Assembly (NCBI GenBank): GCA_951406725.2
Contig: OX597821.1
Coordinates: 13,144,001-13,208,000, forward strand
Direction of reading: 5' to 3'
DNA length: 64,000 nucleotides
From: Octopus vulgaris
Taxonomy: Eukaryota
Shown here: positions 1 to 64,000 of the stretch, one piece after another
How the letters are laid out: the number at the start of each line of letters is the position of its first letter
Numbering within the stretch: position 1 is the first letter of the stretch
Program-made: the position numbers and the translations under genes
The notes under the pieces: generated by a model
Told to the model about the DNA's origin: nothing
The model's input: the letters and a program-made list of their open reading frames with translations, nothing else
Database searches by the model: none

Positions 1-25
1 TGATTGATTTCGATGTAATTAATGG

Positions 26-47
26 CAATAATAATAATAATAATAAT

Positions 48-103
<56 letters not shown>

Positions 104-127
104 CAACAACAACAACAACAACAACAA
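26..127. repeat. (AAT)n/(AAC)n compound microsatellite
   Basis: Direct reading. Confidence 0.95.
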
Positions 128-129
128 GA

Positions 130-447
130 ATGTGGCTATGTGGTAAGAAGCTTGCTTTTTAACCACACGGTTCCGCATGAAGTTCCACTGCGTGACACTT
201 TGGACTGGTATATTCTATCATAGCTTCGGGTTGATCAAACCCTCATGAGTGGATTTGGTGCACGGAAACTGAATGAAGGCCATCATATATATATGTATAT
301 CTTATGTGTATACATCATACATGTTTGCATATGTGTGTATGAATATTGTGTGGGGTGTGAGTTTGCATGTGTGTGTATATATGTGTCCTTGTCTGTGAGT
401 TTGTGGGAATTTGTGTTCATCCCCCAGCTCTGCTTTTGGCGGTTGGC
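130..447 (+). mobile_element. SINE family A, degenerate and 3'-truncated
   Basis: TGTGGCTATGTGGTAAGAAGCTTGC...GAGTGGATTTGGTGCACGGAAACTGAA aligns by eye to the full copy at 21678-22135. Confidence 0.8.
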
Positions 448-578
448 AAAAAAAAAAAGCCTTAACTTTTTATGTAGTTCATAAATTTCTAGTTACAACA
501 TTTTGACGATCTCCTCAAAATTTTCATAAATTTCTATATCTTAGTTATGCTAGGTCCTCCCCAAAAATCTAGATTTCC

Positions 579-618
<40 letters not shown>

Positions 619-1079
619 CTCTCTCTCTCTCTCTCCGTCTCTCTCTCTCTCTCCGTCTCTCTCTCTCTCTCTCTCTCTTTCCCTTTCCTCTTCCATTAGG
701 TTTTCAGTGCTGCTGTATGCATTTACACGATAGGATGGCCATTGTCGACGCTCCTCTCAAAAATCCCCTCCCAACCGCCCCCAATCTACCGCCAGTCATG
801 TCAATTAACAATCCAGTCAAACAGCCTGTATTAAGAGACACAACGTGCCCGCTCTTCTATTTAACGCTGCAGCATCAGTGGTAGGTAAACCAACAGCCGT
901 AAATCTGTCATCATTTGTTGTCTAAAGAAATCAGGGGAGACAACATTAGGACTGCTAGGCCTTAGAGTAACAATAAAAGTATAGTAATAATTGTGAAACT
1001 ATAGTAGTGAACAAGTAATAAGAATATAGTACTAATTGTGAAATTATTTTAGTGAATTAGTAAATAATTATCGTCGAGA

Positions 1080-3215
1080 CGTCGGTGACTAAACCGGCAA
1101 CCCCACTAAGTTTGCTTGATGAGGAGGATGGATATATCGACACCCTGCGGGATTAAAAAGAAAACCCGGTAGAGAAACCCAGAAGAGTCAATCGCCATTG
1201 CGAAAACTGGTAGACAAAACTTGTGAGATTTGGCTGGCATTCTATCTAGAAGGAACACTGATTTTAAAACGGGTTAGACAGGACGCCTTAGTCACAGTGG
1301 TGACAATCTGTCAGTGTCCAAAGGCTCCATGCTTGGGATGAAGGCGAATGAACTGCGAATCGGGACTTAACCTCGGAGAAATATTTGGATGAAGATACGG
1401 GAGCAACTGATGCTCACCTGTCTCATAGTGAGAATCACAATCATGGTCCACAACACACAGAAATACAAAGGAACAAACCCAATTTATGGGTAGTAAGAGC
1501 TCTGCAGTCTTGGTTGACAAACTTACTAGTGATGGTGTCTCGATAAAAACACCGGTTGATGGCTAACCTTAAAACACATACCTCAATGTTGAGGGAAAAT
1601 GTCTAATACAAATGTATCAAATAATGGTGTTAATGAGGCTAGAACCAAAGGTGAAAGCCTTTCGCCCCGCAGGTGCCCTGATCGTCAACACAGGCCTGAT
1701 CGTCATCCACAAAGCCAGAGGCAGTGAAGAAGTTAGGATAAAGTGGCAAACCGAACGGTAATTGAACGCTGGATCAGGAACGAACCCAACAGAAGGGGGT
1801 TCCGACAACGAATGAAAGCAAAATGGAATGAGATAGGACTCTTCAAAACAAGCAAGCAACGGTTAGCCGACCAGGTAAGAGCAATAAGAGCAAAAGGGTG
1901 GTTAACAGACATGAAAATAGAAGCGATAAAAAGGAAAATAGAAGATAGAAATAATACTTCACCAACAGATAACGTACTCAGTGAGAACAGAAAATGAAAG
2001 GCGGCAGTGAAGACGTAGAGGAAAGGGTAAATGTAAATGCATTCTCAGCAAATGAAGCTGAAGTAATAGGAAGACCTATATCACAAGGATACAATGATAA
2101 CCATCAAGACATAGGACGCCGTGTCGATATTAGAGAATATCAGGATCAAGCACCATCCAACCTGAGGTACATTGATCGACGTAGGCTCAAAGTTGAAACC
2201 GAAAAGATAAATTCGGTTCTTGGGCTATTCCAGACCAGAAATATAAATAAAATTAACAAGATTATTAGGGCTGCAGCTGTGGTTGGTGCAGATACAGGTG
2301 AGTATAAAAGAAAAGAACAAACAGAAAGTAAAGAATCATTCTAGCGTAAAGGAATTTGTGAGAAACAAAGAAAGATAGAATGGTTGTATACTGTCAATCT
2401 AACACGAACGTGACAGTACACCACCGCTGTTTTAGTCCTAGGAAGCATCGACGCCTCCTGATGGCTTTGACACATTTTTCCTGTGTCCTTATATACATTT
2501 AACCCTTGTCTCCCCTTCGTAAATGTATATAAGGACACAGGAAAATGTGTCAAAGCCATCAGGAGGCGTCGATGCTTCCTAGGGTTAAAACAACGGTGGT
2601 GTACCCCCCTACTGTTACGTTCGTGTTAGATTGACAGTATACAACCATTCTATCGCCCCACCACCGTACATGTCTCTACGAGAGATTTAGAAATTTAGTA
2701 TTTCTGAAAGAAAGATAAAATGACATTAAGGACAGGTTGATAGATTGAGAAGAGGGGGGAACTACAGAACGAAAGAACACGAATAACGCTGGAAAGAACA
2801 TATAGAATAAGAGATAAAGGTTATGATGTGATATTGGAAGAATTGACACAAAGAGTATTAGCAATCAATGCAAAACTGGAAAGCAGTTCAGGCAAAACAG
2901 ATTGTTTGAAGCAAATCAGAAGAAATTCTTTCAGGAAGTAGATGGGGGGCAAATACACGTAACAATGATACCAGATGCAGAGGAAAGCAAGGCATTCTGG
3001 AGAGGGAGCTGGGTCCAACCTGTAGAGTATAATGATGAAGCGGAGGGGCTGCATGAAATCCAAGATAGGTTAAAAAATATAGAGGTCCAAGAAGACAAAG
3101 ATAACTACAAAAGTGATTCAAAAAAGCAGTTAAGAAAATTCCCACACTGGAAGGGCTCAGAACCAGATGGGATCCGTCTAAGGTTATTGGATGAAGAAGC
3201 TGAGTGGGTCCCATG
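1080..3215 (+). mobile_element. R4/Dong-type LINE, 5' part, decayed and interrupted by a hairpin insertion
   Basis: Peptides [12 protein letters not shown]...[16 protein letters not shown] and NRLFEANQKKFF...PDAEESKAFW...FPHWKGSEPDGI resemble the R4/Dong N-terminal and pre-RT region. Stops and frameshifts present; 5' boundary approximate. Confidence 0.8.
2374..2654. repeat. Long inverted repeat (arms 2374-2501 / 2520-2654) inserted in the LINE
   Basis: GATAGAATGGTTGTATACTGTCAATC... is the reverse complement of ...GATTGACAGTATACAACCATTCTATC; 18-nt spacer. Confidence 0.95.
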
Positions 3216-3239
3216 AGGCGGAGGACATAACGCAAACAA

Positions 3240-4325
3240 GGAATCTTCTTCGGGCATCTGGCATAATTTGCTGTGAAGAAATTACAACTGAAGAAAACAA
3301 AAAATGGTGGAGCAAAAGTAAGATGGTAGAAAGGACGCATTGAAAGGGACATAATGCGGGCAAGGAAAGATCTAGGGAAAATTGAGCAGTGTTTAAGAGG
3401 AAACTGGATAAATGGGGAAAGGACCGACCAAGAAAAATTCGAGAAGAAATATAAAATACAGAAGAACGTGTTTGATGCAGTAATAGAGCAGTTAAAACAA
3501 AGGATCAAGGTAAAAAGCCAGATCAGAAGATTTGTGAACAGAAATAAGCAGTTCGAGGAGAAGAGATTGTTCAAAATAAACCCGAAGCAATTCTTCCGAA
3601 CGTTAGAAGGAGACAATGGGGGAAAATGTTGTTCCTGATGCAAATCAAACCAAGGAGCTCTGGAGCGGATTATGGGGAAACAATGAGCGGATTATTTATA
3701 AAATGGATGTAATGTGGGTAAAAACTATCAAGACAGAATTAGAAAGAATCAAAAGCATATTGGCATAAGTACGGGTGACGTGAAAGAACAAGTGGGTAAA
3801 GTGCCTAACTGGAAAGCCCCCAGACCAGATAGGATTCATAGCTTTTGGCTGAAGAGATGCCGCGCTGTACATGAAAGGCTAGCAGCCCAGTTGAATGAGT
3901 GTCTCCAGAAAGGTGCAGTCCCCGCGTGGATGGTGACAGGGAGGACAACACTTATAAAGAAAGATAGAAGAAAGGGGAATATTGTGGGAAACTACCGTCC
4001 CATAGCATGCCTAAACATAATCTGGAAGATACTCACTGGTATATATATGGCAAAGACATATATTTTCTTGGCACAGGAAAAATCCTACCAAGGGAACAAA
4101 AAGGGTGTAGGAAGAGTTCTCAGGGTACCAAGGATCACTTGATCATCGATAAAACAGTTTTGAGGCATTGTAAAAAAACATCATACAAACATGTCTATGA
4201 CTTGGATTGACTTTAAGAAGTCATATATGATGTCTCATTCTTGAATCGTTGAATGCTTGCAGGAGTTTGTTGTTGCTGATAAAATCACAAATTTTCTGAT
4301 GCATAGCATGAAAGAGTGGAAAACC
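3240..4325 (+). mobile_element. Second R4/Dong-type LINE fragment with RT domains 0-3
   Basis: [70 protein letters not shown]; frameshifted. Confidence 0.9.
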
Positions 4326-4329
4326 AAAT

Positions 4330-4580
4330 ATACCGATGTCACTATCACACTTCTGGACTGCTTTGGTTAAGGAATATATCTGTTTTTTTCTGATTTCCCA
4401 AACAATTTAAGGTCATCCATAAGCAGAAGATGGTTCAATGATGGGCCTTTCTTCCCACATCGGTAACCCATCTTAACTTTCCTAAGTGTCATTGTTATGG
4501 GTATTAGTGCAATTACAAATAGTAACAGAGAAAACGAGTCACCTTGGAAGATTCTCCTTTCAATATTAGCTTCTCAAAAG
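4330..4580 (-). mobile_element. R4/Dong RT domains 4-5, inverted
   Basis: Minus strand reads IFQGDSFSLLLFVIALIP and NHLLLMDDLKLF. Confidence 0.85.
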
Positions 4581-4699
4581 AATGCATTAGTTGAGTACAT
4601 TAAAAACAAAAACAAAAACAACAATAACAACACACAAAACATAAACAAAAGTAAAACATACCCAAAAATCCCAGATATTTTATCTAGAGGTTTGGTGGA

Positions 4700-4975
4700 A
4701 ACGATTCTCCTCAAATCTTAAGGATCTTTCTTAGGATTCTTACAGCCTTGATAATTCTCAATTTTCTTCAATTTCTTCGGTATCAACTCTGCTATTGTAG
4801 GGAATTACAAAATCTATGATATTACACTGTTTATTTTGTCTTCTATAATCATATCTAGATCTCTCGCCTAAACAGTATGGTAAGTCTTTATGACGAAATC
4901 CCACAAGATCTTGTAATTTCCATTTTCTATCATGGCTTCTGGTTTGTATCCATACCACTTTTCTGTTGTATTCAT
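4700..4975 (-). mobile_element. R4/Dong REL endonuclease remnant
   Basis: CNIIDFVIPYNSRVDTEEIEE resembles the D...E..K region seen at 53979-54191. Confidence 0.65.
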
Positions 4976-4976
4976 A

Positions 4977-5210
4977 CCTATTTCTTTACTACCCACAAGG
5001 GGCTAAACACAGAGGGGACAAGCAAGGACAGACAAACGGATTAAGTCGATTACATCGACCCCCAGTGCGTAACCGGTACTTAATTTATCGACCCTGAAAG
5101 GATGAAAAACAAAGTCCACCTCGGCGGAATTTGATCTCAGAAGGTAAAGACAGATGAAATACCACTAAGCATTTCGCCCGGCATACTAACGTTTATGCCA
5201 GCTCGCCGCC
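4977..5210 (-). mobile_element. SINE family C, full length
   Basis: Reverse complement of the 11968-12197 copy. Confidence 0.9.
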
Positions 5211-5214
5211 TTTC

Positions 5215-5510
5215 AAAATATCATAGATTAGTAAGCAATAGTTTCACAAGAATAATAAAGAGAAATAGGCTTGGTGGGCACCATTGATAGATCTATACGT
5301 AGCGCATACACATACATTCCAAACCATGACAAAGATGAACCTAGCATGCTCGTCAAAACTTTCTCTGGAAATTAAATGAAATTCAACACAAATATATAAT
5401 GGAATGTTATAGACGATGCACCTTTATTTATAAATGGATTTGGAACTTCCTTCCTCTGAACCAGAGAAAAATACCACAGAATCACGGAAAACATATGGTA
5501 AGCAAGAAAG
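5215..5510 (+). mobile_element. Very decayed PLE GIY-YIG-like fragment
   Basis: Broken frames with ...LWKL...WNVIDDAP...EKYH, resembling the PLE endonuclease C-terminus. Confidence 0.4.
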
Positions 5511-6603
5511 AATGAAATTGTGTCACGATATAGTCACTAAAACAAATTTATATTTAAAAAATGGTCACAATCCCAAAACGGAATAAAAGAAAATAAACCT
5601 ACACTCACATTTACATAGATACTTCATCACACACACGCACATACATACATTTACTAACCATTTCCCAATAAAACTGATGTCCTTATGCCTAAACTAAAAT
5701 CCAATTATTAGTTGGCAAAATCTCCATTGGGGTGCTTTTTCCAGCTCTGTACGCTCCGAGGTCATCTAGCCTGGAAGCTAACATTGCCCTTCATTCTTTC
5801 GGGTCGATAAAACAACGTATCAGTTTAATACTGGATTTGATGTAATCTACTTCTATCAACGCATCTGCCCTTGAGACTAAAGTTGCTGTCGCTGTTGCTG
5901 ATTATGTTTCTGCGCGTTACTGTTGTTGCCGTTGTTAGTCTTCGCCACTTAATATTCGTTTGGTTACAAATCTATTGTTATATGTTTATTTTATGCGTTG
6001 TTTCTTTATCTAATTGACTGTTATGACTAATAATTAATCAATTAACTACCTAATTCATTCATTGACGTATCCATTCAGTCTTTCATTGAATCAATCATTC
6101 GTTCATTCTTTATTCAATTATTCATTAAGCCTCTCTTTAATTTATCCATTTAATCCTTCAATCAAACTAATTATATTTATTATTACTTTCAGTTGCAAAT
6201 TTCAGTTTTTAATATTATTTTCAACGCTATTTTTTGCTATAATTATTGTATTTACTAACATTGATTGATGAATTTTATTTCCTATATTATTTCTATATTC
6301 ATTCATTATTTATCTGTTTATTTATACTTATTTATCGTTTATATTTATTATCTTGTTTCCAGTGCAGTTTAGTTTTGTTATTTTATTTAACGCTTTTAAA
6401 TACATATTTATTATAATTTTTGCGATATTTCTTTCATATACATATATATTTATATATATTCTATTGCCCGTGTTTATTGATTTATTATTTTAAAATTATT
6501 TATTATGTTATTTACCATATATATATATATTTAATGTGGAAATAAATATTTGTTGGCGTGAAAATTAAATGTTACATACTGGAAATGATTAATGTTATAC
6601 ACA

Positions 6604-6643
<40 letters not shown>

Positions 6644-6844
6644 TAAAAACAAACGTATATTTATACGCACACATGTTCGCGCTACATTTTATTACCGCCC
6701 TGCGGTGGCTGTTAAATTGTGATAGTGACCTTATGATGATAATGTTTTAATGAGATCGCATGAAAGTAAGAACACTAGTTGTGTGATATTAATAGAAATA
6801 ATGATTATGATGTTGTTCTTGCGGATGATGATGATGAGGGTGAT

Positions 6845-6981
<137 letters not shown>

Positions 6982-6984
6982 TTC

Positions 6985-7385
6985 GGTAGCCAGGGGTAAT
7001 CAAAAACTGACTGAAATAGTAGAAGATTTCAAAGAGATAAGAAAAAACCCACTAGAATTAACAAATGGTAAGAAATGCAACTGCATGGTCAATTCATGCA
7101 ACCAGCCGAAAGTGTTGGAAGTGAAGATCGTTGATAGACGGGAGCTTGAAACTGGAAAAAAGAACAGTAACTATAGCTGCTCTGGAAGAAGCCTAGAACA
7201 AACCCGATAAAGGCAAAGATCAACAAAACTCAGTCAGACATCAAATGTAGAATCTGCAGGAAAGGAGTCGAGAGTGCTAATCACGTTTTGAGTGAGTGCA
7301 GTATATTAACACAAAAAGAGTATAAGCGCATACATGACAATATAGGCAAAGAGTGCATCGGGATGTCAGCCGAGTGTAAGGTATG
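6985..7385 (+). mobile_element. R4/Dong C-terminal zinc-knuckle fragment
   Basis: CRICRKGVESANHVLSECSILTQKEYKRIHDNIG at about 7247-7348 (CCHC + RHD-like motif); abuts (AAT)n. Confidence 0.85.
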
Positions 7386-7387
7386 AA

Positions 7388-7690
7388 TAAATTAAGTACC
7401 AGTTACGCACTGGGGTCGATATAATCCACTTAATCCGTTTATCTGTTCTTGTTTGTCCTCTCTGTGTTAGGCCCCTTGTGTGTAGTAAAGAAACTTTAGC
7501 ACGCCGGGCGAAATGCTTAGCGGTATTTCATCTGTCTTTACCTTCTCAGTTCAAATTCCGGCGAGGCCCACTTTGCCTTTCATTCTCTCGGGATCGATAA
7601 ATTAAGTACCAGTTGCGTACTGGGGTCGATATAATCAACTGACCTCTTCCCCAAAAATGCCGGGTCTTGTGCCTAGAGTAGAAAAGAATC
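7388..7690 (+). mobile_element. Two SINE family C pieces in tandem (tail, then body with an alternative tail)
   Basis: AATTAAGTACCAGTTRCGYACTGGGGTCGAT occurs twice, followed by different 3' ends. Confidence 0.85.
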
Positions 7691-7739
7691 TATGTTATTT
7701 TGTTAGCAATTTCCGCGTAATTGGCATGTTTTAAAACTT

Positions 7740-8150
7740 GTACAACTGCACAGGAACTCTCATGTGTATTGTTGTTTGGTGATTGCATAGTGTTTTTTTA
7801 TGTTTTTGCGCGGCTATACATGACTCTTGTTTTGTTTCTTTTCGAGAATTTTTGGCGCTTCTGTTCAGTTGGTTAATGTTTGTAAGGCGTGTGTTATGTA
7901 AGTTGCAACAATCATTCAGATTGTGGCTTTACTTTTAGCGTCGGTTTGTGGGGGTTTTTTTTCTAGTGTATTGCAGCTCATCCTTAAATCCGCGTTTTAG
8001 GATATTTTCTTATCAGATGAAATATTCGAGATACTTTTCCTGACTTTCCTAATGTGTCTTTATTATGGATGGCGGATAAGTGGATTTTATATTTAGGTAT
8101 GCGTTTTTCTCATTGGGTATGTAGTGTGTTCCACTTCTCCAGTTCAATAT
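7740..8150 (-). mobile_element. Very decayed PLE-like fragment
   Basis: Broken frames ...KSISNISSDKKI... and MYS.AK resemble the PLE thumb/linker region. Confidence 0.35.
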
Positions 8151-8293
8151 GATATCATTGTTGTTTACGATCGATAGTTATGTTTCTACCGAAATCATAG
8201 ATACAATATACAACATATGAAATGACTACAGTATCAGATAATCCACACATATAAACGGATAAAAAATATACAAACAATAGGGATACAGTTAGC

Positions 8294-8334
8294 TTCGCCT
8301 GATGATAGCGCTAGCATGAAACACGAGTTACGAG
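8294..8334 (+). ncRNA. Degenerate minimal type-I hammerhead-like motif
   Basis: TTCGC-CTGATGA-TAGCGCTAGCAT-GAAA-CACGAG-TT-ACGAG; cores intact, helices imperfect. Confidence 0.45.
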
Positions 8335-8460
8335 ACGAAATCTTGGCTTCACCTTCGTAAACAGAACAAATATATCGAGCACTCTTTTGTTATCCGCATA
8401 TATATATATATTTACATACATAAATACATATATGGAAGTATAAATATACTTGTATAATTT

Positions 8461-8494
<34 letters not shown>

Positions 8495-8781
8495 CAACAA
8501 CAAATCAACTGACACTAGAAATCTGTAGTGAGACATATCTTTATCGATATACATGATGGGACTCAGACTGATGGATCGGGACATAAGTTGTACCTAATAA
8601 AGATTTGATACCAAATCCATCTCCTGTTAATTAATATTAGTACCCAAAACGGCCACTGCTCAGTTCCAGAAGTAGATCGAACAGGAACGTACAACGAACG
8701 AGTGCGGATAACAGACAACCTAAACTGTAACGATGCTCTACACAACATTTCAACACCCTAATCGACTTATACTTATTTGTC

Positions 8782-8784
<3 letters not shown>

Positions 8785-8835
<51 letters not shown>

Positions 8836-9196
8836 CACAAATCTATCTCCCGATCTCTGTGTGTATATATATATATATATGTATGTATATAGCTATATGT
8901 ATATCTATCTATAATTATATACATAGATATATATATATATATATATAACATATTTATGTATATCTTATATATATGTATGTATACTCACTTACATATATAT
9001 ACATATGTAAAATATATATGTATACGTTATATATACACATAAATATATATATGTATACATGTATATATATATGTATATATATCTATATATATATATATAT
9101 AAATATATGTATGAATATACATATTAATATATATATGCATGTATATATATATATATATATATATTCATATATATATAAATATATATATATACGTAC

Positions 9197-9293
<97 letters not shown>

Positions 9294-9306
9294 CACATAT
9301 ATATAT
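8785..9306. repeat. (TA)n-rich compound microsatellite
   Basis: Direct reading; one of many such tracts (e.g. 30550-31030, 44016-44360, 57735-58130, 58730-58980). Confidence 0.95.
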
Positions 9307-9759
9307 TATTAAAAACATTCAAGACAAGGAATAATGACAATATATTGTTGTGTCGAATATGGCAATAATTATTAAAATAATGACTTGCTAAGTGAGGCAT
9401 TGAAAATAGAACTTTTGTAATTTATGATTGTAATTGTTTTGCAGAAATTTTATAGAAATAAAAAAGATACCAATTTCTTCGTATTTTTTTCACTAAAATG
9501 ATTGACGCTTACTCACACACATACATACACTTATATTTAAGTATACGTATATCTATCCACACGTGAGTGCGTCTGTGCCTCTGTCCGTGCGCGCATATTC
9601 GAGTGTGTGTATAGTCGATTGAAAGCAACGCTGACGGCTATTTACAATTTCGTAGAGATTTTTAGGACGCCATATTGGAACTTAATTCTAAACAAAATTA
9701 AGAAATCTTAACCGATGGCAGCACACATCATGTTTCGGTCGTACATTGTCATAAGTATC

Positions 9760-10340
9760 AGATAAATGAAAACAGGTTTTTTATCAGTCAGAACTAGGAG
9801 AAGAGAAACCATACTACTCCTATGGAAAACTTCATTCTTAGTCATATGGATGACGGCTGCCAACTGTGGTCAAGAAACTGAAGCGGTACTCCCTAGAGAT
9901 AATGTGCGAAAGATATGGAGTGATATACATATAGACGTCCCTGGAAGATTTAGCCCACAACTTTGAAACTGAATGTTGTATCAACCGCCGAACTAGACGG
10001 CACTACACAGTACTAAAACTCTTATCTTCTCTATCAAAAATAACGACCCAGTACTGTAATAGTTCAGGAGTAAAGGGTTCACAATTATTCAGCATTCTGC
10101 CAAACGATCTCAAAGACTTGCGAGGTGTAGATGTGCAGGTTTTTAAACAGCGACTGGACAAATTTTTATCTGACATACCAGATGAATCCACATCTCTGCT
10201 GTAGGCACAAAGAAGAGCAGTTCCATCCAACTCACTATTTCCACGAGAAAGATTACAGAAAAGAAACCCAAACACAGTGAAGGGAAGTGCTTAGTATGGC
10301 CTCAGCCTCTGGCTGAAACCTATACAATGTAAAAAATAAA
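9760..10340 (+). mobile_element. CR1-like LINE 3' end, decayed
   Basis: RTRRRETILLLWKT/ILSHMDDGCQLWS and GSQLFSILPNDLKDLRGVDVQVFKQRLDKFLSDIPDE, then a stem-loop tail and an A-rich end. Confidence 0.8.
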
Positions 10341-10509
10341 GCATTGGGGATTACAACTACGTAACTGACGGAAAATAACCCGCACCAATGACTACGAAAA
10401 ACAGGGTATGTCATGAAATATCTGGCAGGGAAGCTCGGTGAACCGCGAATGCCAAATCGATGCAAATACTTTACTGATAGCGCTGTTTGATATAGTGATC
10501 GTATTTCTA

Positions 10510-10735
10510 TCTTTTACTAGCTTCAGTCATTGAACTGCAGCCATGCCGAGGCACGCCTTCAATGGTTTAGTTGAACAACTGGTCTCCAAATTTGACACTT
10601 ATTCTAACGGAGTCTTTTGGCGAACCTTTAGGTTACGAGAAATAAACAAACAACACTGGTTATCAAATGGTGGTAGAGGAACAAATAAAAACGCACGCAC
10701 ACATACATACATGCAAATACGTACACACACATGAA
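10510..10735 (-). mobile_element. SINE family A 3' half, degenerate
   Basis: CTTTTACTAGCTTCAGTCATTGAACTGCAGCCATGC is the reverse complement of the family A tail. Confidence 0.75.
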
Positions 10736-11967
10736 TACATAGTTAAATTTGACTTATATGTATATATACGTCACAGTTTACATATATGTTGCATATCATA
10801 CCTTGAGATTTTGTGAACTGATATCCCCGTTGACAGGCCGATGATATTAAATAAAGTGTTATATATTTATGGTATGAATATTAATAGCTCCAGCTCTCTA
10901 AAGCTAATGCATTTGTTTTGTATATAAACAGACTGGCTATTTGCTTTTCTGGGCTGGGTCAAGCAATGTTGACATCTGTGATGGGAAGTGAATAGGATTC
11001 GAAAATCGATTAACGCTATTCATCCTTTTTCTTAATTTTCGGAGAAATAGCTCAATTTACTCTTTTACTATATTTACCGCGTAGGTTGTATGTGGGGGAT
11101 GCATGTGTGTGATACTGGCTTTTACATACTTTCCCTCTACCAAATTTCCTCATCAGGTATTGGTCGGCTTGAGGCTAGAGTATAAAATACTTACCTATGA
11201 TACCGCAGAGACCGAGGTCGAAATTACGTGATTGCAAAGCGAACTTCTAATCACACAGTCAGCAACTTCCCTTTCGTTGCAGGTAGATATATAAAACTCA
11301 AAATGCAAAACTCAAGGTACTACAAGAACAGTTTACGCCTAGGCTCACTAGCATGTAAAATATGTGTATCTCATTATACATTTGTTCTTGAATTGAGGAA
11401 AACAATTATATGTATTTTGAGACAAGGATCCAATATTTTGCTGAGTAACGTTTCTATATATTGTGGGAGAACGACCCCATATATTGCAGAACATTGCCTG
11501 TGTATTCGTGCATAATACAAATGTAATGGTCTAATGAGCTACGGCAATAAATTCGTCACTCCTAATCACCAGCCAAAACGTTACACACGGTTTGCTTAGC
11601 AAATCTATGCTACGTGTAAATGTATATAAAAGAGGAATCTATAAAATATATATATTATTGAATACTTGCACAGGCTGTTAACCATAGCTTTCCTCGTCGT
11701 TGCCGCTGTATTTTGTGTATTATACTTCTTTATGGCGACCTGAGTGAAGATAGTTTCTGTGTTATGAATAGTTAAGCATAGTCTGTAAATCTGAAAGAAC
11801 GCTGTAAGAATGACTCTAACTTAGCAGAATAAATACTGGAATTAAATTAGAGTGTAACCTAGGTAATTTATACTACACTGGACGAGACAGCATCGAGAAT
11901 AATGTAATTTGTAAACCGTGAGTGAATTTATATTTGGGAGGAGAGCCCACGGTAATGCCAGCACATT

Positions 11968-12197
11968 GCGGCGAGCTGGCAGAATCGTTAGCACGCCGGG
12001 CGAAATGCTCAGCAGTATTTCGTCTGCCGCTAAGTTCTGAGTTCAAATTCCGCCGAGGTCGACTTTGCCTTTCATCCTATCGGGGTTGATGAAATAAGTA
12101 CCAGTTACGCACTGGGGTCGATATGATCGACTTAATCCGTTTGTCTGTCCTTGTTTGTCCTCTCTGTGTTTATCCCCTAATGGGTAGTAAAGAAATA
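11968..12197 (+). mobile_element. SINE family C, full length with 15-bp TSD
   Basis: Head GGCGAGCTGGCAGAATCGTTAGC, B-box GAGTTCAAATTCC; TSD GGTAATGCCAGCACA at 11951-11965 and 12198-12212. Confidence 0.95.
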
Positions 12198-12459
12198 GGT
12201 AATGCCAGCACACCACTACCATTGATCTCTATTTTCCCCGTATTGCGTCAGTATTTAATCCGACATTGCATGTTATATATTGACAAATCCCCACGTCTAT
12301 ATAAATGTAGAAGTGTCTTATTTTTCTTCTATCACCGACGGTGTAATACTCTCTGCCTTGAGTACTGAAAGCTTGCTTTAATGTCTGAAATGATTGTGGT
12401 AAAACGAAATTAAAATGAGATTTATGATGACATCAGTTATTATTTCTTGTTTCTTGATG

Positions 12460-12900
12460 GGTTGGCCAAAAAGTCCTTTCGGGTTTTGTTGACACTAAAT
12501 TTCAAGTACCCTAATAAATAGTTAACTTCAATCTGATCCTTGCGCACGCTCATTCATTAGATATTTCACAATTTAAGGTTGTTCGACATGAACATGCAAT
12601 GAGACAGATTGTATTTTGGGTTTAGTGTCACCCTGACAAAAGAACACCATCAACGCGTTATGCTTGTCTTTGTTTTTCGTTTTTTCATTTTAAAATATGG
12701 CAGAAAGGGGTGGAAACCTTCAAGATAGTATGTGTTGTGTACGAATATGATGCTGTTATGGAAGGTGCATGCCAGATGCGGTTCTCAAGATTTTGATCAG
12801 AGAATTCGTCGGTTCAAGATGCATTCGCTCTAGCCGTATGAGTGAGATTGATAACGACAACCATTCCTCTTATTCGACTAGGGCGATGGAAGATATTCCC
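12460..12900 (+). mobile_element. Mariner-like transposon 5' remnant
   Basis: TIR-like GGGTTGGCCAAAAAGT; broken peptide VYEYDAVMEGACQMRFSRF..ENSSVQDA like a mariner HTH region. Confidence 0.55.
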
Positions 12901-14879
12901 CAAATATCTAAATCGAGGACCCAAAACTAACTCAGAAAAGTGAGGAATAATTCAGAATAACTAAACCATAAGACAAAAAAATTCACAAACAAGGATATCA
13001 AATACATATATATTCCTATCTTCAGGTGCCAAATGGTTAACGCTGTGGTTTCGACAACAAGCAGTATCATTTAATCCGGTGGTGTCTACAGTGCTAAAAA
13101 TATAAACGCTTCTCGGGAATCAATTGACATCAGAAGGAACGGAACATTAGCGTAGTATGTCCATTACACCAACATTTGCTTATTACAATTACCAACAACT
13201 CAAATTAAGCGAATTAGTATAAACCTATAGTTACAAAACGGTATCTCCGAAACAAAGAACATACACCTATAAAGGATATTTTCTTCAAAACATTATAGTA
13301 CGAAAGAGAACTGGTGAACTAAACTTATTCATAGTCACTAATGCTTTTGATTTTCAAAACTAATACGCATCGATTTTTTTAATCCGAAAATCTTTAAGAA
13401 ATATTCCCAAACTGTAGAAGTAAATCATTTTTCACTTTGCTATTCTTTCTTTAGGAAACCTGCCAAATTACATGAAGCATTGCCTTTGCTAACAGTATTT
13501 CATGCTTCTACAGTGTATATTTATTGAAATTTAAAGAATTCTTATGAATTGAGAATACTTAAGGGAATTTCTGTTTTACTTATGCTACTTTTGTTCTTTT
13601 CTTCTCTTTGTCTGAAGGAAAGAATAATAAATAGCAAATATTGTGTGACAATATATGATAACTATTGTGTGACTGACACGTTAGAATATTCTCATCAAAG
13701 AGAACCACTGGAGATTATTTCATATTGAACTATTCTTGACCACATGACGAAATACCAAAACATGACACGCAAACTAAACAAACCTAAAGAAAATATAGTG
13801 TGATCTGCATCTGATATATGTATTGTAAATTTCACCGAAGTATATGGACACATATCAAATGCGAATGATCATTGACCTAAGAACCAGATTTCTGGCATTT
13901 TTTTAAAGTCAAAGATCGGTGAAGAAAAATAAGAAACATTGCTTCAATGTTTCCTAAACTATCTCGCTTCGTCAGATATTAAACTTAATGTAATATAGAT
14001 GTTTAATGTTATGTCATGCTGAAGATTTCAAATAAGGATGAAATGGCTTTATACATAGCTACCTATGACTAAAATATATGTAGGATTTTAGTAATGAGTA
14101 GAAAAAATATTCATCTTATATACTCTGTGAACCGGCCTTGTTCTTTATATACTTAAAATTTAAACTTCTCACCGCGTCACGATTTAGTAATTATCAAGAC
14201 GTTATTATTTCCCTCACAATAGCTACTATCAGAGGGCACCAAGTGCATAATGAGCTAATCAGATTATATTTCTTGTTCAAAGCTTGAGGGAACGATATAG
14301 TCACTTTCAAACAGTAGTCGGGTTACTAAGAATTCTAAGCGGTATTTTATGCAAGCCTTCTAAAAAGATTGTCTATTTACCAAAAAATTTATTCAGTTGA
14401 ATTAAGTCTCAGATTACTCATTTCACAACAGGTGCTAGAAGATATGCAACTCATCTCATCAGTCGTATTAATTACACGATTTGGTTCAATTCGAATTAAA
14501 AAGAAAAAACTAAATTATATTTGTTTGTGTAGTGATTTCCAACATAGACGCAAAGTCCCAAATTCGAGAGCAGAAGACAGTCTTCTTCTGGGATGGTACT
14601 TTTTTGCATCGACTTAAAAGATTGAATAATAAAATTTACTCGGATGGATTTAAACTAGGAACGTCAAGAACAGGATCATTTTGCTCTACACATTAATGAA
14701 CTTGCTAATCCAACACCTTGCTAAACTGTACTATGCGTAAGGCTTTTGTTATATATAATATTGCAATATACATAATTATAATGGCATACGAGAGGAAAAT
14801 TAGTTAATAATAAAAGATGTAATTACTAAGTTAAATCTAGATATAAAACTAATTTTAGGTATCTATCATTGAATGCAAT

Positions 14880-16045
14880 AGTACCTCAGAGCGCACTAGT
14901 GCACCGATAGGAAACTTGATGGAAATTTTGACCATCTGTGTCGAAACTACCTACTCCAGAATGGACACTGATAGAGGGTTTCTTTATCGACAGTTGGAGG
15001 GTTTCTTTATGGGTTCGCCATTATCACCGATAATAGCCAATATATATATAGAATACTTTGAGAATTTGGCTTTAGGATCAACACCAATAAAACAAACCCT
15101 ATGACTGCGATATGTTGATGACACCTTTATACACTGGCTCCAGCAGGAAGATGCCCAAGTACTGTCAGGTCATGTGAACTCAATAAAGCCATCCATGCAT
15201 TTCACAATGGGAACAAAAAGACGATCGGCTAGCGTTACTGGACGTATTAATAACACAAACCAAGTATGGATTCAGGACACCTGTATACTGCAAGCCAATC
15301 TTCACTGGACGATACCTCAACTTCAGTTCCCACCATCCATACAGAGTAAAGAGATGGATTGCTCAGTGCCTAAAACACCGAACAAAGATTATAGGTAACG
15401 ATCTTGATACACACCACAAAGAAATGATCAGGCTAAGTAACAATCTATTAAGCAACAACTGCCCCCAAAACATACTACTCACTCCAATTATAAAGCGAGG
15501 GTGAAACCCATAAACTGACTACAGTCTGTCTATCCTATGTGAAAAGCCTCTCCGAAAAGATACAAAAGACATGCGGCCCATATGACATCAGGACAGTATT
15601 CAAGAGTAATACAACACTTAGCAAATATCTCATTCGAGTAAAACCACCAACAGAAGAGAATATGACCAAAGACTGAGTGTACTCCATCCCATGCAGCTGT
15701 GGTAGGTTATACAAAGGTGAAACATGCCTCAAAATATGGGTAGAGGAACATCGCATAGCTGTGACATGAAGAGTTAATGATAAATCGGGTATAGCTGATT
15801 ATGTATGGAAAAACGGAGACCACCTCCTCCTGTGGGATGAAGTTAAAATAATAGACAGAGAACAGCGATGGAAAATACGAAAACTAAAAGAGGCAGAACA
15901 TATGCTAGTACATAATAATCTCTTAAGCAGATCGAGTGCAGATATGAATAGCATATGGGAACCGATATTAAGGAAGGATAGAAAAATATTAGACTTATAA
16001 ACCCTAAAATTCATACCATAATTGTCCACGGGCATATGGCGTAGG
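14880..16045 (+). mobile_element. Penelope-like element (RT + GIY-YIG), 5'-truncated and decayed
   Basis: YRQLEGFFMGSPLSPIIANIYIEYFE, RYVDDTF (15108-15128), VYSIPCSCGRLYKGET (15677-15724), RKLKEA. Confidence 0.93.
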
Positions 16046-16066
16046 TTTGGAGATGATGTACAGGTA

Positions 16067-16276
16067 TTATATATTAGAAGAAATAATGTACTCAGAAATC
16101 TGGATGGTTTTATATTTACAGATATTTATTAATATGTCTGACGACTCCAATAGAGTGGACGCAAGCGCTAATATATATGATATATATAATTTATAAAAAC
16201 ATGTGGCATATTAATAAATATCTGTAAATATAAAGCCATCCAGATTTCTGAGTACCTTATTTCTTCTAATATATAA
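16067..16276. repeat. Inverted repeat (70-bp arms, 16067-16136 / 16207-16276)
   Basis: Arms are near-perfect reverse complements. Confidence 0.95.
16132..16176 (+). ncRNA. Degenerate minimal type-I hammerhead
   Basis: ATATGT-CTGACGA-CTCC-AATAGAGT-GGAC-GCAA-GCGC-TA-ATATAT; two substitutions from canonical; palindromic helix III. Confidence 0.65.
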
Positions 16277-16294
16277 ATATATATAAATATATAT

Positions 16295-16740
16295 GCAGTT
16301 CTGCCTGCAATGTTATATGGTAGTGAAACATGGGCTACCACAAAGAGAGAAGAGCAAAGACTGGTAACGGCTCAAAGAGCCATGGAAAGGTCAATGCTTG
16401 GTATCTCGTTGAGAGAGCCCATAAGTAGCAAGATCATCAGAAAGAAGTCAGGCGTGAGAGATGTCATCGCAGAGTATACACGCAGCAAGTATAGATGGGC
16501 TGGACACGTCGGCCGGCTCACCGATAATCGATGGACGCATGCAGTTGTCGAGTGGTACCCGCGTGAGCGGAAAAGACCACCCGGAAGACCTCCACGACGG
16601 TGGAGTAACGATTTCAGGAGGACGATTGGGATCACGTGGATGAGAAAGGCGCGATCCAGAGAGGAGTGGACAGCGTGCTGTGACGAGCGGTGTCAAACGG
16701 ACGCCTGACGGACTGGTCGGTCAAAGTGATCAAAGTGATA
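16295..16740 (+). mobile_element. RTE-clade LINE 3' end with open frame
   Basis: VLPAMLYGSETW...RWAGHVGRLTDNRWT...WYPR...GRPPRRW; tail (TCAAAGTGA)2; flanked by (TA)n. Confidence 0.93.
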
Positions 16741-17003
16741 TTATATATATATATATATACAGAAAACCTGTTGGGATCTGACGATATGCCATAAAGTGAA
16801 ACCCTTTATGGACAGGAAAGCTAAGCTAATCCCATAAACTGGCCTTGCGCATTTTTAATATATAATGCTCTGCATCTTAGAGTACACTTCTTTCGTTTTT
16901 ATGATTTTACAAAAGAGATACACACACACACACACACATATATATATGTATGTATACATAAAGTGAGAGAAAGCGTGATAGACGGATATGTGTATGTACA
17001 TGT

Positions 17004-17076
<73 letters not shown>

Positions 17077-17754
17077 TGTGAATGTGCGTGCAAACGTCTG
17101 TGTGTTCAAATATCTGTCATTACGTCTATATTGTGCGCATATGTTTGTACATCTCGGAGCTCTTTTCACATCTGAAACCGTGATAGTGTTAACCTTACAT
17201 TCCAAAGATGTCGATAAACGCAATACAAATAACATAATAGATGGGTCCGGCCCCGCCCAATTACATTCGCAGGAAAAAATTGCTTCTGTCTATAAAAGAA
17301 ATGATTACTTAAACCTCTTAATAGCCAAGATATTTTTGACAGTAGTTAATTTATTTTTATAGTTATTTCGATTTCTATCGTATTAATTATATATTTGAAA
17401 ATCTTTTTCTCAATTAGTGTTATTTTATATTTTGAAATATTTGTCAATTTCGACTGTGATTTCTTCTCGCTTCCATTCTTCTTCACATAGTTATTATTTT
17501 CTCAACTTGAAATAATAACATACATAAAACAAGTGATAGACGAAGAAACGACAAAAGAAAAAAAAACTAATGTGAATTTTTATCAAAATTTAAGAAGCAT
17601 TAGCTTAGCTCTACACATGTCCGAAGGCGATCTTTCATCCGAATAATTCGCCCTGGCCATCCTTCGTCAGACAAATATATGTATATATACATACAGCATA
17701 CATATAGACACACACACACACATACATAACATACATATATATATATATATATAT

Positions 17755-18119
17755 ACTAGCAGTATCGCCCGGCGTTGCTCGGGTTTGTAAGGGAAATAAC
17801 TATAAAGCATTTTTAGAGAGTTATAGCCAAAAAATAGCAAAAAAATTATGGTAAATTTATTTTGAGAGTTAAAAAGGTGGAGTTACCTCCCCTAGACAGT
17901 CTGTGGTTTGTGTTTCTGATTCTCGACCCCATGTCGAATTTATCGATTTTTCAGAACTGGGGGAACTTTTCAAAATTTTCGCTGCGTTAGTTTTGAATTA
18001 TGACATTGGGCTATGTGTGTGTCAAGTTTCATCAGAATCGGTTGAAAGCCGTGTTCAGGGTGAGGGTACAACCTAACAGACACACAGAAACACACACAGA
18101 CAAACTGCCGTTTATATAG

Positions 18120-18121
<2 letters not shown>
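17755..18121 (-). mobile_element. Non-autonomous Helitron-like element (Lep1-type layout)
   Basis: Terminal ACTAG with adjacent GC hairpin CCCGGCGTTGCTCGGG; other end AAGTTTCATCAGAATCGGTT..(ACAG)n..TTTATATAGA; sits in (TA)n. Confidence 0.7.
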
Positions 18122-18213
<92 letters not shown>

Positions 18214-18377
18214 AGACAAAGAGAGAGAGACAGAGACAGAGAAAGATTAGATATAGGTATTCTCTGTATAGAAAACGCTTCGCAGTGCTCAAGAGATTTG
18301 ACCATGAGTAGGTAGAGGGGTAAGTGTCAGGACAAGCAATTTAGGCAGGTCGATATACAATATATATATATATATAA

Positions 18378-18693
18378 AATATCCCTAACTACTTTAACAC
18401 GGCTGTCCGTTCGAGCGGACTCTACTGCGATTTTTAACCCACAGAGGTTAACGATGGACAGCTGCATCCGATAAAATTGCGAGAAAAGGACCAAACCCCT
18501 ACCATTTCCTAGCGACGGATCCAGTAGACCAGTCCTGGTTTCGGTCTAATTATACCACTCCTCAGTAGCTACAAATGACAGTAGTTCGCTTCTGCACGCA
18601 ATATATATATATACATATTTCAAGTGAACACACAGTCGCTGATCTTGCAACAAGTGTTGATCTCTTAGACAGCTTTTAGAACTAGCATTTTTG

Positions 18694-18700
<7 letters not shown>
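18378..18700 (-). mobile_element. Non-coding HHR-bearing repeat, copy 1 (copy 2 at 63590-63910)
   Basis: Colinear with 63590-63910; HHR core at 18520-18567. Confidence 0.8.
18520..18567 (-). ncRNA. Type-I hammerhead motif
   Basis: TA-CTGAGGA-GTGGTATAATTAGACC-GAAA-CCAGGACTGG-TC-TACTGGA; helix III ACCAG/CTGGT; GUC site. Confidence 0.7.
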
Positions 18701-18740
<40 letters not shown>

Positions 18741-19026
18741 ACAATAACACACATGGTTTCAGGTTCACTACAATTGTTTGAGACGTTACTTTTATAGTGA
18801 ATTAAGAGCGTCTTTGAACGTCTAGGATTTTTCGCTCACACAGCATATCATGCATATTGATCCTCCCATCATGGTTACATCTAAGAGATAAATCTCAGGA
18901 CAAATCCGTATTTACTTTGGTAAGTACATGAGCAACTGTGCGCACTGTTAGTGTACATGTATGTTGTACCCGACCAGGCGTTGATGCCTTCGTTACTTAA
19001 ATAACTTGATTGCATTGGATCCTGAA

Positions 19027-19069
<43 letters not shown>

Positions 19070-19073
<4 letters not shown>

Positions 19074-19266
19074 ATATGATTTAAGTTATAGAACGAAGTT
19101 CAACAGATTCAATCATAATTTTTTATAAACGGAGGAGATTAGATGTTAATATGGTATAAAATATTTATTCAATATTTTATACCATATTACCATCTAATCT
19201 CCTCCGTTTATAAAAAAATTTTATTGAATTTGTCGAATTTCGTCCTATAACTTAAATCATATACTT
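19070..19266. repeat. Fold-back hairpin (96-bp arms, 5-nt loop)
   Basis: Arms 19070-19165 / 19171-19266. Confidence 0.95.
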
Positions 19267-19359
19267 ATTATACTTATATAACTTTTCATATCTATGCCTG
19301 TTTACACCAGTAAATTCTAAACAAAGTATGAATCCTTTGGAAACTACTTCAGTTGAAGG

Positions 19360-19360
<1 letters not shown>

Positions 19361-19413
<53 letters not shown>

Positions 19414-19443
19414 TCTAGATAGATAGATAAATAGATAGATATC

Positions 19444-19495
<52 letters not shown>

Positions 19496-19505
19496 CAGAT
19501 AGATA
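19361..19505. repeat. (GATA)n microsatellite
   Basis: Direct reading; also at 29281-29450 and 47208-47292. Confidence 0.95.
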
Positions 19506-19506
19506 T

Positions 19507-19830
19507 AGGCGCAGGTGTGACTGTGTGGTAAGAAGCTTGCTTTCCGACCACAGAGTTCCGGGTTCAGTTCAACTGCATGGCACCTTGAGCTAGTGTCTTC
19601 TACTATAGCGTCGGGCCGACCAAAGCCTTGTGAGTGCGCTTGATAGACGGAAACTGAGAGAAGCCCGTTGTATATATATATGTGTGTGTGCGTGTGTGTG
19701 TGCGTGTGTGTTCGCGTGTGTGTGTGTGTGTGCGTGCGTGTGTGAATGTATATCTTTGTGTCTGTCCTCCATCACCGCTTGGCAACCAGTGTCGGTCTGT
19801 TTACGTCCCTGTAAACAAGCGGCTCGCCAA
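19507..19830 (+). mobile_element. SINE family A, 3'-truncated
   Basis: AGGCGCAGGTGTGACTGTGTGGTAAG...GGTTCAGTTC. Confidence 0.9.
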
Positions 19831-20110
19831 AATTATTTTTGAGTAGTAGTATTAGTTGCAGTAGTAGTAGTACGAGGAGGAGGAGGAGAAGAGGAAGATG
19901 AAAAATAAAATTAGGATGGTGAGGAGGAGGCGAACGGATGATAGTAAATGGTTTGGGACATAGGCACAACTCCCTAACTACCGCTGGCGGAAGTTAATCA
20001 ACGTGAGTAAACCAAAGTACTTTTTTCCGATTCTCTTACTGTTCCCCCACCAAATAATATTAAGATTTCACTATAGATACAATGTCTGCCACATAATATT
20101 ACGAACGATG

Positions 20111-20802
<692 letters not shown>

Positions 20803-21030
20803 ATGTACATTTCTGATCACGAGCAGAAGTAGTGGGGGACCATCATAGGAATTCTTAGAGGTTTGAATAGTTCATCTCTGGAAAGATGAGTGTTTCGTTC
20901 AACATCCTTAACCAACCCTTATTCACGGACCTTTTGAGCGAGATGGGTTACTCGAGCAGAAGAAATTTCTAACTGGGCCCCACCTGCAAGGTCATGTGCT
21001 GTTTATCTTGATATGAGATCACCATGTTTA
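20803..21030. mobile_element. Interspersed repeat, short copy (longer copy at 22250-22765)
   Basis: Shares CTGATCACGRGCAGAAGTA...CCCACCTGCAARGTCAT..CTGTTTATCTTGATAT; both copies abut (AAT)n/(ATT)n arrays. Confidence 0.75.
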
Positions 21031-21199
21031 TAATGTTAAAACTGTAAATTATGACTGGTATGGCTGCCTGTTTGGCCAGTATTTAATATAAGTCTAACTT
21101 TTATGCAATATCATCTAGTAGCTTTCTCTTTCACTTATGCGCGTTGTATTTCAGCTGCTTCATCTATTCCTATGTATTTGTACGGGCGATTATGTTCTA

Positions 21200-21275
<76 letters not shown>

Positions 21276-21424
21276 GTCAAAATTAAAAGAAGAGTGCCAT
21301 TGTTATCTAGTGAACGATATTTCAACATCTTGTGTGTCTTCAACTGCTTGAAAAGATAAATTTGTCAATCTACTTCATTTTGGTCAATATAGAGAGGATT
21401 ATTATTTTTTAAAAATAAAATATG

Positions 21425-21597
21425 GTCCGTTGTCTTCTGCAGAACCGGGGTCATTCCTAGGGTCACAGCAGGTCCTCATCTCATGGAGAGTAAACGGCGT
21501 AAAAAATGTTCGTGGAACATAGCAACACTATTTTCTGAAGTTCTCCCACGTTATTACTGCAAGAGAGTTTGTTGAGCTGCTTATCAAGGCCCTCATT
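21425..21597 (-). mobile_element. R4/Dong 3' tail
   Basis: LDKQLNKL...GELQKIVLLCSTNIF; abuts (ATT)n. Confidence 0.65.
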
Positions 21598-21604
21598 ATT
21601 GTTA

Positions 21605-21677
<73 letters not shown>

Positions 21678-21678
<1 letters not shown>

Positions 21679-21843
21679 GGCGCAGGAGTGGCTGTGTGGT
21701 AAGTAGCTTGCTGACCAACCACATGGTTCCGGGTTCAGTCCCACTGCATGGCATCTTGGGCAAGTGTCTTCTGCTATAGCCCCGGGCCGACCAATGCCTT
21801 GTGAGTGGATTAGGTAGGCGGAAACTGAAAGAAGCCTGTCGTA

Positions 21844-21924
<81 letters not shown>

Positions 21925-22135
21925 TTGTGTGTCTGTGTTTGTCCCCCTAGCATTGCCTGACAACCGATGCTGGTGTGTTTACGTCCCCGTCACTTAGCGG
22001 TTCGGCAAAAAAGACCGATAGAATAAGTACTGGGCTTACAAAGAATAAGTTCCGGGGTCGATTTGCTCGACTAAAGGCGGTGCTCCAGCATGGCCGCAGT
22101 CAAATGACTGAAACAAGTAAAAGAGTAAAAGAGTA
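21678..22135 (+). mobile_element. SINE family A, full length (tRNA-like head, internal (TA)n, LINE-derived tail)
   Basis: A-box TGGCTGTGTGG, B-like GGTTCAGTCCC; tail GGCGGTGCTCCAGCATGGCCGCAGTCAAATGACTGAAAC followed by (GTAAAAGA)n. Confidence 0.95.
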
Positions 22136-22180
22136 TTATTTTCCTCCTCCTCCTCCTCATCATCATCATCATCATCATCA

Positions 22181-22236
<56 letters not shown>

Positions 22237-22249
22237 GTTATTATTATTA

Positions 22250-22765
22250 TGTTCTGATGCAGTATCAGGCACTGCCTCTCATGGCTTATGTGACTGGAAG
22301 TGTTATCGTACATTCTTTTGTCTTGATATAAAAGATGATCTACAGCAAATATTCTGCTGAATACCACAGATTCGACTGTCAGTTGTTTGACCATAACCAG
22401 TTGAGCATGTCCTTTGGTGGCTGGCGATATTTGCATCGCTGATCACGGGCAGAAGTAATGGGTAGGAGTCATAGCCATGTTTTCAGATGAATTTTGGCGG
22501 GTTTGAAAATTCACCTCTGGAAACATTGGTATTTTGATCAACGTCGTTAAACAACCCTTATTCAGGGATTTTTGAGCGGGATCGGACCCACCTGCAAAGT
22601 CATACTCTGTTTATCTTGATATAAAATCACTATGTTGCGCACATATGGTTGTGATGCATGTGCCTGATGTACCCTTATGAGAAGGGTAGTCATAATGGCT
22701 ATACTGGACTTCGTATATTTTAGCCCAGTGTCACTTTGATGTCATGCACTGCTCTCTCATTCAAT
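22250..22765. mobile_element. Interspersed repeat, longer copy
   Basis: Colinear with 20803-21030. Confidence 0.75.
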
Positions 22766-23318
22766 GATAACAACAAGGCTACAGGACAAAATGTTTTGTA
22801 TTTAGTTGCCTTCTTTTTTACATTCATGTCTCAAATCCCACCAAACGGTTTTACAAATGATAATAAATAATAGTAACTGTAATATGCTCGGGTCAAATTC
22901 ATCCACATGTTCTTATGCTTTATTGTCATCATCATCAAACAAATATTAATATTATTGTTCACTATCGTGAAGAGCGTCGAACAATATGCCTTCAGCTAAA
23001 AATGTCATTAAGATTTTATCTGGCGATTATGCGTGATACATTTGTATGTGTATGTATACATGCTCGTATGTGTGTGTGTGCGTGCGTGTGTGTGTGTGCG
23101 TGCCAAAGGCAATGAGTGCCACAATGCACATTATATTCTCGATCCGACGTGCTTCAAAGCGGAAAATAAGGCTCTTTGTAGGACCCATTATTTTTTCATA
23201 AATCATATTGACCATTCATTTTTGCAATGTCTGCTCTTTCGGTCAATTGACGCAATCAGCCTCCCATGAAGTGGTAATCACAGAGACATATACATATAAA
23301 TATATATACATATTAATA

Positions 23319-23364
<46 letters not shown>

Positions 23365-24179
23365 ACATATATATGTATATATATATATTATTCATGCGTA
23401 TGCATACTTATATGTGATATAAGATATATCTATGTGCATGTATATGTGTATGGAAATAAGCTCGAATATATGTAGTTGTGCTTATGTGATAGTATATTGA
23501 TCAAATGTCCAAAGTTAATGGTCCATAATCGAAGAAAATTGTTTTAGAAAATAAATGGGTTTTTGTTTTTCAAACCCAAACAACATTTTTATATTAATAT
23601 AGAGAGGTTGAGTGGCGGACGACATTGAAAATTGTTATGACAGATGTGTTTCTTTTCGACTAAGTTATCATCACTTTTAACGAAGTAATATTTGGAGAGA
23701 ATGATGACGATAGAGAGAAAGAGAAAATATTCTGAAAGTTGTTCTTGTTTGGACAAGGTCAGCTACGATCGAGCAGAATTTTGATGAAGCAAAATTAAAC
23801 CGTCATCGGCTCAACATTTCCTAAGTGCTGAAAACCCAACATCACGTGAGCAGTCTTTTACTTTTTTAAGATGGTAGGATATGTTATTTCCAGAGTGATT
23901 CGCTGTAATTTCTAGCAATTTGAGTGACCACGTACAGGCTTCCTCATTAGTTGCCTTTTCTGAAAATGAGTGTGCCAGTTTAACTTGGTCTTGGTAAATG
24001 TGATTACCTCCAGTATATTCCTATTGACCCGGCATCACATCACTGAAACGGCCCCTGCTCGTAGATGCCTCGTAAATTATGAATTCGTCAAGTTCCCTAA
24101 TTCATCCCAACGGTTGGCTTCATTAACTTCGTTACTTTCCATGCTGTTGTTTTCCGATGATTTCCCCCCCCCCCCATTC

Positions 24180-24542
24180 CATCTTTTATTCTTTTCCTGG
24201 TTTCAATCATTAAACTGCGGTCAAGTTGGGGCACCACTTCGAAGAAAGGTAGTCGAATGAATCGATCCCAGTTCTCATTCTTTTAAAACTTAGAACTTAT
24301 TCCATCGTTCACTTTTGCCGAACCGCTTAGTTACGAGGACACACAAACATATAGGCATGTGTGTGTGTCTGTGTGTGTGTGTGTGTGTCACAGGTGTCTT
24401 CCAAATTCCGTCAACAAATTCACTCGCAAGACTTTACAGCCCAAGGATAGAATAGAAGACAATTGCCGAGGTTATTACACATTGAGTCTGAAACCGAAAA
24501 TATGTGGCGGCGAAGTAAACTTCTTACCTTACATGCACGCCT
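24180..24542 (-). mobile_element. SINE family A, old degenerate copy
   Basis: TTTTGCCGAACCGCTTAGTTACG plus recognisable head and tail remnants. Confidence 0.7.
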
Positions 24543-24984
24543 GATCGCTTTATTTTTGTCTAATTTAGTTATAATTTAGCCTTTCCCTCATGGTCATTGT
24601 GACTACTAAAACACCTGGTGGAGAGGGTTGTTTTAAATGATACATTCATGAAAGTAGTGGGCAGAGTACAAACTACTCTGAAAAAAGACTTGTAGAATGA
24701 AGAAAGCTTGATTTGAGAGGTGAGTGTTCGTTAGCTTCCAGGATGATTTAGAGTGATTTTATGAATTTTACTTAACTAGTCAATGCACCTACCACCCTAT
24801 TCCGGAACCTTAGTTGTGATTTTGTTGTTATTTGCTTTTCCTATACTTTTCAAACACGTTTTACGTAACGTCAGCAATCACTCTGGTGTATTACGTACTT
24901 TGGAGTATCAGTCATTTCTTTGAGACATTTTTTGGTTAAGGAATATATCATCATCTTCTTCTTTATCATCATCGCCGTCGTCAT

Positions 24985-25362
24985 TCGGTGAGCTGGCGTA
25001 AGCGTGTCGGGCAAAATGTTTCACAGCATTTTTTCAGGCTCCTACAGGTTTCAGTTCAAATTCCGTCAATGTCGATTTGGTGCCACCCTTCCAAAATCGA
25101 TGAAGTAAGCACCAGTTCAAATCCGGTTACAATATAATCGACTTCATCCCTCAACCTCAAATTGCTGACCATGAGCAAAAATTTGAAATCATTATTATTA
25201 AGATGGTGAGCCGGCAGAATCGATAGCACGGTCAAAGTGCTTAGCAAGATTTGGCCCATCTTACGTTCTGATTTCAAAATCCGTTGGGGTCTATAAAATG
25301 ATTGCTAGTTTAACACTAGAATCGATGTAATCGTGTAACTCGCCTCCCCAAAATTTCAGGCA
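24985..25362 (+). mobile_element. Two tandem degenerate SINE family C copies
   Basis: GGTGAGCYGGC heads at about 24987 and 25205. Confidence 0.7.
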
Positions 25363-25375
25363 ACGTAGAGAGGAT

Positions 25376-25491
25376 TTCTTCTTCTTCTTCTTCTTCTTCT
25401 TCTTCTTCTTCTTCTTCTTCTTCTTCTTCTTCTTCTTCTTCTTCTTCTTCTTCTTCTTCTTCTTCTTCTTCTTCTTCTTCTTCTTCTTCTT
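25376..25491. repeat. (TTC)n microsatellite
   Basis: Direct reading. Confidence 0.95.
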
Positions 25492-25496
25492 TACAT

Positions 25497-25665
25497 TCTG
25501 ATTTCCAAGATATAACTCCTCCCCCGATCATCACAGATCCTCCTCCATGTTTAACAGTTGGAAGAAGGCAGTCCTGGGTCAAATGCTTCTTTTGACTGTC
25601 TCCACAAGGATACTCGGTCGGTGATCGGAAATAAGGTAAAAGGATGACTCGTCCGAGAATATAAC
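25497..25665 (-). mobile_element. Tc1-like transposase DDE fragment
   Basis: FSDESSF and DCLLPTVKHGGGSVMI. Confidence 0.85.
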
Positions 25666-25839
25666 TTCAGCTGAGATTGACTTTCATCTTTCATCTTTCA
25701 TCTTTCATGGTCTCATAACCATTGGTCTATGAAACACGTTATTGGACCGTATGACGCATGTGTTTCTGCGACATTGCACGACGTCAGCTACGTATAGCAA
25801 GTCGTCGTTCATAGCCGCTAAGATTTTATTACGGTCATT

Positions 25840-26060
25840 AAGACGGCGTGCTGGCAGCATCGTTAAAACGCCGGACAAAATGCTTACCTTGACATAATTT
25901 CGTCAGGCATTTCTTTCTAGGTTCAAATTTCATCGAAGATGGTTTAGCTTTCATCAATTCCGGGTCGATAAAGCAAGTATCATTGCAGCACTTCAGTCGA
26001 CTTAATTGACTTATTTCCTCCCCCAAAATTGCTGGCTTTGTGCCAAAATTTGAAATTATT
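25840..26060 (+). mobile_element. SINE family C, degenerate
   Basis: GGTTCAAATTT, CTTTCATC..TTCCGGGTCGATAAA, CCAAAATTTGAAA tail. Confidence 0.75.
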
Positions 26061-26084
26061 ATTACTAATGGTTACTATTATAGC

Positions 26085-26480
26085 AGTGGGTGTGTGGTAA
26101 GTAGCTTGCTTACGAACCACATGGTTCCTGGTTCAGTCCCACTGCGCACCTTGGGAAAGTGTCTTCTACTATGGCTTCGGGCCGACCAAGGTCTTGTGAG
26201 TGGATTTGGTAGGCGGAAACTGAAAAGATGCCCGTCGTATATATGTGTATATATATATGTATGTGTGCGCATATGTTTGTGTATCTGTGTTTGCCCCCCA
26301 CCACATCACTTGACAATCAATGGTGGTATGTTTATTTCCCCGTAACTTAGTGGTTCGGCAAAAGAGACCGATAGAATAAGTGCTAGGCTTACAAAAATAA
26401 GTCCCGGGGTCGATTTGCTCGATTAAAGGCGGTGCTCCAGCATGGCCGCAGTCAAATGACTGAAACAAGTAAAAAGTGTA
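26085..26480 (+). mobile_element. SINE family A, near full length
   Basis: Colinear with 21678-22135. Confidence 0.93.
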
Positions 26481-26734
26481 AAAAAAAGTATTATAATTTG
26501 ACGCAGCCGCAAAACAGGATACAGCAGTAATAGTATGAGTTGGAGTAGTAGCAGCAGCAGCAGCAGCGGCCAGACAGATGAGACGATCAATGCAGGAAAA
26601 ATACGAGATTCTGTTATCTTAAAAACGAATGACCTCTGAAGTTTCAGTGTATGTGTGTCTGCCTGCGTGTACATTTATGTATATGTGTGCGTGCGCGTGT
26701 GTATGTGTATGTAAGCATATGTGTTCGTGGGTTT

Positions 26735-26813
<79 letters not shown>

Positions 26814-27057
26814 GTGTGTGCGTGTTGTGTGTGTGTGTAAGAGTATTTGATTTTTGCGTTCCAAACTAAAATATTTTATTTCCGAAAACAATCTTCTACA
26901 ACGATGGACCATTAACTTTTTGACATTCGAATCAATTTTTTTGTCACATACGAAAAACTATACACATTCGGACAAGTATCTATGCGTACGTACATACGTG
27001 TACACACACATGGCTATATACATATATTATATATATATATATGTATATTTATATTTA

Positions 27058-27120
<63 letters not shown>

Positions 27121-27224
27121 CATACACACACACGCACATACACACATAATACATACATATATACATATGTAAATATGTTTGTATTTCAGAGAGAAAGACA
27201 CTCATATACATACACACTTATATC

Positions 27225-27700
27225 ATATGATACTCCCTCTCAATCCGACACCGGTACGGATAACACCTCTCGTTCCTCTTTGGTGGTAACTGACCATATG
27301 AAACAGAGCTTTCTAGGGATCAATTCCAACCTCAGTAGAGGCAAGAAACCTCTAGCCATCTGGTGTCTCAACTCTGTCTTCTTGAAGGCTTTTGTCTACG
27401 GAAAAATATAGTCTATAAATGCTGGGTCGTACACCGCTCTCACACCAGGCAAAGGACTACATTATCTGCACTGGTCTTTTCAAGCAGTGCTACCGAGCAC
27501 ATATGAATTCTTTCTCCAATTGAACTTCTGGATTAACTATACCTTTAGCAATTCACACACTCAACCTCAGGTCCTACATCATTTCTGATGTCCTATCCAA
27601 GTCCATTAATGTTTTAGGGGTGTGTCTCACAGATAATGGAACAGGATATGGTATTCATTCTTGGAATTCCAGGTTCGCCACCCCGCTATCATCTATAACT
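27225..27700 (+). mobile_element. Decayed PLE-like fragment
   Basis: Broken frames ..FKQCYRAHMNSF.. and ..EQDMVFILG..; followed by a pyrimidine-rich tail as in the PLE at 33722-35705. Confidence 0.45.
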
Positions 27701-28079
27701 AGATCCTTCCCTTCCCTTTAATACTCGCCCTTCCCTTTACTCGCTAATCTTGTTTCCCTTTCTCAGTTCTATAGCCCCCACAAACCCTAACAAGATATAA
27801 TATCAAACGCAACAACAACGACCACCCTTCACAATACTATCCATCCCACCCCTCGCACTTATCTTCCAACTCTCTACTTCTACTCTCAATTAGCTGATAA
27901 CTCACCTCTCCCTCTTCCTCATCCACTCTCCAATCTCTTCTTGCCCTTCCTTGCTTCAACTCTTCTCATACCCTTATCGAACTACCTACTTCCTCTCTTA
28001 GTTGTTTCTGTTTGCCTTATTCTTCACCCACTTTACATATCAATTTCCCTGCATTGTAACTGAAAATGTTAGATACTTA

Positions 28080-28923
28080 GGATCTTTTCCTTTTGAACGG
28101 AACTTTATAGCATAATTTCTAGGTAACTAAAAAGTTTTAAATTCGTATACTGGTAGAATGTGTTTATAAAACATCATTTTCTCTTGGCTTTATTGAGAAA
28201 GTTCTATAGGTTGTAACATATTTAGTCTAAAATTTCTCGCATTTCGGCAATTTTAACCAATCAATTACCTCCATTGATGTAAATAACATTCTGTGCATAA
28301 TGAATATGTCCCTCCTTTAAGAAACAGATTGGGTTTAAGAAACAGATTGTGAAGAAAAAAGATACCCTTCCCCCACCCCTAACCCTAACCAACCCTAACT
28401 AACCCTAACTCACCCTAACTCTAACCCTAAATCTAAAATAGATTGAAATGCAATAGATCGATACTAGGATTATAATTATGGGTGACAATTTCATACGACA
28501 CCGCTACGGAAAACGGGATTTTTTTCTTGTGGTGTCAAATGAAAATGTCACCCATAATTATGCCCCTATTATCGATCTATTGCATTTCAGTCTATTTTAA
28601 ATTTAGGGTTAGAGTTAGGGTTAGGGGTTGGGGAACGGTATCTTTTTTTCTTCACAAATGTAAATAAACCCAATCTGTTTCTTAAAGGAGGGACATATTC
28701 ATTATGCACAGAATGTTATTTACGTCAATGGAGGTAATTGATTGGTTAAAATAGCCGAAATGCAAGAAATGTTAGACGAAATATGTTACAACCTATAGAA
28801 TTTTCTCAATAAAGCCAAGAGAAAATGATGTTTTATAAACACATTCTACCAGCATACGCAGTTTAAAACTTTTTAGTTACCTAGAAATTATGTTACAAAG
28901 TGCCGTTCAAAAGGAAAAGTTCC
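28080..28923. mobile_element. Foldback MITE with about 400-bp TIRs, internal telomeric repeats and 8-bp TSD (Merlin-like)
   Basis: Termini GGATCTTTTCCTTTTGAACGG / CCGTTCAAAAGGAAAAGTTCC; TSD GATACTTA at 28072-28079 and 28924-28931; (CCCTAA)n at about 28377-28430 and (TTAGGG)n at about 28603-28626. Confidence 0.92.
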
Positions 28924-29281
28924 GATACTTATCCACAGATTTACCTAATATTTTCATGCTTACACTAATGGTTGCATATCTTTGACTTTTTGCGAACTAC
29001 ATCTGCCAACATTATGAAATAATTCCGAGCACCCTGAATCAGGTGTCGGACCTGTACGAACATAAGTTCTCCTCTTCGTTTTCGGTGTCTTTGTATTCTG
29101 TGTAAGTTTATCCTTGTTATATAAATTTCCAGATATTTATACATGAATATTCATCGTCTGAATATTTTCAGTCTGTTTTCTCTGTTTACTTGTATATATG
29201 TATCTATATTTTGTATATCTATCCCAAGCGGTTCTATTTGCATATTTGCATCATTATCTCCATTCATATATACCTACATGT

Positions 29282-29322
<41 letters not shown>

Positions 29323-29334
29323 CAGACAGATAGG

Positions 29335-29427
<93 letters not shown>

Positions 29428-30899
29428 GATAGATAAATAGATAGATAGATATGTATAAATATATATATATATGTATGCACGTATGTTAGAAATAGCAGGC
29501 AAATAGCGTATCCTAGTGAATGAAAAGGACACCTAAACAGATTGGATGATCATAGCTGGGATGTCTTTGATTGCCAGCCTCTTCCTATTCGTGAACAGAT
29601 GATTTGGGTTAAACAATATCAACAACAAAACTACATATTACTGACTACTCTGCATCAAACACACCTTCTTTGTGATTCTGCCCTAATTTTCAACATCTTT
29701 CATCCTTCCTTTTCTGCAATAACAACAACAGCCACTGCTACAAAAGAAACTGCAATATCAGCTCCATGCTGTTAATACAGTGTTTCATCATCTCCTCCAC
29801 GTTACCATATACACTATCATTAACTCCTCTTCATCAAAGACAACCATGGTTAAAAGCAACAGCAACAGCGACAACAACAGATACTACAAAAACAATAACT
29901 GAGCAACTTCAGGGCTGCTCTATTACTTCTGTGCCTCTCCCTACCTCGACTATGTTACTCTATCATCATTTTTATCATCTTCCATTATCGCTCCTTCAAC
30001 GAAGAAGACACCTATCATTAACAACAACTACTCCGTCCGCAGCAACACTAAAAACAACACTAGCAACTACAATAACCACAACAACAAAAGCAACATCTAC
30101 AACAAATTAAGAGCAATTACATCACCACCGTCATTGGCCCTTTACACCGAACAAAAGCACTTTCGTTTTGCACGGACAACGAGCGGTCAACCAAATTGTT
30201 AAGGATACTACAGAAAGACAGGCGACTAATGGCACTGTAGTGATGCTTTGACTATCATCAATTAGCAGCTAGTGAAACTGAGAGGTGAGGCGGGAAGTTG
30301 TGATAATAAATGCTAGAAATTATGATGGCTATTACAGCAGATATGAAGTGACATGGCCGTTCATTGACAGTTTTTCCATTAGTCTTACAAATGTAATGAT
30401 TGCAGAAATGAGGCAAACATCCGGGACATAAAAATACCAACTAGCAACATATTATAACTACATAACAATATGTCTACTGATCGCAAGCATTGCGGTACTT
30501 TGCATATGAACACACAGTGTAAACTATTCTTTTAAAAATACATACTATACGCGCATAAACGCACATATACATGCATTTATACACATGCACAGGAAAAAAT
30601 AATATATACATATGTACAGACATATATATGTATATGAATGTATATATGAATATATCCTTAAATATATCAATATGTGTGTGTGAGCGTGTATATATCTAGC
30701 TATCTGTACATAAACTATAAATATTAAAATGCATATACATACAAATATATACATATATATGTATACACACACACATACACATATATATATATATGTATAT
30801 ATATATACACATACATTTATATATACATACATATATGTATATTTATATATATATATATATTTATATATATACACATTTATATATACATATATCTATGTG

Positions 30900-30965
<66 letters not shown>

Positions 30966-31110
30966 TGTGTGTGTGTGTATATATTTATACGTTTGTGTGT
31001 ATGTATGTATATAGATATATATGCAGATATATGGCGGTGTTGGTGTACGTGTGTGGGTACGTAAATGTGTATTGGTATGGAATCGAAAGCAACTAATACA
31101 CATGCACACG

Positions 31111-31159
<49 letters not shown>

Positions 31160-31581
31160 AAACAAACAAACAGACTCATACGTAATGTATATTGGCTGTT
31201 CTGACAAGTGGACATTCGAAGAAATAACTGATATTGTATATTAGAGTTGATTTCGTTTGCCCTTGCAACAGTTGCCGCTGTGAAAGCGTATCAAAAGAGA
31301 AGACACTACAGATAAGTTATTCACAGATGCTTCACAAAATTACGAATACGCGTTGATTGTAGAGAGACTATTGCGATTTAAGGGGCATATCCTATTCTCA
31401 CAAGGTACATGTAGTAATTGACTGCAAAATCGCATACTCAATCACTAATAAAACCTTTTTAACGTCAGTCGTAATTTAATTATACGTTCTGGCATTTTAA
31501 TCTCCTCTGAATGAATTGCAGGAAAGCGTATAAAATTGTGCACTCGTGTGCGCCGGCACCCGCAAACACACACACACGCAT

Positions 31582-31623
<42 letters not shown>

Positions 31624-31717
31624 ACATCAAGAATAATGATTTTAGAACTTATGAGTATTTAATAAAATACAGTTCTATAAGTAAGGTAGTGAAGTGGCAG
31701 AATCATTAGCACACGTA

Positions 31718-31950
31718 GAGGCGCAATGGCCTAGTGGTTAGGGCAGCGGACTCGCGGTCGCAGGATCGCGGTTTCGATTCTCAGACTGGGCGTTGTGTGT
31801 GTTTATTGAGCGAAAACACCTAAAAAGCTCTACGAGGCTCCGGCAGGGGGTGGTGATCCCTGCTGTACTCTTTCACCACAATGGCGGTGCCCCAGCATGG
31901 CCACAGCTCAAGAGCTGAAACTGGAAAAACAAAAAACAAACAAAAAAACA
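31718..31950 (+). mobile_element. SINE family B head + family A-type tail, nested in a family C SINE (31685-32125)
   Basis: GAGGCGCAATGGCCTAGTGGTTAGGGCAGCGGACTCGC; B-box GTTTCGATTC; tail GGCGGTGCCCCAGCATGG. Confidence 0.88.
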
Positions 31951-32249
31951 AACACTGGATAGAATGCTTAACGGCATTTCGCCGTCTTAACATTAAGAGT
32001 TCAAATTGAGTCGTGGTCGACTTTGCCTTTCATGCCATCGGGAACGATAAAACAGACACTAGTTGAACACTGAGGTCGATGTAACGATTTGATCCCTCTC
32101 CCGAAATTGCTGGCCTTGAGCCAACATATAATAACATTATATTCCTATAAGCGGGGCGGTGAGCTGATAACATTTTTAGCACGGTAGGTATAATGCTTAG
32201 TGGTAATTCGCCCGTCTTTACGTTCTGCGTTCAAATTTCACCCAGATCG

Positions 32250-32490
32250 TGTGTGTTTGTATGTGTGAGCGAGTGCATGTGTATTAGTTGCTTTCGATTC
32301 CATACCAATACACATTTACGTACCCACACACGTACACCAACACCGCCATATATCTGCTTATAAATATATATACATAAATACACACAAACATATAAATATA
32401 TATATACATACATATATATATATATACATAGATATATGTGTATATACATTCATATACATATATATGTCTGTACATATGTATATATTATTT
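32250..32490 (-). repeat. Inverted duplicate of 30598-31145, internally deleted
   Basis: 32262-32357 is the reverse complement of 31023-31118; 32441-32490 is the reverse complement of 30598-30647. Confidence 0.92.
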
Positions 32491-32849
32491 CATCCAATTG
32501 AAGTAATAAAATAAATGCTTTCTCTTGGTCGCCGTAGTCGATTTCAGTGACAAGAATTCTAAGATGACTAGCAATATTTTAATTGTAAGTTTTATTTCAG
32601 AGTACCTTTCTCCTAGAAGAGGTGCTTTACCACGGATTATCCAAAAATAACGGGAGCGTCCTCTATCCTTAGAAAATATATATAACCCAAACATGGGACC
32701 CTAACAAGTATTACCATTCCGAGTCAGAACGGGACCGAGAGGAATAGTAATGAAGGGGTGACTCCACGCTCCTCAATATGGTCGGAATATCCTATGCCCT
32801 GGGATATCACAGAAACATCAGCAAGAATTTGAAGTTTTGTCCTCTTTAA

Positions 32850-32928
<79 letters not shown>

Positions 32929-32935
32929 ATATATA

Positions 32936-33648
32936 TACAAAACAATAAGAGAGAGTCTACCATGTGGTCACTCTAACGCTAGATATAGATCCGCAAAGGG
33001 AATCCGCCACTAAAGAATTGTTCTCAAGAATTAATTCAACACGCCAAGAATGTAAGCGAGCAGGACAAATGAAAAATAACGAAAAAATAGATTAACTCTA
33101 TACAATTGTTTCATCGTTAATAGATTAGGTAGTTTTACTTACATAAGTATTTTCGAATCGTCAGTAGAGTACATCAGAAATATAATTTGCTGAACCGAAC
33201 GGCAAAATCCACACGAAGTTAAACAGAGACGAACGGTACAGCCGATTATATTCGCAGTAACATTCAAATGCCCTCATTTTGGCGCGTTAAATCTCTGGAT
33301 GTAAATACTGCCCAAGTAATTTACTGCCGGTTTGAGAACATATTAATTTATAATTAAAGTCACAATAAGGGTGAAAAAATTGAATATTAATTAATAATAT
33401 CAATTCAAAACACCAAGTGGCCTAGCGTCTAAAAGACTGGGATACAGTAAAAATTATTAATACAAAACAATAAGAGAGAGTCCACCATGTGGTCACTCTA
33501 ACGCTAGATATAGATCCGCAAAGGGAATCCGCCACTAAACAATTGTTCTCAAGAATTAATTCAACACGCCAAGAATGTAAGCGAGCAGGACAAATGAAAA
33601 ATAACGAAAAAATAGATTAACTCTATTTAGACGCTAGGCCACTAGGTG
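32936..33648 (-). mobile_element. Non-coding retrozyme/pLTR-like element: 525-nt period, 165-bp direct repeats, HHR, short 5' inversion
   Basis: Direct repeats at 32936-33100 and 33461-33625; HHR at 33095-33170; 33626-33648 is the inverted copy of 33411-33433. Confidence 0.88.
33095..33170 (-). ncRNA. Minimal type-I hammerhead ribozyme
   Basis: ACTCTA-CTGACGA-TTCG..CGAT-GAAA-CAATTG-TA/TAGAGT; perfect 6-bp helix I; palindromic helix III ACAATTGT. Confidence 0.85.
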
Positions 33649-33721
33649 ACCTAGAGAGAGAGAGAGAGAAATAGACAAGCAGACATAGATATATATCTAT
33701 CTATCTATATATATATATATA

Positions 33722-35705
33722 ACGGGAAGCTTTATGAAAATAGACAAAAGACGAAGGCAGGTGGAAAACAAACAAACAATTGTATTAGTATGGCGCTCAG
33801 GAAATATAAATAAAACAAGTATTTAACGTTTCGAGCCTACGCTCTTCAACAGAAAGATACACAGAGAGAAAAAAAACACAGAAAGAAGGAGAGAAAAAAA
33901 TGCGTGCAGTAACTAACGAATCAACATGGCGATCTGATTTCGGCCAGAGGTCAAAGATCAAACATGAGACGCGAGAGCGAAATAAGGGGAGATAATAGGG
34001 TTGATAATAGGGTTGAATGACCCTAGGATAGGTCTGGACAGGCGTATGTATGGGGTTGGTGTATGTATTAGTATGTATTAGTATGTATTAGTACGTATTA
34101 GTATGTATAAGTGTGTGTGTGTGTGTATGAGAGTATAAGTGCGTATGAGGGGTCTGGACGTGTGTATGTATAGGGTTGGTGTATGTATTAGTATGTATTA
34201 GTATGTATTAGTACGTATTAGTATGTATTAGTTGGTGTATGTATTAGTATGGCACATCATATATGATGTGATGTGTAAAGTCGTGTGGTGTAGTGAGGAG
34301 AAGAGGGGGAGAAGAGGGGGAGAAGGGGAGGGGAAGAAGAGGGGAGGAGAGGAGGGGGAGAGAGAGGATGGGGGAGAAGGAAGGGGAGGAGGAGGGGGAG
34401 AAAGGAGGAAAGAGGGGGAGGGGGAGAGAAGGGGAGGGGGGAGAGAAGGGGAGTGAGGGAGCAGAGGGAAGAGGGAAGGAGGGAGGGAGAAAGAGGGAAG
34501 AAGGGAAGGGGAGTAGGGGTGAAAGGATGAAGGACTGAAGAAGTAGGGGTCGGGGGGGGGGAAGGATAGGTGAGGAGGGGGGAGAGAGGGGGGTTAGATG
34601 AAGAGGGGGGAGAGTTGAGACCAAAGGGCGTATAAGAGCGAAGAGAGAAGATTAATTCCTGTTCACGGCGCAAACGGGAATCCGGATGGCCTCTGTGTAA
34701 GGACAAACCGAACACAGATAGGTGTTGCAAGGAGTGACCGGTGGAGCGGAAATGGCGTGAGACCAGTGTGTCGTTCGCAAGGTGGATGTCACGAAGGTGT
34801 TCCGCGAACCGGTCAGCCAAGCGGCGTCCCGTTTGTCCGATGTACAAGGAATTGCAGAGAGAGCAAGAGACGCAATAGATAATATTGTTGGAGGTGCAGG
34901 TGAAGGAGTGGATGATGGGATAGTGTCGATGGTGGGTGCTAGTGAGGCGGGTGGTGTTGGAGAGGTAAGGGCAAGTGCGGCAACGTGGGCGGGAGCAGGG
35001 GAACGAGCCGGGTTGGGAGGTAGGGTCAGGGAAGGAGCTATGGACCAAAAGGTCTCGAAGGTTGTGGGCTCGTTTGAAAGAGGGAAGAGGTGTGAAGTGG
35101 ACGGGTCGGACTGGAGATGACGGAAAGCTCGAAGAATGGTGCGTTGGAGACGTAGGGTCGTGGGGTGGTAAGTGAGGGGAAAAGGGAGACGGGAGACTAC
35201 AGGGCGGGTTCGGGGAGAGAGAGCAGATACACGGTCCACGGACCGTGCTCTGGCAAGGGCGGTGTGGATAGTGGTGAGGGGGTATCCACGTAGGGTGAAG
35301 TGGTGAGCCATACGTTGAGACTGAGTCTCAAAGTCATGGTCGTCACTACAGAGCCTACGTAGACGGAGGAATTGGGAATAGGGGATGGAAAGCTTGGTGT
35401 GTTCTGGGTGGGAGGAAGAGAAGTTGAGGTATGAGTGTGAGTCTGTGTGTTTGTAGTGAATGGAGGTGGTAAGAGTGGAGTGAAGAATGCTAACCGAAAT
35501 GTCGAGGAAGGAGACAGAGATGTTGGAGATAGTGGAAGTGAAGTGGAGGGCTGGATGGAAAGATTGGACGAAAGAGAGGAAGGAATCTAGATGTTCACGG
35601 GAGAGTGAGGTGGCACCGATAATGTCGTCAATAGTTCAGGAGTGGGACCAGTGAAATTAGAGAATATTTGGGCCTCAACATAACCAACGAACAGGTTCGC
35701 ATAGT
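33722..35705 (-). mobile_element. Penelope-like element, 5'-truncated, young (RT thumb + GIY-YIG + 3' UTR with HHR)
   Basis: [74 protein letters not shown]; few frameshifts; both ends in (TA)n. Confidence 0.95.
33820..33858 (-). ncRNA. Minimal hammerhead variant in the PLE tail
   Basis: TTT-CTGTTGA-A-GAGC-GTAG-GCTC-GAAA-CG-TT-AAA. Confidence 0.65.
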
Positions 35706-35891
35706 ATATATATATATATATACATACATATATGTATATATATATATATATATACATGTATATATATATATATACATATATACATACATATATACATATA
35801 TACGTATATACATATATATATATATATATATACATGTATGTATGTAGGTAGGTATGTATGTATGTATGTATATATGTATGTATGTGTTCTT

Positions 35892-36100
35892 TTATTCTTG
35901 TATTTGTTTCAGTCATTTGACTGCGGCCATGCTGGAGCGCCGCCTTTAGTCGAACAAATTGACCTCAGGATTTATTCTTTGTAAGCCTAGTACTTATTCT
36001 ATCGGTAGCTTTTTGCCGAAACGCTAAGTTACGGGGACGTAACAAACCAATATCGGTTGTCAATCGATGGTGGAGGTACAAACACAGACACACAAACATA
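35892..36100 (-). mobile_element. SINE family A 3' half
   Basis: GTTTCAGTCATTTGACTGCGGCCATGCTGGAGC. Confidence 0.9.
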
Positions 36101-36129
36101 TATATATATGTGTGTGTGTGTGTGTGAAA

Positions 36130-36261
36130 TACAGTTCTATATTTAAAAGATGAGGAATTATGTACATTATTTACATTATTTACATTTGACGGATATTTCT
36201 GCTCATCTTGTTTGTTGTTAACACAACGATTCGGCTGATATACCCTCCAGCCTTCATCAGG
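36130..36261 (-). mobile_element. tRNA-HHR unit, tail-only copy
   Basis: CTGATGAAGGCTGGAGGGTATATCAGCCGAATCGTTGTGTT...; truncated just 5' of the HHR core. Confidence 0.88.
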
Positions 36262-36410
36262 ACTCTTTAGTACGATCGTTCCAATTCAACATAATTTATA
36301 GAACTATACACGAGTTGTCCTCATAAAATTAGACACATCTAATTTTATGAGGACAACTCGTGTATACTTCTATAAATTATATTGAATTGGAACGATCGTA
36401 CAAAAGAATC
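36261..36410. repeat. Fold-back hairpin (73-bp arms, 4-nt loop)
   Basis: Arms 36261-36333 / 36338-36410. Confidence 0.95.
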
Positions 36411-37549
36411 CACGGACGAGAATTGCGTAGGTAAATATTGTTAACGACGAAACCGGTCTACGATTAATTCTTTATTTTGTATATTTTCATCTGTCTTACC
36501 CGCTTTTGTTCGGGAGTTTGCTGAATTTCTCAAGAGAGCATTCTTTTCTTTGTAGTTAGATCGTAGATGATCTTCTTCTATCATATGGGATGTCCACTTA
36601 GTGGTCATCCCTTATTATACGCATGTATTACAATTTTCCTGAATTTTCAGATTTTTCTATATGCTTAGGCTACTAGTTTTAAATTGATGTTAATTAAATT
36701 AATATTCAATTTATCACCCTCATTATTTAAATATATATATTTATGTATATATATATATGTGTATATATATACATATATATATGTATATATATATATATGT
36801 GTGTACATACATATATATGTATGTATGTGTTTATATATATTTATGTGTGTGGGCATGTATTTGCACAAGTTATTTGTATATTTGTATGCTTGTCTATATG
36901 TGTGCGTATTTGTATGTTTGTGTTAATTTTATGTGTGCGGTTTTGTGTGCTTTTCGCAAGCTGAACGAAGCATCTAACTTTCGTTAGGTACTTATAGGAA
37001 CGCCAATCATTTCACTCTCTCTACCTCTATTTTTCCATTTCTCTCTCTAATTTTCTGTTTCTTTTTCTTTTATTTCTTTTTCTTCTTTCCCACCTTTTCT
37101 TTCTCCCCAACCACTCCTACTTGTTATTCTGTGATATTTTTGTTATTTTTTCTTTCGCCTGTAACAACTAACTTGTACAAGCATACTCCAGAAGGTTTTG
37201 TGCGCGCGTGTGTGTGCGTGCGTGCATACATATATATACATTTGTATATATTTATGCTTTGCCTATATATGTCTGTATATGTATGTAGTTATGCACCTAC
37301 GTATGTATGTTTAATGTATATACGTATATTATAGATTGTTTGGTATATTGCTAAATGTATATGTATTTTAAAGTGAAAATTTTTCAAACGGATATATTTT
37401 TTAATTTATTAATTTATTATTATTTTTACAGCTAATTATTTACCCTGGGTATTCAGGCCATTTCATTCTTCATAGGCCATCTTTGATTTAACGTTTTCTT
37501 CAATTTTTATAATAATATAATGTTTAACCGGAACTTGTTATTTCATGCT

Positions 37550-37920
37550 GGAAGCACTCCGTCGGTTACGACGACGAGGGTTCCGGTTGATCCGAATCAA
37601 CGGAACAGCCTGCGTGTAAGTGGCTGAGCACTCCACAGACACGTTCACCCTTAACGTAGCTCTCGGGGATATTCAGCGTGACACAGAGAGTGACAAGGCC
37701 GGCCCTTTGAAATACAGGTACAACAGAAACAGGAAGTAAGAGTGAGAGAAAGTTGTGGTGAAAGAGTACAGCAGGGATCACCACCATCCCCTGCCGGAGC
37801 CTCGTGGAACGTTTAGGTGTTTTCGCTCAATAAACACTCACAATGCCCGGTCTGGGAATCGAAACCGCGATCCTATGACCGCGAGTCCGCTGCCCTAACC
37901 ACTGGGCCATTGCGCCTCCA
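37550..37920 (-). mobile_element. SINE family B, full length
   Basis: Head GGAGGCGCAATGGCCCAGTGGTTAGGGCAGCGG, B-box GTTTCGATTCC, tail ...CCGACGGAGTGCTTCC. Confidence 0.93.
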
Positions 37921-38283
37921 CTAATTTCATGCAAGCAGTTATTGAAAATACTGTTTATTGAAAGGATCAATGAAACAAAACCATTTTCAGATGTGTATCT
38001 ATCAAAGTAATTATATTTCTGCATATAACTTTATCTTGCTCCATTCTAAACAAAACTGTCCGATAAACGAGATCAAGAAACTCTGCGTAACAGTTTTTGT
38101 GATATTTTTGTTGCTATTTAAAAAGTATATATATATATATTTTCAAGTTTCAGCACAGAGCTGTGGCGATGCTGATGCACCGCGGTTAATATATATACTT
38201 TTTATATACAAATGAAAGACGGAAAATGGAATATATGAGAATTTATTATTAATCACATTCTTTCGACTCATCTGACATTGCAT

Positions 38284-38329
<46 letters not shown>

Positions 38330-38435
38330 ATACATACATATGTGTGTGTGTCTATGAGTGTATTTATTTGTGGGTTCAGTCTAAGAATGCTTTCATGTTG
38401 AGGGATGTCTCTTAACAATTATCAAGCCAATCACT

Positions 38436-38484
38436 TGGAACATCGGTGTTCTTCTCCAAAAGGGGCACGAACACCGATGTTCCA
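38436..38484. repeat. Perfect 16-bp stem hairpin
   Basis: TGGAACATCGGTGTTC / GAACACCGATGTTCCA with a 17-nt loop. Confidence 0.9.
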
Positions 38485-38608
38485 TATGATAGTCATGTTA
38501 ACTGTTAAGGGATTTAATTTAACATGAAACCAATTGTGGCCTTAACCCATAAATAGAGAATCTTTATCTCCCAATACGGTGTTGATCACTCACTACACAC
38601 ACACACAG

Positions 38609-38640
<32 letters not shown>

Positions 38641-38884
38641 GTACATGAATGAAAATATTGTGCTCTCGATTGTATTATTTTCTTGCATTCTCTTCTCTAT
38701 TAGAATACTTTGTACATATTTGTAGTATTCGACTACTTTAATACGAATTTTAAGCATGTGCTGTGTTTTTTATTCTCTCATCGATGATAGGTATTCACAC
38801 CCTAAATAGTATACGATGACTTCAGCAATGTAACTGCACACGATGTGTTGGTGATTTTTTCCTCCTTTCTTTGGACTTTTGGGT

Positions 38885-38923
38885 TTTTTTCCAAAGAAGA
38901 GCTATGCTCGAAACGTCAAAAAC
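38885..38923 (+). ncRNA. Degenerate minimal hammerhead (PLE-tail type)
   Basis: TTTT-CCAAAGA-A-GAGC-TAT-GCTC-GAAA-CG-TC-AAAA; 5' core mutated. Confidence 0.5.
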
Positions 38924-38970
38924 TCTCTATATGTGCCCTTCCTCTTGTTGTATTTTATCGTTCTTTTTGA

Positions 38971-39154
38971 TACAGTTCTATATTGAAGAGATGAGGAATT
39001 ATTACATTATTTACATTATTTACATTCGACGGATATTTATCTTCATCTTGTTTATTGTTAACACAGCGTTTCGGTTGATATACCCTCCAGCGTTTTTCAG
39101 GTATCTTGAGGAAATTTCGAACCTGGGTTCTCATTCCTAAGGTATTTTTCGATG

Positions 39155-39237
<83 letters not shown>

Positions 39238-39281
39238 GCTGCTGTTGTTGTTGTTTTCTTTCTTCACCACTACGCCATATG
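38971..39281 (-). mobile_element. tRNA-HHR unit, inverted copy with most of the head deleted
   Basis: Reverse complement of 39286-39583; retains ACCACTACGCCATATG at 39266-39281. Confidence 0.9.
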
Positions 39282-39285
39282 ACTT

Positions 39286-39364
39286 GGGCATATGGCGTAG
39301 TTGTTAAGAGCGCGGGTTACTAACCACAAGATTCCGAGTTCGATTCCAAGCAATGACCTGAACA

Positions 39365-39425
<61 letters not shown>

Positions 39426-39583
39426 TAATAACATCGAAAAATACTTTAGGAATGAAAAATCAGGTTCGAAATTTCCCCAAGACACCTGAAGAATGTTGGA
39501 GGGTATATCGGTCGAAACGTTGTGTTAACGACAAACAAGATGAGGACAAATATCCCTCGAATGTAAATAATGTAAATAATGTG
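39286..39583 (+). mobile_element. tRNA-HHR unit: A/B-box head + (AAT)n + hammerhead tail
   Basis: A-box TGGCGTAGTTG (39293), B-box GTTCGATTCC (39338), HHR GACAC-CTGAAGA...GAAA-CG-TT-GTGTT (39481-39526). Confidence 0.88.
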
Positions 39584-40293
39584 CGTTATTTTGATGTTTT
39601 TTTATTCAATTTCACTACTATACTCTGATAGTTGTGTTCAGTTGCTCAGCAGAGGCAACAGGAAGCATTCTCAGTCATGTTTCCCACTAACGCATTCGCT
39701 GATAATACTAATGCAATTTGTTCATACTCAACATTCTAGTAATATTGTTTAATTGACTTGCTTTACAGTTTATACCCACCATGATTAACTACAAGTATTG
39801 GCTCGCAATCACAAGATTTTAGCAAGAAAAGAAGCGCTAGAGTAAACGTCTTTTTAAAATCCTTCTTATATAAGTTATACTGGAGGAGAAGAAAAAAAGC
39901 TATAGATACAAATATATCAGGTAAAAAATAGATAACTTAAAACCATTATGCATAACTCGTTTTGATTAGAATGTCACAGAACTCTGACGTGCATCTGACA
40001 CTGATGAGAATTTCTTGTGGGAGATCTTAACTGGATAAAAAAAAAGGCAGCAACAACAAAGAATACTGCAATCAAGTGAAGCTCCACAAGTTGTATTCTC
40101 TGCTTTCACTTGATTTCCTTACCTATAATTATATTTTCTATTTAGATTTATTTATTTATCTATCTGTTGTTCTTTATAGAGGTAATGTTGTGCTTTTTTT
40201 TATGACTGTTGAGCTCCAGTGACAAGCGAAAGATCGTGATCTACTATATATACATATATTTGTCTGTATGTATGTATATATGTATATATATAT

Positions 40294-40340
<47 letters not shown>

Positions 40341-40401
40341 ATATTTCGGAATGGTCATATTGCCAGTTTAGCCAATAAAAATCTTGCACAACAAATATTT
40401 A

Positions 40402-40468
<67 letters not shown>

Positions 40469-40523
40469 TATATACACATATATAATATACAAGTGGATAT
40501 ATATATATATATATCCACATTGT

Positions 40524-40759
40524 GAGGCGCAATGGCCGAGTGGTTAGGGCAGCGGACTTGCGGTCGGAGGATCGCGGTTTCGATTCCCAGACCGGGCGTG
40601 TGTGTGTTTATTGAGCGAAAACACCAAAAGCTCCACGAGGCTCCGGCAGGGATGGTGGTGATCCCTGCTGTACTCTTTCACCACTCTAAAAGGCGGTGCT
40701 CAGCATGGCCGCAGTCAAATGACTGAAACAAGTAAAAAAAAAAAAAAAAAAAAAAAAAA
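40524..40759 (+). mobile_element. SINE family B head + family A tail + poly(A)
   Basis: Switches from family B to the A tail after CTCTTTCACCAC. Confidence 0.9.
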
Positions 40760-40784
40760 TAGATAGATAGATATCGATATATAA

Positions 40785-40822
<38 letters not shown>

Positions 40823-41037
40823 TACATAAAGATATGTATGTGTGTGTATTTACATAAGTATATATATATAAATGTATATAAATATATATAAGTACATATA
40901 TATATATAAATATATATATGTAAATATATATTTGTATATATATGTATATACATATACACAGACACGCATATATATTTCTGTTTGCATTTGTATGTATGTA
41001 TATGCATATATACATATATATATATATATACATATAA

Positions 41038-41115
<78 letters not shown>

Positions 41116-42174
41116 TTGTAGATGCTTTTTCAGACTTTTGGATCCAATAATACTATACTTATGGAATTATTTGCTGAAGCTAAATCTTTTACTGAACCAC
41201 TGGAAACAAGCATGACAAAGCCAAGAACATCTTTGACATATATTTATAGATCGGAGCTGGTAGCAGCAACATGCATTGACACAAATATAACACAATGATC
41301 CCTCTCCCTCACTCATTCACACACTCACCCTCCTCCTTTCTCCCATTCACTCACACTCTCTTTTTTCTTTCTCTGCTAACGGTATCGACACAAGAGTCTA
41401 AGAAAGAGAGAGAGATATACCAACTAAGTAAATCACTGTATGTTGTGTCATGTGTCTTGTTCCTTGGTTCGAATCGTACAATTATCTACTGACTTTTCAT
41501 TCTATTATTCAAGAATATGTTAGATTAAATGAGAAATATTTGTCCCCGTTGCTGTTGTTTCCGTTGTTGTTGCTGTTTTCAAAGGTTAATGTTTGTTTGT
41601 GTTTTTTTTGTTTGTTTGTGTTTTGTTTTGTTTTTTTTGTTGAAGGCGAGATAATTGAAAATGGTAATAAATGTTTGTAAACTGACAAAGCAAGTTTAGG
41701 GAAAACTAAATCAATTATAATCGCATGATCCTTAAGTTGTTGTTTTTATTGTTATTCTAGTGGTTGTGGTGGCGGCAGCGACGGTGGTGCTAGTAGCAGT
41801 AGTTTTTGTTGTTGTTGTTATTAATAATGATGATGATCCTTCTTCACGGGGAGGTAACAAAACGTTATGGACAATGACTTAGAGGGAGAAGTAAGAGAGT
41901 GAGTAGTAACTGCGTAGTACCAACGTCACTGATTTTTCAAGAGGAGCCCGTTCTTCTAATCGATATTAACTTGATTATATCTAACCGATTTCTAACCGTT
42001 ATAACGTGCTGCACCTTATCAAAATATGCCAAGGTTATACTATATTTTCCTTTCATCCTTTCTGGGATCGATAAAAGAAGAACCAGTAAAGCACTGGAGA
42101 TGGTCTAAGTGACTTTACCCTCGCGGCACATTAGTCATTACAAGTATCTTATAAATTAATGTTGGTTTCAAATT

Positions 42175-42345
42175 CAAGACAGTGGATAAGTCGATTACGT
42201 CGACTCAACTGGTAATTATTTTATCGATCTTGAGATGATGAAAAGCTAGCTCACCCCTGTGGTATTTGAACTCAACGTAAAGACGGGCGAAATGCCGCTA
42301 AGCATAATGCCCGGCGTGCCAACAATTCTGCCGTCATGCCTCCTT
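42175..42345 (-). mobile_element. SINE family C, degenerate (cluster of fragments across 42045-42560)
   Basis: GAAATGCCGCTAAGCAT..GCCCGGCGTGC. Confidence 0.7.
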
Positions 42346-42559
42346 AACTTACAATGCAATATTATATAGTGAGTGATTTCAAAACTTGGCACAAGGTCAG
42401 CTATTTCGGGGTTGGTGGCCAGTCGATTTCATCGACCTCCAGTAATCAGATGGTACTTAACTTGTCGATCAACTCCGAAAGGATGAAAGGCAAAATCGGT
42501 GTTATACATTGAATGAAGCGGCGAACTGACAGAATCGTTAGCGATCTGGACAAAATTTT

Positions 42560-42775
42560 TGGCGGTAAAGGTGTATCAGGTGCTGAAATTTATCAGAGGC
42601 TTTTATCACAATACGGGGGCTGTGCACCACCGCGTATAAATGTGTATGAGTGGATCGAGAAGTTTGAAAGCGGTCGAACAAGCGTGACACACGAAGAGAG
42701 AGCAAGACGCACGTCAACCTCCATCACTGACGAGAAGATTCAGCAAGCTCGAATGATGGTAACGGTGAGCCGATT
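42560..42775 (+). mobile_element. Mariner transposase N-terminal HTH fragment
   Basis: GVSGAEIYQRLLSQYG...VYEWIEKFESGRTSVTHEER..R.STS. Confidence 0.85.
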
Positions 42776-44012
42776 CACCATTACCGTCACTCGGATCACT
42801 GCTATTTGTTCTTCTTTGGTGCACATTGCTAGTGGAGCAGCCATGCTTACACCGTAAAGCTAGAAAGAAAAATGACGTGATCAGGCTCAAACTTAGATCA
42901 CGTGACCACAATAGTACCAACTATAAGCACGCATGCGTAGAAGGCAGTGTGACAATAATAAAAATATGTTATAGTCAATTTTTGACTTCCATTCGTATCA
43001 GTCCCAAAAACGATGAAAGATATGTTGATCTCGGTGAGATTTGAGCTGATTCCTCAGACTCGAAAGGTACGTTCAAGTATTTGGTCTGAAGTTCTAGGGC
43101 TTTGGCTAATTCGCCGTCTAGTATTTGGTGGCATTAAAAATTTAAAATTAATTGCAATGACACCAGCTAAGAACCGAAACTCAGTCGTACATGACGACTG
43201 GAGCGAACATGCAAACGGAATAGGATAAGTGAAGTAAATTTGTATACATGAATATATAAAATGAATTATGTTTAGAAGAATATCTATGTGCGATATCGGC
43301 ATGATATCAACAGAACAGATCTTAAAACAATAAAGGATACAAAAGGAAGTTCCTTCTATAGATATATATGTACGTCAGCTTCATTAATTTCTTTCTAAAA
43401 ACCCATGTTTGTAAACCAGAAGTAACAACACAACAACAGAAATTTGATTTAAGAAAAATGAATATATAAGTATTTATTTGTTAGTACATACGCGGTCGAT
43501 TATGTGAAAATATACACATTTAAGGAATAGACATACTTACTGCATATGTATATATATATATAGGTATGAAAAGAGAATAATGAACAGAAATAGATATGTG
43601 CATGTCTATATAAATATGAGTAAATGTATGTACGTATGCGCAAGTACATATATGCATACCTACATACTCACGGAAACAATGCTCGCGTAAAACAAATCCG
43701 GAGGAAATGTAATAAGACTTATAGATAAGCAAGCCTCGTCACAGGTAAAGATAGAATGATGGCGTTGACACAGAAATGTAGTGTGTGGGAGAAGACTGAG
43801 CAGGAATGGGTTACTTGCAGGTATGAAACCACAAGCATTATGCGATATTTATATTTGTTATAAACAAAAGAAGATTTTAAGCGTAAACAATGGATTAACG
43901 AAAGCATATCAAAAACAGATGCATTTCTATGAATACAAATGCACAAAAATTACATTGGACTTTCAAAGTATTGATGTGTGTAAACGCACATACGAATACC
44001 TCAAGTCAATAC

Positions 44013-44127
<115 letters not shown>

Positions 44128-44146
44128 TTATACATAAATTATTAGA

Positions 44147-44248
<102 letters not shown>

Positions 44249-44309
44249 CTATATGTATGTGTATATATATATGTATATATATATATATATATGTATATAT
44301 ATCTATATG

Positions 44310-44352
<43 letters not shown>

Positions 44353-44827
44353 GTGTGTGTGTGTAAACATGCAGCTATATATATATTATTATTGTTGTTG
44401 CTGTTGTTGTTGCTGTTATTGTGTGATAAAGATGTACTTTACAGTGACTAGCACAATATAATACAAAGTGTGGAACTAAAGAAATATAGCGTCTAAAATA
44501 TCACATTTGAAGAATAGTGACAGCTATTTCTACGTTTGGCCTGGTATGTTTCTTTTCCCTTCAGTAAAGACGCAGTATACATATGCGCGCGCACGAGCAC
44601 ATACACACACGGACACATACACACACGAACACACACACACATATATGCGTGATTGAGCGTGTGAGTATGTATGTATGAGTTTACATGTGAGTATAGATGT
44701 ATAACCATATATACACATACATACATGCATACATATATACATACACGCATGCAGAGAAAGAGAGACAGACAGACAGATATATATCACTATATATAAATAT
44801 ATATATATACACATAAATTCATGAATG

Positions 44828-44860
<33 letters not shown>

Positions 44861-44932
44861 TACATACAGAGAAAGAGAGACAGACAGACAGACAGATATA
44901 TATAATATATATATATACATATAAATTTATGA

Positions 44933-44991
<59 letters not shown>

Positions 44992-45574
44992 CACACATAC
45001 ACACACACATATATATATATATATATGTATATAAACATGCCTGTAAGAATATATATATATATACCTATATACAAGCAAACAAATATGTATTTGTGTATAT
45101 ATACACAAGCACATACAGTCGTGTATGCAAGTATGTCTGCTTTTCTCTTTACACAGACACTCCTCCTAAAACATATAACCCCTCCTCTCCGCTGCATGGA
45201 TGTGTATGCGTGCACGCGCACGTGCGTGTATGTATGATTTATATGTGTAAGTTTGTCTATGTGCGCATTAATCTACACTTGAATTAGAATGTAAGAATTT
45301 TTCACTCATCTTATTGACGCATATCAATTTCAGTTTTTCTAGAACGCTTAATAATAAACAATGCATTCTATATAATTTGTACATACTCCATTATTTTCTC
45401 AATATATATATAAATATTAATTATGCAAGTAATTCTCTGTGCATTAAAATTCTTTTGCTATTTTACATTCAGTAAACTATACAAATGTTTACTGAATAAG
45501 TATATGTATGTATGTATGTATGTACGTATGTATGTATGTAACGGGAAGCTTTATGAAAATAAACAAAAGACGAA

Positions 45575-45638
<64 letters not shown>

Positions 45639-45789
45639 TATATACACATATATACATGCGTGTGTGTATGTGCGCTCGCGCGAATATATATATATTTATA
45701 TGTCTATCCATATTTATATATATACTTATATATTTACATATATATATATACTTATATATATATATACTTATACGTATTTTGATATCTTT

Positions 45790-45985
45790 TATCTTGTACT
45801 TGTTTCATTCATTAGACTGTGGCCAAGCCGGGGCACCGCCTTCAAGAATTTTTCGTCGAATATATCGACCCCAGTATTATTTTCAAAAGCCTGGAGAGGT
45901 AGACATACCAGCACCGGTTGTCAACAGTGGCAGTGGGACAAACACAGAAAGACACAGATAGATACGGAGACACACATACACACAT
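45790..45985 (-). mobile_element. SINE family A 3' part
   Basis: CTTGTTTCATTCATTAGACTGTGGCC..GGGCACCGCC. Confidence 0.75.
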
Positions 45986-46007
45986 ATATATACATAAACT
46001 ATATATA

Positions 46008-46238
46008 TAGGGAGAGTTTACGAAAAGAAACAAAAAACGAAGACAGGTGGTGTACAAAACAAACAGATGTATTAGTATAAAAGTCTTTTACGTTTCGAGC
46101 CTACGCTCTTCTACAGAAAGGGACACAGAAAAAAAAACAAGGAGAGAAACAAGGTGAGAAAAAGAGGAGCGAAAAATAAGGAGAGAGAAACAAGGAGAGA
46201 AAACATGTGCGTATTGGCTAACGATCTATCATGGCGTC
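46008..46238 (-). mobile_element. PLE 3' tail (pLTR) with hammerhead variant at 46085-46120
   Basis: Related to 33722-33930; CTTT-CTGTAGA-A-GAGC-GTAG-GCTC-GAAA-CG-TA-AAAG. Confidence 0.8.
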
Positions 46239-46359
46239 GATCTATCATACATATATAATATGTATGTACGTAGCTATCAGTATTTATACGTATATATGTG
46301 CATGTAAGTATATATATATATGTATATTATAATGGAATATTTACTGAAGCATTGTGTAG

Positions 46360-46800
46360 AATATATTGTATAAAGGATCATGAGTAAGTCCAAACCACTG
46401 CGAAGTAAATGCAAGATAAATCACAAGAAAACAAAAAAATGGACTGATCTTTTCCAAGAGCAACACCTCTCACTACTCCGAGGAGTGTATATCGATGAAC
46501 TTGCCCATCAATGACCCTTAATAGAGCCAAAAGGCCCATGTTGTACATGAGATCGTCTGTGGCAAATCTGGAACATCCTACATAGGAAGCACAAGAAGAC
46601 TGCGACACACGCATTAAGGAACACATTCAGGCAGACACTTCCGTGAAGAAACATCTGCGGAAATGCCAGACTCGGGAGTTCACAGAGCACATCAAGGCAA
46701 CACAGCGGAACAGGGGCAACCTTAGAATCTTTGAGGGCATCCTCATACGCCAAAAGGAACCTAAGATCATCAACATAAGAGAGTAACAGGAAGTTAGCTG
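46360..46800 (+). mobile_element. PLE GIY-YIG fragment
   Basis: HVVHEIVCGKSGTSYIGSTRRLRHTRIKE; LRIFEGILI. Confidence 0.8.
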
Positions 46801-46851
46801 GTTGCTATAGCAATACTTCTCCGCGCATGTCCACTCTACACACGACGAGCT

Positions 46852-47007
46852 CCTTTCAGTCTTTCAGTTTCCGCCTATCAAATCTAGTCACAAGGATTTG
46901 GTCGGGCTGACCAAAGTACAAGACACTTGTCCAAGTTGCCAGACAGTGGGGCTGAACTCCGAACCATATGGTTGGGAAGCAAGCCTCTTACCACGCAACC
47001 ACGCCTA
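46852..47007 (-). mobile_element. SINE family A head, degenerate
   Basis: CTTTCAGTTTCCGCCTA..AAGACACTTGTCCAAG..CTTACCAC. Confidence 0.75.
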
Positions 47008-47045
47008 ATAGTATGTGCATACACGAATATATGTATATTCATACT

Positions 47046-47097
<52 letters not shown>

Positions 47098-47207
47098 AGC
47101 CGGCATGCATATTGGTTAAATATACATGCGAATATGTATATTTTGGGCCGTCCATTTGTCTCTGTATCAATATCGAATGTGCATGCGTATGAGTCTGTAT
47201 GTCTATG

Positions 47208-47291
<84 letters not shown>

Positions 47292-47762
47292 TACAAGCAG
47301 GTATACTTTGTATGTTTGTATGTCTTTACGTTTGTGTATATTGATTACATAAATGCTGACAAGAAGAATAAAATAGAATTCACTATCTCGGAGTCAGTGT
47401 TATTTATGAATATGACAGCTAATACGTCACACCTGGATGTGTAAATTCAAAGTTTTCGACAAACAGCTACATCCACTCTGATCAACGTTAACGTAAAATT
47501 CTGAGGAATGCGTATGAGAAGACAGCTGTTAAGGTATATATGTGTGTATATGTCTGTGGATGCGTATTGGGAAGTGCTTTGTGCGTTTTGTGAGTGTTTT
47601 TTTTATCATTTTTCTTAGTTTTCTGCGTTGCGTTCAGTGACCTGTTTCCCGACAGTTACTGCAGAGTTTAGCCATTTCTTGTTTTCGGGAACTAAGCACT
47701 GGGAAAAACCGCCAAAGAAAATATATAAAGCACTTACGAATAGCTTATCACGCACATGCGCT

Positions 47763-47833
<71 letters not shown>

Positions 47834-48291
47834 GTTTGTGTGTGCGTGTGTGTGTGTACGCGTGAATGGGAAGAAAGAGGTACTCGACACATTTAGTAGG
47901 GGCTACAGATAGTCTATAAAACAGTTGCATTCGGTCCCAAGTTTTACAGGCTTCTTTCATAAACCTAGCTCATCAGGCACAGTTAACTGAATGGAAGTAT
48001 AGAGGAAATTCAAGATAGCTACCGGAAACTAAGCTACCATTGGTCAATGCGCGTCATATCGGTGAGATCAATACTCTAGTGACACCAGATGCATGGAAAA
48101 GGAAAATTTCTTAGACAGCTTGGCTGGTCAGAAAACTAGTGACGCCTTACTGTCAGGCCAGTCTTCGAAGGTACTCGAGAGTGTGTGTAGAGAGAGACTG
48201 TGTATGTGAGAGAGAGTGGGAGAGAGAGAAAGAAAGATAGAGACAGAGAGGGGCGAGTGAGGGAAGATTTGTTTTAGTTTTATGTATATAT

Positions 48292-48710
48292 AGGTCCTGG
48301 AGTGGCTGTGTGGTAAGTAGCTTGTCTACCAACCACATGGTTCCGGGTTCAGTCCCACTGCGTGGCACCTTGGGCAAGTGTCTTCTACTGTAGCCTCAAG
48401 CCGACCAAATCCTTGTGAGTGGATTTGGTAGACGGAAACTGAAAGAAGCCCGTCGTATACATATATATATATATATATATATATATGCCTGTGTGTGTTT
48501 GTGTGTCTGTGCTTGTCCCCTAGCATTGCTTTACAACCGATGCTGGTGTGTTTATGTCCCCGTTACTTAGCGGTTCGGCAAAAGAGACCGATAGAATAAG
48601 TACTGGGCTTACAAAAGAATAAGTCCCGGGGTCGATTTGCTCGATTAAAGGCGGTGCTCCAGCATGGCCGCAGTCAAATGACTGAAACAAGTAAAAGAGT
48701 AAAAGAGTAA
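48292..48710 (+). mobile_element. SINE family A, full length
   Basis: Colinear with 21678-22135. Confidence 0.95.
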
Positions 48711-49244
48711 TGTTCATATGAAAATGTGTTTACTTCTTTATTTATTTCTTTCGCTCTTGTTTGTTTGGTGGTGTTTCTCTTTGCTTATTTCCAACATTTT
48801 TACACCGTTCATAAATTAGCATTCGGTCCAACAGAAGGTGCCTTTGCATCGTTTATTAATTCATATCTTTTGTTCCTGTGTCGCCTGAGGAACAAAACCA
48901 TTCCTAATGTATGATCATGTATATGCATGTTTGTGTTCATTTGTAATATATATACCTATGTGTGCTCCTACATCTGCTGTAGAAGCCGATCGTTGTTAAG
49001 TTGTGTCTCCTTCATTATAAGACAAAAGAATACATCATCAAGCCTCATCAAATATGGATACCTCTGTACTGTTTTAATTATACATACAGTATTGTATATC
49101 TCTACATCGGTGTTCATACAATGTTTCTACCTTTGTAGCCTACATCTAATTTAGTAATTTCTCTGAGCTTCATACGCAAACTCACACCTACACTTATGTA
49201 GATATTTATATAGACGCTCAAATTCTCATACAAGCACGCGAACA

Positions 49245-49291
<47 letters not shown>

Positions 49292-50537
49292 ACATACACG
49301 CTAACATATGCACATATACATGTGTGTGATTTTGTGTATATACATACCTATATATTGATAATATATGTATAAATACATACATGCATACATACATGGATAC
49401 GTACATCTATATATACATAAGTGTGTGAGTGTGTGTGTCTGTGTGTACCCGAAAATTATTTATAGTTTGAGGTAGATTTCCTTTCATGTTAGTGATACAT
49501 AGAGAATGATACACATAATATACATAAATAAATATGTGCATGTATGTATATTTGACTGTTTGCGTGCAGGCGCGTGCATTTTGGGTATTAATATGTGTTT
49601 GCTTATGTGTGTGCCGGTACTTGTGCAAATATACACGCATATTTATAAATAAATATTTATGAAATCGTCTAAAAGTGTATCTAAGTTGTGCTTTCTTATT
49701 GTTGAATTTATTGCAGTTATTTGAGCATGTATAGTAATGTACGACGTCGCTGAATTAATGCTTGTGTGTATGTTATCCATGTGTATGTATAGGCGTATTT
49801 CCGTACGTATATGAAGTACGAGAAATCGACTCTGTATAGATATGTATGAAGTCTATTGTGTATTCTAATTCATTGTGTTCATTTTCGCATATTGAAGAAA
49901 CTCAATTAACATTGTTCATCGTGTTGTTCTTATTAATATCGTTGTTACCAACACCGCTACATCTATCGCGAAGTACAACAAACAACGCTATCAATAAAAA
50001 CGGCAACGATGACATGTTCAAAACGAACGCAATCACAAAACTACTACAGCCGACTCCGTTGTCACCATCAGAGGCACAATGCCGCCAGCAGCTCAATATT
50101 CAATACCAACAACATCACGAACATTACCGCACGATTAATGTATTAACAACAACTACTGAACCACCACATAATCAACTACCAATACTGCTTACGTAACAAA
50201 CAACAATGCCACCATCACCATCTCCCCTATATTTTAAACGTCTAAGCTGGTTTCATGAGCACACACAAATTTTGCAACAAACACACAAAAAATATTAACG
50301 TGTGCACGTGGAACTGATGTGTGGTTGCTTAAAATAATGCATACATTAAAGATTATATTTATTATGTGTTTGTTATATGTTTGTTATAGAAAAAGCGATT
50401 TCATAGCAAATTTTTTCTGTCAACTGGTAATGAAAATTTATTGGGGACATATAGTGGTTCACTATACAGGCCAAACTATGTGGCTGGCTGGCAATCAGTT
50501 TGTGATTTATGTATGCTATTATTGTAATTAGTATAGT

Positions 50538-50740
50538 TGTGTGGCTTAGTGGTTAGAGCACCAGCACCGCGATCGCAAGATTGTGGTTTCGATTCCTGGA
50601 CCGGGCGACGCGTAGTGTTCTTGAGCAAAACACTTCATTTCTCGTTGCTCCAGTCCACTCAGCTGGCAAAAATGAGTAACGCTGCGATGGTATGGCATCC
50701 CGTCCAGCTGGGGAACACATACGCCATAGAAACCGGAAAA
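50538..50740 (+). mobile_element. tRNA-derived SINE related to family B, with a different body
   Basis: A-box TGGCTTAGTGG, B-box GTTTCGATTCC, then TTCTTGAGCAAAACACTT. Confidence 0.75.
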
Positions 50741-50962
50741 CTTAAAAGGGCGCATTTATTATTATTATTATTGTAATTATCAATTAACCCTTTGCTTACA
50801 CAAATTGTTTCAACAGATTTGACCTAAATGTCCATGGTTGATTTTTTTTTACTAATTTTTAGTCCTTGTTTCCTTCGTTCTCAGTGATAAAAATACTTCT
50901 TTTCCGTAAGTCCTAAACTATTCTAATGGTTGAAAGAATTTGGGAATAAGTGACATATATGA

Positions 50963-51372
50963 TACTCTTTTACTCTTTACTCTTTTACTTGTTTCAGTCA
51001 TTTGACTGCGGCCATGCTGGAGCACCGCCTTTAGTCGAGCAAATCGACCCCGGGACTTATTCTTTGTAAGCCCAATACTTATTCTATCGGTCTCTTTTGC
51101 CGAACCGCTAAGTGACGGGGACGTAAACACACTAGCATCGGTTGTCAAGCAATGCTAGGGGGACAAACACAGACACACAAACATATACACACACACACAC
51201 ATATATACATATATACGACAGGCTTCTTTCAGTTTCCGTCAACCAAATCCACTCACAAGGCTTTCGTCGGGCCGGGGCTATAGCAGAAGACACTTGCCCA
51301 AGATGCCACGCAGTGGGACTGAACCCTGAACCATGTGGTTGGTTAGCAAGCTACTTACCACACAGCCACTCC
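50963..51372 (-). mobile_element. SINE family A, full length
   Basis: Reverse complement of 48292-48710. Confidence 0.95.
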
Positions 51373-51605
51373 GCTAAAGAAATATGTCCGGTGTATCACA
51401 TTAATACAGACAAGTACACCACCAATATAATCAACGTCTACAATACGATGGAGACGAGATCATCTATGCTACGCTTACCGTTTTCTTGAAATAGCGGAGA
51501 GGTATGAATGAAAATTCAAAAGCACACAAAAATATTCTCAGAAAACGCAACTAAATGATATAATTTGGTAAAACATGTAAGGCTCTCTTTACTCCAAAAT
51601 GTAGT

Positions 51606-51941
51606 GGAGGCGCAATGGCCCAGCGGTTTCGATTCCCAGACCGGGCGTTGTGAGTGTTTATTGAGCGAAAACACGAGGCTCCGACAGGGATGGTGGTGAT
51701 CCCTGCTGTACTCTTTCACCACAACTTTCTCTCACTCTTACTTCCTGTTTCTGTTGTACCTGTATTTCAAAGGGCCAGCCTTGTCACTCTCTGTGTCACG
51801 CTGAATATCCCCGAGAACTACGTTAAGGTTACACGTGTCTGTGGAGTGCTCAGCCACTTACACGTTAATTTCACGAGCAGGCTGTTCCGTTGATTCGGAT
51901 CAACCGGAACCCTCGTCGTCGTAACCGACGGAGTGCTTCCA
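51606..51941 (+). mobile_element. SINE family B, head internally deleted
   Basis: Matches 37550-37920. Confidence 0.92.
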
Positions 51942-52096
51942 ACTCCAAAATTTAATCCAGGTGAAGGTAAAGATTACATTAACCTATCTGTGCCACTTAA
52001 CAAAATGGATGTGGCTTCGAATTGGATCGGGTATAAACGGATACTTTTTCTTCGTATTACTTTTGCCAATAAAACTAATATAAAGACGCAGTTTCT

Positions 52097-52228
52097 AGGA
52101 GTGGCCGTGTGGTAAGTAGCTTGCTTACCAACCACGTGGCACCTTGGGCAAGTGTCTTCTACTGTAACCTCGGGCCTACCAAAGCCTTGTGAGTGGATTC
52201 GGTAGACGGAAACTGAAAGATGCCCGTC

Positions 52229-52266
<38 letters not shown>

Positions 52267-52298
52267 CATTAATAAATCTCCGAACGAGATATAAACAG

Positions 52299-52353
<55 letters not shown>

Positions 52354-52560
52354 TTGTGTGTCTGTGTTTGACACCCCAACATCTCTTGACAACCGATGCT
52401 GGTGTATTTGCGTCCCCATAACTTAGCGGTTCGGCAAAAGATACCGATAGAATAAGTACTAGGCTTACAAAGAATAAAATCCTGGGGGTCGATTTGCCCG
52501 ACTAAAGGCGGTGCTCCAGCATGGCCACAGTCAAATGACTGAAACAAGTAAAAAGAGTAA
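52097..52560 (+). mobile_element. SINE family A
   Basis: Colinear with the family; B-box region deleted; short insertion inside the (TA)n. Confidence 0.92.
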
Positions 52561-53120
52561 GTGTGAGTCATAGTATCGTCAGTATGTGTGTAACAAGCAT
52601 CAGTGGAATTACAATGCAAGTGTTTGTAAACATTTCTCTTCTTTGCCATATTTATTTGCCGTATTGAATTTGCCGTGTTTGCCAAGGAGCGTATCGATCA
52701 AACTCGTACTTACCACAAATCTCAAACTTCGGTGGCATCCTGAAACAGTGTAATTAATTATTTGACGTTAATTATTCATGTCTGTGTCAGAGGATGAAGA
52801 GTGGAGTCCATGACTTTTTGCAGAGCTTCTGAAAATGGTGAGCGAGGGGGGGGGGGGAGGAAGAAGCACCATACTTAGAGACGTGGTGTGAGTTCTGCTC
52901 AACAGTGCGGAATCTGCTAAAAGACACAGCAAGAGCGAATATATTGAATTAAGGAAGGCGACATTAGTTGTTTGTTTGTATATGTGTGTATATGTGCAAA
53001 ACTACTCGCATTAAAAATTGTATAAGCATGTATGTATGTAGGTAAGTATGTATGTGTACATTATGATGATGATGATGATCATGATGATGATGATCATGAT
53101 CATGATCATCATTATTATTA

Positions 53121-53184
<64 letters not shown>

Positions 53185-53189
53185 TATTC

Positions 53190-53452
53190 AGTAGTTTTAT
53201 TTTTATAGCGTACTTTCACTTCACTACCGAGCGCAGCTCTGTGTGCCTTGGGTATGTGCTGTGATTTGTTGTGATGCTCTGATGGTTATTGTATCGAAAG
53301 TGTTCTGCGTAGGATGTGTGCAGTGCCCAATAGTGCAATTTTCTGTATGTTATATGTGTTTGTAAGTCCTGGTATTTTTGTTATGTATTTGTCTGAATAT
53401 TTTTTTATCATGCCTAATGCACCTATTATGATTGGAATTGTTTCTGTTTTTA
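53190..53452 (-). mobile_element. R4/Dong 3' end inserted in (TAA)n
   Basis: KTETIPIIIGALG...IQKIALLGTAHILRRTL; (ATT)n on both flanks. Confidence 0.9.
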
Positions 53453-53506
<54 letters not shown>

Positions 53507-53524
53507 CATTATTATTATTATTAA

Positions 53525-53730
53525 GGCGGTGAACTGGCAGAAATGGTAGCATGCCGCACAAAATGCTTAGCTGCATTTCGTCCGTCTTTACGTTTTGAGT
53601 TCAAATTCCACCGAAGTCTACTTTATCTTTCATCCTTTCGGGATTGATAAATTAAGTATCAGTGAAGCACCGGGGTTGACGTAATCCCTTACCCGAAACT
53701 GTCGACCGTATGCCAAAATTTGAAATTATT
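53525..53730 (+). mobile_element. SINE family C
   Basis: GGCGGTGAACTGGCAGAA...GAGTTCAAATTCC...CATCCTTTCGGGATTGATAA. Confidence 0.85.
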
Positions 53731-53739
53731 ATTATTCCT

Positions 53740-54650
53740 TCGTAACAGTGTAGGGTAAAATGCAACGGAGCTTTTAGTCATCTGTCAAGTCAGAACAAAG
53801 ACCTCAGACAAATAATACTTTCCTTTAAGATGTATGCTGTGTCCAATAAAGCTGCTTTTTGTAAGACATCAATCTTGCATGGGATTTCCAGTTGCCTGAA
53901 AAAGTTTGAAAGTTTGAATGGGATTGAGCCCAGCTCTCCGATCACCACTTTTACATTATCCTCTTGCATTCTATACAGTCACGCCATTTCCACTTTCAAT
54001 TCGGAGTACTTGGTGATTTTTTCAACCTCTTTACTCACAACTTTCATGTCATTTTGTATGGATACATCAATGATCTGACAGTATTTGTTTCTCTTATTCA
54101 ATGCGACAATATCCGGCCGACGGTTTTCGATTACACGATCTGTCTGAAAATCATAGTCCCAGAGTATCGTTACTTTTCCATCCTCCTGCATAACTTTAAT
54201 TGGTACATGTTCATACCATTTCTCGATAATTCATATTGGTATTTACAGCATAAGAGCCAATGAAAATACACACACGCTTTATCGTGGTGCCGCGTGTATT
54301 CTTTTTGTTCGAGGTTCTCACATCCACTTACCAAGTGGGTCATATTTTCCGCACTCTTTCCACAGAGTCTGCATTTCTGGGTGTCAGAAGTTTTACAGAT
54401 GTTATACTTCACTGAATTGGTAGCGAGAGCCTAGTCTTGTGCAGCAATGATGAGGCTTTCGGTGGTATGCTTCAAGTCACTTCGCTCAAGCAGCGCCTAC
54501 GATGCTGTATTATCCTTAACATCATGTGTACTCCTTTCAAACTGTCCGTACGTTCACATTTCAAGAAGGTTTTGTATTCTCTTACCTCAGCTCTTTGGTT
54601 AAACTCCTCCTTGCCAATCATTTCATCTGCATTTACACCCATGTCTATCG
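53740..54650 (-). mobile_element. R4/Dong C-terminal zinc knuckle + REL endonuclease, decayed
   Basis: CRLCGKSAENMTHLVSGC, RHHD, WDYDFQTD..RRPDIV..IIDVS..KEVEKITKY. Confidence 0.92.
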
Positions 54651-54673
54651 CGGTATATTATTATTATTATTAT

Positions 54674-54715
<42 letters not shown>

Positions 54716-54724
54716 CGTTATCAT

Positions 54725-54992
54725 TTTAGTAGTCTTATTTTTATCCCGTGCTTTTACTGCACTACCGAGCGCATATTTGTGTGCGTTGGGTATGTGCTGT
54801 GGTTTGTTGTAGTGCTCATATTTTCATTGTATTGAAAGCGTTTTACGTAGGATATGCGCGGTGGTGTAGCAGTGCTATTTTCTTTATGACCTGGTGCTTT
54901 TTTTATTATGTATTTGTCTGAAATGTTTTTAATCATATCTAATGTGCCTACTATGATAGGAACTGTTTCTGTTTTTAGGCTCCACATTCGAG
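54725..54992 (-). mobile_element. R4/Dong 3' end, same family as 53190-53452
   Basis: MWSLKTETVPIIVG; shared 3' UTR CACTACCGAGCGCA. Confidence 0.85.
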
Positions 54993-55163
54993 TTATTATT
55001 ATTACTACTACTCATACTAATATTGTTAGTTTTTCTTCTTTCAGTTCTCTTCCCATTTCTTGTCGTGTACCTTCCCTACACCCAGGCCAGAAAAATAAAC
55101 GGTATATATTGATAGGCCACTAAATTAAACATACCTGTTTAATATACATATGTATGTATGTAC

Positions 55164-55472
<309 letters not shown>

Positions 55473-55960
55473 GCAAGTTTTTGTTAGTTAAAATATGTTT
55501 GTAACATGTTTCAACTACTACAAGGCAAATTCACAGTTGTTACCTTAGAAAAGATGTTTCTCTCATTGTAAAACGGTGTGACAGCACCCTATATATTCAG
55601 TATTGCCATCTGTCAGAATTCCCAGACATCGATGGTTCTAGCTCATTGATTTTATCAATGGGAAGTACCTAACAGAGGCAAATCCGAACAGATCTTATAA
55701 AGTGATAGCTTTATATAAAATACAGTGATCGTTGTTGACTGATTTGCACTGGTGGATTGCCAGATCGTGGAAATTACCGAAATATTAGCGCTAAGCAGTG
55801 TTTAGGTATGAGCAAAGTTGAGATTAGTTAAAATGTTTGTAATTTATTTAATTTACCTCTTAGCAGCTGAAACATGCTAAACTTTGCTTATGCCTAAATA
55901 CTACTCTTTTTGTTGATCTATCACGGAGCAGAAGATTTAATATATATTTGTGTGTGTGTG

Positions 55961-56163
55961 TGTAATATAATATGTGATAATTATTCGGCTGCCATAATGT
56001 GACTCCGAGTTTCGGATATCGGGGCGGAAATCTGCCCAGGCATCTATTCAGTTATCGGGGATTGCTGCGATAACTGAAGATACGCCGGAGCAGGTTTCCG
56101 CCCCGACGACCTCCGAAACTCGGAGTTTATTATGGCAACCGAATAATTGTCACATATATTACA
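55961..56163. repeat. Fold-back hairpin (about 96-bp imperfect arms)
   Basis: Arms 55961-56057 / 56068-56163. Confidence 0.92.
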
Positions 56164-56226
56164 GATAATTTCCTCTGTTTACATAATATCGAGGTCTCTT
56201 TCATTCTTTTTTGCCTAACCATAATT

Positions 56227-57109
<883 letters not shown>

Positions 57110-57181
57110 TTATTGTCTGACAGCGCCCCGCGTCAGGTTCGTTTCGATTTGTCGGTTCGTTCCATTTCTTGTCTCCATTCA

Positions 57182-57221
<40 letters not shown>

Positions 57222-57733
57222 CTGGGGATTTCATTTGACTAAAAATTTCTTGCATGGCCACAGTCTAATGGCTGAAACACATAAAAGATACATGCATATA
57301 TGTATGTTTGTATGTATGTATGTATGTATGTATGTACCGATACCGTACTTCTATATTCTTCCAAGCCGCTGGTTTCTTTTATTCTCTTTGACAAAGGATG
57401 TAACCCAGTAACCCGAGACATTAGATACTTTCCAATTCCTTTAATATTTGATATGTCTATTTTCATTGCGCATCTTTTATTCCAATTGTTTCATTTCATA
57501 TTTCTCGCTGGCTTTTGTATATGTGTTTTATTAATCTGCCTTTATATGTATTATTTCTTTGACTCTTCTGCGATTTACTGGTGTACTTTCTGTTTTCTAT
57601 CTAACTGCCTACCCGTGTATCTATCATTTAGTATGTTCGTCCGCTTGTCTGCTTGACCTTCTCTCCCTCTCTCTCTCTCTCTCTCTCTCCCTCTCTCCCT
57701 CTCTTTGTATACATATTTACACACACATATGGG

Positions 57734-57767
<34 letters not shown>

Positions 57768-57976
57768 TATACACATATATTTATGTATATAGCATATATA
57801 TATATATACATTATATATATATATGTACATATATATATATATACATTATATATATATATGTACATATATATATAATATATAAAGATATATACCTATACGT
57901 ATATATACATATACTTATATGCATATATATACATATATTTATATATATGCATATATATATACATACATATATGCAT

Positions 57977-58049
<73 letters not shown>

Positions 58050-58881
58050 AGTATATATATAATTATATATATATCCAAGCACGCACATATATAAATACAT
58101 ACATACATACGTGCATATGCATGTAGATATGTATACAAACTAATGAATATCACAACCTATAGATACGTATGATTTCGCCTGTAATGAAGCCGTTATTATT
58201 ATAATGACTATCTTTCAATTGAAGAAAAAGTTGCTTTGAATAAATATCAATTTGGGCAATGAAGAATGTACACTTCAACTGGGAAATTTCCTACGCTTTA
58301 CAATACTTTTAATGTCATATTACGTTACCATTATGTATTAAACTAATTATATCTAATGGGCTCGAACCTAGAATCGTTACAATTTAATGTCTAGTCATTC
58401 ATGCAGACTAATTTAAATTCTTCCCTTGCTAAACATTAGGAACTAATACATATTTCACATTAGTTTCTTCCTCGTGTCTAAACAAGCATCACCCTGTATT
58501 ATGTGGGAAGGGGAATATGAGAAGCCGTAAATGTGCAAAACATCATCTTGGGTGTTAGCTGTGTAAGTGAATATACAGGCGTATACAATGTGTGCAGTAC
58601 ATATGCATGGTAAAACCATAATACAATAGGCTAAAACAAATAAGGTTCCTCACACATACACACGAACTCACATACACACTAGCACACATACACACGCATA
58701 TAAATATACTTGATTGTAATCTTATGTACATCTATATATATATATGTATATATGTATATATGTATATGTATATATATGTATATATATATATGTGTGTATA
58801 TATATGTATATATATATATATGTGTATATATATGTATATATATATATATGTATATATTTATATATATAATATATGTGTATA

Positions 58882-58978
<97 letters not shown>

Positions 58979-59631
58979 TATATGTTGAGCTTTACGAAGT
59001 GGATATCTGTATCACTTATTTCTTCATTATATAGATATACATACATAGACATATACAAACACACATATAATTATGTATGCATGAACATTTATAGGTCGAC
59101 ATCTGTATCTAGAACTATTTTTATCTCTCTAGCCATCTTCTTATCTATGTACCTATCTACTTATATACACACATACATATTTATCTATGTTTCTGCTTAT
59201 CTGTCTATCTACCTATCTAGCTTGCTATCTAACTATCTACCTAGCTACCTAGCTACCTAGCTACATACGTACATACATACATACATACATACATACATAC
59301 ATACATACATACATACATACATACATACATGCGTATGTACAAGCCATGAAGAATGCTAATAAATTAATTGAAATTTCTCGCCTTTCTACCTCAAATATGA
59401 AGCACTAACGTTACCTTTAAATTACCGTGCAGCTATCGCACACGAGTATTTCGAAGTTGTCTCCCTGCCTTTTATTTTATTTTTTATCGGAATTAATCAT
59501 TTTGATAATGATTGATATCATTACAAAATATATACATTTAAATAATTAAAATCCCCAACCTAACGACCTAACGTACGCTACAATATACATAAATATATTC
59601 ACACATACGATGCAAACATTCACACACTCAC

Positions 59632-59738
<107 letters not shown>

Positions 59739-60149
59739 AACTACATACGCACACATATATACGTAATAACATACCTACATGCATGTGCTCATGTTTACAC
59801 GTGGTTATTGTTTCCAGGCTATAACTTTAGGTTTACGTATATCTAGAATCGTAATTTATATTGGATACGTAATTTACTGCCGCAGCACCAGTCTTGTGAG
59901 GTTGCACCTTACAAAGCAGGAAGATCAAGTACAATTTGGTAAATTACAGGTACAATCTATTATGGGCATTGTGAAAATATTTAAAACATTCCAGAAATTT
60001 CGCATATAAATGTAAAGACTCATGTATAGGCATACACATTTTTTATGTACAGGAATAAAAATGCCGACTACTACACATGGAAGGATATTTGTGTCCAAAT
60101 GTAGAGCCTCCGCCATGTAGTCAAAGTTCAACATGTTTAAATGCCTTAT

Positions 60150-60915
60150 AACTAGAAAGCTCTGTAGTATTTTTTTACACTTGTTTCTATTCTAATATCT
60201 CTTTGAACAAATGAAGTTTGTGGTACATCTTTCCACTACAATCTTTTCTTTGAACACGCAAGATTTGTACGACATATATGAACTAGTATGCTCTTCGAAC
60301 TTGAAAGATTTGCAGTATTTATTTGAATTTGTAAGTGTTGTAGTACTTTTTTGAATTGGTAACTTTTGTTGTATCTCTTTCTACTAATATACTATATAGT
60401 ACTAATGCTAATTTGTATCGTCTCATTGTATTAGTAATCTCTGTGGTACATCTTTGCACCAGTATGATCCATGGTACTTTTTCGAACAAATAAATTTTGA
60501 AGTACATCTTCGAATTAATTATAGTTGTATCTCTTTGAACTACTAAGCTCTGTAGTACCTATTTGAACTAGAAATGTTTGCCAAATCACTTTACACTAGT
60601 ATACCCTGCAGTACTTTGAACAGGTATATGCTGTGGTACGTCTTTAAACTTTGAGGTTTTGTAGTACCTCATTGAATTAGTAAAAACTGTAGTATCTCCT
60701 TGAACAAATAAAATTTGTGGTACTTCTTTAAACTAGTAAACGCTATATGGTACCTGTTTTAACTTGAACGTGTTGTGGTACTTCATAAAACCAGTACGTT
60801 TTATGGTATCTTTTAGCACTAATATACACTATAGTACCTCATTGAACGAATGTGATTTGCATTATCTCTTTAAACTACTAATCTCTGTGGTACCTCTTTG
60901 AACGAGTAGAATCCG
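60150..60915. repeat. Degenerate 28-bp minisatellite, about 27 units
   Basis: Units such as TGTAGTACCTCATTGAATTAGTAAAAAC, TGTAGTATCTCCTTGAACAAATAAAATT, TGTGGTACCTCTTTGAACGAGTAGAATC. Confidence 0.88.
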
Positions 60916-61712
60916 TGATTTTGCAGTACATAGATTCAAGTATTTCTTTGAATCAGCGTGATTCGTAATATCTCAGTCCAAGTAACCTACAACGCATTCT
61001 TCCACATACCTCTTCTGTCACATCATGCATACCATATTCCACACACAGCACATCAAGCACTTACAAGCTTACTTTCCCGAATCTGTTGATTTTTAAGATT
61101 CTCTTTCATTTTAAAAAAGATTTCGTCACCCCTGAACCTAACCAACTTTCATCAAAACTCCCCCTACCGGAAGGGAATGCAGAGCTCATTGATTTCCCTG
61201 TTCCGGTTGACAATATGTAACATTTAAAACAACAGTTGAAGATGCAAGCGTGAGTATCGTCTGGCGGCGTAACTGCATACCATTGCTTCAAACTGCTGAG
61301 AATTTCCACCAATATTTTATCAGTTTAAATAAATGTTTCCCAGTTTAAATATGTTATATAAATGCCTGCAAAATAACGGTAAATCATTGTTCGCTTCTAT
61401 TTATTTGTAAAGTTATTTTCATGTACATACATAATACACACATGCTCACACATATCTATACACACGGATGAGAGAGTTAGTGTGGTACCTTTGTAAATAT
61501 GTGTATATTATATATAAGGACATATATATACATGCATATACATATATGCATATACATGTGTATATATACATATATAAACATATCATGCATATTATAAATA
61601 TACATAACTATGTGTGTGTGTATCCTCATTTCTCTTCTCAATCTCTCTCTCACTATATATATATATAATGTAACACATATACATACATATACATATATAT
61701 ACACCCCACACC

Positions 61713-61775
<63 letters not shown>

Positions 61776-62921
61776 CACATAGATTTTTGCCTCGCTTCGT
61801 CGATAAAGAATCATAAAAGTGCCAAAATATAATATAATATTTGGTTTATCTTCAGCGCGATTTCTCTGGTCTTGGAGAAGGTGAGGAATGGTAACATGAG
61901 AACTATGTACTATACTTTTTGGCAGTAATCAGCTGTCTTTACGTTCTAATTTCCAAATTATATCTCAATGGACGTTATACAATCTCATGTAAATAGCATT
62001 TAATTATAATGGCATTAAATGGCAGAGTAAACAGAATGGAAAACGAGAGGATGAATGTTGGTATAACAAAAAGTCTTGTGGAGAAAGGAGAAAACATAGA
62101 AACATAGAGCGAGAAGAGAGAAAGCATTTAAAATTTTGAAGGTAGAGAGAGGGGAATCAAATGGAGAACGGAAATGTGTATACACGTATGTAGGTACGGT
62201 AGAGTGTATTTGTGTATGAAGATGAGAGACCGATCAGATTCATATGTAAGCGGTGTAAAGAATTTATGGGAAAGACATATAGGGAGCAAAGAAGAATAAG
62301 AATAGAAAGAATAAAGAAAATAAAATGAAGGGAAGAATAAATTTTAAGATATTAAATTGAAGCTGTATTGATAATGTCGTCAACAACACCAAGATTCAGC
62401 TTAGCTTTCAAAAGTCTAGTTATTTACTATTTGTTTTGTTATTGTTGTTGTTGTTGTCGATGATGATGATGATGATGATGATGGAGACGGTGTTGTTGTT
62501 GTTGGTGGTGGTGTTGTTGTTGTTGTTGGTGTTGTTGTTGGTGGTGGTAGTGGTGGTGGTGGTGGTGGTGAGTATTGGTGCAGATGCGGTCGGCGTGTTT
62601 TCTTATTTTGTTCTTTGTGTTTTAGTAGTGAAAGACTTAAGAAAATCAAATTCAAATTTGATAGTTTCTTGCTTGAATGTAATTTTAATATCAAGAATAT
62701 ATCAGTTACGGTCATTAGCTTAGATATTGACTGGCTGATGAAGTTATAAGAACGTGGAAGATTGTAGAATGGTAGACGTATGTGGGTAGGGGGGTAAAGA
62801 AGACGAAGGTTATAGAAAAATTTAAGAACCTTCAGTGATTTGTCTGAATTCTTATAGAACATCATAAATAAGGTAATATTTATATAAGGACAGTACCCCC
62901 ATCTACAGTAATATACATACT

Positions 62922-62983
<62 letters not shown>

Positions 62984-62990
62984 AACACAT

Positions 62991-63053
<63 letters not shown>

Positions 63054-63094
63054 TATATATACATATATATATGTTTGTATGTATATATTTGTGC

Positions 63095-63126
<32 letters not shown>

Positions 63127-63220
63127 CACACAGACACACACACACACATATATATATATATATGTAAATATATATGTATACACACACACACACACACACG
63201 CACGCACATATATCGTCGTG

Positions 63221-63562
63221 GCACTCCGTCAGATACGACGACGAGGGTTCCAGTTGATCTAATCAACGGAACAGCTTGTTCGTGAAATTAACTTGCAAGT
63301 GGCTGAGCACTCCACAGACACGTGCACCCTTAAAGTAGTTCTCGAAGAGATTCAGTGTGACATAAAGTGTGACAAAGCTGGTCTTTTGAAATACAGGTAC
63401 AACAGAAACAGGAAGAAAGAGTGAGAGAAATTGGTGAAAGAGTACATCAGGGTCCGCCACCACTCACTGCCGGAACATCGTGGAGTTCTAGGTATTTTCG
63501 CTCAATAAACACTTACAAAGCTCGGTCTGGGAATCGAAACCGCGATCTTGCGACCGCGATTC
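63221..63562 (-). mobile_element. SINE family B, degenerate
   Basis: Colinear with 37550-37890. Confidence 0.9.
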
Positions 63563-63589
63563 CACCCACACATACATAATTAATATTCG

Positions 63590-63910
63590 TAGCCACTTTA
63601 ACATAGCTGTCCGTTTGATTAGTCTCTACTGCGATTTTTTAACCCCAAAAGGTCATCTCCTCTAGCTGGTTAACGACGCACAGCTACAACCGATAAAATT
63701 GCAGGCAGGGGAGCAAAACCCTACCCTCTCCCAGCGATGGGACCATTAGACTAGTCCTGAATTCGGGCTATTTCTGCCACAGCTCATTACTGGACACCTT
63801 ATCTGCTAGAGATGACAGCAGCTTGGTTCTGTGCGAGATATATATATATATATTCCATATATAAACACACAGTCGCTGATTTTGCAACAAGCAAAAATGC
63901 TAGCTTGTAT
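63590..63910 (-). mobile_element. Non-coding HHR-bearing repeat, copy 2
   Basis: Colinear with 18378-18700; decayed HHR at 63743-63794. Confidence 0.8.
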
Positions 63911-64000
63911 ATATATATATATATGCTCTTATATATATGTATGCTCTTATATATATATATATTTGTAAGAATTCTGATAATTTTTGAGCATTTCCTTATT

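Follow-up and report, generated by a model that had tools for sequence, protein, structure and literature searches.

A Penelope/Poseidon-type element with a terminal repeat built of a tRNA-derived head, likely an internal Pol III promoter, and a hammerhead-bearing ORF start

Does a match of only 15 nt behind a decayed Penelope ORF mark the edge of a terminal repeat, or is it an accident of sequence? In the window, the entire 64,000-nt stretch of DNA analysed here, positions 16030-16044 are identical to 39286-39300, where a short unit with a tRNA-like head begins, and the next base differs, exactly as the initial annotation had described. That annotation also placed the head about 30 nt past the end of the PLE coding sequence, and we measured 29 nt past the stop codon (15998-16000); the family majority likewise gives 29 nt between stop codon and head. 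The arrangement on the plus strand is that of a 5′-truncated, decayed Penelope ORF extending from the RT core to the GIY-YIG endonuclease (14888..16000; assigned by identity to the family majority, motifs and stop position), followed by a 29-nt 3′ spacer that ends in a short palindrome common to the first bases of the head (16001..16029) and by the first 15 nt of the tRNA-derived head of the 3′ pLTR, the rest of which is missing here (16030..16044). This copy shares 89% identity with the family majority (14888-16044), and RT and EN motifs are present in it, in broken frames. Taken within the window, the 15-mer match does not rise above chance (BLAST E 0.12-0.32), which agrees with the earlier caution that a lone match of this length may arise fortuitously in 64 kb. 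With up to 3 mismatches allowed, the head 15-mer has 4 matches in the window vs. 0.82 expected, and 2 of 100 shuffles reach 4.

The copies elsewhere in the genome (2.8 Gb) were searched with window positions 15700-16200, and nearly all of the matches scored (the best 40 of 3676 candidates) end at the last base of the 15-mer. In the loci fetched with this query, the window's own excluded, the head and/or the tail of the unit lies directly behind the ORF end in 29 of 29. Once all loci are pooled and duplicates dropped, the ORF end is reached by 78 copies. Of these, 68 enter the head beyond base 15, 6 carry a partly deleted head and then the hammerhead tail, 1 lies at a locus edge, and 3 score as neither (the window itself, one copy with a diverged head, and one jumping to the end of the tail). 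Setting aside the window and 8 copies that had been picked by their head leaves 69 copies chosen without regard to it. Reading downstream from copies of 15700-16045, the check that the initial annotation had proposed, thus leads into the tRNA-like head in 61 of these 69 and into the tail only in 6 more, vs. a background of 0/1500. The ORF/head junction is also bridged in contigs under three other organism labels (B, E, and F, not necessarily distinct) and present in loose read ends of a fourth (C). A fortuitous match, or a single SINE landing behind this particular PLE copy, would account for the E-value in the window and for the failure of the window copy to run on into the unit, but not for the dozens of unlinked copies that have this junction at an identical base; the pooled tally (61/69 + 6) rules it out, and we give this explanation a negligible probability. 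In many copies, only 230-640 nt from the start of the ORF body precede a direct join to head or tail (L237, L238, L242, L247, L249, L252, L253, L261, L262, and L263), and these are either internally deleted derivatives or template jumps.

The break after base 15 has a local cause. No remainder of the pLTR beyond the 15-mer was found near the window copy, and the 15-mer is therefore taken as the stump left by an insertion with deletion. The DNA from 16045 onward belongs to a different repeat family, usually found beside (TA)n; in most of 40 scored places, identity over the repeat's first 94 nt is 97-99%. The window PLE copy is an old 5′-truncated insertion, and at this younger insertion only 15 nt of its 3′ pLTR survive. 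The younger, unrelated repeat that cuts it (16045..16290, strand unassigned, right border approximate) has an inverted arm and a hammerhead-like core. The same repeat, also present at loci L267-L285, appears young, with its near-identical ends, inverted arms, and position beside (TA)n; it has no ORF in the 6 copies examined and looks like a non-coding PLE passenger. Adjacent to it, 16283-16705 (plus strand) holds an open frame of 141 codons and then a short tandem tail; the frame has no Pfam match, and we take it to resemble the 3′ end of an RTE-type LINE RT.

The complete element was built by walking upstream through copies and then taking majorities. The resulting unit of ~2.65 kb consists of a 75-nt head, (AAT)n, a 22-nt leader, an ATG with 835 codons, a stop codon, 29 nt, and the head again. 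The in-frame ATG lies 22 nt past the (AAT)n spacer, the frame runs through the hammerhead, and the tail of the pLTR is the first ~130-155 nt of this RT + GIY-YIG frame. In full-length copies, and in many loci selected at the 5′ side, the pLTR precedes the ORF in direct orientation: L336 reads head (from –2), tail, whole ORF, and second head, and L341 reads from inside the head through tail and whole ORF into head and tail again. Because the tRNA-head/(AAT)n/hammerhead unit follows the ORF in nearly all copies, precedes it directly, and has the ORF start as its tail, its identity as the pLTR of this PLE family, present at both ends, is well supported. The earlier proposal of a 3′ pLTR or a derivative of one is thus right as to the pLTR and too narrow as to its place. 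A short intron in the pLTR tail supplying the start codon was also considered and was discarded once a cleaner alignment gave the in-frame ATG; the intron joint was absent among the stronger joints listed from RNA reads (depth ~30), ahead of 84 weaker ones.

RVT_1 scores above cut-off in 2 of 4 copy stretches. A GIY-YIG-like motif that encloses two cysteines can be read from the majority at the C-terminus; Pfam gave no GIY-YIG match on the copy stretches, and PF01541 is present in 2 of the 120 homologues listed. The family majority has no CX2-5CxxC Zn-finger linker between RT and EN, a lack that is the rule for the Penelope/Poseidon clade in PMC8557442. The copies also bear the structural marks given for EN+ PLEs in the legend to Fig. 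2 of that paper, namely direct pLTRs or partial tandems, inverted 5′-truncated arms, and an optional tail of 30-40 nt. Judged from its sequence, the family fits an autonomous EN+ Penelope/Poseidon-type PLE. Copies of the pLTR are 5-7% diverged from the majority, and none of the copies fetched is intact. A random 600 kb sample contains 5 loci with family sequence and 2 heads, which, if extrapolated, gives on the order of 20,000 insertions genome-wide. A cluster of unnamed proteins (P0001-P0004 and related) is 65-75% identical to the family majority and is probably a sister family from another genome. In the genome under study, no sister Poseidon-like family stood out as a nearer control (best identities to P0005 of 42-63%), and all 25 of the 25 loci fetched in that search belong to the PLE family itself.

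Further pLTR copies in the window show the parts of the unit. The solo pLTR at 39286 (plus strand) opens with a head (39286..39360) that is 93% identical to the majority head, with an A box at ~39293-39303 (one mismatch) and a B box at ~39338-39348; the tRNA profile described below matches it at 39287-39350 (E 4.7e-5). The (AAT)n spacer (39361..39429), which varies in length among copies, leads into the tail (39430..39580), in which the 22-nt leader precedes ~130 nt of ORF start (ATG at 39452); this tail stops at the first of the two sites where 3′ ends preferentially fall. By sequence reading, a minimal type I hammerhead lies inside this ORF start (39481..39526), with its stem II decayed in the window copy. 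The inverted arm of the same insertion occupies 38970..39284 on the minus strand and comprises a head fragment, spacer, and tail up to the second 3′ end. A second solo pLTR, cut within its head, lies at 55164..55472 (plus strand), and a third fragment, tail only, at 36128..36270 (minus strand).

An nhmmer profile made from 10 tRNA types of the genome matches positions 2-65 of the majority head (E 1e-6) and has no match under E 1 in a control PLE family. Both A and B boxes are intact in the majority head, at tRNA spacing, the labels following what we take to be the box consensus. Of the few isotypes sampled as a source (only Arg, Ala, Thr, Cys, and Lys, with a few odd calls), Arg(TCG) pairs best with the head (z 7.9). 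The majority head does not fold into the cloverleaf of a tRNA gene. ARAGORN called no tRNA in 31 loci and none in the window; two copies searched against Rfam gave no match to either tRNA or hammerhead, and for the full window the 150 Rfam matches listed, of 226, were all to simple repeats. On profile and boxes, the head is tRNA-derived. The palindrome at the ORF/head border may, as a speculation, be a scar of its capture. The tRNA profile also picks out stretches at 40535-40589 (+), 37853-37907 (–), 50544-50596 (+), 31729-31784 (+), and 48312-48361 (+) of the window, which are likely the heads of other SINE families. At locus L121, 7 tRNA-Cys-like genes are clustered within 3 kb, two of them with changed anticodons.

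The hammerhead falls in codons ~11-25 of the majority ORF. The majority tail has a 5-bp stem I, a 5-6-bp stem II, an extra A, a 4-nt palindrome, and a predicted cut after GUU. The core, the extra base between 9 and 10.1, the G10.1-C11.1 pair, the short stem I, and the loopless palindromic stem III are those given for the minimal type I hammerheads of metazoan PLEs in PMC4209133. The motif is predicted to form a self-cutting RNA, and its cleavage would remove the start codon.

Most heads stand without an ORF. Exact head 19-mers number 2407 in the genome, vs. 0 for the control, and an exact ORF-end 13-mer lies upstream of 157 of them; since about half of the ORF-bearing copies keep such a 13-mer (15/29 and 9/18, counted with a word offset by 2 nt), the share of heads preceded by an ORF is ~13%. 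We examined the first 30 pattern matches, a sample from one contig that requires bases +2 to +20 intact and covers copies not cut inside the head: in 25 the copy begins 0-7 nt ahead of the head, and the other 5 include 46-598 nt of ORF. In a head-selected set, the ORF lies directly upstream in 4/30. An inverted arm accompanies 21 of the 25 solos. The two bases on the ORF side, or their CpG-decayed form, are kept in 16 of the 25, which places the end of the template near –2. The full border palindrome is present in ~9 of the 25, so fold-back of the cDNA may add to the pile-up of 5′ ends. Six 5′ pLTRs reach the head start; three begin there (–2, –2, and +3), and the other three have 62, 182, and 690 nt of ORF end upstream, so that RNAs reading through from upstream exist. 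A comparison of 25 solo with 49 ORF-linked pLTRs turned up no allele that differs (lowest p 0.26); the test is a small one, and several SINE masters with nearly the same sequence would escape it. Since 25 of 30 copies start within 7 nt and no allele separates the two sets, solo heads are likely copies of the element's own RNA start and not a separate SINE.

The 3′ ends of copies cluster ~120-130 and 150-155 nt into the ORF, ~30 nt apart, with 20 and 13 of 46 ORF-linked ends and 12 and 7 of 21 solo ends at the two sites. At locus L074, the tail is tandemly repeated three times, head-to-tail, behind one head, forming a local hammerhead multimer.

On the majority sense strand, runs of four identical bases number 30 for A, 7 for C, and 0 for G, and there is none for T. 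The probability of finding no TTTT is 0.004 under base shuffling, 0.065 under dinucleotide shuffling, 0.027 with the element's own codons, and 0.003 under a synonymous model. The control PLE family has 10 TTTT in 2013 nt, two of them at its thinly covered start, and this control is one incomplete family that is richer in T. That control (L286-L310) is a second, older PLE with a cysteine-rich Zn-finger linker, Neptune-like in character. The absence of TTTT fits read-through by Pol III, as modest evidence that is suggestive and not decisive. Unstranded RNA reads under a related organism label gave no pile of starts, 86-87% of them running on into unlike sequence, and a second unstranded read set likewise gave none. 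From the pile-up of 5′ ends and the absence of TTTT, we infer that the head likely acts as a built-in Pol III promoter. The initial annotation had suggested that an autonomous retroelement may carry a tRNA-derived promoter in its terminal repeat; the tRNA-derived head is borne out, and its promoter role stands at this inferential strength.

Our main reading, to which we assign a probability of roughly 0.7, is that of an autonomous Penelope/Poseidon-type element whose pLTR combines the tRNA head, (AAT)n, and the hammerhead-bearing ORF start, with the head likely serving as an internal Pol III promoter that determines where the RNA begins at its 5′ end. Transcription would start ~2 nt before the head and run into the ORF, where the element's RT/endonuclease would bind the RNA within the ORF start. 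Reverse transcription would begin at either of the two internal sites, ~120-130 or 150-155 nt into the ORF; RT start at two internal sites has been shown in vitro for the anole Poseidon (PMC11167929). Copying back to the RNA 5′ end would yield the abundant solo head-to-tail units, and longer or tandem RNAs would yield the ORF-bearing copies. Candidate sources of the translated mRNA are Pol II read-through and a Pol III RNA that lacks a cap.

Protein-coding RNA normally needs a cap, and transcription could instead be by Pol II, as in Drosophila Penelope, the tRNA boxes being passengers and the pile-up reflecting a Pol II start or an RT stop or fold-back at the palindrome. The pLTR of known PLEs contains an internal promoter (PMC8557442 and PMC6765202), partial tandems with an ORF end upstream make up 3 of the 6 5′ pLTRs that reach the head start, and the palindrome is there in the ~9 solos noted above. 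Yet the 16 solos without the full palindrome start at the same place, copies begin where the tRNA +1 lies, the majority keeps both boxes intact while having lost the cloverleaf, and TTTT is missing; we regard Pol II transcription of this kind as unlikely. The other explanation, that the short units make up a SINE in its own right, one that has separate masters, borrows the PLE enzyme and resembles the pLTR by descent only, draws on the ~83-87% of heads that stand without an ORF, the SINE-like look of head plus tail, and the lower divergence of solos (5.4% vs. 7.3% for ORF-linked copies, in sets that were selected differently). No diagnostic allele sets such a SINE apart in the small comparison of 25 vs. 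49 copies, and the entire unit, head included, stands at both ends of the autonomous element, where masters of its own and a 3′ tail alone in common with the partner would be expected of a SINE. If the rule for the anole Poseidon applies, by which the template needs ORF sequence past the RT start site (PMC11167929), the solos also lack the ORF sequence that such a template requires. An independent SINE is thus decidedly improbable.

Beyond the main reading, it is tentatively conceivable that the whole 2.65-kb coding element is transcribed by Pol III from its captured tRNA promoter, that a TTTT-free strand is maintained, that single copies are self-sufficient, and that one RNA gives rise both to full-length copies and to SINE-like solos; we hold this extension to be somewhat doubtful. 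If it is true, single copies would need no upstream tandem partner, unlike other Penelope elements, a SINE and its autonomous partner would be united in one element, and the protein would perhaps be made from an uncapped RNA.

Among known systems, tRNA-derived SINEs with LINE partners have a tRNA head, internal boxes, and a sharp 5′ end, as here, and a SINE has only its 3′ tail in common with its LINE; in the present family, the autonomous element contains the whole unit, head included, and the insertions bear PLE marks. Poseidon_Ac of the green anole (PMC11167929) similarly has a single RT + C-terminal GIY-YIG ORF, a pLTR that overlaps the ORF start with a hammerhead there, two 3′ ends ~30 nt apart, inverted 5′-truncated arms, and partial tandems. 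It differs in that here the pLTR opens with the tRNA-derived A/B-box head and (AAT)n, most copies start at that head, and the ATG lies upstream of the hammerhead and not at stem II. The TRIMp3 elements Cassandra, Helenus, and Ajax (PMC10886601, 2024) carry a Pol III promoter derived from a small RNA, a tRNA in Helenus, in their terminal repeats, but are short non-autonomous LTR elements, whereas the present repeat is part of a 2.65-kb PLE that codes for protein; their autonomous counterparts are argued in that paper to need Pol II. The hammerhead SINE-like repeats of Schistosoma (PMC6765202) also pair a Pol III promoter with a hammerhead and are short and abundant; they are described as non-coding tandems whose promoter is lost from the cleaved monomers, and the excerpts of that paper describe no ORF-bearing parent. 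Hammerheads in PLEs (PMC4209133) were thus already known, as were short non-autonomous repeats that carry Pol III promoters (PMC10886601 and PMC6765202). The literature searched yielded no tRNA-headed PLE or pLTR, and the word 'tRNA' is absent from the main text of PMC4209133; Repbase, Dfam, subscription journals, and supplements may already contain a consensus.

A coding PLE with a tRNA promoter in its terminal repeat would blur the divide between short elements transcribed by Pol III and autonomous ones transcribed by Pol II, and would show how internal priming by a PLE can generate SINE-like repeats as by-products. Because the RNA start is marked by thousands of copy ends, the origin of PLE RNA and the role of the hammerhead become directly testable in this family. 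Such repeats are likely filed as SINEs in present annotations.

What the first reader, a model, noticed from the sequence alone, without database searches (positions are those of the whole stretch)
39286..39583. tRNA/Pol III head fused to a hammerhead tail: a candidate Penelope-mobilised SINE-like element
Seen: a roughly 300-bp unit in four copies (36130-36261 -, 38971-39281 -, 39286-39583 +, 55164-55472 +). It has a tRNA-like head with A-box (TGGCGTAGTKG) and B-box (GTTCGATTCC), a variable (AAT/AAC)n linker, and a minimal HHR with consensus GACAC CTGATGA A GGCTG..CAGCC GAAA CG TT GTGTT. I found no poly(A) or LINE-type tail and no TSD. Known: SINEs normally borrow LINE 3' tails, while minimal HHRs mark PLE pLTRs. 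Inference: a Pol III-transcribed, ribozyme-processed parasite of PLEs, or a pLTR that captured a tRNA promoter. I do not know this combination as a recognised class.
Basis: partly seen in the sequence, partly recalled or inferred. Interest (0 to 1): 0.88.

Follow-up and report, generated by a model that had tools for sequence, protein, structure and literature searches.

The report
Penelope retrotransposon with tRNA-derived promoter
This repeat is the terminal repeat of an abundant protein-coding jumping gene (a Penelope-like element) that starts with a tRNA-like promoter sequence and has no polymerase III stop signal along its whole length, so it is likely transcribed by the polymerase that makes tRNAs, which I found described only for non-coding elements; transcription itself is untested.

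Summary
The unit is real, but it is not a free-standing SINE. It is the pseudo-LTR (pLTR) of an autonomous Penelope-like element (PLE) with a 784-codon RT + GIY-YIG-type ORF that ends 32 nt before the head. The 38971-39582 pair is one head-to-head insertion with a one-sided tail and a decayed target-site duplication. The head is tRNA-derived (best match tRNA-Arg). Only one of the four window copies has a whole head.

New here:
- 39 of 67 head-bearing copies begin within 7 nt of tRNA position 1.
- The 2.6-kb sense strand has no run of four T; related PLE loci carry 5.2 per kb.
- Short and ORF-linked copies share subfamily variants.
- Copy ends ignore the ribozyme cut site.

Best reading: Pol III likely starts at the head and reads through the element, and internal reverse-transcription start at the tail gives both short units and long copies. 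Rivals: a hairpin or a Pol II start causes the cliff; an independent SINE. RNA-seq was uninformative. The scan noted this family before on other DNA (e1-9583789, e1-9538922, e1-9549991). tRNA-SINE plus hammerhead is known in schistosomes.

The parts
38959..38970 (+). Left copy of a decayed 11-12 bp target-site duplication flanking the inverted pair
   Evidence: differs from the right copy by one substitution and one T
38971..39003 (-). One-sided ~35-bp PLE 'tail' extension, on the left arm only
   Evidence: 28 of 32 pairs have it on one arm, none on both
38971..39290 (-). Left arm: inverted pLTR copy with A-box kept, B-box region deleted, (AAC/AAT)n, decayed HHR (about 39059-39104), tail
   Evidence: shares two subfamily variants with the right arm
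39286..39361 (+). tRNA-derived head (tRNA position 1 at 39286; A box 39293-39303 with one change; B box 39338-39347)
   Evidence: family head vs 41 tRNA sequences of this genome: best tRNA-Arg, score 64 vs shuffled maximum 55 in 1000
39362..39431 (+). (AAT)n linker of variable length
39432..39480 (+). pLTR middle with the ATG (39452-39454) that is in frame with the ORF when the pLTR lies upstream of it
39481..39526 (+). Minimal type I hammerhead, decayed in this copy (core at 39486, GAAA 39514-39517, predicted cut after 39521)
39527..39582 (+). AC-rich tail; also encodes the ORF N-terminus in an upstream pLTR; short 3'-end class
39584..39594 (+). Right copy of the target-site duplication
55164..55472 (+). 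Separate 5'-truncated pLTR copy starting at the B box; best-folding HHR of the window (55376-55421)
36130..36267 (-). Headless pLTR fragment (HHR core to tail extension) joined to another HHR-bearing repeat

Best explanation
The unit is the terminal repeat (pLTR) of an autonomous Penelope-like retrotransposon whose first 72 bases are tRNA-derived, and this head likely acts as the element's internal RNA polymerase III promoter.

Shown: element layout, tRNA origin, sharp 5' boundary of copies at the head, absence of T4 runs, insertion signature.

Inferred: Pol III starts about 6 nt before tRNA position 1 and, meeting no terminator, reads through pLTR, ORF and the next pLTR into flanking DNA. The PLE protein nicks both target strands and starts reverse transcription inside the RNA at the tail (as shown for the anole element PAc), so the RNA needs no poly(A) or ribozyme-made end. 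Starting at the first pLTR, or on RNA from a solo pLTR, gives the abundant ~280-bp SINE-like unit ending at the transcription start. Starting at a later pLTR gives ORF-bearing, variably truncated copies. The two arms join head to head between target-site duplications. The hammerhead would mostly stay uncut in templates.
For: - ORF end, spacer, head: 49 of 50 EN-selected loci (48 of 49 without the query locus), including 19 of 20 chosen without regard to the head.
- pLTR directly upstream of the ORF start in 19 of 29 loci.
- One 784-codon ORF in a majority profile of 72 segments; RVT_1 hit. The HHR/tail peptide aligns with a 40%-identical homologue's N-terminus.
- 5' ends of 67 head-anchored copies: 14 at +10..+22, 39 at -7..+7, 8 at -8..-228, 6 further. 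Per-base stop rate 8.5% at the head start vs 0.4% upstream. Estimated about 18,000 head vs 2,300 spacer copies.
- In L368 an arm starts one base into the head although its partner is a long ORF arm, so no palindrome is needed.
- A-to-B box spacing is 45 nt.
- Zero T>=4 runs in 2,636 nt: synonymous shuffle mean 2.7, P=0.037; base shuffle P=0.009.
- Decayed copies carry 0.32 T4 per kb (O/E 0.15) vs 5.2 per kb (O/E 1.76) in 51 related loci, 2 of which have none. Same-genome controls keep T4: another PLE 5 in its ORF; A-rich retroelement clusters 7 vs 7.2 and 5 vs 2.5 expected.
- Short and ORF-linked copies share variants and age.
- Internal RT start and dispensable HHR cutting: PMC11167929.
Against: - No transcription data support Pol III.
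- The head start carries one of the six strongest local hairpins of the element (top 1% of 24-nt windows), and many copies show a short fold-back there, so a hairpin could cause the cliff.
- Of 19 upstream pLTRs only 3 reach the head; 2 run past it into the ORF end and none stops at the head start. This needs multi-unit templates or an upstream promoter.
- The T4 test is on one ancestral sequence; P is only 0.037 under the strictest null, and G4 runs are also absent (expected 1.1). The related loci are distant (27-56% identity) and not independent of each other.
- How an uncapped RNA would be translated is unexplained; Kojima 2024 (PMC10886601) argues that autonomous partners must use Pol II.
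- Pfam did not call the GIY-YIG domain in own copies.
Confidence: 0.6

Rival explanations
1. Ordinary Pol II PLE with a passenger tRNA/SINE fragment in its pLTR; the 5' cliff comes from the hairpin at the head start or from a Pol II start site there, and T4 absence is chance.
For: Strong hairpin at the boundary; fold-back remnants at -7 in 11 of 67 copies; known PLEs start transcription in the pLTR (PMC8557442 passages); upstream pLTRs can run past the head; T4 P=0.037 under synonymous shuffling.
Against: The similarly stable HHR stem II gives no cliff (0 of 30 tail-anchored arms start at +150..+185). Many boundary copies have no palindrome. The cliff sits where A/B-box geometry predicts. T4 density is about 16-fold below relatives.
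Confidence: 0.27
2. Pol III makes only the short pLTR RNA, so solo units behave as a SINE mobilised in trans by the PLE protein with master copies of their own, while the ORF is transcribed by Pol II.
For: Head-bearing copies outnumber spacer-bearing ones about 8:1; solo units carry promoter boxes and the tail; precedent in Sm-alpha/Sj-alpha.
Against: No diagnostic variant among 29 sites (smallest p=0.02, at a CpG, uncorrected); similar divergence, median 3.7% vs 4.3%; the head is fixed in the autonomous element; T4 absence in the ORF is left unexplained.
Confidence: 0.1
3. Retrozyme-like cycle: hammerhead cutting and circularisation define the RNA.
For: HHR consensus is intact, and the only subfamily-level change in the core is at the free position 7 (108 T, 32 A of 142); upstream pLTRs running into the ORF end would fit a circle.
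Against: Neither end of copies maps to the cut; no tandem arrays of the unit were seen; a cut in the upstream pLTR would separate the ATG from the ORF; PAc insertion does not need cutting.
Confidence: 0.03

Closest known systems
Penelope/Poseidon-type EN+ PLEs (PAc, PMC11167929, main text read; PLE structure, PMC8557442 passages; min-HHRs, PMC4209133 parts 1-2 of 4)
   Same: Single RT + C-terminal endonuclease ORF, partial-tandem pLTR, inverted 5' arm, one-sided 30-40 bp tail, minimal HHR overlapping the ORF start
   Different: The pLTR begins with a tRNA-derived A/B-box head, copies pile up at that head, and the sense strand has no T4 run; no tRNA or Pol III promoter is mentioned in the passages I read
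TRIMp3: Cassandra, Helenus, Ajax (PMC10886601, passages)
   Same: Small-RNA-derived Pol III promoter inside a terminal repeat, probably from a SINE insertion
   Different: Those are non-autonomous LTR elements of 0.3-1.3 kb with PBS/PPT; this is an autonomous, protein-coding PLE
Schistosome Sm-alpha / Sj-alpha SINE-like elements (PMC2770079, passages; the primary papers were not available)
   Same: tRNA-derived short repeat carrying a hammerhead
   Different: Canonical HHR, described as SINE/satellite; here a minimal HHR, and the unit is part of its own autonomous element
Non-LTR retrozymes (PMC7761336 passages; bioRxiv 10.64898/2026.07.22.740005 part 1 of 5)
   Same: Short HHR repeats related to PLE pLTRs
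   Different: Tandem arrays cut at the HHR; here dispersed inverted pairs whose ends ignore the cut

Membership tests
EN+ Penelope-like element | Single ORF with RT | tested here: met
   784-codon ORF; RVT_1 36.8 bits over cut-off 29.6 in 1 of 4 fragments
EN+ Penelope-like element | C-terminal GIY-YIG endonuclease | tested here: inconclusive
   No Pfam hit on own copies; homologues P0009 (40% identity) and P0021 carry PF01541; motif recognised by eye (recalled)
EN+ Penelope-like element | Partial-tandem pLTR upstream of the ORF | tested here: met
   19 of 29 loci
EN+ Penelope-like element | Inverted 5' arm and one-sided 30-40 bp tail | tested here: met
   18 of 25 insertions inverted; tail on one arm in 28 of 32 pairs
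EN+ Penelope-like element | Minimal HHR in the pLTR | tested here: met
   cleavage not testable
Penelope/Poseidon clade | RT phylogeny | not tested
   No tree built; clade name is by recalled resemblance
tRNA SINE | tRNA-derived head with A and B boxes | tested here: met
tRNA SINE | Pol III transcription | not testable with these tools
   Indirect only
tRNA SINE | Non-autonomous lineage whose head is absent from the partner element | tested here: not met
   Head is part of the autonomous element; no private variants
tRNA SINE | Poly(A) or LINE-type 3' end, each unit between TSDs | tested here: not met
   PLE tail; TSDs flank the pair
Non-LTR retrozyme | Tandem HHR repeats with ends at the cut site | tested here: not met
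TRIMp3 | Non-coding LTR element with PBS and PPT | tested here: not met
   Coding PLE with pLTR

The most novel reading that the evidence does not exclude
An autonomous, protein-coding retrotransposon that has switched to RNA polymerase III: it captured a tRNA-Arg-like promoter in its pLTR and purged Pol III terminators from its whole 2.6-kb body, so one Pol III unit yields both the RT/endonuclease element and about 16,000 SINE-like short copies.
Probability: 0.5. Interest if true: 0.85.

Novelty: new variant of a known kind. Interest (0 to 1): 0.68.

Why it matters
Autonomous retroelements are taken to need Pol II (R2 using Pol I is recalled), and Pol III promoters are described only in non-coding SINEs and TRIMs. 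A Pol III-driven coding element would raise the question of cap-independent translation and show a route by which SINE-like repeats arise from an element's own promoter. Even if Pol II makes the mRNA, the cliff maps a likely PLE start site from genomic copies alone. It also warns that some 'SINEs' in octopus repeat libraries may be PLE ends.

Tried and rejected
- ARAGORN and Rfam gave no tRNA or hammerhead call on the unit at default settings. 4 heads are called only at a 90% score threshold.
- tRNA-Ser(GCT) as source looked good alone (P=0.001) but scores below two Arg tRNAs. Only 11 tRNA types were compared, so the isotype is tentative.
- Read-through of the ORF across head and linker in L028 is a one-copy deletion; the family ORF stops before the head.
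- A headless subfamily was sought among 20 loci and with a distant homologue as query; all 30 loci fetched belonged to the same family.
- A parent SINE with the same head and another body was not seen among 16 copies lacking the tail.
- Preferential HHR core conservation in copies: none (4.7% vs 4.3-5.7%), as expected for dead copies. The lower B-box rate (2.2% vs 5.5%) is not trusted because of alignment and base bias.
- RNA: no RNA holder listed. Three unstranded RNA-seq runs of another species label cover both strands equally, follow copy number and show no start or end peak; uninformative.
- Literature searches found no PLE with a tRNA/Pol III promoter. Repbase, Dfam, SINEBase sequences, subscription papers (Ohshima and Okada 1994; Ferbeyre 1998; Laha 2000) and all supplements were not seen, so the family may already be in a repeat library.

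Full report
Observation. The window comes from a 2.8-Gb animal genome, octopus-like by its repeat content (my inference). The focal unit has the parts described: A-box-like and B-box motifs, an (AAT)n linker, a minimal hammerhead and an AC-rich tail. The other three places are partial. The left neighbour lacks the B box, 55164 starts at the B box, and 36130-36267 has no head and is fused at the HHR core to a different HHR repeat. The focal HHR is decayed; the copy at 55376 folds as predicted.

It is a pLTR. One tail-selected locus had an endonuclease-like frame just upstream of the head. A protein search with it scored 150 of 30,070 candidates. In 49 of 50 such loci (the query locus among them) the ORF end is followed by a short spacer and the head. 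The first 30 were biased because the query included the head; of 20 picked because their match stopped at the ORF end, 19 still carry it. Of 29 further loci found with the ORF start, 19 have the pLTR tail fused directly upstream at a fixed junction. A majority profile of 72 segments gives one 784-codon ORF. RVT_1 is detected in 1 of 4 fragments tested. The endonuclease is not detected by Pfam in own copies, though two homologues carry PF01541. The only in-frame ATG of the pLTR lies 118 nt after the head start and 34 nt before the HHR core. The peptide encoded by HHR and tail aligns with the N-terminus of a 40%-identical homologue. Contigs from three of four other species labels bridge the ORF-head junction in the listed pieces.

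Insertion signature. 18 of 25 tail-anchored insertions are head-to-head pairs. In 28 of 32 pairs one arm has the ~35-bp tail extension and the other lacks it. 14 of 32 pairs share at least 8 flanking bases, against 0.9% of mismatched flanks. The window pair 38971-39582 fits this: tail on the left arm, decayed TSD outside. This matches the PLE pattern in PMC8557442 (passages). In PAc the tail marks internal RT start sites and HHR cutting is not required (PMC11167929 main text). Here too the 3' ends lie about 50-65 or 92-95 nt past the predicted cut.

The head. Default tRNA finders miss it. Against 41 tRNA sequences of 11 types from this genome the best match is tRNA-Arg (score 64; best-of-41 for 1000 shuffles at most 55). 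The first G of the head aligns to tRNA position 1, and the A-to-B spacing is 45 nt.

5' cliff. I took the first 67 places of the head 24-mer list, without selection. 14 start at +10..+22, 39 at -7..+7, 8 at -8..-228 and 6 further up; the stop rate is 8.5% per base at the head start vs 0.4% upstream. Of 30 perfect-head copies, 23 end within 7 nt. Exact counts corrected for divergence give roughly 28,000 tails, 18,000 heads and 2,300 spacers. A hairpin at this boundary is among the six strongest in the element, so stalling is a real alternative. But the similar HHR stem II gives no cliff, and in L368 an arm starts one base into the head next to an ORF arm. That SINE transcripts start 12-14 nt before the A box is recalled; position -6 fits it.

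Terminator test, set up before counting. The 2,636-nt sense profile has 0 runs of four or more T and 31 of A. The synonymous shuffle expects 2.7 (P=0.037), the base shuffle 4.6 (P=0.009); G runs are also 0 (expected 1.1). 34 decayed copies carry 0.32 per kb (O/E 0.15); they descend from one ancestor and are not independent. 51 of 80 related metagenome loci with at least 450 matched bases, after duplicate removal, carry 5.2 per kb (O/E 1.76), and 2 have none. In the same genome another PLE has 5 in its ORF and two A-rich retroelement clusters are not depleted.

SINE or by-product. 84 head-start copies and 56 ORF-linked copies share all 29 variable sites at similar frequency and have similar divergence. 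I therefore see no separate SINE lineage, with limited power. The HHR core decays like its flanks in 142 copies; 42 keep core and stem II.

Against. Only 3 of 19 upstream pLTRs reach the head, 2 pass it and none stops there; this needs multi-unit templates, as described for PAc, or an upstream promoter. Translation of an uncapped RNA is unexplained, and Pol III may supply only the template RNA. No expression evidence was obtained.

Comparison. It meets most EN+ PLE features tested; the endonuclease test was inconclusive and the clade was not tested. It works like a TRIMp3 in promoter logic (PMC10886601, passages), but those are non-coding LTR elements, and that paper states autonomous partners must use Pol II. 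A tRNA-derived SINE with a hammerhead is known from schistosomes (PMC2770079, passages). Nine searches found no PLE with a tRNA promoter. The octopus repeat annotation PMC13282606 (part 1 of 3 and term search) has no hit for hammerhead or ribozyme; its library was not seen. Earlier scan notes describe the same family; I read them after reaching the pLTR reading and took one paper from them.

Verdict. PLE pLTR about 0.95; tRNA origin about 0.9; Pol III start at the head about 0.6; full-length Pol III transcription about 0.5. New variant of a known kind; interest 0.68.

Noticed in passing
window 36262-36720: A different non-coding, T-rich repeat with its own long-stem hammerhead-like motif (at least 175 candidates, no ORF match), here as a 70-bp-arm hairpin and joined to this family's HHR exactly at the shared core.
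   Followed up: partly
window about 34400-35640 (-): Fragment of a young PLE family (copies 99% identical, 1,422 candidates) with a C/T-rich sense strand, a pyrimidine-rich ORF end and its own pLTR with an atypical HHR-like core; used as control.
   Followed up: partly
window 8299 (+), 47976 (-), about 38895-38925 (+): Further HHR-like motifs of other repeat families.
   Followed up: no
L028 1022-1552: A spacer deletion lets the ORF read through head and (AAT)n (poly-Asn) to the TGA of the HHR core; seen in this copy only.
   Followed up: yes
family HHR position 7: The only subfamily-level change inside the HHR core is T/A at the free position 7 (108/32 of 142), a hint of selection in source elements.
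   Followed up: partly
G000 C3:70.85-70.90 Mb; C7:103.87-103.89 Mb: Clusters of tRNA-Ser(GCT) genes, 18 and 7 matches.
   Followed up: no
L016, L075, L141, L216: The (AAT)n linker is often interrupted by other SINE or LINE insertions, which separates head from HHR in some copies.
   Followed up: partly
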